Shown: positions 1 to 52,301 of the stretch, piece by piece
Numbering within the stretch: the first letter of the stretch is position 1
Layout of the letters: each line of letters starts with the position of its first letter
Assembly: GCA_046051205.1 (NCBI GenBank)
Contig: JBJOOQ010000001.1
Span: forward strand, 1 to 52,301
Reading direction: 5' to 3'
Source of the DNA: Actinomycetota bacterium
Lineage (GTDB): Bacteria > Actinomycetota > Acidimicrobiia > Acidimicrobiales > Ilumatobacteraceae
Length of the DNA: 52,301 nt
The notes under the pieces: generated by a model
What the model was told of the DNA's origin: nothing
Database searches by the model: none
The model's input: only the letters and a program-made list of their open reading frames with translations
Position numbers and translations under genes: made by a program

Positions 1-597
1 TCCAGCTTTATTTCACCGTTGACCAACCTGTGAGCGGACAAATATGGTGGCTCCTTAGAGAATCGATTGCGCTTTCCGCTGGCCGTGTTTACAGCACTGC
101 GCAAAGTGTGGCCGCAAGACAAGCCAATGTCTGTCCGAATCTCTGCGCATGATTGGGTGGAAGGCGGCATTACGCCAGACGATGCCATCGACATTGCCAA
201 ACAATTCAAAGCGGCTGGCGTTGACTTTGTCGACTGCTCGTCTGGGCAAGTGGATAAGCGCGAAAAACCTGTGTATGGCCGCATGTTCCAAACGCCATTT
301 GCCGATCGCATTCGCAACGAAGCAGGTGTGCGCACCATTGCGGTAGGGGCAATTTCAGAAGCGGACCATGTGAACAGCATCATTGCAGCAGGTCGTGCTG
401 ACTTGTGTGCTGTGGCGCGACCCCACCTGGCCAATCCCTCTTGGACAATGCAAGAGGCGGCGCGCATTGGTTATACCGACTTGCACTGGCACAAAGCGTA
501 TGTGTCGGGCAAACGCCAAATGGAAAGCAACTTTGAACGTGCTGCTGCCATGGCTGCTGTGAGCGCTTCGCCAGCCGCTGCCAAAGGAGAAAATTGA
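1..597 (+). pseudogene. Old Yellow Enzyme-family NADH:flavin oxidoreductase, C-terminal part (salicylyl-CoA 5-hydroxylase / 2,4-dienoyl-CoA reductase-like). The 5' end lies outside the window and the frame is interrupted by an in-frame TGA at 31-33.
   Basis: Frame +1 reads [29 protein letters not shown]...MSVRISAHDW...CSSGQV...PVYGRMFQTPFADRIRNE. OYE TIM-barrel motifs continue on both sides of the stop. The ORF-track ORF 67-597 is only the downstream remnant. Confidence 0.55.
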
Positions 598-1391
598 TGA
601 GGCACGTTTGGATCACAGGTGCAGGACGTGGCATTGGTGCAGCCATTGCGCAGGCCTTTGCGCGTGAGGGGGCAGCACTGAGTTTGTCGGGGCGCCATCT
701 GCAAACCTTGGAAATGCAAGCGGCTGAATTGCGCAAAGCTTGTCCAGATGTTCGCTTGAACCTGAGTGTCATGGACGTGAGTGATGCCGACTCGGTGCTG
801 TCTGCCTATCAGTCCAATCTAAAGGCTTTAGGCCCTGTAACAGTATTGGTCAACAACGCAGGGCAAGCGCTCAGTCAGCCTTTTGCCAAAACAGATTTGC
901 AGCTTTGGCAACAGATGTTGAGTGTGAATTTAACCGGCACCTATTTATGCATTCAGGCGGCATTGCCCGATCTTTTGGCGCAAGGCGCAAAGGGACAAGC
1001 GGCACGAATCGTCAACATTGCCAGCACGGCCGGCTTGAAAGGCTATGCGTATGTGTCCGCCTACGCTGCTGCAAAGCATGGTGTCATTGGCTTAACACGA
1101 AGCTTGGCTTTGGAGCTGGCACGCAAAGGTGTGACTGTGAATGCGGTGTGTCCAGGTTGGGTAAAAACAGAAATGGACCATAAGGATCAAGCGGGTGGCA
1201 GCTACAGCGACGCCGACATTATGGAACATGTGCCAATGGGCAGGTTTGCCAAGCCAGACGACATCGCGCAGGCAATTGCATTTCTCTGCGATTCATCAAA
1301 ATCTGGATTCATCAATGGAGTCTCATTGCCGGTTGATGGTGGTTGGACGGCCGACGGTTCCTGGCAATCGCTACGTCTGAAGCACCGTTAG
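597..1391 (+). CDS. Short-chain dehydrogenase/reductase (SDR) family oxidoreductase
   Basis: Rossmann motif ITGAGRGIGAAIA, NNAG, and catalytic S...YAAAKHG. The ATG at 597 overlaps the upstream TGA (TGATG). Confidence 0.9.
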   Translation: MRHVWITGAGRGIGAAIAQAFAREGAALSLSGRHLQTLEMQAAELRKACPDVRLNLSVMDVSDADSVLSAYQSNLKALGPVTVLVNNAGQALSQPFAKTDLQLWQQMLSVNLTGTYLCIQAALPDLLAQGAKGQAARIVNIASTAGLKGYAYVSAYAAAKHGVIGLTRSLALELARKGVTVNAVCPGWVKTEMDHKDQAGGSYSDADIMEHVPMGRFAKPDDIAQAIAFLCDSSKSGFINGVSLPVDGGWTADGSWQSLRLKHR

Positions 1392-1421
1392 TACTAGGTT
1401 GTAGTTGTCAAAGGAGCCATA

Positions 1422-1523
1422 ATGGCAAACAAAGAACAGAATAAGAACAGCAACCAAAAAAAAGAAGCGAAGTTGACGCTTAAAGAAAAGCGCGCAAAGA
1501 AGGCAGAAAAGAAGAAGTCCTAG
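1422..1523 (+). CDS. Small lysine-rich basic protein (33 aa), unknown function
   Basis: ATG preceded by AAGGAG (1411-1416) at 5 nt spacing. Translation is MANKEQNKNSNQKKEAKLTLKEKRAKKAEKKKS. It falls below the ORF-track cutoff. Its stop overlaps the convergent methyltransferase stop within CTAG. Confidence 0.45.
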   Translation: MANKEQNKNSNQKKEAKLTLKEKRAKKAEKKKS

Positions 1524-2188
1524 TTCTTCTTAAAGATCACTACGCGAGCTTTGTCGCCAAAGTGCGCGCTGCCCTCGGCGTAGATGTCAACTTCTTCGTA
1601 CTTGGGTTTAGTAATCGTTTTGCTGTTAATTGCCTCGGTGATCGCAGAACCAAAGTCGTTGTCTTCCCAATGCTGCTTGTTCACACCAGCAACAATGGTT
1701 GCGCCAGAACGACAAACACAGATTGCATCAATTAGTTCGTATGCGCCTAAGTGGCCAATGGTGAATGCACCTGCGCTGACAAAAAAGTCGAAGTAGTTAT
1801 TTGCAAAGTAAATAGTCGACGTGAGGTCCGCTTCGTGCAGGTCTTCGTACAACTTGGAGCCATCAGCGCGAACTTTTGAGGCCGCTACTGCAAGCATCTC
1901 GGGTGAGATATCTACGCCCTCAATAACGCTGAGTGGCCGAATCTTTGCGATCTCTTCACCTACGGCGCCAGTTCCGCATCCAATGTCGATGACGGAGAAA
2001 GAACGATCAGCCGGCATGTGCTTGGCAAGAACTTCTGCGATTTTGGCGGGATAGACGTACTTTGTGTCTTCAATAAAAGTTTTGTCGTATGTGGGTGCCC
2101 ACTGGGAGTACAGCTCGCGGCTGTCCTCAGGGGTCATCAGGTTGTAAGCGTCAGCGAGGGTGATCTGTTTCTTCCGTTTTTCGGCCAC
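1520..2188 (-). CDS. Class I SAM-dependent methyltransferase
   Basis: 222 aa ORF with SAM-binding motif I VIDIGCGTGAVGEEI. Confidence 0.85.
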   Translation of the reverse strand: MAEKRKKQITLADAYNLMTPEDSRELYSQWAPTYDKTFIEDTKYVYPAKIAEVLAKHMPADRSFSVIDIGCGTGAVGEEIAKIRPLSVIEGVDISPEMLAVAASKVRADGSKLYEDLHEADLTSTIYFANNYFDFFVSAGAFTIGHLGAYELIDAICVCRSGATIVAGVNKQHWEDNDFGSAITEAINSKTITKPKYEEVDIYAEGSAHFGDKARVVIFKKN

Positions 2189-2234
2189 GCGATTATTGTA
2201 ACTGCAGTCGTTTCACGCGAGCCGGGGGGTCGTA

Positions 2235-3770
2235 ATGAAGGTGCCGTTAACGGTTGTTGATCACTTGCGCCGTGCTGAACAGGTGTACGGTCACCGCACT
2301 GCATTTATTGATGAGCCAGATCAACCTGCTGAGTCATGGGGAACACAAACATATGCAGAAATGGCACGACGGGCCCGCGCGCAAGCAGCCGCTCTGGACA
2401 AATTGGGAGTTCCGCAAGGCGCACGCGTTGCGATTGTCAGTCAGAACTCCGCGCGGCTCCTCACCAGCTTCTTTGGCATAAGCGCCTACGGACGAATCCT
2501 CACTCCGATTAACTTCCGATTGTCTGCTGAAGAAGTTGCATACATCGTTCATCACTGCGGCGCAGATGTGCTCATTGTTGATCCAGAACTGGAAGATTCG
2601 CTAAAGAATGTTTCCGCGAAACATCGATTCGTCATTGGAGCAGAGAGCGACGAGTTGTTATATGACTACTCATCAGAACCACAACCGTGGACACCTGACG
2701 AAGATGCAACAGCGACCATCAACTACACCAGCGGAACAACAGCCCGACCAAAGGGCGTTCAACTTACTCATCGCAACATATGGTTGAACTCGGCAACCTT
2801 TGGTTGGCATATGGGAGTGAATGATCGCGATGTGTACTTGCATACGTTGCCGCAGTTCCATTGCAACGGTTGGGGAATGGTGTACGCAGTAACTGCAATG
2901 GGTGGCACCCATGTGGTGATACGCAAAGTTGATGGAGCAGAAATTCTCCGACGTGTAGATAAGCACGGTGTCACTCTGCTGTGCGGTGCTCCAGCAGTGG
3001 CAAACGCCATTATTGATGCCTCCTCACAATTTGATTCCGGTGTTCCAGGAAAAGGAACAGTCCGTATGGTTGTCGCAGGAGCTCCACCGCCATCAAAGAC
3101 CATTGAACGAGTGGAGACAGAACTCGGATGGCAGTTCAACCAGCTGTACGGGCTTACCGAAACGTCTCCTGTGTTGACGCTCAATCGTCCTCGCTTTGAA
3201 ACGGACCACTTAACGTCCGCTGAGCGTTCAGTTGTGCTCAGTGCTGCAGGGTTTCCAACGATTGGAACCGAGATGGCAACGAGTGCTGACGGCGAAGTGT
3301 TGGCGCGCAGCAACACCGTGATGGACGGATACTGGAACCAGCCCGAGGAGACAGCGAAAGCGATCGTGAATGGCTTCTTTCATACCGGTGACGGCGGAAG
3401 TATTGGGGAAGGCCATGCGCTGACCATCAGTGACCGCAAGAAAGACGTCATTATTTCTGGTGGAGAGAATGTCAGTTCAATTGAAGTTGAAGATGCATTG
3501 TTTTCACATCCAGACGTAACCGAAGTCGCTGTTATTGGAATTCCCGATGACAAGTGGGGAGAACTAGTTCTGGCACTAGTAGTGATATCTCCAGGCTCGA
3601 CTCTTTCAGAGGATGAACTGATTTCGTATTGTCGTACCAAGATTGCTGCGTACAAATGCCCGAAGAAAGTAGAGTTTCGATCAGAGCTTGCACGCACAGC
3701 AACTGGAAAGTTGCAAAAGTTTAAACTCCGAGCCCCATATTGGGACGGCTACACAAAGCAGGTGAACTGA
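2235..3770 (+). CDS. Acyl-CoA synthetase (AMP-dependent synthetase/ligase, FadD-like)
   Basis: AMP-binding motifs YTSGTTARPKGV, YGLTET, FHTGD and C-terminal TATGKLQK. A G-rich SD precedes the ATG. Confidence 0.92.
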   Translation: MKVPLTVVDHLRRAEQVYGHRTAFIDEPDQPAESWGTQTYAEMARRARAQAAALDKLGVPQGARVAIVSQNSARLLTSFFGISAYGRILTPINFRLSAEEVAYIVHHCGADVLIVDPELEDSLKNVSAKHRFVIGAESDELLYDYSSEPQPWTPDEDATATINYTSGTTARPKGVQLTHRNIWLNSATFGWHMGVNDRDVYLHTLPQFHCNGWGMVYAVTAMGGTHVVIRKVDGAEILRRVDKHGVTLLCGAPAVANAIIDASSQFDSGVPGKGTVRMVVAGAPPPSKTIERVETELGWQFNQLYGLTETSPVLTLNRPRFETDHLTSAERSVVLSAAGFPTIGTEMATSADGEVLARSNTVMDGYWNQPEETAKAIVNGFFHTGDGGSIGEGHALTISDRKKDVIISGGENVSSIEVEDALFSHPDVTEVAVIGIPDDKWGELVLALVVISPGSTLSEDELISYCRTKIAAYKCPKKVEFRSELARTATGKLQKFKLRAPYWDGYTKQVN

Positions 3771-4645
3771 TGTTGAGTAAGCAGCAAATTGAAGTTGCAA
3801 TCGAACAGTTTCACGATGAGGGTTATGCGATTGTTCATAACTTCCTTCCTGAAGATGAACTGGCTGAATTGCAGAAGAAGGCGGCCGAGTTGCGTGAGAT
3901 TGCACTAGAGCATCCGGTTACGTATCGCCATGGAAACCTGACGTACGAAATCTTGCCTGAGGAGCACTTTGGGAAGCGGTTTGTCATTCAGGCGTATTGG
4001 TTCGCGTGGGCTGACGCATACTTTGACAAGTTCCGTAGCAACCCTCGGTACCTGCAGCTGCTTGAGCCATTGATTGGTAACAATGTCAAACAGGTGACGC
4101 AACAGATTCACTGGAAGCCACCAGGAGCTCGTCTAACCGGATACCGATTTCACCAGGATTTGCGATTCCGTGAAAGCCGCGAGTCTTATGAAGATGTCGT
4201 TCGAGACACCGTCACCATGGGCTTAGCTATAGACCGAGCAACACCGGAAAACGGTTGCCTCAAGATTGTTCCTCGCAGCCACACCATGGGCTACCTCGGC
4301 CTTTCTGACAATGGCGATGGCCAAATTATGAAGGGTCTCACGCAAGACGATGAATTGGTGCAGGTGGGCATAGATCCATCGCGAGTAATGGATGTAGTGC
4401 TTGAACCAGGAGACCTCGTTGTGTGGGGCCTGATGACCGTGCACGGTTCGTTGCCGAATGAGTCAATTCATGAGCGTGCCTTTGCAATTTCAAGTTATGT
4501 GCGGGGAGAAACCTCGCAACGCGGTGAGTGGACCTTTAAGGACGGAAAGCCACAGATGCTTGGAGAAACTCCACAGTTGTGCAAGAACGAAAAACTGTTC
4601 ACCAACCTTGAGCCTCATTACGATGCGACCAAGTGGTTCCTCTGA
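3770..4645 (+). CDS. Phytanoyl-CoA dioxygenase (PhyH) family Fe(II)/2-oxoglutarate dioxygenase
   Basis: HxD...H triad candidates (RFHQD, TVHGS) and PhyH-like length. The ATG at 3770 shares one nt with the fadD-like TGA (TGATG). The ORF-track start at 3740 lies inside the upstream gene. Confidence 0.8.
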   Translation: MLSKQQIEVAIEQFHDEGYAIVHNFLPEDELAELQKKAAELREIALEHPVTYRHGNLTYEILPEEHFGKRFVIQAYWFAWADAYFDKFRSNPRYLQLLEPLIGNNVKQVTQQIHWKPPGARLTGYRFHQDLRFRESRESYEDVVRDTVTMGLAIDRATPENGCLKIVPRSHTMGYLGLSDNGDGQIMKGLTQDDELVQVGIDPSRVMDVVLEPGDLVVWGLMTVHGSLPNESIHERAFAISSYVRGETSQRGEWTFKDGKPQMLGETPQLCKNEKLFTNLEPHYDATKWFL

Positions 4646-4659
4646 ACTAGCCTGCGCTC

Positions 4660-5436
4660 ATGATTTTAGATACGTTGATTAACTCAGTAGTTGTCATTGT
4701 TGTCAGCATGTTCCTGCTGTGGGTCCTCAGCGTGTTGAAAAAGAATGCATCGATAGTCGACATTTTTTGGGGTTTGGGTTTTGTCATTGTGGCGTGGGCG
4801 AGTGCGATCAATGCCGATCAAGTTTCCGTCCTAGGCAACGTGGTTCTGGCGCTGGTTTCGCTTTGGGGATTACGACTATCGATCTATCTGGGTATTCGTA
4901 ACCACGGTAAACCAGAGGATTTTCGCTATGTAGCGATGCGTAAGCATTACGGAACGCGTTTCCCGATCATCAGCTTGTTCACCGTGTTCATGTTGCAAGG
5001 CGCAATCATGATGGTGGTATCGCTGCCAGTGCAAATTGCTTTGTCCGATGCAAGTACTTCATTGTCGATTGTCAGTTATTTGGGCATTGGTTTATTTGCT
5101 CTAGGAATCTTCTTTGAAGCAGTCGGAGATTGGCAGCTTGCGCAATTCAAGCGCGATCCGCAGAATGCTGGCCAAGTGATGCAAACAGGTTTGTGGAAGT
5201 ACACACGACACCCGAATTATTTCGGTGATACCTGCGTGTGGTGGGGCATTGGCATTGTTGCACTCGGCGCAAGTTTTGGTTGGATCGGACTCTTTGGAAG
5301 TTTGTTAATGAACTTCTTCCTGGTTCGTGTTTCAGGGGTTCCGATGTTGGAGCGTTCGATGTCGAAGCGTCGTCCTGGTTACGACGAATACAAGCGACGT
5401 ACCAGCAGTTTCGTACCGCGTCCGCCGAAGAAGTAA
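4660..5436 (+). CDS. DUF1295 / steroid 5-alpha-reductase-like integral membrane protein
   Basis: Multi-TM 258 aa protein with the family-typical motif LWKYTRHPNYFGD. Confidence 0.8.
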   Translation: MILDTLINSVVVIVVSMFLLWVLSVLKKNASIVDIFWGLGFVIVAWASAINADQVSVLGNVVLALVSLWGLRLSIYLGIRNHGKPEDFRYVAMRKHYGTRFPIISLFTVFMLQGAIMMVVSLPVQIALSDASTSLSIVSYLGIGLFALGIFFEAVGDWQLAQFKRDPQNAGQVMQTGLWKYTRHPNYFGDTCVWWGIGIVALGASFGWIGLFGSLLMNFFLVRVSGVPMLERSMSKRRPGYDEYKRRTSSFVPRPPKK

Positions 5437-5439
5437 TAG

Positions 5440-7725
5440 CTAGCGCGGACTGCGGCCGCGAAGCTTTGCCCACTCGCCAAATTGGGTGAGTGAAGCAACT
5501 GTTGCGCCCATCGACTCCGATGCTACCGGATGACTAATGAGGTAGCCCTGTGCCTTTGCGCAACGCAATTCGGCTAGTGCTTGAAGCTGACGAACGCTTT
5601 CAACTCCTTCTGCAACCATGTCTAAACCAAGTGAATCGCCCATGGCGATGATGGTGCGCACGAGTGATCGCGCACTTAAGTCATCTGCAACGCCATTTAC
5701 AAAAGAGCGGTCAATCTTTAAGCGTTGAATCGGGAACTTTTGCAACAGTGAAAGTGATGAATATCCAGTTCCAAAATCGTCAATGGCCACACGAACACCA
5801 AGTGCGCATAATTTGTTCAATGCATCAAGTGCTTGCTCGGGTTGCGCGATCATCACGCCTTCGGTGATTTCAAGCCACAGCTGGTCCGGTGCGATATGTG
5901 AACGGAGAAGTGCCTCATGAACAACTGGAACAAAATTCGGGTCGTGCAATTGGCGTGGACTCACGTTTACCGACATTGTGGCTTCGCGACTGCATACGCC
6001 TTCGTTTATCCAGCCGCGCAAGTGTGTAAGTGCTTCGAGTAAGGCCCAAGCACCAATTGGAATGATGGTTCCTGTTTCTTCGGCAATTGGTATGAATTCT
6101 GCTGGCGAAATGATGCTGCCGTCGTCGCGTGTCCAACGCATAAGAGCCTCAAAGCCAACAACATCGCCAAGTTCAATGTCGACAATTGGTTGGTGAACCA
6201 AACGCAACTCGCGGCGCTCAAGTGCACGGTACAAAGCAGTTTCAACTGCCAGACGCTGTGTGACGCGTTCAAGCATTGACTCATCAAAGATTGCAACACA
6301 GTTTCGGCCAGCATCCTTCGCTCGATACATCGCAGTGTCTGCATGACGCAGAAGATCATCTGCACCGGAAGAAATGTGCTTTTGAAAAGTTGCTACTCCA
6401 ATGCTGGTCGACACGAACACGTCACCTTGACGGAGCGAAAGCGGCTCGTTGAAACTCTCCAGAATCTTGTCAGCAACGATCATCGCGTCACTTGCACCAC
6501 GTGTGCCTGGGTCCAAAATAACGAATTCGTCACCCGAAATTCGACCAACTACGCACCGGTCAGGAAGAGCGTTTTTCAGACGCTGTGCAACTGCAATCAG
6601 TACGTTGTCTCCCGCTTGATGCCCAAGCGAGTCGTTGATGTTCTTGAATCGATCAACGTCAATGAACAACACCGATGGGTGACGCTGATCTTGCTCGGCA
6701 AACTCGAGTGCAGCGTTGACGTGAGTAAGCATGAGGCTGCGGTTCGGTAAACCGGTGAGTGCATCGGTCTGGGCTGAATGGATGAGCGACCGCTGAGTCT
6801 TTGCGTTTGCTCGTACCGCGTGAATGACACGGGCGGTAACTGCAATGGAGAGCACGAAAACCGATATGGCGCGAACGATTCGGTCGGTCTGATCTGCTGC
6901 TTCGGTAAGTGCAAGAACAACTACGGGAATGGTGAGTGCTGCGGTAGTGGTGATTAGTCGGCCAAGTAATGGACGCTGGGTACGGGCCGCACCATGTTCA
7001 GTGATTGTTGAAATGCTGTTGTGCACGAAAGCGGCAGAGCAAAGAAATAAACAAAACACATATGAGGCGTTGATGTATTCAGTATCAATTTGGAATCGAC
7101 CTGAATCATTTGCTGCATACAAGAAATCTCCGACGAGTGTGAATGTGATGGCAAATGCAATAAGCCAAACCGAGGGAGTGCGAGCCGCGTCCCCAAACAA
7201 CAACGTTGCTAGCGAGAAGAGAACAATCGCACTGATGGCAAGAGTTGCTCCTTGAATTCCAGTGTTTAGAAGTACTGTCGTACTTTCGTTGAATGTTGGC
7301 TGAAGAAAAACAACCCAAATAAGAAACCAGGCACCAAGCGCAACAATGAGACCGTCGCCCAGAACGCTCATTGGATCATTGCCGATACGACGACGAATGA
7401 TGAGCAGCAGTCCGAGTGCCAAGGTCACTTGCACAAGTAAGAACAAGGACTCGGGAATTGCTTGCATATTCACATTGGTGAATTGGCCGTCAAAAAGCTG
7501 CGCAGTAGAAGAGGCCACCGCAATAACGAACAGGGCCGGCCATAACAGTTTGTCGGGTTTATTGAATTTTGCGGAGATAGCGAGAAACACCATTACCTGG
7601 ATAGTGGCAATGAGGTATACGGCATCGCTGAAGTTCTGAGAATCACTTGTTGCAACGGCAACCGACAGGGCTAAGCCAACGCCGGTTAAGCCCCAAGAAA
7701 GGCGTGAAATAGGCGCAGAATTCAC
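5440..7725 (-). CDS. Membrane-bound GGDEF/EAL protein (putative diguanylate cyclase/c-di-GMP phosphodiesterase) with a polytopic N-terminal domain
   Basis: About 300 aa of hydrophobic helices are followed by a GGDEF domain (LTGLPNR, RISGDEFVIL) and an EAL domain (FEALMRW, DDFGTGYSSL). GTG start. Confidence 0.9.
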   Translation of the reverse strand: MNSAPISRLSWGLTGVGLALSVAVATSDSQNFSDAVYLIATIQVMVFLAISAKFNKPDKLLWPALFVIAVASSTAQLFDGQFTNVNMQAIPESLFLLVQVTLALGLLLIIRRRIGNDPMSVLGDGLIVALGAWFLIWVVFLQPTFNESTTVLLNTGIQGATLAISAIVLFSLATLLFGDAARTPSVWLIAFAITFTLVGDFLYAANDSGRFQIDTEYINASYVFCLFLCSAAFVHNSISTITEHGAARTQRPLLGRLITTTAALTIPVVVLALTEAADQTDRIVRAISVFVLSIAVTARVIHAVRANAKTQRSLIHSAQTDALTGLPNRSLMLTHVNAALEFAEQDQRHPSVLFIDVDRFKNINDSLGHQAGDNVLIAVAQRLKNALPDRCVVGRISGDEFVILDPGTRGASDAMIVADKILESFNEPLSLRQGDVFVSTSIGVATFQKHISSGADDLLRHADTAMYRAKDAGRNCVAIFDESMLERVTQRLAVETALYRALERRELRLVHQPIVDIELGDVVGFEALMRWTRDDGSIISPAEFIPIAEETGTIIPIGAWALLEALTHLRGWINEGVCSREATMSVNVSPRQLHDPNFVPVVHEALLRSHIAPDQLWLEITEGVMIAQPEQALDALNKLCALGVRVAIDDFGTGYSSLSLLQKFPIQRLKIDRSFVNGVADDLSARSLVRTIIAMGDSLGLDMVAEGVESVRQLQALAELRCAKAQGYLISHPVASESMGATVASLTQFGEWAKLRGRSPR

Positions 7726-7832
7726 TTGGCAAACGGTACAGCATCCCTTTTCACCTACTGAGGATGGGGTATTTTGGTTGCAGGGCGGAGAACCCTAAAC
7801 CGCGATTGCGGTCTGTTTGGAGTTCCCCAAAA

Positions 7833-8441
7833 ATGTTCGTTACCCGCCACTCTCCAGTTACCGATTCGGTACTTAAGGACCAGTTGTGGACGCTGTACTC
7901 CCGCGCCTATGCGCGAACAGCCGAAGAAGCAGTCACACACGAAATGCTGGATCGCTTGGAGTTCAACGATCAGTTATCAGACACGACGAATCGTGCATGG
8001 GTGGTGTGGGAAGACAACATGCCAGTTGCAATGACCATGATTGCCACAGATGTTCGCCGCACTCGTTGGTTGAGCGAGCACTATTTCAAGAAGAATTACC
8101 CTCAGCAATTTGCCACTAACAAGGTGCATTACGTGGTTTGGGCGGTTGTCGACCCTTCGTATGTCACCAAGGGAGTCAGCATGTTCATGGCACGGCAGGC
8201 CATGGCGGTTGAAGCTCGCGAAGGATCGCTGTTGGTGTTTGACATGCCGGAGTCGAATCAGCCCAACGAATTGGGTGGGGCAGCCGAGTTGATGCATCGA
8301 ATGGCTCGACAAGTAGGCGGTGCTCGTTTGGTGCCTCTTACTGTTCAGAGGTACTACGCACTTGATTTCTCGCCATCACAGGTTGAGGTTCAGGAAGTCA
8401 AAGAACAAGCACCGAACTCGTTATCAGACTTAGTTCTTTAG
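7833..8441 (+). CDS. Hypothetical protein (202 aa), possibly GNAT-like fold
   Basis: Long ORF. The ATG at 7833 is preceded by GGAG (7820-7823) at about 9 nt. I recognise no diagnostic motif, so the GNAT idea is only an impression from the beta/alpha pattern. Confidence 0.6.
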   Translation: MFVTRHSPVTDSVLKDQLWTLYSRAYARTAEEAVTHEMLDRLEFNDQLSDTTNRAWVVWEDNMPVAMTMIATDVRRTRWLSEHYFKKNYPQQFATNKVHYVVWAVVDPSYVTKGVSMFMARQAMAVEAREGSLLVFDMPESNQPNELGGAAELMHRMARQVGGARLVPLTVQRYYALDFSPSQVEVQEVKEQAPNSLSDLVL

Positions 8442-8471
8442 TCAGTAAACCCCGCTAGATTTGGGGGCGAT

Positions 8472-9416
8472 ATGGCAGTCACGTTTGTTGTGCCCGGCGC
8501 ACATCTGATGAGCGGACTCCTCGGCGAGCGAGATGAGCACCTGAGGTTCATTGAAGGCGAATTTGAAGATGTCGCTATCCGTGTTCGCGGAAACGAAGTG
8601 TCAATTTCTGGGCCACAATCCGATGTCGTATCCCGCTTATTTGAGGAACTCACCGCATTGCTGCAGCGCGGTGAATCTCTTGATCGATCGGTTCTTTCAC
8701 GGTCAATCGTGATGGTTCAGGCGAACGAAAAGCCAAGCCTCATTCTCACCGAGGACATTCTGCGCACGAGCAGTGGCAAGAACGTCCGCGCCAAGACTTC
8801 TGGTCAGCGCAAATACATTGAAGCCATCAGGGACAACGTCATTACGTTTGGCATTGGGCCAGCGGGTACCGGGAAGAGCTGGCTTGCAGTTGCAATGGCC
8901 GTTCTTGCTTTGAACACAAAGCGCGTACAACGCATCATCTTGACTCGACCAGCTGTGGAGGCGGGCGAGCGTCTTGGTTTCTTGCCTGGTGACCTCACCG
9001 CGAAGATCGATCCGTATTTGCGTCCGCTTTATGACGCATTGCACGACATGGTCGGTGCAGAAACAGCAAAGACTTATCTTGAGAAACAGATTGTTGAAGT
9101 AGCACCTCTTGCGTTTATGCGTGGTCGTACGTTGAACAACAGTTTCGTTATCTTGGATGAAGCACAAAACACCACGCCAGAGCAAATGAAAATGTTCCTC
9201 ACGCGTATTGGTTTTGGCTCAAAAGTTGTTGTTACTGGCGACACCACTCAGGTTGACGTGCCAGACGGACGCAGTGGTTTGCTTGGGGTCGAGCGTGTGC
9301 TCACTGGCATCAAAGATTTAACTTTTGTCCACCTTGATGCAACCGATGTCGTTCGACATCGCATCGTGGCCGACATTGTTGCTGCATACGAAAAGCAAAC
9401 ACCGAACCATGGCTGA
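8472..9416 (+). CDS. phoH: PhoH-family ATPase
   Basis: Walker A GPAGTGKSWLA and Walker B ILDEAQN. Conserved position upstream of ybeY. Confidence 0.93.
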   Translation: MAVTFVVPGAHLMSGLLGERDEHLRFIEGEFEDVAIRVRGNEVSISGPQSDVVSRLFEELTALLQRGESLDRSVLSRSIVMVQANEKPSLILTEDILRTSSGKNVRAKTSGQRKYIEAIRDNVITFGIGPAGTGKSWLAVAMAVLALNTKRVQRIILTRPAVEAGERLGFLPGDLTAKIDPYLRPLYDALHDMVGAETAKTYLEKQIVEVAPLAFMRGRTLNNSFVILDEAQNTTPEQMKMFLTRIGFGSKVVVTGDTTQVDVPDGRSGLLGVERVLTGIKDLTFVHLDATDVVRHRIVADIVAAYEKQTPNHG

Positions 9417-10011
9417 ATCGCGACCGGGTGTTTCTAAACCTCGTCGCGTTGGTGGCGACGGGGAACCAGAAGTGTTCATGGCAGATGAACAGCAAGATCT
9501 CGAGATTGATCTTGCTCGCTGGCAAAACCTTGCACTCGATGTTCTGCGCGCTGAAGGCGTGAAGGGTCTAACAGAAATGACCGTGATGTTCATTGATGCG
9601 TCAACCATGACTGAATTGAATGCACAGTACATGGGCAAGTCGTATGCAACCGATGTGTTGTCATTTCCTCTTGATGCAGTAGAGGCAACACGCTCACCCG
9701 GTCCTGGGGCGATGTCGAAAACACCTGAGCCTTCACCGCTCGATGTCTCAGACTTGCCCCTGTTGTTGGGCGATGTGGTTATCTGTCCAAGCGTGGCTAT
9801 TGAGCAAGCTCCGCGTCACGCCGGCACGGTTGATGATGAACTAGCGCTACTGCTTGTTCATGGCATACTTCATGTTCTGGGAAATGATCACGACAACCCT
9901 GAAGCAGAAGCCGCGATGCATGCGCGAGAGCGAAAGCACCTAGAAGCATTTCACTGGGGCCATGCTGCGCCAGAACAATTCCGACATATTCAGGAGATAG
10001 AGCAGAAATGA
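9409..10011 (+). CDS. ybeY: rRNA maturation RNase YbeY
   Basis: Zinc motif HGILHVLGNDH. The ATG at 9409 overlaps the phoH end by 8 nt. The alternative ATG at 9478 (MADEQQDLEIDLARW) would give a more typical length. Confidence 0.88.
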   Translation: MAESRPGVSKPRRVGGDGEPEVFMADEQQDLEIDLARWQNLALDVLRAEGVKGLTEMTVMFIDASTMTELNAQYMGKSYATDVLSFPLDAVEATRSPGPGAMSKTPEPSPLDVSDLPLLLGDVVICPSVAIEQAPRHAGTVDDELALLLVHGILHVLGNDHDNPEAEAAMHARERKHLEAFHWGHAAPEQFRHIQEIEQK

Positions 10012-11288
10012 TGTTTGCCCAGACGCCTACGGCAATTGACTATTGGATGCTTGCCGGCATCGGGCTCATTCTTGTAGTCCTCATTTTCCTTTCGCTTGCT
10101 GAAATGAGTTTGTCTCAAATGACAAAGCCACGTGCTGCAGCGCTTGCAGAAAAGGGTGCAAAGTCAGGCAAAGCGTTGGTGCGACTCGCGGCGGAACCAA
10201 CATTGTGGGTAAACCCATTGTTGCTCACGGTGAATATCTTTCAGACCGTGCAGGCCACCCTCATGGGTGTCGTTGCGGGCCGTTTGTTTGGCGCCGCCGG
10301 AGTAGCTATCGGTGTGGTGATCAACGTTCTGTTGTTCTTCGTTCTCGCGGAAGCAGTGCCGAAGACATACGCGGTGCTCAATCCTGTGCGCGGAGCAACA
10401 TCAACGGCGCGCCCAATTTCGTTGCTTGTGCGTTTTTGGCCATTACGAGCTGCGTCGACAGTGTTAATCAAACTCACCAACGTCATTGTGAAAGGTGAAG
10501 GTCTGAAGCAAGGGCCATTCATTGGAGAGCAAGAGTTCTTGGGGATAGTGGAAGCTGCCGCTCAGGAGAGTGTGATTGAGCATGAAGAGCGCGAACTCAT
10601 CGAGTCAATCATTGAATTTGGCGACACTGTGGTGCGCGAGATCATGGTTCCACGACCAGACGCAATGTTCATAGACAGTGATCTCACGATCACGCAGGCA
10701 CTTGATAAAGCCGTAGAAGACGGATTTAGCAGACTTCCAGTTTTGCGTAAAGACGATGACGATGTAGACGATGTCGTTGGCATTGTGTACGTGAAAGACC
10801 TTGTTATCGCGGAGCGTCAAGGAAATGGTGCTTCACCGATTACTGGCCTCATTCGACAGGTTGAGGTTGTGCCAGAGAATAAATTGGTAGCCGACTTGAT
10901 GCGAAGCATGCAGGCCAAGAAATTCCACATGGTCATGGTTGCAGATGAATATGGAATCATCGTCGGTCTTGCAACGCTTGAGGATTGCTTGGAAGAACTC
11001 GTAGGTGAAATCGTCGACGAACACGACGACGAAGATCTCTCATTGCAAACTCTGCCTAATGGCGACTACCTCGTTATTGGGTCGATGCCGATTTCTCGTC
11101 TCAACGACGAACTCGAATTGAAAGTGCCTGAATCCGAATATGACACCATTGGTGGTTTCATTTTCGGAATGTTGGGCCACGTTCCCGTGCAAGGCGAGTC
11201 GGTTGATTTTGATGGATGGCGAATTAGTACCGAGACATTGGACGGTCGTCGTATCCAGCAAGTTCGCATCAGCGCACTAACGCAGTAA
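10008..11288 (+). CDS. CNNM/CorC-type hemolysin-family protein (DUF21 TM domain, CBS pair, CorC_HlyC)
   Basis: N-terminal TM helices, a CBS-pair region (IMVPRPD...VVGIVYVKDL) and a C-terminal transporter-associated domain. ATGATG overlap with the ybeY stop. Confidence 0.9.
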   Translation: MMFAQTPTAIDYWMLAGIGLILVVLIFLSLAEMSLSQMTKPRAAALAEKGAKSGKALVRLAAEPTLWVNPLLLTVNIFQTVQATLMGVVAGRLFGAAGVAIGVVINVLLFFVLAEAVPKTYAVLNPVRGATSTARPISLLVRFWPLRAASTVLIKLTNVIVKGEGLKQGPFIGEQEFLGIVEAAAQESVIEHEERELIESIIEFGDTVVREIMVPRPDAMFIDSDLTITQALDKAVEDGFSRLPVLRKDDDDVDDVVGIVYVKDLVIAERQGNGASPITGLIRQVEVVPENKLVADLMRSMQAKKFHMVMVADEYGIIVGLATLEDCLEELVGEIVDEHDDEDLSLQTLPNGDYLVIGSMPISRLNDELELKVPESEYDTIGGFIFGMLGHVPVQGESVDFDGWRISTETLDGRRIQQVRISALTQ

Positions 11289-11305
11289 CGGCTATCGTCG
11301 GGCGA

Positions 11306-12055
11306 ATGGACATTTCGCTCGCAGGAAAAGTTGCCCTCATCACCGGTGGATCGCGTGGAATTGGCTTAGCCATAGCTAAGTCGTATGCAGATGCTGGTGC
11401 GCAAGTGATGATTACTTCACGAAAAGAGGATGCGCTTCGTGAAGCTACCACTTTCATTGGTGGTGGAGCTTCGTGCATAGCGGGCAATGCGGGCGATACC
11501 GAATTTGCTCAAAAATGCGTGAGTGCAACGCTTGAGCAGTTTGGCAAGATCGACATTTTCGTTAATAACGCGGCAACGAATCCATATTCAGGACCAACTC
11601 TTGAAGTGAGTGAGTCGCAGTTCGATAAGACATTCCAGGTCAACCTTCGCGGCCCATTGTTTTGGTGTTCGCAAGTGTGGTCGCAGCATATGAAAGACAA
11701 TCCGGGTGTCATTATCAACATCGCATCAGTTGGTGGACTTCGCGCCGAGGGAAGCCTTGGCGTATACAACCTGACTAAAGCGGCTCTCATTCATCTAACT
11801 AGGCAACTGGCTGGCGAGTTAGGGCTTACACGAGTGGTGGGTATTGCGCCGGGTCTGGTGAAAACAGACTTTGCACAAATGCTGGTGGATAACTATGGCG
11901 ATTCGCTCGCCAAACGTCTTCCGCGTAAACGTTTGGGTGAACCGCAAGACATTGCAAACCTTGCAACGTTTCTGGCTTCGGATGCAGCCAGTTGGATAAC
12001 TGGTGAAACTTATGTAATCGATGGTGGAGCAGGAGTTGCTTCGGGCGCAATGTAA
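11306..12055 (+). CDS. SDR family oxidoreductase (FabG-like)
   Basis: ITGGSRGIGLAIA, NNAA, and S...YNLTKAA. Confidence 0.88.
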   Translation: MDISLAGKVALITGGSRGIGLAIAKSYADAGAQVMITSRKEDALREATTFIGGGASCIAGNAGDTEFAQKCVSATLEQFGKIDIFVNNAATNPYSGPTLEVSESQFDKTFQVNLRGPLFWCSQVWSQHMKDNPGVIINIASVGGLRAEGSLGVYNLTKAALIHLTRQLAGELGLTRVVGIAPGLVKTDFAQMLVDNYGDSLAKRLPRKRLGEPQDIANLATFLASDAASWITGETYVIDGGAGVASGAM

Positions 12056-12064
12056 TTGCGTTTA

Positions 12065-13183
12065 CTATTTCATCTTCTTTAGGGCTTGAAGGTCAACTTT
12101 GCCAAGCGAAGTCATGGGGATATCTTTCACCACACGAATTTCTGTCGGTGCACAAAAAGATGGCAGTTGGGTCTTCACATGCTGTCGAATATGTTCAAGC
12201 GTCGGAACAACGTCGCGCGGTGAAACGATCCAGGCCACTACTCGTTGGCCCCATTGCTCGTCCTCAATCCCACTCACGACAACATGCTGTATGCCAGGGA
12301 ATGTAGAGATGACCCTTTCAACTGCATTCGGCCAGACATTTTCGCCACCGGTAATGATCATGTCGTCACGGCGACCAAAAACGCGAATGAGATCATGATC
12401 AAAAGATCCGCTATCTCCAGTTTTGTGCCAACCGCCAGTTGCCACTCCATTATCAAGCCCGCGATAGGCGCGAAACAGTGAAGGTGACTTCAGCTCAATG
12501 CATTCCTTGTTGATTCGCACTTCAACACCATCAAGAGGCTGGCCGTTGTAGGCGATTCCACCAAAAGTTTCGGTCATGCCGTAGGTCGTCACAACGTTGT
12601 TCGGAAGGTTCTGAGGCGCTGCTGCACCACCAAGCAGAATCGTGTTGAACATGGTCGGGTCAATTCGTTGCAATGTTGTTGGTACCAAAGAGACATGCGT
12701 TGCTCCTGCGAGTGCAGCGTTCTTGACATCAATCTCGTCGAATTTAGAGAGAATGCTGATGGGATTTCCCAAGATGATCGAGCGAGCCACAATGCTGAAC
12801 CCTGCTACGTGGGAGACGGGGAGGCACAGCAGCCAATGCGTAGATGAATCGGTTTGCAAACGCAGTTGGGACATGTTGAGGAGTGCGCGAATGGAGTCGT
12901 GGTTATGCACCACACCTTTTGGAGTGCCTGTTGTGCCACTGGTGGCAATGACTAGCGCATCATTGTGCTGAGTTGGCTCAGAATCAGAGAATTCGACGGA
13001 CGTTCCTGATGAATCTATGACGACTGAAGGTTTGAACTGCTTGATGAGCGAATCTTTAGCGGCTTGAGGTAGGCGCTGGTCAATGGGGAATACCGCATCG
13101 CCTGAATCCCAAGAACTTCGCACGTGGTTGGTGAATTCGCTACTTGCCGGCATATCTAATGCAATAAGGCGATTCACGGTCAT
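12065..13183 (-). CDS. menE: o-Succinylbenzoate-CoA ligase
   Basis: Short adenylate-forming enzyme (TSGTTGTPKGV, YGMTE, TGD, GGENV) in a men gene context. Confidence 0.8.
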   Translation of the reverse strand: MTVNRLIALDMPASSEFTNHVRSSWDSGDAVFPIDQRLPQAAKDSLIKQFKPSVVIDSSGTSVEFSDSEPTQHNDALVIATSGTTGTPKGVVHNHDSIRALLNMSQLRLQTDSSTHWLLCLPVSHVAGFSIVARSIILGNPISILSKFDEIDVKNAALAGATHVSLVPTTLQRIDPTMFNTILLGGAAAPQNLPNNVVTTYGMTETFGGIAYNGQPLDGVEVRINKECIELKSPSLFRAYRGLDNGVATGGWHKTGDSGSFDHDLIRVFGRRDDMIITGGENVWPNAVERVISTFPGIQHVVVSGIEDEQWGQRVVAWIVSPRDVVPTLEHIRQHVKTQLPSFCAPTEIRVVKDIPMTSLGKVDLQALKKMK

Positions 13184-13217
13184 CAGCGTAGGCGCTTAAA
13201 AGTGCGACACTAGACAG

Positions 13218-14105
13218 ATGGAAAAACAGCCAAGTGGCGTGCAACTCTGGATTCTGGGTGCCCGTCCGCGAACATTGCCCGCCGCCTTTGTTCCTGTGTT
13301 TGTGGCCTTTGGTATTGCGATTTCACAGGACGTGGAAACCACAAAGTTGTGGTGGTGTGGCGTGTTCGCACTCGTAGTCAGCGTGGCCTTGCAGGTTGGA
13401 GTCAACTATGCAAATGATTACTCAGATGGCATTAAAGGAACCGACGCCAAACGAGTTGGTCCACTCAGACTTGTTGGCTCTGGATTAGTTCCCGCAAAAA
13501 GCGTTAAGACAGCGGCATTCATTGCATTTGGTGTAGCTGCAGTGTTCGGGTTGTTTATTGCACTTGCAACAACATTGCTGCTTCTTCCTCTTGGCGTGTT
13601 GTGCATCGCCGCCGGTTGGTTGTACACGGGAGGTCCAAAACCATATGGCTATCTCGGTTTTGGAGAGCTATTCGTGTTTGTGTTCTTTGGATTAGTTGCT
13701 ACATCGGGCTCGGTGTATGCGATTACGCAGACCATTGATTACAAAACGGTTATTGCTTCGTGCATCGTTGGTTTGCTTGCCTGTGCATTGCTCGTGGTTA
13801 ATAATCTTCGCGATATTCCAGGTGACACCACTGCAAACAAGATGACCTTGGCCGTGCGCATGGGTGACGCCATGACCAGGAAGTTGTACTACGCCATGTT
13901 CTTGTATGTGGTGTTACTGATTTTGCTTATCGGTGTGCGAGATCGCTCAGCGCTCATTGCGTTAGTTGGCCTGGCTGCCGCTTATCCCGCATTAAAGGCT
14001 GTAAGGGCAGGAGCGCTTGGTAGAGAATTGATTCCGGTTCTTGGTGCAACCGGCAAGGCGCAATTGGCTATTGGTCTGCTTCTTGCAATTGGTCTAGCTC
14101 TTTAG
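13218..14105 (+). CDS. menA: 1,4-dihydroxy-2-naphthoate polyprenyltransferase
   Basis: UbiA-family polytopic protein with the NYANDYSDGIKG and NNLRDIPGD motifs. Confidence 0.9.
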   Translation: MEKQPSGVQLWILGARPRTLPAAFVPVFVAFGIAISQDVETTKLWWCGVFALVVSVALQVGVNYANDYSDGIKGTDAKRVGPLRLVGSGLVPAKSVKTAAFIAFGVAAVFGLFIALATTLLLLPLGVLCIAAGWLYTGGPKPYGYLGFGELFVFVFFGLVATSGSVYAITQTIDYKTVIASCIVGLLACALLVVNNLRDIPGDTTANKMTLAVRMGDAMTRKLYYAMFLYVVLLILLIGVRDRSALIALVGLAAAYPALKAVRAGALGRELIPVLGATGKAQLAIGLLLAIGLAL

Positions 14106-14837
14106 CCACCAATTTACGGCTTGAGCAAATGCTTCTGGTTGATCGAGATGGGTATTGTGTCCGGCCTTGTCAAGAATTCTCAGTGTTGAATGTGGAATGA
14201 GTTGATTCATCCGTTTCGCAATTTCTGAGAACTTCTCATCGCGTGCACCACAAATGAGTAACACGGGAATGTTGATTTCCTGAAGTTGCTCCCATAGTGG
14301 TTCTTGTTGGCCAGTTCCACACTTGCGCAAGCTTGTTGCTAGCGATGTGGGCGTATTTCTGGAACGGTCTTGAAGTTCCTCATTGCTGAACTTCGATTTA
14401 GCAAACAGTGGCTGTTTTATCCACTCCTGAATAAATGCAGAGGTGCCAATCGATTCAATGCGCGAGGCAAGTTCTTCATCTGCTTGGACTCGTGCTGCTC
14501 GTTCGGAGTCATCCTCAATTCCGGGTGTGCCACTCACCAGCACCAAGCCAGTCATTGCGTACGGATGCTGAATTGCAGCATGTAGAGCCATGCGGGCTCC
14601 CATGCTGTAACCAACGAGGACTTTGCCAAAAGCGATATCTGCAAGCTCGTCACCAGTTTCCTGGAGGGAAAGCGAGACGCCCTGTGATTCACCATGATCG
14701 GGTGCATCAACAAACGTGTTTGTTGAATCTCCGATTGCTTGTGCTGCAGTTGCCCAAGATTTTCCAGTTTGTGTAAACCCATGAACGAAACAGAACTCGC
14801 GAGATCCATCTCCACTGGTAGCGGTATACAAGCTCAT
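14094..14837 (-). CDS. menH: Alpha/beta hydrolase, probable SHCHC synthase
   Basis: Alpha/beta-hydrolase nucleophile elbow GYSMGA in a men cluster context. Its 3' end overlaps the menA 3' end by 12 nt. Confidence 0.7.
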   Translation of the reverse strand: MSLYTATSGDGSREFCFVHGFTQTGKSWATAAQAIGDSTNTFVDAPDHGESQGVSLSLQETGDELADIAFGKVLVGYSMGARMALHAAIQHPYAMTGLVLVSGTPGIEDDSERAARVQADEELASRIESIGTSAFIQEWIKQPLFAKSKFSNEELQDRSRNTPTSLATSLRKCGTGQQEPLWEQLQEINIPVLLICGARDEKFSEIAKRMNQLIPHSTLRILDKAGHNTHLDQPEAFAQAVNWWLKS

Positions 14838-15484
14838 GCTTTTTCAAGGATCCGTTCAATAATGCGCTCAAACATCTCAACATCTTGCGCGCCAGGTACT
14901 GACCACTGGCCGTTGATGATGAATGTTGGAACTGCGGTCACTCCATATTCGGTGGCTTCTGCAATCTCGGATCGCACTTCGTCAGCGAATTCATCACTCG
15001 ACAGAAATGTGTGTGCTTCGTTGTGGTTAATGCCCGCAGATTCAGCGCAGTCCGCAAGAACATCAATGTCGCCGATGTTCTTGCCGTCAGTGAAGTAGGC
15101 ATCCATGATTCGTTCCTTGAGGGGAATCTGCACAACAGAGCCATGCTTCTTCAGCGCATAACTCAGTAGGCGATGCGCAAGAAATGTGTTTGCTCGCACT
15201 GCAATGTCCATGTTGAATGTGATGTTGTCTTGCGCGGCGACTGAAGTGACGTGGTCGAGAATCTCGGTGGCGCGCTCCGGGCCACCAAACTTCTTGGCAT
15301 ATGCGTCCTTTGCCGGAGTTGGCGAATCGGTTGGCGCAGTTGGGTCTAGCTGGAATGGTCGGAACGAGTAATCCACCTGAACATCCACTCCACGGTCGCG
15401 TAGACGCGAAATTGCAGTCTCAAAACGCCGTTTTCCAATAAAACACCATGGACATATGACGTCGGAGAAGATTTCTATGCGCAT
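14834..15484 (-). CDS. DsbA-family (FrnE / 2-hydroxychromene-2-carboxylate isomerase-like) thiol oxidoreductase
   Basis: N-terminal MRIEIFSDVICPWCFIGKRRF with a CPWC active site and C-terminal GVTAVPTF. Its stop overlaps the menH ATG (ATGA). A TATCGT -10-like hexamer sits 7 nt upstream of the ATG at 15484. Confidence 0.85.
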   Translation of the reverse strand: MRIEIFSDVICPWCFIGKRRFETAISRLRDRGVDVQVDYSFRPFQLDPTAPTDSPTPAKDAYAKKFGGPERATEILDHVTSVAAQDNITFNMDIAVRANTFLAHRLLSYALKKHGSVVQIPLKERIMDAYFTDGKNIGDIDVLADCAESAGINHNEAHTFLSSDEFADEVRSEIAEATEYGVTAVPTFIINGQWSVPGAQDVEMFERIIERILEKA

Positions 15485-15503
15485 AGATGCAACGATAGAG
15501 GGG

Positions 15504-17207
15504 ATGGCCTCAACTCCTGCAACCACTGCGACCTTTTGCGCAACGATCGTGGACGAGTGGGTGAGGCTTGGGGTTGCTCATGCCGTGGTGTCTCCAGGTT
15601 CTCGGAGCACCCCAATGGCCGTTGCGCTGTCTAGCAATCCGAAAATCGCACTCCATGTATTTCACGATGAGCGATCTGCTTCATTTGCAGCACTAGGTAT
15701 CGGTCTGCAATCGGGTGTGCCTGCCGTATTGCTGTGCACATCCGGAACCGCTGCAGCCCAGTTTTTTGCAGCCGTCATTGAGGCGAATTATGCGCATGTG
15801 CCGATGCTGGTGTGCACCGCAGATCGTCCGCCAGAGCTACAGGGCGTTGGCGCACCACAAACGATTAATCAAACAAACTTGTATGGAAACTTTGTCCGCA
15901 AGTTCATTGACGTAGGCGTAGCAGACGATACAAAAGCATCTAAATGGAGAACTGTTGCACGCGATGCATTCTCAACAACAGTTGGAGTGAACCGCGGGCC
16001 ATGTCATGTGAACTTCCCGTTCCGTGAGCCGCTCGTAGGTGTCGCTGAGGCGCTTCCTTCCGTTGATTCACATTCGCCGGTTCGAATGAGTGCCGATGTA
16101 GCAACTGCATCGGAACGTAAAAAATTGTCTCTCGCACTTCGCGCAGAACGCGGTTTGATTATTGCTGGAAATGGAATAGACCAGCCGCGCTTCATTCTGG
16201 ATTTAGCGGCAAAGTTGAATTGGCCAGTGATCGCAGACCCACGAAGCAATTGTCGAGTCGCACCTGAAAGCAGCCATGGTGCAACGGTGGTGACGTGTGC
16301 CGATGTCATGATGAGGAACCAACCAACCGCCGAATCGCTTAAACCGACTGTGGTCATTCGCATTGGCGACCCACCAGTAAGCAAAGTAGTGAATCAGTGG
16401 CTCGCTCGTTGCGGTGCAGAACAGATTGCGGTCACTCAGCAACCAACCCTTATTGATCCAGACAAGATCGTGACTACTCATATTGTTGGGTCATTCAATG
16501 AACTGTTCATGGAAATGTCGCGCGGCACACAAGCAAAGCCCGAATCAGAGTGGATAAGTGCGTGGAAGCAATGTGAACGCCATGCACGCACCGCGCTTGA
16601 TGCACAGTTCACAGAGTCAAACCAATTGACGGAACCGTTGTGTGCGGTAACGGTAAGTGATTCGCTGGAGCCTGGATCAAATTTGGTGGTGTCGTCTTCC
16701 ATGCCAGTGCGAGATTTGGAATGGTTCGCGCCAGCTCGAGACGGCGTTCGTGTTTTCAGTAATCGTGGCGTAAATGGAATCGATGGAGTTGTGTCAACTG
16801 CCGTGGGAGTTGCTTTGTCGTCCAAAGCGCCAACAGCGCTACTGATTGGCGATATCGCGATGTTGCACGACAGCAATGGTTTGCTCAACCTGACTCGACG
16901 TGATGTTCAGATGAAGATCATCGTTGTCGACAATGAAGGCGGCGGAATCTTCTCCTTCCTGCCTCAGGCGGAATCGTTGGATGGGGCGCAATTTGAGCAA
17001 CTTTTCGGCACACCGCATAGCGCTGATTTTGAATCACTGGCCAAGACCCATGGCATTCCATTTGCATGGGCAACAACGACAGACGAGCTTCGTCAAGAAC
17101 TCGGGAATAGCGGTACTTCCATTATCGGTGTGCGTACCGATCGCAGACTCAATGTTGGCCACCACAATGCCCTCTACGCAGCAGTAGCCGAGGCGTTAAC
17201 GAAATAG
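15504..17207 (+). CDS. menD: SEPHCHC synthase (2-succinyl-5-enolpyruvyl-6-hydroxy-3-cyclohexene-1-carboxylate synthase)
   Basis: ThDP-enzyme architecture: N-terminal FCATIVDEWVRLGV..SPGSRSTP and C-terminal GDIAMLHDSNGL...NEGGGIF. The start is uncertain (15456, 15477 or 15504). Confidence 0.9.
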   Translation: MASTPATTATFCATIVDEWVRLGVAHAVVSPGSRSTPMAVALSSNPKIALHVFHDERSASFAALGIGLQSGVPAVLLCTSGTAAAQFFAAVIEANYAHVPMLVCTADRPPELQGVGAPQTINQTNLYGNFVRKFIDVGVADDTKASKWRTVARDAFSTTVGVNRGPCHVNFPFREPLVGVAEALPSVDSHSPVRMSADVATASERKKLSLALRAERGLIIAGNGIDQPRFILDLAAKLNWPVIADPRSNCRVAPESSHGATVVTCADVMMRNQPTAESLKPTVVIRIGDPPVSKVVNQWLARCGAEQIAVTQQPTLIDPDKIVTTHIVGSFNELFMEMSRGTQAKPESEWISAWKQCERHARTALDAQFTESNQLTEPLCAVTVSDSLEPGSNLVVSSSMPVRDLEWFAPARDGVRVFSNRGVNGIDGVVSTAVGVALSSKAPTALLIGDIAMLHDSNGLLNLTRRDVQMKIIVVDNEGGGIFSFLPQAESLDGAQFEQLFGTPHSADFESLAKTHGIPFAWATTTDELRQELGNSGTSIIGVRTDRRLNVGHHNALYAAVAEALTK

Positions 17208-17211
17208 TGAT

Positions 17212-18405
17212 TTACGGCCGCATAATGGCTGCGAGCATTGCTTGCAGCTTGGCCTGTGTTTCAGCCAGTTCTTCCGCAGGATCGCTGTCTGCAACGATGC
17301 CTCCGCCAGCAAACAGGCGTGCCTGTGTTCTTGCGTCATTGAATTGCGCGCAACGAATAGCAACAGCAAAAACACCATTTCCACGACTATCAAACCAGCC
17401 GATGGCACCACCGTATTTGTCGCGATCCATGCCTTCATGTTGGGCAATGAGTTGGAGAGCTTGTTCTCGTGGAAATCCACCAAGTGCTGGAGTCGGTGAC
17501 AAGGCAAGCGCTGCATCAAGTACATGTATTCGGGGTTCGGAAAGTTTGCCGATCAGCAGTGTTCCGAGGTGTTGAACGTTTGCAACTTGAATTACTGATG
17601 GCTCTTCTTCCCAGTCCAAGTACGAGCAATGGGGAAGCAGTGTGTCATGAACCATGTCAATCACCACTCGGTGTTCAACCTGGTTCTTCGTGCTCGCAAG
17701 TAATTGCTTAGCCAATGCTTCATCTTTGCTTGGATCGCCAGTTCTTGGTGTGGTGCCAGCAAGAGGATGGCTGCTGATCTCGTCATCGTGAATGGCAACA
17801 AGAAGTTCTGGCGAAGCACCAACAAATCCGTCGAATGAGTAGCGATAACTGGTGCCAAACGAAGCTCTCAGTCGAATGAGCAATGAATGAATATCAACTG
17901 GTGCATCGGAATCAACAAACACATCACGGGCGATTACCGCTTTGGTGAGTTTCCCGTTGCGCACTGCATCTCTGGCCGTTTCAACAGCCTTTAGATAAAT
18001 GGGCACTGCAACGCCGTCGCGAACGGTGCATTGTGCGTTTCCTGCTGTCGGCGCGCGTTCAGTCACTGCTGGAAATGGCGCGTCATCAATAACCGTCACC
18101 CAGGATTCACCTTCGCGGGTCTTGCACAATGTCACTGTTGGAAGAATGAAATCAGCATCTCGCGTTGTATCGAAGGGGATAGAGCCGAACATGATGGGCC
18201 CCACGCCAATTGGAAGACCTGTAGGCGAGTGCTCCATTGAATTCAATAGCTCGCGCGCATCGTGGGCGCCTAGGCGAGCGCTTACGCCAACTGCCGCAAA
18301 GCCCACACCTTCTCGAACAAAGAGGAAGCCATTCGCACCAGCGAAATCATTCAAATCAATTTCGCGATCGGTGATGTGTGACAACGGAAACGACGTTGCT
18401 TTCAT
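17212..18405 (-). CDS. menF: Isochorismate synthase
   Basis: Chorismate-binding domain motifs (HPLAGT, PTPALGG, RDKYGGAIGW, AGGGIVADSDP) in a men context. Confidence 0.88.
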   Translation of the reverse strand: MKATSFPLSHITDREIDLNDFAGANGFLFVREGVGFAAVGVSARLGAHDARELLNSMEHSPTGLPIGVGPIMFGSIPFDTTRDADFILPTVTLCKTREGESWVTVIDDAPFPAVTERAPTAGNAQCTVRDGVAVPIYLKAVETARDAVRNGKLTKAVIARDVFVDSDAPVDIHSLLIRLRASFGTSYRYSFDGFVGASPELLVAIHDDEISSHPLAGTTPRTGDPSKDEALAKQLLASTKNQVEHRVVIDMVHDTLLPHCSYLDWEEEPSVIQVANVQHLGTLLIGKLSEPRIHVLDAALALSPTPALGGFPREQALQLIAQHEGMDRDKYGGAIGWFDSRGNGVFAVAIRCAQFNDARTQARLFAGGGIVADSDPAEELAETQAKLQAMLAAIMRP

Positions 18406-18413
18406 CGGGCTTG

Positions 18414-19127
18414 CTACTTCTTTGTTGCGTGCATCAATTGCGTAAGACCACCGGAAAGTTGCTCGTGCCGCACATGCTCAAAACCTGCATTCCGCAACAT
18501 GACCACCAATTGCTCTGGTGATGGCAAGTACGCCACGCTTTTCGGCAAGTAGTTGTACGCAGCGCGATTAGAGAGCAGCCCTCCGATTCGCGGAACTACT
18601 TTTCCGAAATAGACACTGTTGCCCCAGCGGATAAGCGGATTGGTAGGCGTGCTCACATCGAGTAACGCAATTCGGCCACCCGATTTCGTAACGCGTGCAA
18701 TTTCATGGAAGAACACATTGAGATCAACCAGGTTGCGCAAGGCGAAGCCGCAGGTCACTCCATCAACCGACTGGGTTGCAATTGGCAATCGAAGAATGTC
18801 GGCTTGCACTCGTGGCGCTTTGCTGTGGTCTGCAGCAAGCATGCCGAACGACATGTCAAACGAGAGTGGTATGAGCCCAGCCTTACGAAGGTCAACACAA
18901 AGGTCGCCGGTTCCACTAGCGAGATCAAGCACACGAGCACCTTTTGCTAGTGCGAGCTTGCGCACTGCAATTTTGCGCCAACGCGTATCGAGCCGAAAGG
19001 TCATGATGCGGTTCACCATGTCGTAACGCGGAGCGATCGCATCAAACATGTTCTGAACGACTTTGGCCTTGGCATCTCCCTGAGGAAGTTCCTGTGTGTC
19101 CCAAGCCACTTTGTCAGAATTGCTCAC
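18414..19127 (-). CDS. menG: Demethylmenaquinone methyltransferase (UbiE/MenG family)
   Basis: FDAIAPRYDMVNRIMTF signature, SAM motif VLDLASGTGD, and FALRNL. Confidence 0.92.
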   Translation of the reverse strand: MSNSDKVAWDTQELPQGDAKAKVVQNMFDAIAPRYDMVNRIMTFRLDTRWRKIAVRKLALAKGARVLDLASGTGDLCVDLRKAGLIPLSFDMSFGMLAADHSKAPRVQADILRLPIATQSVDGVTCGFALRNLVDLNVFFHEIARVTKSGGRIALLDVSTPTNPLIRWGNSVYFGKVVPRIGGLLSNRAAYNYLPKSVAYLPSPEQLVVMLRNAGFEHVRHEQLSGGLTQLMHATKK

Positions 19128-19206
19128 CTCGTCAGGTTACGACACTCTCGGCAATACTTGATGGTTGACCTCACCACTTTGTGGGACGGGAAAGGTTTGG
19201 GGACCG

Positions 19207-20427
19207 ATGATCGACTTTACGTTTACGCCAGAGATTGAAGCAGTGCGCCTAAAAGTGCGTGCCTTCATGGACGAACAAGTTCGCCCTCAGTGGGACGCAA
19301 TTGACCAAAATGACCGTGCGCAAGTGGTGAAGGCCATTGTTGAATTGCGCAAATTGGCTCGCGAGGACTGGAACCTGTGGCTTCCGCATATGCCTGCTGA
19401 ATGGGGCGGCATGGGGCTTGGTCCAACAGCCATGGCAGCAGTGTCGGCTGAAGCAGCAAAGGTGAGCATCGGGCCATACGTGTTGAATGCACAGGCACCC
19501 GATGAGGGCAACCAGCACACGCTGTTGCATTGGGGAACGCCGGAGCAAAAAGAAAAGTATCTGCGTCCTTTGTGTGAAGGTCGCATGCGTTCCTGCTTCG
19601 CCATGACCGAACCTGAAGTAGCTGGTAGCGATCCAACGCTCATTAAAACATTCGCATATAAAGACGGCGATGAATGGGTGATCAACGGTCACAAATGGTT
19701 TATCTCCGGCGCGCGTGGCGCACAGTTTGCTTTGCTTGTTGCGCGCACTGAAGAGGATCCAGATCTTCCGCAAGCAGCAAACTCGTGTTTCATCGTGGAT
19801 ATTCCGAGTGAGGGTTGGAATATTGTTCGCGACGTAGAGACGATGTCTGGCGGACACAACCATTGTGAGATTGAAATCAAAGATTTGCGAGTGTCAAACG
19901 CAAACATGCTCGGCGGACGTGGGCAAGGTCACTTGCTCGGTCAGTATCGACTTGGACCTGCACGACTTGCTCACTGCATGCGATGGATTGCTCAAGCAGA
20001 AACCGCTCTCGACATGATGGTGGCGCGTGCTTTAGAGCGTTACTCACATGGGTCTCTGCTTGCTGAAAAGCAAGGCATTCAATGGCTCATCGCTGATTCT
20101 GCGATGGAGATGTATCAAGGCAAACTCATGATCTTGCATGCTGCATACAAGATCGAACACGGCATGGACTTCACAAGCGAAGTGAGCATGACCAAGCATT
20201 TCGTTGCCAACAGTTTGTGGAGAATTATCGACCGTGCAATCCAAGTGCATGGCGCTCTTGGCTACAGCACCGATACGCCTCTTGCGGGAATGCTGCAACA
20301 AGCAAGGTGGAGTCGTTTTGCAGACGGTGCTGACGAGATCCATCAAATGCGCATCGCACAACGCACTATCTCGGCGTACAAAGATTTTGGAACAACGAAG
20401 AAAGCAACAGGAGACCTTCCACTATGA
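19207..20427 (+). CDS. Acyl-CoA dehydrogenase
   Basis: ACAD motifs CFAMTEPEVAGSDP and QVHGALGYS. The ATG at 19207 gives the typical N-terminus MIDFTFTPE. Confidence 0.9.
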   Translation: MIDFTFTPEIEAVRLKVRAFMDEQVRPQWDAIDQNDRAQVVKAIVELRKLAREDWNLWLPHMPAEWGGMGLGPTAMAAVSAEAAKVSIGPYVLNAQAPDEGNQHTLLHWGTPEQKEKYLRPLCEGRMRSCFAMTEPEVAGSDPTLIKTFAYKDGDEWVINGHKWFISGARGAQFALLVARTEEDPDLPQAANSCFIVDIPSEGWNIVRDVETMSGGHNHCEIEIKDLRVSNANMLGGRGQGHLLGQYRLGPARLAHCMRWIAQAETALDMMVARALERYSHGSLLAEKQGIQWLIADSAMEMYQGKLMILHAAYKIEHGMDFTSEVSMTKHFVANSLWRIIDRAIQVHGALGYSTDTPLAGMLQQARWSRFADGADEIHQMRIAQRTISAYKDFGTTKKATGDLPL

Positions 20428-21389
20428 GCAAACAGGACATCACGTTTGGCGTTTTCATGCCGCAGGGCTGGAAAATGGAATTGGTTGGCATTCCTAGTGC
20501 AGTAGATAAGTGGAATGCTGCGGTGGATATCGCAGTAACGGCTGAGCAACTTGGGTTTGACTCAATTTGGGTGTACGACCACTTTCATAACGTTCCTCGT
20601 CCTGCTCACGAAACGGTGTTTGAGTGCTGGACGGTTATGGCGGCAATCAGTCAGCTCACCACCCGCATTCGGTTGGGTCAAATGGTTGGTTGCAACCTGT
20701 ACCGACCGCCAGCGCTTTTGGCAAAAATCACCAGCACGCTTGACGTGATTTCTGGAGGTCGACTGGACTGGGGGATTGGTGCCGGTTGGTACGAAAACGA
20801 GTGTCGCGGATACGGATATGAATTCCCTGTTCCAAAAGATCGCATTGCCATGCTTCGCGAGTGTGTGGAAATTGTGAAGATGATGTGGTCACAAGAAGAA
20901 ACGACCTACGACGGAAAGTACTACCAACTCGTTCGCGCAAACTGTGATCCGAAACCGCTACAAGCACCACGTCCGCCAATTTGGATCGGTGGTGGAGGAG
21001 AACAACTCACACTTCGCGTTGTTGCTCAGCACGCCGACTATTCAAACTTTGGTGGCTCTGCCGAAGAGTTTTCACGCAAAGTTGAGATCTTGAAGGGCCA
21101 TTGCCTGAAAGTCGGTCGCGACGAGTCCGAGATCAAGAAGACAACATCAGGCGAAATTCTTATTCGCGATACCGAAAAGGAACTTCGCGAATATCAGATC
21201 GCCAGTGGTCGAGGAGACAACTTCGAACAGTGGAGCAATGCCAACTTTGTAGGAACGCCTGATCAAGTTGCAGAACGCATTGCCGATTTCGTAGAACGCG
21301 GATGCAGCGGATTTGTGCCGTGGTGCGTCGACTATCCAGACAAGCAAACGCTTACCGAGTTTGCAAAAATTATGAAGACGTACCGCTAA
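20424..21389 (+). CDS. Luciferase-like monooxygenase family, probable F420-dependent oxidoreductase (Rv1855c-like)
   Basis: LLM-fold sequence FGVFMPQGW...FDSIWVYDHF...GGRLDWGIGAGW. ATGA overlap with the ACAD stop. Confidence 0.85.
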   Translation: MSKQDITFGVFMPQGWKMELVGIPSAVDKWNAAVDIAVTAEQLGFDSIWVYDHFHNVPRPAHETVFECWTVMAAISQLTTRIRLGQMVGCNLYRPPALLAKITSTLDVISGGRLDWGIGAGWYENECRGYGYEFPVPKDRIAMLRECVEIVKMMWSQEETTYDGKYYQLVRANCDPKPLQAPRPPIWIGGGGEQLTLRVVAQHADYSNFGGSAEEFSRKVEILKGHCLKVGRDESEIKKTTSGEILIRDTEKELREYQIASGRGDNFEQWSNANFVGTPDQVAERIADFVERGCSGFVPWCVDYPDKQTLTEFAKIMKTYR

Positions 21390-21393
21390 CTAG

Positions 21394-21849
21394 TTAGTAG
21401 TAGTGGCGGAAGATAATTTCTGCAACGCATGAAGGCTTAGTTGCGCCTTCACATTCAAATGTGGTTTCGAGCACTACTTGGGCTCCACCCGCAATTTCGG
21501 TTGCTTCAAGCAATTTGATTCCCGCGCGAACTTTTGCACCCACCGGAACTGGTGCCATGAAACGAACCTTGTTTGTTCCGTAGTTCACGCCCATCTTGAC
21601 GCCTTCTACTTTCCAAATTTGACCGATCAACACTGGAGCCAATGAAAGAGTGAGGTAACCGTGCGCGATGGTCTGTCCGAAAGGACCGGTTTTCGCGCGC
21701 TCAGTGTCTAGGTGGATCCACTGATGGTCGCCTGTGGCGTCTGCGAAGAGTTGTACTTGTTCCTGGGTGACAGTGATGTAATCGCTATAACCGAGATGTT
21801 GGCCTACATGAGCCATGAGGTCTGCTTGATCTTTGATGATGGTTGCCAT
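21394..21849 (-). CDS. MaoC-family (R)-specific enoyl-CoA hydratase/dehydratase
   Basis: Hot-dog fold motif FADATGDHQWIHLD...GQTIAHGYL. ATG at 21849 (MATIIKDQ). Confidence 0.88.
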   Translation of the reverse strand: MATIIKDQADLMAHVGQHLGYSDYITVTQEQVQLFADATGDHQWIHLDTERAKTGPFGQTIAHGYLTLSLAPVLIGQIWKVEGVKMGVNYGTNKVRFMAPVPVGAKVRAGIKLLEATEIAGGAQVVLETTFECEGATKPSCVAEIIFRHYY

Positions 21850-21863
21850 GACTTCAGTGTTGC

Positions 21864-21898
21864 AGAAAAAGCAGACCAAAAACGAACTTGAGAGTTCG
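21864..21898 (-). terminator. Candidate intrinsic terminator downstream of the 132-aa membrane protein gene
   Basis: On the minus strand, CGAACT-ctca-AGTTCG (plus-strand 21883-21898) is followed immediately by TTTTTGGTCTGCTTTTT. The stem is only 6 bp. Confidence 0.4.
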
Positions 21899-21900
21899 GG

Positions 21901-22299
21901 CTAGCGGAACCACACCTTTTGGTGGGAACGGCTTTGCGTGTGCAGGAGCAGCGCAATTAGAGCAATGTCAAAAATTGCGCCAAGGAAAGACACACCAATG
22001 AGGCGCCGATAGACAATCAGGTTTGAGACAAACGGGGTAAATGATGCAGCGACGGCAATCTTGTAGCCAATTTTGCGCTCGTTGGCCATCAGTAAGCCGC
22101 CGAGAACGTGTGCTGCGATAACTGCAAGCCCATACACGGGACCAAAAGTGAAGAATCGACGGATGTATCCCAGTTCCATTCGGCTATCTACGAAGTTCGC
22201 AAAAGCGAAAAATCCGTTGATGTACAACAACCAGGTTGCGATTTGCAACGTCTGTGGTTGCATTCGGTCGAACCACTTCTTCCAATTGATGTTCTGCAC
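21901..22299 (-). CDS. Hypothetical small integral membrane protein (132 aa, about 4 TM)
   Basis: ORF with four hydrophobic segments and no recognisable family motif. Confidence 0.6.
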   Translation of the reverse strand: MQNINWKKWFDRMQPQTLQIATWLLYINGFFAFANFVDSRMELGYIRRFFTFGPVYGLAVIAAHVLGGLLMANERKIGYKIAVAASFTPFVSNLIVYRRLIGVSFLGAIFDIALIALLLHTQSRSHQKVWFR

Positions 22300-22330
22300 C
22301 GTTTCATTCTTGCAGAACTAGCCTGTAGAT

Positions 22331-23170
22331 ATGCGTTCGGGCTTTGTTTCACTTGTTGGACGCCCAAATGTCGGTAAGTCAACTCTTGTAAATGCCTTAT
22401 GCGGAGTGAAGGTCAGCATTGTTTCCGACAAACCGCAAACTACGCGCACTCGAATTCGTGGTGTTGTGACCAAGGATGATTATCAAATCATCTTCGTAGA
22501 CACGCCGGGCTTACACAAGGCAGTAAGTGCCTTAGGTGAGCGTGTAAATGCAACAGCTTTGGAGTCAACAAAAGACGTTGACGTCGTGTGTTTGGTTATC
22601 GACGCCACGCAGCCATTTGGTTCTGGAGATCAGTGGGTGGCCAGTCACATCGACATGTCCAAGGCGATCGTCATTTTGAACAAGATTGATAGAGCATCAC
22701 CGCAACAAATTCTGAAGCAGTTGACGAAACTCAGCGAACTTGGTGCATCTGAGTATTTTCCTGTGAGTGCGCAGACGGGTGCGGGAATTGCAGAGTTATC
22801 ACAGCATTTAGGAAAACTGCTCCCCGAAGGTGAACAGTTGTATCCAACCGAAATGACTACCGAGACATCTCCTGGTGAATGGGTTGCTGAGCTTGTTCGC
22901 GAACAGTTGCTTGCGATCACCTTTGACGAATTGCCATATTCCATTGCTACTCGCGTGACTGAATGGGAAGACAACAAGGTGCGATGCGAAATTGTTGTCG
23001 AGCGTGATAGTCAAAAAGGAATGGTCATTGGTAAGGGTGGGCTACTACTTAAAGAAGTGGGAACTGCCGTTCGCAAGCAGTTGCCAAAAGGCACGTACCT
23101 CGAGTTGGCTGTAGTTGTCGACAAGAACTGGCAGCAACGACCCGATCGCGTCGAGCGACTGGGCTACTAG
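22331..23170 (+). CDS. era: GTPase Era
   Basis: G1 GRPNVGKST, G3 DTPG, G4 NKID, and a C-terminal KH domain (VIGKGG). A TAGCCT -10-like hexamer at 22319-22324 sits 6 nt upstream of the ATG. Confidence 0.93.
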   Translation: MRSGFVSLVGRPNVGKSTLVNALCGVKVSIVSDKPQTTRTRIRGVVTKDDYQIIFVDTPGLHKAVSALGERVNATALESTKDVDVVCLVIDATQPFGSGDQWVASHIDMSKAIVILNKIDRASPQQILKQLTKLSELGASEYFPVSAQTGAGIAELSQHLGKLLPEGEQLYPTEMTTETSPGEWVAELVREQLLAITFDELPYSIATRVTEWEDNKVRCEIVVERDSQKGMVIGKGGLLLKEVGTAVRKQLPKGTYLELAVVVDKNWQQRPDRVERLGY

Positions 23171-23779
23171 TTACTTCGCTATCAGCATTTTGTAATCGTC
23201 AAACGTCACTGGAGTGCCGGCTCCTGCAATGTCACCGCGACCACGCGGCACTCCGATTGCTTTGCCTCCAACGCTGAATGTCACTTGCCCGATGCCGGGT
23301 TGGCTGGTGAGTGTGAGCACTATTTGAGCAATCGCTAAACGTTGCTCGTTGGGTTTAATCGAATCTAGGTAAACGCGTTTTGCATTTACGTTCGCAACTC
23401 CGCCTTCAACTTCGATAACCGCAGCAAAGTCGACTGGCAGAAGAGTTTTCACTTTGGTGTGTGCAGGATCAGGCAGTCCGGCAACCAATGCTGTGAAAAC
23501 TCCTTGTAAATCTGTTGGGGATGGAATCTCTAGTCGTACTCGCTCCAGCGAGGATCCATCAACAAAATATAGATCGGCCTGCTCGAAGGTAGATCCTGTT
23601 AACGGTGGAATCAGTTCTACTGAAGTAGTTGTGGCAGGCGCTGATGTCTCTGGGGAGTTGAGTTCAAAAGGGATGTCGTTTGAGTTGATTTCATCGACTT
23701 CTCCGGATTTTGGAACAGCGCATGATGCAAGAACGATGCACAGGGCACAAAACCGATAGGGGATTAGACGATTGATCAT
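23171..23779 (-). CDS. GerMN-domain lipoprotein (short LpqB-like)
   Basis: Signal peptide with lipobox LASC. It lies immediately downstream (2 nt) of the sensor kinase, as lpqB follows mtrB. Confidence 0.75.
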   Translation of the reverse strand: MINRLIPYRFCALCIVLASCAVPKSGEVDEINSNDIPFELNSPETSAPATTTSVELIPPLTGSTFEQADLYFVDGSSLERVRLEIPSPTDLQGVFTALVAGLPDPAHTKVKTLLPVDFAAVIEVEGGVANVNAKRVYLDSIKPNEQRLAIAQIVLTLTSQPGIGQVTFSVGGKAIGVPRGRGDIAGAGTPVTFDDYKMLIAK

Positions 23780-23781
23780 GA

Positions 23782-25197
23782 TCAGCTTTCAGTCCTTGCG
23801 AACGTGACAACGAACCTTGAACCACCATCGCTCGACTCCTCTACGTGAGCGCTGCCGTGAAGGGCTCGAGCGTGCTCTCTCACTATTGCTAATCCGAGGC
23901 CGCTGCCTTTGCTATGCCGGGAAGCGCTTCCGCGTGCAAAGCGATCAAAAACTTGATTACGTTCGGTCACTAAAACTCCAGGTCCGGCGTCGTGTACTGC
24001 GAGTGTAAACGTGTTTCCATCGCTGCTGAGTGTCACCCTTGTGGCTCCGTTGGCATGATCTCGGGCGTTTTCTAGAAGATTCACCAATATGCGCTCTATG
24101 CGACGCCTATCAAGACGAGTTTCGTCGTCGGCCCGGGTTTCACCGTCGGAGGTTTGCACCGAACTGACAAATGGGATGTCACCGAAGCCATACCGATGCA
24201 TGATGCGACTGATGAGGTCGTTGAGCGCAACGTCCTCGGTCTCATGGTCTGCAACTTGGGCGTCAAGGCGTGAAAGCTCCAAGAGATCAAGAACGGTTCT
24301 GTCGAATCGTTCGATCTGCTTCTGCATGATGTCAATTGCTTGTTGATTTCGCTCAGAGAATTCGGATCTTCGAGAAACGAGAACATCCGCTGCTGCCGAC
24401 AAAGCGGTAACGGGTGATCGCAATTCATGGCTGACATCGCTAGCGAAACGCTGTTCACGTTCAATTCGCTGTTGAACGGCATCTGCCATCTCGTTAAATG
24501 AAACAACAAGTCGGTCTAGGTCTGAGTCATCTTCCTGAACTAATCGAGTATCAAGGCCACCCGTAGCAATTTGGTTTGCGGCGAACGCAACTCGTGTGAG
24601 CGGTTGAAGCACGGTTCTGCTCATGGTTAACCCAAGAACTCCTGCAGCGAGAGTAATGAGTACAACTCCGATGAGCAGCGTGATTTGGATGGTGCGCAGC
24701 GTGTTCTGCACGTCGGTTACAGGAAACGCTTCAAAGTAATGCAGACCGATTGACGGAACAGCGACGCCGATTGCTTCGTATGGCTTATTCTCGAATTGAA
24801 ATCGTTGTCTGCTCGTCTTGTCGTTGAGTGTCCGTTCAACCAACTCTGGAGGCAAGTTTGACTGAGTGAATCGAAGTGGTTCCTGCGCATAAAACAGCGA
24901 TGCACGTCCTGGTCGTTCATCAAGTTGCACGACCGCGTATCCACCTTGTTCGGTTCGGATTTGTGTTACTAAGTCAGCGATATTTGCACTGTCTGTTTCG
25001 ACGATGTTGCGCATGAGCTGCGCGTTATTGAAAGCCTGTCGCTGAGCGACCTCTGATCGTTGACCAAGCAGGTATGAGCGTGTGCTGGCATAGGTCACCA
25101 CGCTGAGCGCTATGGCAGCTGCCATCGCCGCAAGACCGAAGAACAACACCATTCTGTGCTTCAACCCAAGTTTTCGGGGGAAGCGCAACTGACTCAT
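23782..25197 (-). CDS. Two-component sensor histidine kinase (TM-HAMP-HisKA-HATPase), MtrB-like
   Basis: H-box FASDVSHELRSPVT, N-box LLENARDH, and G-box GSGLGLAIV. ATG at 25197 (MSQLRFPRK). Confidence 0.9.
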   Translation of the reverse strand: MSQLRFPRKLGLKHRMVLFFGLAAMAAAIALSVVTYASTRSYLLGQRSEVAQRQAFNNAQLMRNIVETDSANIADLVTQIRTEQGGYAVVQLDERPGRASLFYAQEPLRFTQSNLPPELVERTLNDKTSRQRFQFENKPYEAIGVAVPSIGLHYFEAFPVTDVQNTLRTIQITLLIGVVLITLAAGVLGLTMSRTVLQPLTRVAFAANQIATGGLDTRLVQEDDSDLDRLVVSFNEMADAVQQRIEREQRFASDVSHELRSPVTALSAAADVLVSRRSEFSERNQQAIDIMQKQIERFDRTVLDLLELSRLDAQVADHETEDVALNDLISRIMHRYGFGDIPFVSSVQTSDGETRADDETRLDRRRIERILVNLLENARDHANGATRVTLSSDGNTFTLAVHDAGPGVLVTERNQVFDRFARGSASRHSKGSGLGLAIVREHARALHGSAHVEESSDGGSRFVVTFARTES

Positions 25198-25366
25198 GGA
25201 TACAGCATGGCAGTAAAAGGGCAAGACCGGAACCGGCGGGGTTCAAGGGGGAGCATGAACACCCGCCGATTCGATAGGCAAATTCTGCTTCCCCTGTATG
25301 ACATTTGCTGATGATTTGTGTGCGTTTTCTGTAACAATTTGCGCATATCGGGCAGACTGCATAGCG

Positions 25367-26056
25367 ATGTTTACGTTGCTGTTCATTGAAGACGACGAAG
25401 CCATTCGTACGGCACTGCGGCTTGTGCTTGAGGACGAAGGGTATGAAGTTGCAGAAGCAGGTGATGGAGAGACTGGCATCAAAATGTTCGGTCAAATTGA
25501 TCCAGATCTTGTTTTGCTGGATCTGCGATTGCCCGATATCTCGGGTTTCGAAGTGTGCAGGTCGATCCGACGAACGAGCATCACTCCAGTCATCATGGTG
25601 ACGGCCCAAACCGATACGTCTGATTTAGTGAACGGTTTTGACGCTGGTGCAGATGATTATGTGACAAAGCCTGTAGTTCCTAAAGAACTTGCAGCACGCA
25701 TTCGCGCAGCGTTACGTAGAACGCAAACTGTCGAGCCATCACCTTCGAGTGCAAAATCGTTGAACAGTATTGGTGATGTTGAAATAGACCGCAACATGAG
25801 CATCGTGAGGAAGGCAGGAGTTGAAATTCCGCTTACGAAAACTGAGTATCGGTTGCTAGTTGAGTTTGCGGATCATCCTGGAATGGTGATGTCGCGAGAT
25901 CAGTTGCTCGAGCGGGTGTGGGGGTACGAGTATTTAGGTGATTCACGTTTGGTGGATGCGCACGTGCGGCGTTTGCGAGTGAAAGTTGAAACCCAACCGG
26001 AAGAACCGACCATGATCGTTACCGTTCGCGGAATGGGTTATCGACTGCTGAGTTAA
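25367..26056 (+). CDS. OmpR-family response regulator, MtrA-like
   Basis: Receiver domain (FIEDDE, LLDLRLPD, TAQ) plus a winged helix ending VWGYEY..SRLVDAHVRRLRVKVE...TVRGMGY. ATG at 25367. Confidence 0.9.
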   Translation: MFTLLFIEDDEAIRTALRLVLEDEGYEVAEAGDGETGIKMFGQIDPDLVLLDLRLPDISGFEVCRSIRRTSITPVIMVTAQTDTSDLVNGFDAGADDYVTKPVVPKELAARIRAALRRTQTVEPSPSSAKSLNSIGDVEIDRNMSIVRKAGVEIPLTKTEYRLLVEFADHPGMVMSRDQLLERVWGYEYLGDSRLVDAHVRRLRVKVETQPEEPTMIVTVRGMGYRLLS

Positions 26057-26060
26057 AGCG

Positions 26061-27959
26061 CTAGATGGACTTAAGAAACTGCACAACTTCCGAGAACTCA
26101 ATAGTGCGTTTCATTGGTGGCAGCGTTGAAACAAGCTTCTTGCCATAACCCTTTGTGGCGAGTCGCGGGTCAAGAATGGCAACTACACCCGAGTCCTTTC
26201 GTGACCGGATCAATCGACCGGCTGCTTGAGCTAGTTGAGTTGCCGCAAGCGGAATGTCAATCTCGCTGAATGACGTCTTTCCAATCTCATCACGTCTGGC
26301 GCTGAGCAGCGGATCGTCGGGGCGAGGAAACGGGATTTTGTCAATTACTACGAGACTGAGGGTTTGCCCAGGAACGTCCACTCCTTGAAAAAATCCTGCG
26401 GTTGCGAATAGGCAAGATGATTCTTCAGATGCAAACGCATCCACCAAAGCCATTTTCGGTAGATCATCTTGGCGCCAAATTTTGTACTCGAGACGTCGCA
26501 TCATTTCATCAGCGGCTGCATGCATCGCTCGATAGGTGGTGAACAATGCCAAGGTGCGACCTTGAGCGGCGTTGATCAATTTCTCTAACTCGTCATGAAC
26601 AGCGTCATCTCTACGAGAGTCGTTTGGCAAAGGCAGGTGTTTAGCGCAGTACAACAGTGCGGAATTCTCATAATCAAACGGGCTGCCCACGTCAATCGCG
26701 TCAACCTCGTCTTCATTCAGGCCAATACGAGTGGGCATTGCGAGGGGGATGGTGGCGCTGGTGAGAATTGCCGTTCGTTTCGACCAGACACCGTTGTTCA
26801 GCGAAGGTCCTACATGGAGAGGTGCAAGTTCGAGAATTGGTCGATCTTTACTGCCACTTACGAAAGCCACGGTTCGCGACCCGGCTGTAAGGGATCCATC
26901 GATTACTTCGATCAATCGAGTGCTCAGAGTCTGCCCTCTTAGAATCCGCTGCTTTGCCGATTCGTCGTTGCTTGAGATCGCCTTTAGACCTGCCACCGCT
27001 TCATCGATCTTCAGTCGTAACCGAGCAAGGACATCTTGAATGTCATCTGGCAATGGAAGCGGTACACGTTTATCGACATCGCCCGCGATGTAGCCACCGA
27101 ACTCGGACGCAAGTTGCTGGAGAGACCCGGTTAATGCATCGTCTCTCACGATTGATCGCAATGCGCCTATTACATGCTGGATGCTTCCAGGACTGATTGA
27201 CATGCTGACTGAAGCACTCATGACGTCTTCGAGTTGGTGTGCTTCGTCAAATATCACCACGTCATGTTCAGGGAGTAACGCGCCATCAGTTGCAACGTCA
27301 AGGCCGTAGATGTGTGTGTTGACAACAATGACGTCTGCAATGGACGCAAAATCTCGTGCACGCTCGGTAAAGCACGTGTCACCCGATGGGCATCGACTTG
27401 CGCCTGGGCATTCATCACTACCAATACTCACGTGGCGCCATGCTGCGTCACGAGGTGTCCATGACAAATCGCCCGAATCCCCTGTGGTCGTGTTTTCAGA
27501 CCAGGCAACAAGTTTGTCAATATCGGACTTCACTTGTGCGCTGAATTCTTGGAGGTCGAGCTTGTGTTGTTTGGGTTCGCTGATCTCGGCAATGCGTTGT
27601 GCGCAAAGATAGTTATTGCGACCCTTTAACACCGCCCATGTAATTTCACGCCCGATGATTGGTGTAAGCGCTGAAGACAAAACGGGTAAGTCGTGTTTAG
27701 CAAGTTGATCCTGCAACGCCTTCGTGTACGTGGAAACAACAACGCGTTGTCCCGATGCAATTGCAGGCACCAAGTAACCAAGAGTTTTTCCAGTACCGGT
27801 CCCAGCCTGGACGATTAAATGGCGCTTGTTTTCGATTGCATCTGCGATTGCAGTCGCCATCGTGACCTGGCCAGATCGCGCCTCAACATTTGGCAGCGTG
27901 TCTACAACTGCTTGAAGAAGATCTACGACGTCAAGTTCGTGTTTCTTGTTAGCGGGCAT
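26061..27959 (-). CDS. dinG: DinG/XPD-family ATP-dependent DNA helicase with Fe-S cluster cysteines
   Basis: Walker A AGTGTGKT and DEAH box. Four Cys (NYLC...ECPGASRCPSGDTC) lie between motifs I and II. Confidence 0.88.
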   Translation of the reverse strand: MPANKKHELDVVDLLQAVVDTLPNVEARSGQVTMATAIADAIENKRHLIVQAGTGTGKTLGYLVPAIASGQRVVVSTYTKALQDQLAKHDLPVLSSALTPIIGREITWAVLKGRNNYLCAQRIAEISEPKQHKLDLQEFSAQVKSDIDKLVAWSENTTTGDSGDLSWTPRDAAWRHVSIGSDECPGASRCPSGDTCFTERARDFASIADVIVVNTHIYGLDVATDGALLPEHDVVIFDEAHQLEDVMSASVSMSISPGSIQHVIGALRSIVRDDALTGSLQQLASEFGGYIAGDVDKRVPLPLPDDIQDVLARLRLKIDEAVAGLKAISSNDESAKQRILRGQTLSTRLIEVIDGSLTAGSRTVAFVSGSKDRPILELAPLHVGPSLNNGVWSKRTAILTSATIPLAMPTRIGLNEDEVDAIDVGSPFDYENSALLYCAKHLPLPNDSRRDDAVHDELEKLINAAQGRTLALFTTYRAMHAAADEMMRRLEYKIWRQDDLPKMALVDAFASEESSCLFATAGFFQGVDVPGQTLSLVVIDKIPFPRPDDPLLSARRDEIGKTSFSEIDIPLAATQLAQAAGRLIRSRKDSGVVAILDPRLATKGYGKKLVSTLPPMKRTIEFSEVVQFLKSI

Positions 27960-28641
27960 GAACCAACTTGAGTGCGTTGTCTATTTCGTGAGCATCAAAA
28001 TCTGGCCACGTTCGCTCGGTGAAGTACACCTTGGCTCCCTTGATCTGCCACAGCATGAAATTTGAGATTCGAGATTCACCAGATGTTCGAACTACAACGT
28101 CGACTGGCGGAAGGCTTGGCGCATACATATGGTTTGAGATCTCTGCAACCGAAACATCGTGTGCGGTGTGATGACTTGCTCGAGACAGTTGAGCAGCGCG
28201 TAGCAACTCTGCACGACTTCCGTAGTCAAATGCGACAGTCAGCACCATGCCAGTGTTGTGTGCAGTGTCTTCGATGGCCTGCAAAATTGCTTTCTGAATG
28301 AACCCAGGAGTCTTTGAACCCGGCTCGTCGAATGGTCTGCCGATCCATTGGATACGAACGTTGTTGGCATTGAGTTCCTCAATTCGCCCAAATAGCCGTT
28401 TATGCAAAGAGAGAATGTGTTTCACCTCTGCTGGGGGACGAACCCAGTTTTCGGTTGAAAATCCAAAAACTGTGAGCCAGCCGACATTTCGTGACGCACA
28501 GACACGCACCACTTCTGCGAGGTTTTCCTCGCCGGCTGTATGGCCTTCAGTGCGGGGAAGTCCTCGCCGTTTAGCCCAGCGACCATTGCCATCCATGATG
28601 CAGGCGATATGGATGGGAGTTTGTTGATTCGCCGTATCCAT
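27949..28641 (-). CDS. uppS: Isoprenyl transferase (cis-prenyltransferase, UppS family), catalytic copy lacking the C-terminal RxG motif
   Basis: Motifs IMDGNGRWAKRRG, GH, FSTENWVRP and VVRTSGESRISNFMLWQ. The ORF ends ...WPDFDAHEIDNALKLVHAR* and overlaps the dinG start by 11 nt. The ATG at 28641 has TAAGGT 7 nt upstream. Confidence 0.9.
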   Translation of the reverse strand: MDTANQQTPIHIACIMDGNGRWAKRRGLPRTEGHTAGEENLAEVVRVCASRNVGWLTVFGFSTENWVRPPAEVKHILSLHKRLFGRIEELNANNVRIQWIGRPFDEPGSKTPGFIQKAILQAIEDTAHNTGMVLTVAFDYGSRAELLRAAQLSRASHHTAHDVSVAEISNHMYAPSLPPVDVVVRTSGESRISNFMLWQIKGAKVYFTERTWPDFDAHEIDNALKLVHAR

Positions 28642-28657
28642 GCCGAACACCTTACTG

Positions 28658-29260
28658 ATGTGGGCAGTGATGGCGTGCGACAATAGTGATGTGGCTGACA
28701 GCTCATCATTACGACACGTACTTGTTGTCGGGGGATCGCTCGATCAGTGGAACGAAATGTCATCGTCGGATTGGTCGCAGTACATCGAAACATTGCGGGC
28801 TTCGGTTGAGCAGATTGGAGCCGATTGGCTCACGGTGTATCCATATTCTGGTATTTCAGATTCGCAGATGGATAGCGAACTCATCGAGAAAATCATGCAT
28901 TCCTGTGGTGCTCAACTTGTGGATGCGAAGTTGTTACTAGCCGGCACAACTTCGGTGGTGATCGATACCTGCGCAGACGGTCAGCAAAGGTTTGTACGAG
29001 CAGTCAACGGTTTATCTGAAGAAAAGATCACAGAAAAGAGTTTGGCGAACGCGATATTGCATCCCGCATCGTGTGAGCCAGATCTCGTAGTGATTTTTGG
29101 AGACCCCACACAGTTGCCGTCATCACTCGTATGGGAACTTGCGTACAGCGAGCTTGTGTATCTGAACACTCAGTGGCCCCATTGCAACATTGAAGACATC
29201 GAATTAGCGATTAATGACTTCCAGCGCAGAGATCGTCGTTTTGGTGGTGTGGACTCATGA
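28658..29260 (+). CDS. Degenerate UppS-fold protein, predicted catalytically inactive, retaining the C-terminal RxG motif
   Basis: It aligns by eye to UppS: LRHVLVVGGSLDQW, WLTVYPYSG, and PDLVVIFGDPTQLPSSLVWELAYSELVY...INDFQRRDRRFGG. The start is uncertain (ATG 28640, 28658 or 28670, or GTG 28688). ATGA overlap with recO. Confidence 0.75.
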   Translation: MWAVMACDNSDVADSSSLRHVLVVGGSLDQWNEMSSSDWSQYIETLRASVEQIGADWLTVYPYSGISDSQMDSELIEKIMHSCGAQLVDAKLLLAGTTSVVIDTCADGQQRFVRAVNGLSEEKITEKSLANAILHPASCEPDLVVIFGDPTQLPSSLVWELAYSELVYLNTQWPHCNIEDIELAINDFQRRDRRFGGVDS

Positions 29261-29976
29261 CGCTGTATCGCGATAAAGGCGTGGTGCTGAGAAGTTACAA
29301 ACTCGGAGAGTCGGATCGCATTGTCGTCCTGATGACCGAGCAGCACGGAAAAGTTCGCGCGGTGGCTAAGGGGATTCGCAAAACCAAATCGAAGATTGGC
29401 GCACGACTAGAACCGATGAGCCATGTCGAAGTTCAGCTGTACAAAGGCAGGGAACTAGACACTGTTTCGCAGGTAGAACTCATTGATTCGTCGGCACGAT
29501 TGCACAACAATCTCGACAAGCTCACCCAAGGCATGTCCATGCTTGAAGCAGTCGATCAAATCGCGGAAGACAGAGAGCCTTCCCCTCACCTGTATCGCAT
29601 GTTGCATGGGGCGCTGAATGCCTTAATGGAGCAAGAGTCGCCGGTGATGCTTGCAGCCTTTTATTGGAAGTTGCTCGCTGCAGAGGGAGTCAGCCCACAG
29701 GTTCAAGCATGCGTGGGATGTGCTTCCAAGGACGGACTGGTTGCCTTCGACATATTCCATGGTGGTGTGCAGTGTCGAACGTGCCGAACTGGCATCAGTA
29801 TTTCACCACCAGCCATTGACCTGTTGCAGCAAGTTCTGGGAGGGCAACTGAATGTTGCGCTTGCACAGCCAGAATCACCTGCAAGTTTTGAAATTAATCA
29901 GTTAGCGACACAGGCAATGGAGCATCACATTGAACGGCGACTGAGGTCAGTTGCAATGTTCAGTCCCCGTCACTAG
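29257..29976 (+). CDS. recO: DNA repair protein RecO
   Basis: N-terminal OB-fold sequence MTLYRDKGVVLRSYKLGESDRIV and a C-terminal CxxC...CxxC zinc motif (CVGC...CRTC). Confidence 0.9.
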   Translation: MTLYRDKGVVLRSYKLGESDRIVVLMTEQHGKVRAVAKGIRKTKSKIGARLEPMSHVEVQLYKGRELDTVSQVELIDSSARLHNNLDKLTQGMSMLEAVDQIAEDREPSPHLYRMLHGALNALMEQESPVMLAAFYWKLLAAEGVSPQVQACVGCASKDGLVAFDIFHGGVQCRTCRTGISISPPAIDLLQQVLGGQLNVALAQPESPASFEINQLATQAMEHHIERRLRSVAMFSPRH

Positions 29977-29996
29977 TCGGGTTGTAGTCTGTAGCC

Positions 29997-31304
29997 ATGC
30001 CCGCAAGCGATTTAGAGCAAGTTGTCAACCTCTGCAAACGCCGCGGTTTTGTCTTTCCAAGCGCCGAGATCTATGGAGGGTTCCGTTCCTCCTATGACTA
30101 CGGCCCACTTGGTTCGCTCATGTTGCGCAATGTGAAAGATGCATGGGTGCGCAGCATGGTGCAACAACGTGACGATGTTGTATTGATCGACGCAGCCATT
30201 CTTGGGCCACCTCAAGTGTTTGAGGCAAGTGGTCACTTGTCTAATTTCAGCGACCCACTGGTTGATTGCACGGTCTGTAATCGTCGTTTCCGCGAAGACC
30301 AATTAGAAGCACGCGATTGCCCTCAGAAAATGAAGGGTTGTACCTTCACTGAAGCTCGTGCGTTTAACCTCATGTTTCAGACTCATGCTGGTCCAGTTGA
30401 AGGTGAAGGCGCAACGGTGTACATGCGCCCCGAAACTGCTCAAGGTATGTTCGTCAACTTCGCGAATGTTTTGCAAACCTCGCGCAAGAAGCCGCCTTTT
30501 GGAATTGCTCAAGTTGGAAAATCGTTCCGTAATGAAATTACGCCTGGAAATTTCATCTTCCGTACTCGCGAGTTTGAGCAGATGGAAATGGAGTTTTTTG
30601 TTCCTCCTGCTGAAAGCGCAAAGTGGTACGACTACTGGTGTGAGACACGCATGCAGTGGTACATCGATTTAGGCATTCCAGCAGAGATGTTGCGTCTACG
30701 CGCACATGAAGCAGATGAACTCTCGCATTACTCAAGTGGAACAAGCGACATTGAGTTTAGGTTTCCTTGGGGTTGGGGAGAGCTTGAGGGAATCGCACAG
30801 CGCACCGACTTCGATCTCAACCGTCATGCTGAATTCTCAAAACAAAAGCTCGATTACTTTGATCAAGCGACAAATGAGCGTTATGTTCCATACGTAGTGG
30901 AACCTGCCGCTGGTGCTAATCGCACAATGGCGGCGTTCTTGCTTGCTGCTTACGACGAAGATGTAATCAATGACGAACCGCGTACAGTGCTGCGTTTACA
31001 CCCTCGCTTGGCTCCGTACCAAGTCGCCATCTTGCCGCTGTCAAAGAAGGATTCACTCACACCTCTTGCGGATCAGATTTTCTCGACACTCAGCAAGCGG
31101 TATTACTGCGATTACGACGAAACCCAAGCGATCGGCCGTCGCTATCGACGTCAGGACGAAATTGGAACGCCGTACTGCATCACTGTTGACTTCGATTCAC
31201 TTGAGGACGGTCAGGTAACCATTCGCGAACGCGACACCACTCAGCAAGAGCGAGTGTCAATTGATCGTCTCGAGCAAGTTCTTAGTGAAAAATTAGGGTT
31301 CTAA
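29997..31304 (+). CDS. glyQS: Glycine-tRNA ligase (homodimeric class II type)
   Basis: LCKRRGFVFPSAEIYGG, RPETAQG, and FRNEITPGNFIFRTREFEQMEMEFF. Confidence 0.93.
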   Translation: MPASDLEQVVNLCKRRGFVFPSAEIYGGFRSSYDYGPLGSLMLRNVKDAWVRSMVQQRDDVVLIDAAILGPPQVFEASGHLSNFSDPLVDCTVCNRRFREDQLEARDCPQKMKGCTFTEARAFNLMFQTHAGPVEGEGATVYMRPETAQGMFVNFANVLQTSRKKPPFGIAQVGKSFRNEITPGNFIFRTREFEQMEMEFFVPPAESAKWYDYWCETRMQWYIDLGIPAEMLRLRAHEADELSHYSSGTSDIEFRFPWGWGELEGIAQRTDFDLNRHAEFSKQKLDYFDQATNERYVPYVVEPAAGANRTMAAFLLAAYDEDVINDEPRTVLRLHPRLAPYQVAILPLSKKDSLTPLADQIFSTLSKRYYCDYDETQAIGRRYRRQDEIGTPYCITVDFDSLEDGQVTIRERDTTQQERVSIDRLEQVLSEKLGF

Positions 31305-31315
31305 CAGGAGGAATC

Positions 31316-31621
31316 ATGAGCAAAGTAGCAGTGGCAGTCAAACTACGAATCAAAGCTGGTCAGCGTGATGCATTCACGGAAGCAGTCAAGCCAGGTCTGG
31401 CAACTGCTCAGAGCGAGCCTGGAACTCAGACGTACATTTTCCACCACGACGCGGTTGATGCTGATGTCGTGTGGTTCTACGAGTTGTACGCAAACCAAGA
31501 TGCGATGAATGCCCATATGGGTAGCGACGCTTTCAAGGCCTTCTCAGAATCACTCGCTGAATTCGTCGATGGAGCTCCTGAATTCAGTTTTCTCACGCCG
31601 ATTGGCGGCAAGGGTCTTTAA
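31316..31621 (+). CDS. Antibiotic biosynthesis monooxygenase (ABM) family protein
   Basis: 101 aa ferredoxin-like ABM pattern (YIFHHD...WFYELYANQDAMNAHMGSDAF). An AGGAGG SD precedes the ATG. Confidence 0.8.
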   Translation: MSKVAVAVKLRIKAGQRDAFTEAVKPGLATAQSEPGTQTYIFHHDAVDADVVWFYELYANQDAMNAHMGSDAFKAFSESLAEFVDGAPEFSFLTPIGGKGL

Positions 31622-31624
31622 GCC

Positions 31625-32401
31625 TTGTATCTAGACAAGATCGTCCAGAGCCACCGCGACGTCGCCTCGCGTGATCAGCGGAATTTGGATGATCTTGTTG
31701 GTCAGGCCTGTGCACTTTCCTCGACCAGAGGTTTCGCTGAACAACTTGTTCAGGGTTCTCGAGAAAATCTGTGTGTCATCGCTGAGATTAAGCGAAAGTC
31801 ACCATCCAAGGGTGTACTTCACGCAAACCTGGACGCTGCGCATATTGCATCGTTGTACGAACAAGGTGGAGCATCGTGTCTGTCGGTATTAACCGATGAG
31901 CATTTCTTCGGCGGTTCGGTAGAAGATCTTCAAATTGCTCGTGCAAGTACGTCGCTTCCCGTCATTCGTAAAGACTTCACGGTTTCAGAATTTGATGTGG
32001 TTGATGCTCGTCTTATGGGCGCCGATTGCGTGTTGCTGATTGCTGCAGCTCTATCCGATGACGAGCTTTCGCGCTTTCACGATCTTGCGGTTCATATTGA
32101 TTTGGAAGTGCTTGTTGAAACACATGATGAGCACGAGCTTGAACGTGCTCTCAACGTTGGTGCAAACATTGTTGGAGTAAATCAACGCGATCTCATCACA
32201 TTTGAAGTTGACCATGCACGTGCAGAACGAATGGCGTCACTCATTCCTCCAACGGTTGTTCGAGTTGCAGAGTCGGGTGTGAGGAACGCTGATGATGCTC
32301 GTCGATTACGTGATGCCGGATACGACGCGGTGTTGGTGGGCGAGTCAATTGTTACCTCGAGTGACCCGGTTGCAGCAGTTCGTGATTTGAAGGTTGCATA
32401 A
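31625..32401 (+). CDS. trpC: Indole-3-glycerol phosphate synthase
   Basis: IAEIKRKSPSKG, LSVLTD..FFGG, IRKDF, and VGVNQRDL. Apparent TTG start. Confidence 0.9.
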   Translation: MYLDKIVQSHRDVASRDQRNLDDLVGQACALSSTRGFAEQLVQGSRENLCVIAEIKRKSPSKGVLHANLDAAHIASLYEQGGASCLSVLTDEHFFGGSVEDLQIARASTSLPVIRKDFTVSEFDVVDARLMGADCVLLIAAALSDDELSRFHDLAVHIDLEVLVETHDEHELERALNVGANIVGVNQRDLITFEVDHARAERMASLIPPTVVRVAESGVRNADDARRLRDAGYDAVLVGESIVTSSDPVAAVRDLKVA

Positions 32402-32403
32402 CC

Positions 32404-33012
32404 GTGTTTGTGAAGATTTGTGGCATTACAAATGAGCAAGATGCTTTACTCGCTGTTGCTCTGGGAGCTGATGCTTTGGGATTCGTGTTTGCCCCAAGCC
32501 CGCGACAGATTTCTCCCGCACTTGCTCGCGAAATCGTCAAACGTCTTCCGCCCGAAACGGTAACGGTCGGAGTGTTCCGTAACGAAACGCCTTCCCGCAT
32601 AATTGAGATTGTGAATGAAGCGCGCCTGCAAGGTGCGCAATTACACGGCCACGAAACTCCAGCTATGACTGCAGAGGTAGCTACTGATGTTCGGTTCGTC
32701 ATTAAGGCAGTTGTAGCGGGTTCTCAAGATGCAGCAAATGCGAGCACCTTCGCGTCTGATGCAATTTTGGTTGACGGATTGCACCCAGGGTCTGGCACTG
32801 CTTACGACTGGGAGTTGTTGCAGGACATCCCCACAGACATTCGTCTGATGCTTTCTGGTGGTTTGACCCCGGAGAATGTTGCAGCCGGAATAGCGCAAGT
32901 TCGACCATGGGGAGTGGACGTCAGCAGTGGCGTTGAGAAAGCTCCTGGTCTAAAGGACGCGGTAAAGATGCGTCACTTCATTACAAATGCTCGAGATGCA
33001 GTGCTCGGCTAG
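32404..33012 (+). CDS. trpF: Phosphoribosylanthranilate isomerase (stand-alone)
   Basis: VKICGIT...GADALGFVF...QLHG...GGL...[14 protein letters not shown] start 2 nt after the trpC stop. Confidence 0.9.
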
Positions 33013-33046
33013 GCCGACTGTCCAACATCGCAAGTACATTAGAAGC

Positions 33047-34198
33047 ATGTTGACAACGCCTGGTGCTGATGGTCGTTTTGGCGAATTCGGTGGGCGCTTT
33101 GTGCCTGAAACCCTCGTCCCTGCCTGCCAAGAACTTGAAGCTGCGTTTCATGAAGCATGGAATGACACGGTGTTTCGTACCGAGCTCAACGACCTCTTGC
33201 GTGATTACGCAGGTCGGCCGTCGATTCTGACGGAGTGCCACAACCTTGGTCGCAAGCTTGGAATTCGTTTGATCTTGAAACGTGAAGACCTGAATCACAC
33301 TGGTTCGCACAAGATCAACAGTGTGCTTGGTCAGGCGCTTTTGGCGAAGCGGATGGGCAAGAAGCGCATTGTTGCCGAGACAGGTGCAGGACAGCACGGT
33401 GTTGCGTCTGCGACGGCGGCAGCCCTGCTTGGCCTTGGTTGCAAGGTGTACATGGGTGAAGTAGACGTTGAGCGTCAGGCCTTGAACGTCTTCAGAATGC
33501 GTTTGCTTGGTGCAGAAGTTATTCCAGCTAAGTCGGGTAGCCGCACATTGAAAGATGCAGTGAACGAAGCGATGCGCGACTGGGTGGCAACTGTTGAACA
33601 CACCTATTACGCAATTGGTTCAGTGATGGGTCCGCATCCGTATCCGTTTATGGTTCGCCAGTTTCAAAGTGTCATCGGTACGGAGGCAAGAGCACAGTGT
33701 CGCGAATTGCTTGGAACCGATCCTGATTTCGTAACGGCTTGCGTCGGCGGTGGTTCGAATGCAATTGGAATCTTTTCAGGTTTCGTAGATACTCATGCGC
33801 GTTTAATCGGTGTCGAACCTGCAGGTGGAGCAGCTGTCGGACGCGGAGTGCCAGGCGTTGTGCACGGTATGCGCAGCTATCTGATGCAAGATGAGTACGG
33901 CCAGGTGCAAGAAGCACAATCAATTAGTGCGGGACTCGATTACCCAGGTGTTGGACCAGAGCACTCGTACCTCGCATCTATTGGTCGCGCAGAGTATCCA
34001 AGCGTGACCGATGCTGAAGTGATCGAAGGATTCCAACTACTTGCGAAAACAGAAGGAATCATTCCGGCACTTGAATGTGCGCACGTTGTTGCATGGATTG
34101 CACGTGAAGCACCAAACATGCAAGGCAAAACAGTGTTGATGAATTTGTCTGGCAGAGGAGACAAAGACGTTGCTCAAATGATGGACGTATTGGGCTAA
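33047..34198 (+). CDS. trpB: Tryptophan synthase beta chain
   Basis: [38 protein letters not shown], and GGGSNAIG. Confidence 0.95.
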
Positions 34199-34201
34199 CT
34201 C

Positions 34202-34999
34202 ATGGCTGTTCTGCATACGGGGAAATTGGAAAGCCATCTTCGTGCGCGGCGTGATGCAGGTCGAAAGCTGCTCGTTCCATACATCACAGGTGGATATTTA
34301 GGTTGGACAGATGCGGTTAGAGCTGCCGCTGCCAACGGCGCAGATGCGATTGAGATCGGTATTCCATTTTCAGATCCTGTGATGGATGGTCCGATGATCC
34401 AGCTTGCATCCGAGCAGGCACTTGAGCGTGGCGCAACTCCTTTGTCAATCCTTCTAGAGTTGCGAAACATCGACATCGATGTGCCTCTGGCAGTGATGTG
34501 TTACTACAACACCGTGCATTCGGCTGGCAACGAGCGTTTTTCCCATTCATTGGCCGAGGCTGGCGTATGTGCAGCCATCGTGCCAGATCTCCCACTTGAA
34601 GAAGCAACTGATTGGTGCTTTGCAGCTGATGATGCGGGAATCGAAACGGTCATGCTTGCTGCCCCAACTGCTCCAGAAGAACGCCTGCCAAGAATTTTGC
34701 AAAGGTGCAACGGATTTGTTTATGCAGTCGGATTGCTTGGTGTAACAGGAGAGCGTGATGAATTGGCTAGCACCGCTACCAAACTGGCTGCTCGCCTAAA
34801 AGCATTGACAGACGTTCCAGTACTCATTGGTGTCGGTGTTTCGAATGCGGCTCAAGCAGTTGAAGCATCAACTGTGGCAGATGGAGTCGTCATGGGAGCA
34901 TCAGTAATGCGTCGTCTGATCGAACACGATGCCGACGCAGTAGGCGAATACGTTGGGGAAGTTCGCAAGGCGCTCGATGCTGCAGCCGGTTTGAAGTAA
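34202..34999 (+). CDS. trpA: Tryptophan synthase alpha chain
   Basis: IEIGIPFSDPVMDGP, and GVGVS near the C-terminus. It follows trpB. Confidence 0.93.
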   Translation: MAVLHTGKLESHLRARRDAGRKLLVPYITGGYLGWTDAVRAAAANGADAIEIGIPFSDPVMDGPMIQLASEQALERGATPLSILLELRNIDIDVPLAVMCYYNTVHSAGNERFSHSLAEAGVCAAIVPDLPLEEATDWCFAADDAGIETVMLAAPTAPEERLPRILQRCNGFVYAVGLLGVTGERDELASTATKLAARLKALTDVPVLIGVGVSNAAQAVEASTVADGVVMGASVMRRLIEHDADAVGEYVGEVRKALDAAAGLK

Positions 35000-35008
35000 G
35001 TTCTTTCC

Positions 35009-35461
35009 ATGTTGAAAGAAGGATCTGTAGCTCCGGCTATTGAATTGCTTGATCAGAACGGCAAGAAGCTTTCGTTGAACAAGTATGCAAAGCGAAAAGT
35101 TCTTGTCTACTTCTATCCCAAGGCCGACACGCCTGGTTGCACGCAACAGTCCTGCGGGCTACGTGACATTGCCGATCAGATCGGTCGGACGGCAATTATA
35201 GGAATCAGTCCAGATTTGCCAGCAAAGCAATTGAAGTTCGACGAGAAGTATGAACTGGGTTTTCCATTGTTGTCGGATGCGGACAACAAAGTGGCTAAGG
35301 CATACAAAGTGTGGAAGAAGAAATCTATGTATGGTCGCGAATACATGGGTATTGAGCGTTCAGCGTTTCTCATTGGCGCAGATGGCACCATTGTGAAGGC
35401 GTGGTACAAGATCTCACCAAAGGACACGCCAGCAAAACTGTTAGAAGCTTTGGGTAAGTAA
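35009..35461 (+). CDS. bcp: Thioredoxin-dependent thiol peroxidase (Bcp/PrxQ)
   Basis: FYPKADTPGCTQQSC peroxidatic Cys motif. Confidence 0.92.
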   Translation: MLKEGSVAPAIELLDQNGKKLSLNKYAKRKVLVYFYPKADTPGCTQQSCGLRDIADQIGRTAIIGISPDLPAKQLKFDEKYELGFPLLSDADNKVAKAYKVWKKKSMYGREYMGIERSAFLIGADGTIVKAWYKISPKDTPAKLLEALGK

Positions 35462-35886
35462 TGACATTTCCGAAGCCGAGTGATCTCATTGCTCATCGCG
35501 ACCCGTTCATCTTTGTTGATGAAATCACCGAGTTGACACCTGGCATTTCGGCGTCAACTATTTGGAAATTAACGGGAGATGAGTGGTTCTTTGCGGGGCA
35601 TTTCCCAGGTCGTCCAACATTGCCAGGAGTGTTGATGTGTGAGGCCATTGCACAAACCGGAGCTCTTGCAATCGTGAGTGATCCCAAGTTTGCGGGCAAG
35701 TTGCCGCTATTCGGAGGTCTCGATGGAGCCCGCTTTAGACGGCAAGTACTTCCAGGAGACACGCTTGAGATTTCTGCGAACATTGGTCGCATGTCTGCAC
35801 GTGCTGGTAAAGGCACCGGAATTGCAAAAGTGAACGGCGAAATTGCCTGTGAGTGTGAATTGCTGTTCGTCGTAGTCGACGCGTGA
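35461..35886 (+). CDS. fabZ: 3-hydroxyacyl-ACP dehydratase
   Basis: HRDPFIFVDE, FFAGHFPGRPTLPGVL, and EAIAQTGA. TAATG overlap with bcp. Confidence 0.9.
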   Translation: MTFPKPSDLIAHRDPFIFVDEITELTPGISASTIWKLTGDEWFFAGHFPGRPTLPGVLMCEAIAQTGALAIVSDPKFAGKLPLFGGLDGARFRRQVLPGDTLEISANIGRMSARAGKGTGIAKVNGEIACECELLFVVVDA

Positions 35887-35887
35887 G

Positions 35888-37072
35888 TTATTTGTAAGGC
35901 GAAATAATCACGGAGCCGTTATGGCCACCGAAACCAAAGTTGTTCGAGATGGTTGGTCCTGGTTCCCAAGGTCGGGCAGAGCCAATGACCACGTCAATGT
36001 TCATGTCTTCGCTAATTTGCTGAGTTCCTGCTGTCGGCGGGATCAACTTCTTTTCCATACTGAGAAGTACTGCCGCAGCCTCGAGTGCACCGGCCGCACC
36101 TAAAGGGTGACCCGTAACGCCCTTAATTGACACAACAGGAACGGTGTTTTTGCCAAACACGGTTTCGATCGCTTGTGATTCGGCTGCATCATTCAATGGA
36201 GTGCTCGTACCGTGAGCGTTGATCTGTTTGATGTCGCTTGGTTGCAAACCTGCGTCTTCAAGCGCCAATTGCATGCAACGTGAAGCGCCTACGCCACCTG
36301 GAGACGGTGCGGTGATGTGGTGAGCGTCGGCATTGCTTGCTGCGCCAACTATTTCGGCGATGATGGTTGCGCCACGTGCAATTGCAAGATCCATGCGTTC
36401 AAGCACAAACACTGCAGCACCTTCGCCCATGATGAAACCGTCGCGCGTGGCGTCAAACGGTTTGCTCACCAAGGTGCTGGATAGTGCGGTCATATTGCTA
36501 AACCCTGCGAGTGCAGTGATAGTTGCAGCGCTTTCAGCTCCACCAGTAACAACTGCATCGCATCTGCCCCAAGCAACAAGGCGTGCTGCATTGCCAATGG
36601 CATGAGTAGCTGCTGCACATGCTGTGCAAATGGTTTCAGTAGGGCCTTGAAACCCGTAGCGCATTGAAATTGCAGCACCAGAAGCGTTTGACATCATCAT
36701 GGGAACAAGAAATGGCGAAACACGACGTTCACCTTTTTCGACCCGAATGATGACATTCTCCTCAAGCGTGCGCAGGCCGCCAATGCCCGTTCCGAAGATG
36801 GTGCCGATGCGGGAGCGGTCATAAGGCAATTCGCCTGACTGCGCGATTGCTTCACCAGCAGCCGCAAGAGCGAATTGTTCGCAACGGTCAGAACGACGCG
36901 CATCTTTTGGATTGTCGAAATAGGGAAGCGGATCCCAGTTTTCAATCTCAATGGACTTCGAACCAGAGAAACCTGGCCCAAGGAGTCCTGTCCAAAAAGC
37001 CTCCTTACCGATACCGCACGGAGCAACCACTCCGTAACCAGTTATGGCAACGCGGTGACCAGCTCCTTGCAT
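35888..37072 (-). CDS. fabF: Beta-ketoacyl-ACP synthase II
   Basis: Active-site TACAAATHAIG, the HGTSTP and GHPLGAAG motifs, and C-terminal NNFGFGGHN. Confidence 0.93.
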   Translation of the reverse strand: MQGAGHRVAITGYGVVAPCGIGKEAFWTGLLGPGFSGSKSIEIENWDPLPYFDNPKDARRSDRCEQFALAAAGEAIAQSGELPYDRSRIGTIFGTGIGGLRTLEENVIIRVEKGERRVSPFLVPMMMSNASGAAISMRYGFQGPTETICTACAAATHAIGNAARLVAWGRCDAVVTGGAESAATITALAGFSNMTALSSTLVSKPFDATRDGFIMGEGAAVFVLERMDLAIARGATIIAEIVGAASNADAHHITAPSPGGVGASRCMQLALEDAGLQPSDIKQINAHGTSTPLNDAAESQAIETVFGKNTVPVVSIKGVTGHPLGAAGALEAAAVLLSMEKKLIPPTAGTQQISEDMNIDVVIGSARPWEPGPTISNNFGFGGHNGSVIISPYK

Positions 37073-37093
37073 AGGTAGCGAGACTTAAGGGGC

Positions 37094-37333
37094 TTACTTG
37101 ACTTTTGACGTGACGAGCGCGAAGGCTTTGCCGACAGTGTCGACACCTTCAAGGTCAGACTCAGGTACTTCAATACCGAATTCTTCTTCAAGTGCCATAA
37201 CGAGTTCAACCAAGTCGAGGCTGTCTGCATCAAGGTCGTCACCAAAGCTTGCTTCTGGGGTGATCTTCGAAGCATCTACTGACAACACATCTACTGCACA
37301 CTTGGTGAAGCGTTCAAACAATTCCTGGCTCAT
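37094..37333 (-). CDS. acpP: Acyl carrier protein
   Basis: 79 aa with the phosphopantetheine site LDADSLDLVELV. An AAGGAG SD precedes the ATG. Confidence 0.95.
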   Translation of the reverse strand: MSQELFERFTKCAVDVLSVDASKITPEASFGDDLDADSLDLVELVMALEEEFGIEVPESDLEGVDTVGKAFALVTSKVK

Positions 37334-37392
37334 GATTTTCTCCTTGGTTTTCGTTGCGCACTTACAGTACTACGCGGCAAAAGAAAAAGGGA

Positions 37393-38115
37393 TCAATGAC
37401 CCATGCCGAGCCCGCCATCAACGGGAATTACCGCACCCGTGATGTAGGCCGCTGCTGGGCTTGCAAGAAAAGTCACAACTCCTGCAATTTCGTCCACGGT
37501 TCCTGTTCGTCCGAGAGGTACTGCAGAAGCGATCTCTTCGAGTCGCTTTTCACCGAGCGCTGCGGTCATATCGGTGTCGATTGGGCCAGGAGCAACCACA
37601 TTGACGGTGATTGAACGCGAACCCAATTCTCGCGCCAACGAACGGGCGAGTCCCACTAAGCCTGCTTTGCTTGCTGAGTAATTTGCTTGTCCGGCAGAGC
37701 CCATCAACGCGACAACGCTCGACATCAAGATGATGCGACCAGATCGTGCGCGCAACATGCCTTGCGTTGCACGTTTGCAGACTCGATATGCGGCGGTGAG
37801 GTTGGCGTCTATGACAGATGAAAAGTCATCTTCGCCCATGCGCAGAAGAAGTCCGTCTCGCGTGATTCCTGCATTCGAAACAAGAATTTGTACGGGACCA
37901 AACTTCTCTTCGATTGCCTTGAATGCGTTGTCTACATCTTCGTTGTCTGTTACGTCGCACTTCACTGCGAAAAATTCGCCAGGTGGCGGCGAAGAGTTGT
38001 AGGTAACTGCAACGTGATCACCGAGTGCTGCGAAGTGACGCGCGCAGGCAAGTCCGATGCCGCGAGAACCGCCAGTAACTAAGACCACTCGCGGTGATGT
38101 TGTTTCAGTGGTCAT
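37393..38115 (-). CDS. fabG: 3-oxoacyl-ACP reductase
   Basis: VTGGSRGIG, NAGI, and S...YSASKAG, in a FAS-II context. ATGA overlap with the fabH stop. Confidence 0.9.
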   Translation of the reverse strand: MTTETTSPRVVLVTGGSRGIGLACARHFAALGDHVAVTYNSSPPPGEFFAVKCDVTDNEDVDNAFKAIEEKFGPVQILVSNAGITRDGLLLRMGEDDFSSVIDANLTAAYRVCKRATQGMLRARSGRIILMSSVVALMGSAGQANYSASKAGLVGLARSLARELGSRSITVNVVAPGPIDTDMTAALGEKRLEEIASAVPLGRTGTVDEIAGVVTFLASPAAAYITGAVIPVDGGLGMGH

Positions 38116-39089
38116 GCTCGGAGTCCCTTTCCGTTCCAACGCAACACGGCACTTGCTGCGGTCATTCCAGCGCCGAATCCAACGACCAAAACCAGATCGC
38201 CTTCGCGCAATGTGCGTCCGCTCATAGCGCCACCGTTGGCAGCATCGAATAAAGCAAGTGGAATTGAGGCAGAAGACGTGTTGCCTGTTTCGTGCAACAC
38301 CGTGCTGGTGCGATCCATCGGTATGCCGAGGCGTTCACAAGCTGCACTGATGATTCTGGTGTTTGCTTGGTGGGGGACGATGAGTGCAATGTCATCAGCG
38401 GTAACTCCGGCAATGTGCATGGACTTTTGTGCGGAGTCAACCATGATGCGTACTGCGCGACGAAATACCTCTTTGCCATCCATATGAATGTTTCCGCCTA
38501 TTTCGGCGTAGAGCAATTCTTCGGCGGAGCCATCGGCATCTAAGTCCCAGCCGAGCAATTCGGATTCACCAGTTGTTGCTTCGATAACGGCTGCACCAGA
38601 ACCATCGGCAAACAAAATTGCAGTATTGCGATCGGTCCAGTCAGTTATCCGCGAAAGAGTGTCGGTGCCGATGAGGAGAACTTTCTTTGAGCCCATAGCA
38701 ATAAGTCCATGAGCAACAACGAGTCCGTACACAAAACCGGAACAGGCAGCATTGATGTCGAATGCCCCGCACTTCAAGCCAAGCAAATTCTGCACTGTTG
38801 CTGAAGTTGCAGGTACTTGACGATCTGGGGTGGTGGTCGACAACACAAGAGCGTCAATTTGGTCTGGAAAAACACCAGCCATCTCCATGGCGATTCGCCC
38901 GCTCTCTACTGAGAGTTCAGCGGTGCTTCCGCCAATATGTCGGCGATGAATACCGGTTCGCTCGCGGATCCATTCGTCGGAAGTCTCCATAGTCTTCGAC
39001 AAATCATTATTTGTCACAACCTTCGGAGGAAGTGCAGTGCCCCAACCAGTGATGACGCCACCGATGGCGTTCGCGGGAATGGTTGGCAT
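38112..39089 (-). CDS. fabH: Beta-ketoacyl-ACP synthase III
   Basis: INAACSGF active-site Cys, HQAN, GNTSSASIP, and GFGAGMT. An alternative TTG start lies at 39119. Confidence 0.92.
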   Translation of the reverse strand: MPTIPANAIGGVITGWGTALPPKVVTNNDLSKTMETSDEWIRERTGIHRRHIGGSTAELSVESGRIAMEMAGVFPDQIDALVLSTTTPDRQVPATSATVQNLLGLKCGAFDINAACSGFVYGLVVAHGLIAMGSKKVLLIGTDTLSRITDWTDRNTAILFADGSGAAVIEATTGESELLGWDLDADGSAEELLYAEIGGNIHMDGKEVFRRAVRIMVDSAQKSMHIAGVTADDIALIVPHQANTRIISAACERLGIPMDRTSTVLHETGNTSSASIPLALFDAANGGAMSGRTLREGDLVLVVGFGAGMTAASAVLRWNGKGLRA

Positions 39090-39100
39090 GCGAATAAACC

Positions 39101-40288
39101 TTAGTGAGTTCGCAACCAAGCGATTGGTTGATGCGCAGTCACACGTTCTCCGTCAACAGCAATGAAGTTTTGCAAAATGCCAGAAAACGGGGAACGAACT
39201 TCAGTTTCTGCAACATGACCGATGATCTGTCCAACTTCGATTCGCGACTTATTGGTTACGGATGAGATCTTCTGAAACAAACCAGCGGCTGGAGAAACCA
39301 CCATACGTTCAACTGCAAAGAGATGTTCGCCTTCATGGACAGAACCAGGAGGCAATGTGGCTGTTGGCTGAAGTGCGTCGATCCATTCAATTAACTTGTC
39401 AAGATCATCGGGCGTGGCAACGCTGATTGATTTCGATCCCTCAATGGTTCGCTTGGCCATTCCAGTGAGCACGCCACCTGGACCAAGTTCAATAAAGCCG
39501 ACGATGCCAGCCTCGGCCATGGTGAGCAAGCAATGCTTCCAGCGCACTGGTGATGAAAGTTGGGCTGACAACAGGGTTGACCATTCTTCGCCGCTGTCGT
39601 GTGCACGTGCATCAACGTTGCTGATCACCGGTACGTCAATGTTGCGCGGTTTGGCAAGCGCAATTGCCTCGCGCAGACGTTCGCGCGCGCTGGTCATGTA
39701 TGGGGTGTGGAACGCACCCGATACGGGTAGTGCCATCACACGTTTTGCCCCGAGCGCCTTTGCTTGTTCAGTTGCTTTTGCAACTCCTTCTACGGAACCA
39801 GCAATAACGATCTGACCGGGAGCATTGAAGTTGGCAACCCACACATCGCTGTCGGCAAGTCGACATGCTGTTTCAACTTCGTCGTCATCTAGTCCAAGAA
39901 CCGCAGCCATCGTGCCGGGCGATTCGTTTCCTGCATCGTGCATCGCATCTGCTCTGGCCACAACAAGACGAATGCCTTCATCGAAACCAAGCGCACCCGT
40001 TGCGGCAAGCGCTGTGTATTCACCGAGGCTGTGTCCCGCGCAGAGGCTGGGCTCAATGCCAAGACGCTCAACAGCGTCGAGCACCATCAGCGATGACACA
40101 AAAGTGGTCAACTGGGCGTTGCGTGTGTCCTTAAGCTCCTCGGCATCGGCTTCTAAGAGGAGTCGGCCAACGTCGCGGCCAGAAATATCGGAAGCTTCCG
40201 TGACGAGTTCCCAGCTGTCATGGCCAACCCAGGGTTGGCCCATACCAGGGCGCTGTGAACCCTGACCTGGAAAGGTGAACGCAAGCAT
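39101..40288 (-). CDS. fabD: ACP S-malonyltransferase fused to a C-terminal biotinyl/lipoyl-like (BCCP-like) domain without the modifiable lysine
   Basis: The FabD core has FPGQGSQ, GHSLGEY, and VSGAFHTP...GPGGVLTG. It is followed by about 90 extra residues: VVSPAAGLFQ...RIEVGQIIGHVAETEVRSPFSGILQNFIAVDGERV. ATG at 40288. Confidence 0.88.
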   Translation of the reverse strand: MLAFTFPGQGSQRPGMGQPWVGHDSWELVTEASDISGRDVGRLLLEADAEELKDTRNAQLTTFVSSLMVLDAVERLGIEPSLCAGHSLGEYTALAATGALGFDEGIRLVVARADAMHDAGNESPGTMAAVLGLDDDEVETACRLADSDVWVANFNAPGQIVIAGSVEGVAKATEQAKALGAKRVMALPVSGAFHTPYMTSARERLREAIALAKPRNIDVPVISNVDARAHDSGEEWSTLLSAQLSSPVRWKHCLLTMAEAGIVGFIELGPGGVLTGMAKRTIEGSKSISVATPDDLDKLIEWIDALQPTATLPPGSVHEGEHLFAVERMVVSPAAGLFQKISSVTNKSRIEVGQIIGHVAETEVRSPFSGILQNFIAVDGERVTAHQPIAWLRTH

Positions 40289-40346
40289 GTCGGGCACAAG
40301 CGTAGAACTTCCAAGGGGTCGGTACGCTGTTTCCCACTTCACTCAA

Positions 40347-40432
40347 GCCCGAGTGGCGGAATGGCAGACGCGACGGACTCAAAATCCGTTATTCGAAAGG
40401 GTGTGTGGGTTCAACTCCCACCTCGGGCACCA
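40347..40432 (+). tRNA. tRNA-Leu (anticodon CAA), CCA encoded
   Basis: Acceptor stem GCCCGAG/CTCGGGC, D-arm GGCGGAATGG, anticodon loop CT-CAA-AA, a long variable arm, T-arm GTGGGTTCAACTCCCAC, discriminator A, then CCA. Confidence 0.93.
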
Positions 40433-40434
40433 AC

Positions 40435-40761
40435 ATGGACACTCCTACACTCGCTGATGTGAACGTTCGCGGAGTTGCCCACAGGCTCATTGAAAAGCGG
40501 CTCCGCCGAAATTCTGAGAACTTGAAGCAACTACAAACTGAACTTACGTTGTTGGACGAACAACTAGACGCGCTGCGTAATGATGCGAATGACAAAGAGA
40601 TGCGCAGCTTGGTTTCAGAAACACCTCTCGCATTGCATGAATATCGCGATGCGCAGAAGCACGTAGAAGCATTGCTCGAGCATCGCGATTTTCTGCTTCG
40701 TGCGATTGCTGAGCAAACGAGAAATCAAGATGAATTGTTGGACAGGCTGGGGAAGAACTGA
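40435..40761 (+). CDS. Hypothetical coiled-coil protein (108 aa)
   Basis: The ATG at 40435 lies 2 nt after the tRNA CCA. The sequence is heptad-like and charged (NSENLKQLQTELTLLDEQLDALRNDANDKE...). Its stop overlaps the ATG of the ANTAR regulator (ATGA-type). The ORF-track start at 40405 lies inside the tRNA. Confidence 0.6.
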   Translation: MDTPTLADVNVRGVAHRLIEKRLRRNSENLKQLQTELTLLDEQLDALRNDANDKEMRSLVSETPLALHEYRDAQKHVEALLEHRDFLLRAIAEQTRNQDELLDRLGKN

Positions 40762-41348
40762 TGCCTAACCCAGTTCGAATTGTTGTTGCAGAAGACGAAG
40801 CGATTATTCGTTTGGATCTTGTTGAAACATTGCGAGAAGAGGGTTACGACGTGGTCGCCGATACTGGCCGTGGTGATACTGCGATTGAACTCGTTCGTGA
40901 GCACAAACCGGATGTTGCAATTTTCGATATCAAAATGCCTGGGCTTGATGGACTTGCGGCCGCACAAGTGGTGTCGGCAGAAAAGATCTGCCCAGTCGTC
41001 ATGTTGACGGCATTCAGCCAACGTGAAGTTATTGAGCAAGCGCGTGATGCCGGCGCTTTGGCTTATCTCGTAAAGCCATTTCAGAAGACAGATTTAGTTC
41101 CTGCAATCGAGTTGGCAATTGGACGTTTCGCGGAAATGAAATTGCTTAGTGGCGAGCGTGACGCCCTGGACGAGCAACTGCAATTACGAAAAGTGCTCGA
41201 CCGCGCAAAGGGAATCCTCATTGATTCCTTTTCCATGTCCGAGCAGGCTGCCTTTGATTTCATTCAAAAAGGGGCAATGTCGTCGCGGTCGCGAATGAAA
41301 GATGTTGCGCAGCGGGTGATTGACGGCGATCTCACGCCCAATTCGTGA
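40761..41348 (+). CDS. pdtaR: ANTAR-domain response regulator (PdtaR/AmiR-like)
   Basis: Receiver domain (VVAEDE, FDIKMPGLDG, LTAF, KPF) plus an ANTAR helix region (LQLRKVLDRAKGILIDSFSMSEQAAFDFIQKGAM). Conserved position upstream of polA in actinobacteria. Confidence 0.88.
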   Translation: MPNPVRIVVAEDEAIIRLDLVETLREEGYDVVADTGRGDTAIELVREHKPDVAIFDIKMPGLDGLAAAQVVSAEKICPVVMLTAFSQREVIEQARDAGALAYLVKPFQKTDLVPAIELAIGRFAEMKLLSGERDALDEQLQLRKVLDRAKGILIDSFSMSEQAAFDFIQKGAMSSRSRMKDVAQRVIDGDLTPNS

Positions 41349-41361
41349 TATTCATAACGCT

Positions 41362-44049
41362 ATGAAATTGATGGCGCTCGATGGCAACTCGCTGGCGTAT
41401 CGCGCGTTCTTCGCATTACCGACCGACATGGCAACTGCGAGTGGTCAAGTAACCAATTCGGTGTATGGCTTTTGCACCATGCTCAACACTCTTGTTAAGG
41501 ATCACAAGCCAGATGGTGTCATTGTGGTGTTTGACAGGCGCGAAAAAACCTTCAGACACGAAGCAGTTCCTGAGTACAAAGCACAGCGCGAGCAACAGCC
41601 AGACATTTTGTATCAGCAGTTAGACATCATTAAGGAGCTGCTCGTCTCGTTTGGAATACCCGTTATCGATGCCGCCGGATTCGAGGGTGACGATTTGATT
41701 GCAACTATTGCAACGCACGCTGAAGAAGAAGGTTCTGAGCTGATTGTTGTTACGGGAGACCGTGACAGCTACCAGCTCGTGAAGAACCCGCTCATTCGCG
41801 TGCTGTACAACAAGCGCGGTGTCAGCGACTATGCGTTGTATGACGAAGCAGGCATCTTCGAGCGAACTGGTGTGACACCAGCGCAGTATCCCGACTATGC
41901 GGCCTTGCGAGGAGATCCGAGCGACAACCTTGAAGGTGTGCCTGGCGTCGGTGAAAAGACAGCTGCAAAGCTCATCAACCAATACGGATCTCTCGAATCC
42001 ATCTTTGATGCTGCAGATCAGCAGACACCAAAGCTGAAGGACTCCTTGCATGCAAGTCGCGAACGAGTGTTGCGGAACGCGAAGATCATGGTGTTGAGGC
42101 GAGATGCTCCCATTGGCATCAATGTGCTGGAGTCTGCTCCAAAGCCCGATGTTCAAGCACTGCAAAAGTGGTTTGAAACTTTGGAATTCAAGTCGATGCT
42201 CGCCCGTACTAAAGAAGCTTTCGGTCGATTCATCAACCAAGAAGCAGCGGCTGCTGTGGCCGATACGCAACAGACGTCAACTGCTCTTGAAATATCGACA
42301 ACGGTTTCCGGCAGCGCTCAAGAAGCGATTTTGTCTATTGACAGTGCGGAAGGTGAGTACGGCATTGTTCTTGCTCCAGGTTGGTTGAACGAGGAGCATC
42401 GATCAATTGAAGGAATTGCAATCGTCGTCGATCGACAAAAGAATCATGTTGCATGGATCCCGTCTTCTCTGCTTGAAGAAAAGACTGTGTTAGCGCGTTT
42501 CGCTAAAGCTTCGTCGATATCTGGCCATCACGTGAAACCGATGCTTCGCTGGTTTCTTGACCGCAAAATCGATATTCCAAGAATTGGATTCGATACAGCT
42601 ATTGCTGCCTACTTGCTAGAACCTGCGCAATCGAAGTTTGAGGCGCATGAAGTTCTCGCTCGGTACACGGAGGATCGCATCTCCGCGCGTGTCGATGGCG
42701 CAACCAATGATGGCCAGCTCAGTTTTGATTCGGAAGTGACGAATTCATCATCGGATGCATCGAATGTCGCAATAGCTGTTAGTCGAGTTATTCCAGCCCT
42801 TGCTAAAGAGATTGACGCTCAAGGTGTGGCCAATTTGTTCAACGACGTTGAATTGCCACTCATTCGAGTGTTGGCAAAGATGGAACACGTCGGAGTTCTT
42901 GTAGATAAAAAGCAGCTGACCGCAATTAACGAGCACCTAGTTCACGAGACGAAGCGTCTTACCGTAGTGTTGCATGAACTGGCGGGGAAGACTTTCAATC
43001 TGAATTCGCCAACACAACTGCGGCAAATTCTGTACGAAGACAAAAAGCTTTCGCCGGGCAAGAAGACGAAAACTGGATTCAGCACTGATGCAGCAACGCT
43101 CGAGAAGATTCGAGATCAATGGCCAGAATTCATTGATCAGTTGTTGGAGTATCGCGAGTTTGAAAAGTTACGTGGAACGTATGGCCAAGGTTTGCTTGAT
43201 GCCATCCAACCAGATGGGCGAATTCATGCCACCTTCAACCAAACCGTTGCTCGGACTGGACGTCTGAGCAGCGATGCACCGAATTTGCACAACATCCCAA
43301 TTAGGTCGGATGAAGGAAAAGTATTTCGCACCGCATTCATTCCACAAGATGGATGTCTGCTTATGGTTGCGGACTACAACCAAATTGAGTTGCGTTGCAT
43401 CGCACACCTTGCAAACGATCCAGGCCTGATTGACGCATTCAATAGAGGCATCGACATTCACAGTGCCACTGCAGCTCGGGTATTCGGAGTTGATGCAGCG
43501 AGCGTCACATCTGACATGCGTTCACAAGCAAAGATGATTTCGTACGGTCTGGCATATGGCATGGAAGCCTTCGGGTTGAGTCAGCGTCTCGGTGTTGGGG
43601 TTGGAGAAGCGAGCGAAATTCTGGATGCCTATTTTGCGGCATTCCCGAACGTGAAGCAATACATGGATGACACGATTGAGCAAGCGAGAGCAAAGGGATA
43701 CACCGAAACATTGTTTGGTCGTCGTCGACAAATCCCAGAACTCAATAATCCGAACTTCCGAATTAAACAAGCGGGCGAGCGACAGGCAATGAATGCGGGA
43801 ATTCAAGGATTGGCTGCCGATATTTTCAAGATTGCACTTGTGCGAATTGATAAATCAATTGCACAGGCAAAACTGAAGAGCACCGTTATTTTGCAAGTTC
43901 ACGACGAAGTGCTTGTTGAGTGTCCTGTATCTGAGAAGGATCAAGTGAATGAGATCGTCCTTCGCGAGATGAAGAATGCAGCATCATTGAAAGTGCCACT
44001 CGAAGTAAACGCTGCGTGGGGTGACAGCTGGGCCTCAGCGAAGGCATAA
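41362..44049 (+). CDS. polA: DNA polymerase I
   Basis: 5' nuclease N-terminus LDGNSLAYRAFFA and Pol A motifs DYNQIELR, RSQAKMISYGLAYG, and QVHDEVLVE. Confidence 0.96.
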   Translation: MKLMALDGNSLAYRAFFALPTDMATASGQVTNSVYGFCTMLNTLVKDHKPDGVIVVFDRREKTFRHEAVPEYKAQREQQPDILYQQLDIIKELLVSFGIPVIDAAGFEGDDLIATIATHAEEEGSELIVVTGDRDSYQLVKNPLIRVLYNKRGVSDYALYDEAGIFERTGVTPAQYPDYAALRGDPSDNLEGVPGVGEKTAAKLINQYGSLESIFDAADQQTPKLKDSLHASRERVLRNAKIMVLRRDAPIGINVLESAPKPDVQALQKWFETLEFKSMLARTKEAFGRFINQEAAAAVADTQQTSTALEISTTVSGSAQEAILSIDSAEGEYGIVLAPGWLNEEHRSIEGIAIVVDRQKNHVAWIPSSLLEEKTVLARFAKASSISGHHVKPMLRWFLDRKIDIPRIGFDTAIAAYLLEPAQSKFEAHEVLARYTEDRISARVDGATNDGQLSFDSEVTNSSSDASNVAIAVSRVIPALAKEIDAQGVANLFNDVELPLIRVLAKMEHVGVLVDKKQLTAINEHLVHETKRLTVVLHELAGKTFNLNSPTQLRQILYEDKKLSPGKKTKTGFSTDAATLEKIRDQWPEFIDQLLEYREFEKLRGTYGQGLLDAIQPDGRIHATFNQTVARTGRLSSDAPNLHNIPIRSDEGKVFRTAFIPQDGCLLMVADYNQIELRCIAHLANDPGLIDAFNRGIDIHSATAARVFGVDAASVTSDMRSQAKMISYGLAYGMEAFGLSQRLGVGVGEASEILDAYFAAFPNVKQYMDDTIEQARAKGYTETLFGRRRQIPELNNPNFRIKQAGERQAMNAGIQGLAADIFKIALVRIDKSIAQAKLKSTVILQVHDEVLVECPVSEKDQVNEIVLREMKNAASLKVPLEVNAAWGDSWASAKA

Positions 44050-44053
44050 CGAG

Positions 44054-44791
44054 ATGTCTGATCAGGATCATTGGTTCGAAGATTTAGCGAGCCATATGAA
44101 GGATGCGTATCTCCGGTACTCATTTACAAAAGGAACAACGCAGGAAGTTGATTTCATCCTTGATACAACTGGTGCCAAAGCCGGTTGTGCCTTCATTGAT
44201 GTTGGTTGTGGCCCTGGCCGCCACAGTGTGGAACTTGCACGCAGGGGAATGCACGTAACCGGTATTGATGTGAGTCAAGACTTCATTGATATTGCTCAGC
44301 GAAGCTCCGCTGCAGAATCCTTGTCCAATGCAAAATTTCAGCGTCTTGATGCGCGTGACCTCATCAACCACGCTTCGCTCCATGCGAAGTTCGACTTCGC
44401 AATCTGTCTGTGCCAAGGCGCCTTTGGTTTGATGGTCGACGATCAACAAGATGTCGAGATTCTCGCCGGCATCCGCCGGTCCTTGAAAGACCAAGGGGTT
44501 CTCGTCCTGTCGGCCTTCAACGCTTATTTCTCTGTGAAGCATCACGGCGATGCAGAGTTTGACGCTCTCAGCGGAGTGAGTCACGAAACCACCGATATCC
44601 GCAACGAGCTTGGGGAAGTGAAAAGCGTCGATTTGTGGACGGGTTGCTACACGCCACGGGAGTTGCGCTTGGTGTTCAACTTGGCTGGATTCGACATTCT
44701 CAGTATTTCCAGCGTTGAGCCAGGGCGGTATTCCAATGCTGATTGCAGCACGGAATCGCCTGAATTCCTTGTTGTAGCCAAGTCCAGATAG
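44054..44791 (+). CDS. Class I SAM-dependent methyltransferase
   Basis: Motif I FIDVGCGPGRHSVELA. 245 aa. Confidence 0.85.
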   Translation: MSDQDHWFEDLASHMKDAYLRYSFTKGTTQEVDFILDTTGAKAGCAFIDVGCGPGRHSVELARRGMHVTGIDVSQDFIDIAQRSSAAESLSNAKFQRLDARDLINHASLHAKFDFAICLCQGAFGLMVDDQQDVEILAGIRRSLKDQGVLVLSAFNAYFSVKHHGDAEFDALSGVSHETTDIRNELGEVKSVDLWTGCYTPRELRLVFNLAGFDILSISSVEPGRYSNADCSTESPEFLVVAKSR

Positions 44792-44884
44792 AGCGGGCGC
44801 TGATAGCGTGATTTCCCTGTCCTACCGCCGGTAGGGCCTCTCGCAAGAGGGACCATCTCTCCTATCCACCGAAAGTACGTACCA
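44792..44884 (+). promoter_or_regulatory. rpsA 5' leader with two adjacent short hairpins and no purine-rich SD
   Basis: Hairpins CCTACC-gcc-GGTAGG (44821-44835) and CCTCT-cgca-AGAGG (44837-44850) are followed by a pyrimidine-rich tract, ATCTCTCCTATCC, before the ATG at 44885. Confidence 0.3.
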
Positions 44885-46213
44885 ATGTCAGATCTACAGA
44901 CCATGCAATCCCCACCAATGGGAACCTTCGACTCAGAAGGAAATTACACACCACGCCAAATCACAGAGCGTGATCTTTCGCAGTCATTTGCAGACGCGAT
45001 TAGCGGAACTCTTGTTGAGCTCAAAGACGGCCAACTTGTTACAGGAACAGTTGTTCGCATTACTCGCGACGAAGTTCTTGTTGAAATCGGTTACAAGACC
45101 GAAGGCGTCATCCTTGCTCGCGAATTGTCAATTCGTAATGACATCGATCCACACGAAATTGTGAAGTTGGGCGAGAAGATCGAAACTCTTGTTCTCACAC
45201 TTGAAGACAAAGAAGGTCGTTTGTTGCTTTCGAAGAAGCGTGCGCAATACGAGCGCGCTTGGGGCGACATTGAAAAAGTTAAGGCTGCAGACGGAACCGT
45301 TGAAGGTCTCGTCATTGAAGTTGTCAAGGGCGGACTCATCGTTGACATCGGTCTTCGCGGATTCCTTCCAGCTTCACTCGTTGAACTGCGTCGTGTTCGT
45401 GACCTAGCTCCTTATATTGGTCAGCGCATCACTGCAAAGATTCTTGAGCTCGACCGCAATCGCAACAACGTTGTGCTTTCGCGTCGCACCTTGCTCGAGC
45501 AGAATCAACGTGGCGCACGTGATGAGTTCTTGACACATCTCAAAGTTGGCGAAGTTCGCACGGGCCGCATCTCAAGCGTGGTTGCATTCGGTGCATTCGT
45601 TGACTTGGGCGGCATGGACGGACTCATCCACGTTTCCGAATTGTCATGGAAGCATGTAGACAACCCAACAGCAGTGGTCAACATTGGCGACGAAGTAACC
45701 GTGAAGGTTCTTGAAGTCGACATGGATCGCGAGCGCATCAGCCTCTCGTTGAAGGCGACTCAGCAAGATCCTTGGCAAGAGTTTGCCAACGGTCACCAAG
45801 TTGCTCAGTTGGTATACGGCCGCGTGACCAAGTTGGTTCCATTCGGTGCGTTCGTTCAAGTTGGCGATGGAATTGAAGGCCTCGTGCACATTTCCGAAAT
45901 GTCAGCACACCACGTTGAAGCGCCAGAGCAGGTTGTTACACCAGGTGAAGAGTTGTGGGTCAAGATCATCGATCTCGATCTCGCGCGTCGTCGCATCAGC
46001 TTGTCCATTAAGCAAGCTGCTGAAGGTGGAGAGTTGGCCGAGGAATACCGCGGACAGTTCCAAGTGGACGATCAGGGCAACTGGGTGGGCGGAGATGACA
46101 GCGCTCGCGAAGCAGCGTGGTCTGAATACTTCGACACTGCAGCAACGACTGAGGCACCAGCAGAAGCCGCAGCCGAAGTACCTGCTGCTGAACCAGAAGC
46201 TCCAAGCGCATAG
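44885..46213 (+). CDS. rpsA: 30S ribosomal protein S1
   Basis: Four S1-domain repeats (e.g. GTVVRITRDEVLVEIG, GLVIEVVKGGLIVDIG, GRISSVVAFGAFVDLG, GRVTKLVPFGAFVQVG) and an acidic Ala/Glu-rich tail. Confidence 0.96.
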   Translation: MSDLQTMQSPPMGTFDSEGNYTPRQITERDLSQSFADAISGTLVELKDGQLVTGTVVRITRDEVLVEIGYKTEGVILARELSIRNDIDPHEIVKLGEKIETLVLTLEDKEGRLLLSKKRAQYERAWGDIEKVKAADGTVEGLVIEVVKGGLIVDIGLRGFLPASLVELRRVRDLAPYIGQRITAKILELDRNRNNVVLSRRTLLEQNQRGARDEFLTHLKVGEVRTGRISSVVAFGAFVDLGGMDGLIHVSELSWKHVDNPTAVVNIGDEVTVKVLEVDMDRERISLSLKATQQDPWQEFANGHQVAQLVYGRVTKLVPFGAFVQVGDGIEGLVHISEMSAHHVEAPEQVVTPGEELWVKIIDLDLARRRISLSIKQAAEGGELAEEYRGQFQVDDQGNWVGGDDSAREAAWSEYFDTAATTEAPAEAAAEVPAAEPEAPSA

Positions 46214-46221
46214 TTTTCTGT

Positions 46222-46251
46222 AGCTGCGCTCGTCAGGGGGCGAGCGCAGCT
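46222..46251 (+). terminator. Stem-loop downstream of rpsA (possible I-shaped terminator or processing site)
   Basis: Perfect 11-bp stem AGCTGCGCTCG / CGAGCGCAGCT with an 8-nt loop, tcaggggg. No U-tract follows. Confidence 0.4.
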
Positions 46252-46271
46252 CAGATGTTCATCGGAGACAT

Positions 46272-46904
46272 ATGAAATTGATTGGGCTTACAGGCGCAAT
46301 TGGATCGGGAAAGTCTTCGGTATCTGTGCTGTTCGCGCGTAAAGGTGCAGTCATCATCGATGGTGACGGTATTGCTAAGCAGTTACAACAAAAAGATTCT
46401 GCAACGCTCCAAAAAATGGTCGATGAGTTCGGCGATGTTTTGCTTGAATCCGGAGAACTAGATCGAGCAAAGGTCGCTCAGTTGGTCTTCGGTGACCCGG
46501 AGATGCTGAAGAAGTTGAACGCCATCATGCATCCTGCAATTGGTGCAGAGATCATTCGTCTGATCGAAGAAAACTTGGACTCGGACAATGTGGTCATTCT
46601 TGACATGCCGTTGTTGGTAGAGAACCCTCGAGAAGGTCTTTCGGGTCTGGTCATCGTTGACGTTGACCCTGAAGTTGCAATCTCGCGACTGGTGCAATTT
46701 CGAGGCATGAACGAAGAAGATGCGAGACGTCGTATGGCTAGTCAGGCAAGTCGTGAAGATCGACTTCTGGTGGCTGATCGAGTGATTGACAACAGTGGCG
46801 ACATTGATGCGCTCACGACACAAGTGGATGAAGTTTGGGATTGGTTCGCGACACTTCCGAATGCTCAGCAAGGTGCTGGCGCTGTTTCGAAGAAGAGTAA
46901 ATAG
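46272..46904 (+). CDS. coaE: Dephospho-CoA kinase
   Basis: P-loop [11 protein letters not shown] and short single-domain form (210 aa). Confidence 0.92.
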
Positions 46905-48934
46905 TGACCGTTGATAATCAGCGTTTTGAAGTTGTATCCGATTATCAGCCAGCGGGAGACCAGCCGAAAGCAATAGCTCAGTTGGCCGAAGGTATTGAGC
47001 GAGGCGACAGGTTTCAAACACTGCTTGGAATTACCGGCTCGGGTAAATCGGCAACCGTTGCGTGGACCATTGAAAAGGTTCAACGACCGACTCTGATTCT
47101 TGCTCCAAACAAGAGCCTTGCTGCTCAATTAGCGCAGGAGATGAAAGAGTTCTTCCCTAAGAACCGTGTTGAGTATTTCGTCAGTTACTACGACTACTAC
47201 CAGCCGGAGGCGTACATCGCGTCAAGCGACACCTTCATTGAAAAGGACTCATCGGTAAACGACGAAATAGATCGGTTGCGACACTCGGCGACTGCTGCAT
47301 TGCTCACGCGACGAGACACCATTGTGGTGGCATCAGTCAGTTGCATTTACGGAATGGGAAACCCAGAGGAGTATCGGGGAAACCTTCTAGAACTTCATGT
47401 TGGTGTCGATTACGACCAACGCAGTTTGCTTCGCCGGCTTGTCGACCTGCAATATGACCGCAATGACATGACACTTGGTCGCGGAAACTTCCGCGTTCGC
47501 GGTGACACCATTGAAGTGCAGCCCGCTTATGACGAGACCGTCACACGAATTGAAATGTTCGGCGACACCGTTGAGCGAATCACGATCGTTGATGCCCTAA
47601 CAGGTGAGACCGTGAACGATATGAGTGAAGTGTTGATCTTTCCAGCAACTCATTATGTTGCTGGAGATGAACGCATGAGGAAGGCCGTACTCGGTATCGA
47701 ACACGAGTTGCAGGTACGCCTGAAGCAGTTTGAAACAGAAGGCAAGTTGTTAGAGGCACAACGTCTGAGAATGCGCACTCAATACGACCTTGAGATGATC
47801 GCCGAAGTTGGATTCTGTAATGGCATTGAAAACTATTCAATGCACATCGACGGTCGATCGCCAGGAGAGCCGCCGTTTACTTTGCTGGACTATTTCCCCG
47901 ATGATTACCTCTTGGTGGTCGACGAGAGTCACGTCACTATTCCGCAGCTTCATGGTCAGTTCGCCGGAGATCGCAGTCGCAAAGCAACACTCGTTGAGCA
48001 CGGGTTCAGATTGCCATCGGCTGCCGATAACCGACCGCTGCAATTTGAGGAAGCAATGCAAAGGATTAATCAATGCATTTTCCTTTCTGCAACACCAGCG
48101 AAATTTGAAATAGCAACGAGCCAGCAAGTTGTAGAGCAGATTGTTCGCCCAACTGGCTTGGTTGACCCAGAAGTAATTGTGAGGCCAACCAAAGGTCAGA
48201 TCGACGACATCATCGAAATGGTCAACGGCAGGGTTGAAGCTGGCGATCGTGTGCTTATTACTACCTTGACGAAGAAGATGGCTGAAGATTTGAGTGAGTA
48301 CTTGCTTGAGCAGGGCCTCAAGGTTCGATATTTGCATTCAAATATCGACACCATCCAACGAATTGAAATCCTGCGCGCATTGCGCCTAGGTGAATTCGAT
48401 GTTCTAGTGGGCATCAACCTGCTCCGCGAGGGTTTGGACTTACCTGAGGTTTCGCTCGTAGCAATTCTGGATGCAGATAAGGAAGGTTTCTTGCGTAGCG
48501 AAACATCACTTATTCAGATGATCGGACGTGCCGCTCGAAATGTAAATGGCCAGGTGGTCATGTATGCCGATAAACGGACTCCGTCAATGGACCGCGCAAT
48601 TGGAGAAACGCAGCGTCGCCGAGAACGACAGATTGCGTATAACAAGGAACACAACATCAATCCTCAGACCATTCGTAAGGCCGTTGGAGATATTCTGTCT
48701 GTGCTTCGTCCGTCCGAAGGTGCCACATCTACGACTAAGAGCGGCCGTCGTGACCGTGAGCGTGAAAAGGTTGTGAACGAATTGCGTTCCTTGCCGCAGC
48801 AGGAACTTGGTCGACTGATTCAAACCCTTGAGGAAGAGATGAATCTCGCAGCCTCGGAGTTGAAGTTTGAGTATGCGGCACGTCTCCGTGATGAAATCAA
48901 AGATTTACGACGCGAACTTCGCGACGCTAAGTAA
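46904..48934 (+). CDS. uvrB: Excinuclease ABC subunit B
   Basis: [12 protein letters not shown] box (VVDESHVT), and the C-terminal UVR domain [15 protein letters not shown]. The GTG start shares 1 nt with the coaE TAG. Confidence 0.96.
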
Positions 48935-48954
48935 CAAGTAAGTAGTCTGCTGTC

Positions 48955-51837
48955 ATGCCTCCAGCGAAGAAGAAGCCTGTTTATTCGGCGGGGGTCATTT
49001 CCGTTCGTGGTGCGCGGGAGCACAACCTTAAGAACATCAACGTTGAGGTTCCTCGCGACAAGTTGATCGCGCTCACCGGTCTTTCAGGAAGCGGAAAAAG
49101 CAGTTTGGCCTTCGACACCATTTATGCCGAAGGGCAGCGTCGTTATGTTGAGTCGCTCAGCGCCTATGCGCGACAGTTTCTTGGCCAAATGGACAAGCCG
49201 GATGTCGATGTCATTGAGGGTTTGTCGCCAGCTATCTCCATTGACCAAAAGACTGCATCCAAGAATCCGCGTTCAACGGTTGGCACGATCACCGAGATCT
49301 ATGACTACTTGCGGTTGCTTTGGGCGCGCATCGGAGTTCAGCATTGCCCGAAAGACGGCATTGCATTGCAGCGCCAAACACCTCAGCAAATTGTTGATCG
49401 AATTTTGGAACTTCCGGCAGGGACAAGATTCCAGGTATTGGCTCCGGTGGTTCGTGGTCGTAAAGGTGAGTACGAGAACCTTCTTGGAGAACTTCTTGCT
49501 CAGGGTTACTCCCGTGCACGAATTGACGATCAGGTAGTTGATATTTCGGAATTTTTGAAAAAGGGCGACAAGCTTGCGCGCTACGAGAATCACAGTATTG
49601 ACATCATCGTCGACCGCCTCGTGCAGAAGGCTGGAATAAACCGACGTCTGACCGACAGCCTCGAGACGGCGCTGAAACTTGCCGATGGTGTCGCTGGTAT
49701 CGAAATAATGAGCGGTAAAGGTGACGAGCAAGGCGAAGTCATTACGTTTAGCCAACACATGGCATGCCCGAAGTGCAGCGCCAGTTTTGATGAGCTGGCA
49801 CCGAGAAACTTCTCGTTCAACTCACCTTTTGGTGCATGTGAAACCTGCCTTGGTTTAGGTACCCGATATGAAGTTGAAGAAGAACTCGTAGTTCCTGATC
49901 CGGAGTTATCAATTCTTCAGGGAGCGATAGCACCTTGGCGATCGGCGCACACGCAGTATTTCCAACGCATGCTTGAAGCAGTAGCCGAGGAGTACTCGAT
50001 TCCGCTCAATGTGAAGTGGGAGAAGCTTTCCGACAAAAACAAAAACATCATCATGCACGGAGCAGGTGACGCTTTGATGGTGAAGTACAAGAACCGTTAC
50101 GGACGGTCCCGCGAGTACAGCACTTCGTATGAAGGTGTTGTCCCGTGGATTAAGCGTCGTCATGAAAGTGCAGAAGGCGAGTATTCACGCGAGCAGTTTG
50201 AGAGTTATATGCGCGAAGCACCCTGTAAAGCGTGCAAAGGTCAGCGGTTAAAGCCATCATCGCTTGCCGTGAAAGTTAACGACAAGAGTTTGAGTGAAAT
50301 CTGTGACCTGTCAATCGGAAACTCTGCAGAGTTTTTGAAGGGCCTGAAGCTTGGCGATCGCGACAAAATGATTGCAGAACGAATTACGAAAGAAATTAAC
50401 GCTCGACTTGGGTTTTTGCTTTCGGTAGGCCTTGACTATCTCACGCTGTCACGTGCCGCAGCAACGTTGGCTGGCGGTGAGGCGCAACGGATTCGTCTTG
50501 CAAGTCAGATTGGCTCGGGGCTTGTCGGCACCCTGTACGTGCTTGACGAACCAAGTATTGGTTTGCATCAGCGCGACAATCATCGACTGATTGAAACCCT
50601 TGTTCGTCTTCGCGATCTTGGTAACACTGTCATGGTTGTTGAGCACGACGAAGACACCATTCGCGCATCCGATTGGATCGTCGACATCGGTCCCGGTGCA
50701 GGCGAGCACGGTGGCGAGGTTGTCTACAGCGGTGAAGTCGCCGGTATCGAGAAGGTTGCAAAATCAATCACCGGTCAATATTTGAGCGGAAAGAAGTTCG
50801 TTCCGGTTCCTGCTGAAAGGCGCGCTCCGAGGAAGGAGTGGCTCACTATTCGTGGTGCGCGCGAGCACAACCTGCAAAACCTCACAGCAAAGATCCCATT
50901 GGGACTGTTCGTTGCTGTCACTGGCGTATCGGGTAGCGGGAAAAGCACGTTGATTCGCGACATCTTGTTGCCCTCGCTCATGCAGAAGATCTACAAGTCG
51001 AAGGACGCACCAGGCAAGCACACGGCCGTTGACGGAGTCCAACATCTGGACAAGGTAATTGATATGGATCAATCTCCGATCGGTAGAACACCTCGTTCAA
51101 ACCCTGCAACGTACACCGGAGTATTCGACGACATCCGTAAGTTGTTCGCAACTACTCCAGAAGCAAAGGTTCGTGGCTATCAACCTGGTCGATTCAGCTT
51201 CAATGTCCCTGGTGGTCGCTGCGAAGCGTGTTCTGGCGACGGAACAATCAAGATTGAAATGGTGTTCTTGCCCGATGTGTACGTGCCATGCGATGTATGC
51301 AAAGGCGAGCGCTACAACCGTGACACGTTAGACATTTTGTTTAAGGGAAAGAACATTTCTCAGATACTTGATATGCCGATATCAGAAGCGGTCGATTTTT
51401 TCACCAATCAGCCTCGAATCGGAAGGCACATGCAAACTTTGCTCGATGTGGGGCTGGGATACGTGCGATTGGGTCAGTCGGCGCCAACGCTTTCAGGCGG
51501 CGAAGCACAGCGAGTGAAACTTGCAGCAGAGCTCGCGAAGCGCAGCACTGGTCGAACGATTTATCTGCTTGACGAGCCAACCACTGGATTGCACTTTGAA
51601 GACGTGCGCCGATTGTTGACAGTTCTTGCACGTCTCGTTGAAACAGGCAACACCGTTTTGGTGATCGAACACAATCTTGATGTGATCAAGACTGCTGACT
51701 GGATTATTGACATGGGTCCAGAGGGCGGAGACGGCGGTGGACGGATAATCGCCGAGGGAACGCCTGAAGACGTCGCAAAGGTGAAGGGGAGCTACACCGG
51801 CAAGTTCCTTGGACCGCTGTTGAAAAAGAAGCAATAG
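48955..51837 (+). CDS. uvrA: Excinuclease ABC subunit A
   Basis: Two ABC halves (GLSGSGKSS and GVSGSGKST; LSGGEAQR twice) and zinc-finger Cys pairs. Confidence 0.97.
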
Positions 51838-51840
51838 GCA

Positions 51841-52301
51841 GTGCAACGGCCGTCGATTCCTATTCCAGATACGCCAGGGTCGTATCAATTCAAGGATGAA
51901 CAAGGCGGGGTCATTTACGTTGGTAAAGCAATAAATCTGCGTTCGCGTGTGGGCAGTTATTTCGCCGAACCTCATACGCTCCACCCACGAACCGCAAAAA
52001 TGATGTCTGTTGCCGCGAGCGTTGAATGGATTGAGGTTCGCAACGAAGTTGAAGCACTGATTCTTGAGTACAACTTGATCAAGGAACATCGTCCACGATT
52101 CAACATTCGACTTCGTGACGATAAGAGCTATCCGTTTCTAGCCATCACACTGGATGAGGAATGGCCCCGCGCAATGGTGATGCGTGGCAGGCGTCGCAAA
52201 GGAACGAAGTACTTCGGCCCATATGTCAATGCATGGGTCATTCGAGACACTCTTGAACTTGTGCTCCGCACGTTTCCTGTTCGTACATGTTCGAACGGTG
52301 T
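51841..52301 (+). CDS. uvrC: Excinuclease ABC subunit C, N-terminal part (3' end outside the window)
   Basis: It is absent from the ORF track because it runs off the window. A GTG at 51841 opens an uninterrupted frame, [41 protein letters not shown]...[28 protein letters not shown] (GIY-YIG domain). Confidence 0.9.

What the first reader, a model, noticed from the sequence alone, without database searches (positions are those of the whole stretch)
39101..39373. FabD (malonyl-CoA:ACP transacylase) carries a C-terminal BCCP-like barrel domain lacking the biotinyl lysine
The FabD core ends around ...GPGGVLTGMAKRTIEGSKSISVATPDDLDKLIEWIDA, a normal FabD length of about 305 aa. The ORF then continues for 90 more residues.

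By eye the extension aligns with the biotinyl/lipoyl hybrid-barrel domain of BCCP:
- VVSPAAGLFQ matches V(R)SPMVGTFY.
- RIEVGQII matches FIEVGQKV.
- SPFSGILQNFIAVDGERV matches the second half of the barrel.
- The E-A-M-K-M biotinylation motif is replaced by A-E-T-E-V, so no lysine is available for modification.

Malonyl-CoA, the FabD substrate, is the product of the biotin-dependent acetyl-CoA carboxylase. A non-modifiable BCCP decoy fused to FabD therefore suggests physical docking of FabD onto the carboxylase (channeling or regulation). I know of no description of such a fusion.
Basis: partly seen in the sequence, partly recalled or inferred. Interest (0 to 1): 0.6.

Follow-up and report, generated by a model that had tools for sequence, protein, structure and literature searches.

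The report
Lysine-less biotinyl-type domain tethered to FabD
The malonyl-transferase of fatty-acid synthesis (FabD) in this freshwater actinobacterium carries a conserved, flexibly tethered copy of the biotin-carrier fold that cannot be biotinylated; the same module is fused to FabD or encoded between fabD and fabH in about a fifth of the Actinomycetota sampled, and its function is undescribed.

Summary
The ORF at 39101-40288 (-) encodes a complete FabD (residues 1-306), a disordered linker of about 20 residues, and a 69-residue barrel (327-395).

- **Fold:** the predicted barrel (pLDDT about 98) matches solved BCCP biotinyl domains (TM 0.80-0.85).
- **No acceptor lysine:** the lysine hairpin is four residues shorter than in BCCP and reads GHVAETEVRS. 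No conserved lysine occurs there in 393 family members.
- **Not a frameshift:** 1,833 near-length proteins share the fusion, and dN/dS of the barrel is 0.03-0.09.
- **Distribution:** about 86 of 401 sampled Actinomycetota genomes have strong matches. The module is fused to FabD in Acidimicrobiales, in a high-GC soil lineage, in Micromonospora and in Nocardioides. Elsewhere it is a separate gene of about 95 aa between fabD and fabH.
- **Link to KAS III:** in one genome it stays beside fabH while fabD lies elsewhere. In one genus a paralogue sits directly upstream of a type III PKS.
- **ACC:** no genomic link to ACC genes was found.

My best reading is a non-catalytic docking module of the FAS II initiation step, most likely directed at the neighbouring KAS III.

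No paper describing the fusion was found. First readers of this scan noted it in six other genomes.

The parts
39371..40288 (-). FabD catalytic core (residues 1-306): malonyl-CoA:ACP transacylase
   Evidence: TIGR00128 scores 282 bits against a 260.9 cut-off, and PF00698 covers residues 4-291. The GHSLGE motif, R112 and H194 are invariant or nearly so in 50 fused homologues. pLDDT is about 95.
39311..39370 (-). Flexible linker (residues 307-326), ending in the conserved E-G-E-H-L-F motif (residues 319-324, nt 39317-39334)
   Evidence: pLDDT is below 50 for residues 308-325 in the full-length model. G320 and E321 are at least 90% conserved. Linker dN/dS is about 0-0.05 among close relatives.
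39104..39310 (-). Lysine-less biotinyl/lipoyl-type barrel-sandwich hybrid domain (residues 327-395), called BSH in this report
   Evidence: AF2 pLDDT is 91-98. Foldseek top hits are BCCP biotinyl domains. The PDB profile hit 2d5d has E 7.5e-5. PF00364 reaches 20.8 bits, below the cut-off.
39191..39220 (-). Shortened beta-hairpin G-H-V-A-E-T-E-V-R-S (residues 357-366), in place of the E-A-M-K-M biotinylation hairpin
   Evidence: A 4-residue gap falls at xAMK in alignments to P. horikoshii BCCP and to both biotinyl domains of this genome. Only 4 of 393 family members have any Lys here, never at a conserved position.
39101..39103 (-). TAA stop of fabD-BSH, followed by 11 nt and then the fabH ATG
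   Evidence: Read directly from the sequence.
38112..39089 (-). fabH (KAS III), immediately downstream
   Evidence: PF08545 and PF08541 match. Homologues align from the ATG at 39089.
37393..38139 (-). fabG
   Evidence: ORF. It lies in the conserved order fabD-[BSH]-fabH-fabG-acpP-fabF, shown by tblastn across loci.
37094..37333 (-). acpP (acyl carrier protein)
   Evidence: ORF with the DSLD motif; tblastn across loci.
35888..37072 (-). fabF (KAS II)
   Evidence: ORF; tblastn across loci.

Best explanation
The C-terminal 69 residues of this FabD form a non-catalytic, non-modifiable derivative of the biotinyl/lipoyl carrier fold. A disordered linker of about 20 residues, which carries a conserved EGEHLF motif, holds it on the enzyme.

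I read it as a protein-protein docking module of the initiation step of type II fatty-acid synthesis. Its most likely role is to keep FabD, which makes malonyl-ACP, next to the KAS III condensing enzyme FabH, which consumes malonyl-ACP and is encoded immediately downstream.

Shown:
- the fold;
- the loss of the lysine hairpin;
- the flexible tether (as predicted by AF2);
- purifying selection on the domain;
- conservation across the phylum, as a FabD fusion or as a stand-alone gene between fabD and fabH.

Inferred: that it binds a protein at all, and that the partner is KAS III.
For: Fold and loss of lysine.

Beads-on-a-string model: the core has pLDDT about 95, the linker 308-325 is below 50, the barrel is 91-96, and pTM is 0.76.

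Selection: dN/dS is 0.03-0.09 for the barrel and about 0-0.05 for the linker, against 0.008-0.03 for the core.

Distribution:
- 149 of 401 sampled Actinomycetota genomes match at E<=1e-3. My own count from that table gives about 86 at E<=3e-9.
- In 56 of the 61 published loci I fetched, the domain lies between fabD and fabH in fabD-[BSH]-fabH-(fabG)-acpP-fabF.
- It is in frame with FabD in Acidimicrobiales, in family f19, in Micromonospora and in Nocardioides. Organism names come from an ACP look-up.
- It is a separate gene of about 95 aa in families f14, f21, f42, f47, f67 and others.
- On a FabD-core tree the fused/split state needs at least 2 changes.

Tight coupling: the projected spacing from the BSH stop to the fabH start has a median of 1 nt, and 54 of 61 loci fall within -40..+60 nt. 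In the window the spacing is 11 nt.

Link to KAS III that does not depend on FabD:
- In G109 the domain precedes fabH-acpP-fabF while the FabD-type genes lie on other contigs.
- In three genomes of one genus (G094, G202, G267) a paralogue lies directly upstream of a type III PKS / KAS III-fold gene, with no FabD nearby.

Background: mycobacterial FabD is reported to contact FabH and other FAS II enzymes (abstract of PMC2765072, listed).
Against: - No binding was demonstrated.
- Adjacency to fabH is confounded by the generally conserved fabD-fabH operon order in Actinomycetota.
- The type III PKS pairing occurs in a single genus and the G109 arrangement in a single genome, so these are two events at most.
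- A third context does not fit a KAS III partner: in family f23 the domain follows a DegT aminotransferase and precedes a sulfotransferase.
- The domain is never fused to FabH itself.
- Its nearest structural relatives are ACC carrier domains, which keeps ACC plausible as a partner.
Confidence: 0.4

Rival explanations
1. ACC docking or decoy. The lysine-less BCCP-like barrel occupies a BCCP docking site on biotin carboxylase or carboxyltransferase. It thereby tethers FabD to the source of malonyl-CoA (channelling) or damps ACC, as plant BADC proteins do.
For: - The best sequence and structure matches are ACC-type biotinyl domains.
- Plant BADCs are a precedent for lysine-less BCCP homologues that regulate ACC (abstracts of PMC12706156 and 10.1101/634550).
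- A long flexible tether suits anchoring to a large complex.
- The genome encodes a BC-BCCP subunit, a BCCP-CT fusion and a CT subunit.
Against: - The hairpin that carries biotin into the active sites is four residues shorter and acidic.
- Identity to the genome's own biotinyl domains is only 16-18%.
- There is no BCCP-like N-terminal BC-binding region.
- ACC genes lie on other contigs, and none was seen next to any family member.
- The presence of the AccE subunit shows no complementary or matching pattern with the domain.
Confidence: 0.2
2. FabD-intrinsic accessory. The barrel acts on FabD itself or on its substrate carrier, for example by recruiting ACP, gating the active site or mediating oligomerisation. 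No third enzyme is involved.
For: - Repeated, stable fusion specifically to FabD and never to FabH.
- Conserved Arg residues (R328, R365, R393) could suit binding of acidic ACP. This is inference only.
Against: - The full-length model does not dock the barrel on the core: the linker is disordered and pTM is 0.76.
- In G109, and in the type III PKS pairs, the domain occurs without an adjacent FabD.
Confidence: 0.2
3. Carrier domain with a non-canonical prosthetic group or modification on another residue.
For: The fold is that of swinging-arm carriers, and the tether is flexible.
Against: - No conserved Lys is present.
- The hairpin tip is D/E-x-E, and the residues in it differ between lineages.
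- No ligase or transferase gene is associated with the domain.
Confidence: 0.03
4. Decaying relic or annotation artefact: a read-through of a degenerate neighbouring gene with no function.
For: Pfam scores fall below threshold.
Against: - dN/dS is 0.03-0.09.
- The barrel is predicted with pLDDT 91-98.
- 1,833 proteins share the architecture.
- The module is conserved across several classes of the phylum.
Confidence: 0.02

Closest known systems
BCCP biotinyl domain (e.g. Pyrococcus horikoshii 2D5D/2EVB/5GUA, E. coli 1BDO)
   Same: Same barrel-sandwich hybrid fold, with TM by target 0.75-0.85 and rmsd 1.3-2.2 A. Both halves carry the internal SPxxGxh pattern, and the domain sits on a flexible tether.
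   Different: The (A/V)-M-K-M hairpin is absent and the hairpin is four residues shorter. The domain scores below the PF00364 cut-off. It is attached to FabD or lies beside fabH, not to BC or CT. It has its own conserved motifs: GE-h-L before strand 1, SPF-G, GER-V and AWLR at the C-terminus.
Plant BADC proteins (biotin attachment domain-containing; lysine-less BCCP homologues that inhibit heteromeric ACCase)
   Same: A biotin-carrier homologue that cannot be biotinylated, working within fatty-acid synthesis.
   Different: BADCs are free-standing, full-length BCCP look-alikes that are reported to act on biotin carboxylase. This domain is only the barrel with a truncated hairpin, is linked to FabD and FabH, and no effect on ACC is known. 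No sequence relationship beyond the shared fold was tested.
Canonical FabD (E. coli 1MLA, S. coelicolor 1NM2, M. tuberculosis 2QC3)
   Same: The core (residues 1 to about 300) aligns end to end, with E 1e-40 to 1e-59. The catalytic GHSLGE, Arg and His residues are conserved.
   Different: Nearly all solved FabDs are about 290-340 aa. The longer chains listed (for example 3g87, 394 aa, and the 390-aa mitochondrial MCAT 8csp) were not examined beyond their FabD part. None was seen to have the C-terminal barrel.
Lipoyl-type domain of membrane-fusion/HlyD adaptor proteins (e.g. BesA 4KKT)
   Same: Lysine-less use of the same fold as a purely structural or adaptor module. These are among the top Foldseek hits, and there are weak TIGR01730 and HlyD_3 hits.
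   Different: In adaptor proteins the two half-barrels are interrupted by an alpha-hairpin and the protein is periplasmic. Here the barrel is continuous, cytoplasmic and linked to FAS II.
KS-AT linker and docking arrangements of type I FAS/PKS
   Same: A functional analogy only: a non-catalytic element keeps the acyltransferase and the ketosynthase together.
   Different: The fold and the domain order differ, and no homology is claimed.

Membership tests
FabD (malonyl-CoA:ACP transacylase, TIGR00128) | Scores above the curated equivalog cut-off | tested here: met
   282 bits against 260.9.
FabD (malonyl-CoA:ACP transacylase, TIGR00128) | Catalytic GHSxG serine motif, substrate Arg and catalytic His | tested here: met
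   GHSLGEY at residues 85-91. R112 and H194 are invariant in 50 homologues.
FabD (malonyl-CoA:ACP transacylase, TIGR00128) | Lies in a fab operon with fabH, fabG, acpP and fabF | tested here: met
Biotin carboxyl carrier / biotinyl domain (PF00364) | Barrel-sandwich hybrid fold | tested here: met
   AF2 pLDDT about 98. Foldseek TM by target 0.75-0.85 to BCCPs.
Biotin carboxyl carrier / biotinyl domain (PF00364) | Acceptor lysine in an (A/V)-M-K-M hairpin | tested here: not met
   The hairpin reads GHVAETEVRS, with a 4-residue deletion at xAMK. No conserved Lys occurs in 393 members.
Biotin carboxyl carrier / biotinyl domain (PF00364) | Reaches the Pfam gathering score | tested here: not met
   20.8 bits for the isolated domain and 15.2 bits in the whole protein, against a 22.1 cut-off.
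Biotin carboxyl carrier / biotinyl domain (PF00364) | Fused to or encoded with BC, CT or a decarboxylase subunit | tested here: not met
   Always found with fabD and fabH, with a type III PKS, or with DegT. ACC genes lie on other contigs.
BADC-like negative regulators of ACC | Lysine-less BCCP homologue | tested here: met
BADC-like negative regulators of ACC | Binds biotin carboxylase or BCCP and lowers ACC activity | not testable with these tools
   This needs biochemistry.
HlyD/MFP lipoyl-type domain | Two half-barrels interrupted by a coiled-coil hairpin; periplasmic adaptor architecture | tested here: not met
   The barrel is continuous over 69 residues with no helices. RND_mfp scores 15.9-19.3 bits against a 94.9 cut-off.

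The most novel reading that the evidence does not exclude
[quoted passage not shown] A recycled, lysine-less biotin-carrier fold would serve as a dedicated docking domain, fused to FabD or free-standing, that couples FabD physically to the KAS III condensing enzyme (or to ACC). This would create a substrate-channelling initiation complex. The same module would have been re-used for a type III polyketide synthase.
Probability: 0.35. Interest if true: 0.7.

Novelty: new variant of a known kind. Interest (0 to 1): 0.55.

Why it matters
Type II FAS is the textbook example of a pathway of separate, freely diffusing enzymes. How malonyl units are handed from ACC through FabD to the condensing enzymes is still debated, and FAS II protein-protein contacts are considered drug targets in mycobacteria.

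Here a conserved accessory domain under strong selection sits exactly at the FabD/FabH junction. It occurs in roughly one in five sampled Actinomycetota, including the culturable, genetically tractable genera Micromonospora and Nocardioides. That makes the question directly testable.

It also adds a bacterial case to the short list of carrier folds that lost their prosthetic group and became adaptors, such as plant BADCs and the lipoyl-type domains of membrane-fusion proteins. Finally, it would give annotators a reason to stop labelling these proteins as plain FabD.

Tried and rejected
- **Complex prediction.** I submitted a FabH dimer with the domain (residues 19-99 of P0002), using my own alignments. 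The tool returned 'no answer' with a score of 0.01, so this is not evidence either way.
Gene context therefore came from the genome search and the fetch from genomes.
- **The search for related loci with the alignment** failed for lack of a conserved stretch. The single-protein scan returned only close Ilumatobacteraceae/acIV relatives.
- **AccE (PF13822) survey across the same 401 genomes**. I looked for complementarity with the domain and found no clean pattern: AccE is not found in Acidimicrobiia or f14, but it co-occurs with the fused form in Micromonospora, Nocardioides and some f19 genomes.
- **Odd architectures in the representative search** (P0181, P0254, P0234, P0227 and others) are frameshifted, low-quality predictions, not new fusions.
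- **First Pfam scan of the paralogue neighbourhoods** used wrong high-GC ORFs and found nothing. I repeated it with ORFs filtered by GC3.
- **cluster look-up of the stand-alone proteins** gave almost no organism names. Names were obtained instead through the neighbouring ACP genes. The families f14, f19, f21 and others remain 'Actinomycetota/Actinomycetes bacterium' MAGs.
- **Frameshift or missed stop:** rejected.
- **Unpublished genomes.** The tallies include 12 unpublished genomes (G148, G336, G391, G120, G001, G239, G226, G018, G174, G343, G088, G082). additionally flags G268 as unpublished. The counts 149/401 and about 86/401 rest partly on the 12; no architecture, tree or alignment statement does.

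Full report
**What is in the window**

On the minus strand lies a fab operon: fabD (39101-40288), fabH (38112-39089), fabG, acpP and fabF.
- A tRNA-Leu lies just upstream of fabD.
- A convergent fabZ-like gene lies beyond fabF.

The N-terminal part is a complete FabD:
- TIGR00128 scores 282 bits against a cut-off of 260.9, and PF00698 covers residues 4-291.
- Every solved FabD aligns only to residues 1 to about 300.

**The extension is a biotin-carrier fold without the lysine**

- On its own, the last 99 residues reach PF00364 at 20.8 bits, just below the 22.1 cut-off. There are also weak hits to other hybrid-barrel families.
- A profile of 30 domain-length relatives (A1) finds the BCCP of Pyrococcus horikoshii in the PDB at E 7.5e-5. 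The alignment places a four-residue gap exactly on E-A-M-K.
- The same gap appears when the profile is aligned to the two genuine biotinyl domains of this genome. These read EAMKME in a BC-BCCP subunit and ESMKME in a BCCP-CT fusion, and the extension shares only 16-18% identity with them.
- AlphaFold2 models the barrel at pLDDT about 98.
- Foldseek ranks BCCP biotinyl domains first, with TM by target 0.75-0.85 and rmsd 1.3-2.2 A. The lipoyl-type domain of the adaptor BesA follows.
- The hairpin reads GHVAETEVRS. Among 393 family members, four have a Lys anywhere in this segment, at non-conserved positions.

**It is not an artefact**

- 1,833 proteins of near-FabD-plus-domain length share the C-terminal part. 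Most are 376-398 aa and are named ACP S-malonyltransferase, from Ilumatobacteraceae and acIV freshwater MAGs.
- Among close relatives, dN/dS is 0.03-0.09 for the barrel, about 0-0.05 for the linker and 0.008-0.03 for the core.
- In the full-length model the core (pLDDT about 95) and the barrel (91-96) are joined by residues 308-325 at pLDDT below 50, and pTM is 0.76. This is a tethered, mobile domain.
- The linker ends in a conserved E-G-E-H-L-F motif.

**Distribution**

A profile search of 401 Actinomycetota genomes gave matches in 149 at E<=1e-3. My own count from that table gives about 86 at E<=3e-9. These counts include 12 unpublished genomes; nothing else in this report rests on them.

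I fetched and examined 61 published loci.
- In 56 of them the domain lies between fabD and fabH, in fabD-[domain]-fabH-(fabG)-acpP-fabF.
- It is in frame with FabD in all 21 sampled Acidimicrobiales that have it, and in a high-GC lineage (f19, 10 genomes).
- Using names from the neighbouring ACP gene, it is also fused in Micromonospora and Nocardioides. Those two carry a more divergent version of the barrel.
- In other families it is a separate gene of about 95 aa, usually with its stop close to or overlapping the projected fabH start.
- On a FabD-core tree the fused/split state needs at least two changes. The root, and hence the direction of change, is unknown.
- Many lineages lack the domain. 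These include the large-genome family that carries several AccE copies, and the families with genomes of about 1.3 Mb.

**Clues to the partner**

ACC genes of this genome lie on other contigs, and no family member I examined lies beside an ACC gene. Two arrangements separate the domain from FabD but keep it beside a KAS III-fold enzyme.
- In G109 it precedes fabH-acpP-fabF, while the only Acyl_transf_1 genes are on other contigs.
- In three genomes of one genus, a paralogue close to the f19 FabD-fused domain lies directly upstream of a type III polyketide synthase. Divergently oriented, unrelated genes lie on the other side.

A third context does not fit this pattern. In family f23 the domain sits between a DegT aminotransferase and a sulfotransferase.

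Across loci, the projected distance from the domain's stop to the fabH start has a median of 1 nt. In the window it is 11 nt.

**Interpretation**

I read the domain as a non-catalytic docking module of FAS II initiation. Its most probable partner is the adjacent KAS III, so that FabD hands malonyl-ACP to FabH at close range (confidence 0.4).

It is favoured by the domain's ancestry and by the plant BADC precedent. It is weakened by the truncated hairpin, by the low similarity to the genome's own BCCPs, and by the absence of any genomic link to ACC. An action on FabD or ACP alone is a further rival (0.2).

No physical interaction has been shown by any tool used here.

**Comparison and novelty**

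The protein is a member of FabD. The extension has the BCCP fold but fails the defining features of a biotinyl domain: the acceptor lysine, the Pfam threshold and association with a carboxylase.

Functionally it resembles other prosthetic-group-less uses of this fold, namely plant BADCs and the lipoyl-type domains of membrane-fusion proteins.

Five full-text searches found nothing on a FabD fusion or a fabD-fabH-linked stand-alone form. Databases label the proteins simply as ACP S-malonyltransferase or hypothetical protein. First readers of this scan noted the same fusion in six other genomes, none of them tested.

I class it as a new variant of a known kind. Its interest is moderate to high because it is widespread, under selection, present in culturable genera and directly testable.

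Noticed in passing
L007:866-2695 (+) = G000 contig C41, same genome, outside the window: A 609-aa protein with an N-terminal, lysine-bearing biotinyl domain (ESMKME) fused directly to a carboxyltransferase domain. The genome also has a separate 559-aa BC-BCCP subunit (L002:28-1707) and a 456-aa CT (L006:1489-2859). This split of acyl-CoA carboxylase domains is unusual.
   Followed up: partly
L149:2770-4420 (+), L141:2767-4373 (+), L158:1898-3507 (-): In three genomes of one high-GC actinobacterial genus, a stand-alone paralogue of the lysine-less barrel lies immediately upstream of a type III polyketide synthase / KAS III-fold gene. No FabD is nearby.
   Followed up: partly
L143:648-1049 (+) and L145:2929-3330 (-): Family members with E about 1e-12 to 1e-13 lie after a DegT-type sugar aminotransferase and, in L143, before a sulfotransferase. 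Both carry a Lys in the hairpin (FNGGK), unlike the fab-linked forms.
   Followed up: no
L151:2992-3564 (-) (G109): The barrel gene precedes fabH-acpP-fabF at a spacing of about 250 nt. The genome's FabD-type genes sit on other contigs, and one of them lies inside a 1,797-aa PKS-like frame.
   Followed up: partly
L125, L127, L129-L133, L135, L138 (FabH genes of family f19): FabH in the f19 lineage is 367-394 aa, compared with about 325 aa elsewhere. This is a C-terminal extension of roughly 45-60 residues of unknown nature.
   Followed up: no
window 40347-40432 (+): tRNA-Leu(CAA) lies only 58 nt upstream of the fabD start on the opposite strand. This leaves very little room for a fabD promoter.
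   Followed up: no
window 40405-41348 (+): A 118-aa ORF with no Pfam family has a listed start inside the tRNA-Leu gene. It abuts an ANTAR response regulator (40761-41348), with its stop overlapping that gene's start.
   Followed up: no
PDB 3g87_A: One solved FabD-like chain is 394 aa, but only its residues 8-285 match this FabD. Its own C-terminal extension was not examined and did not appear among the listed fold matches of the barrel.
   Followed up: no
P0160: An 872-aa metagenomic protein with six tandem repeats of about 120 aa, followed by a CheW-like tail, matches the barrel profile region 33-88 at E 3e-14. This may be an unrelated repeat or a distant hybrid-barrel array.
   Followed up: no
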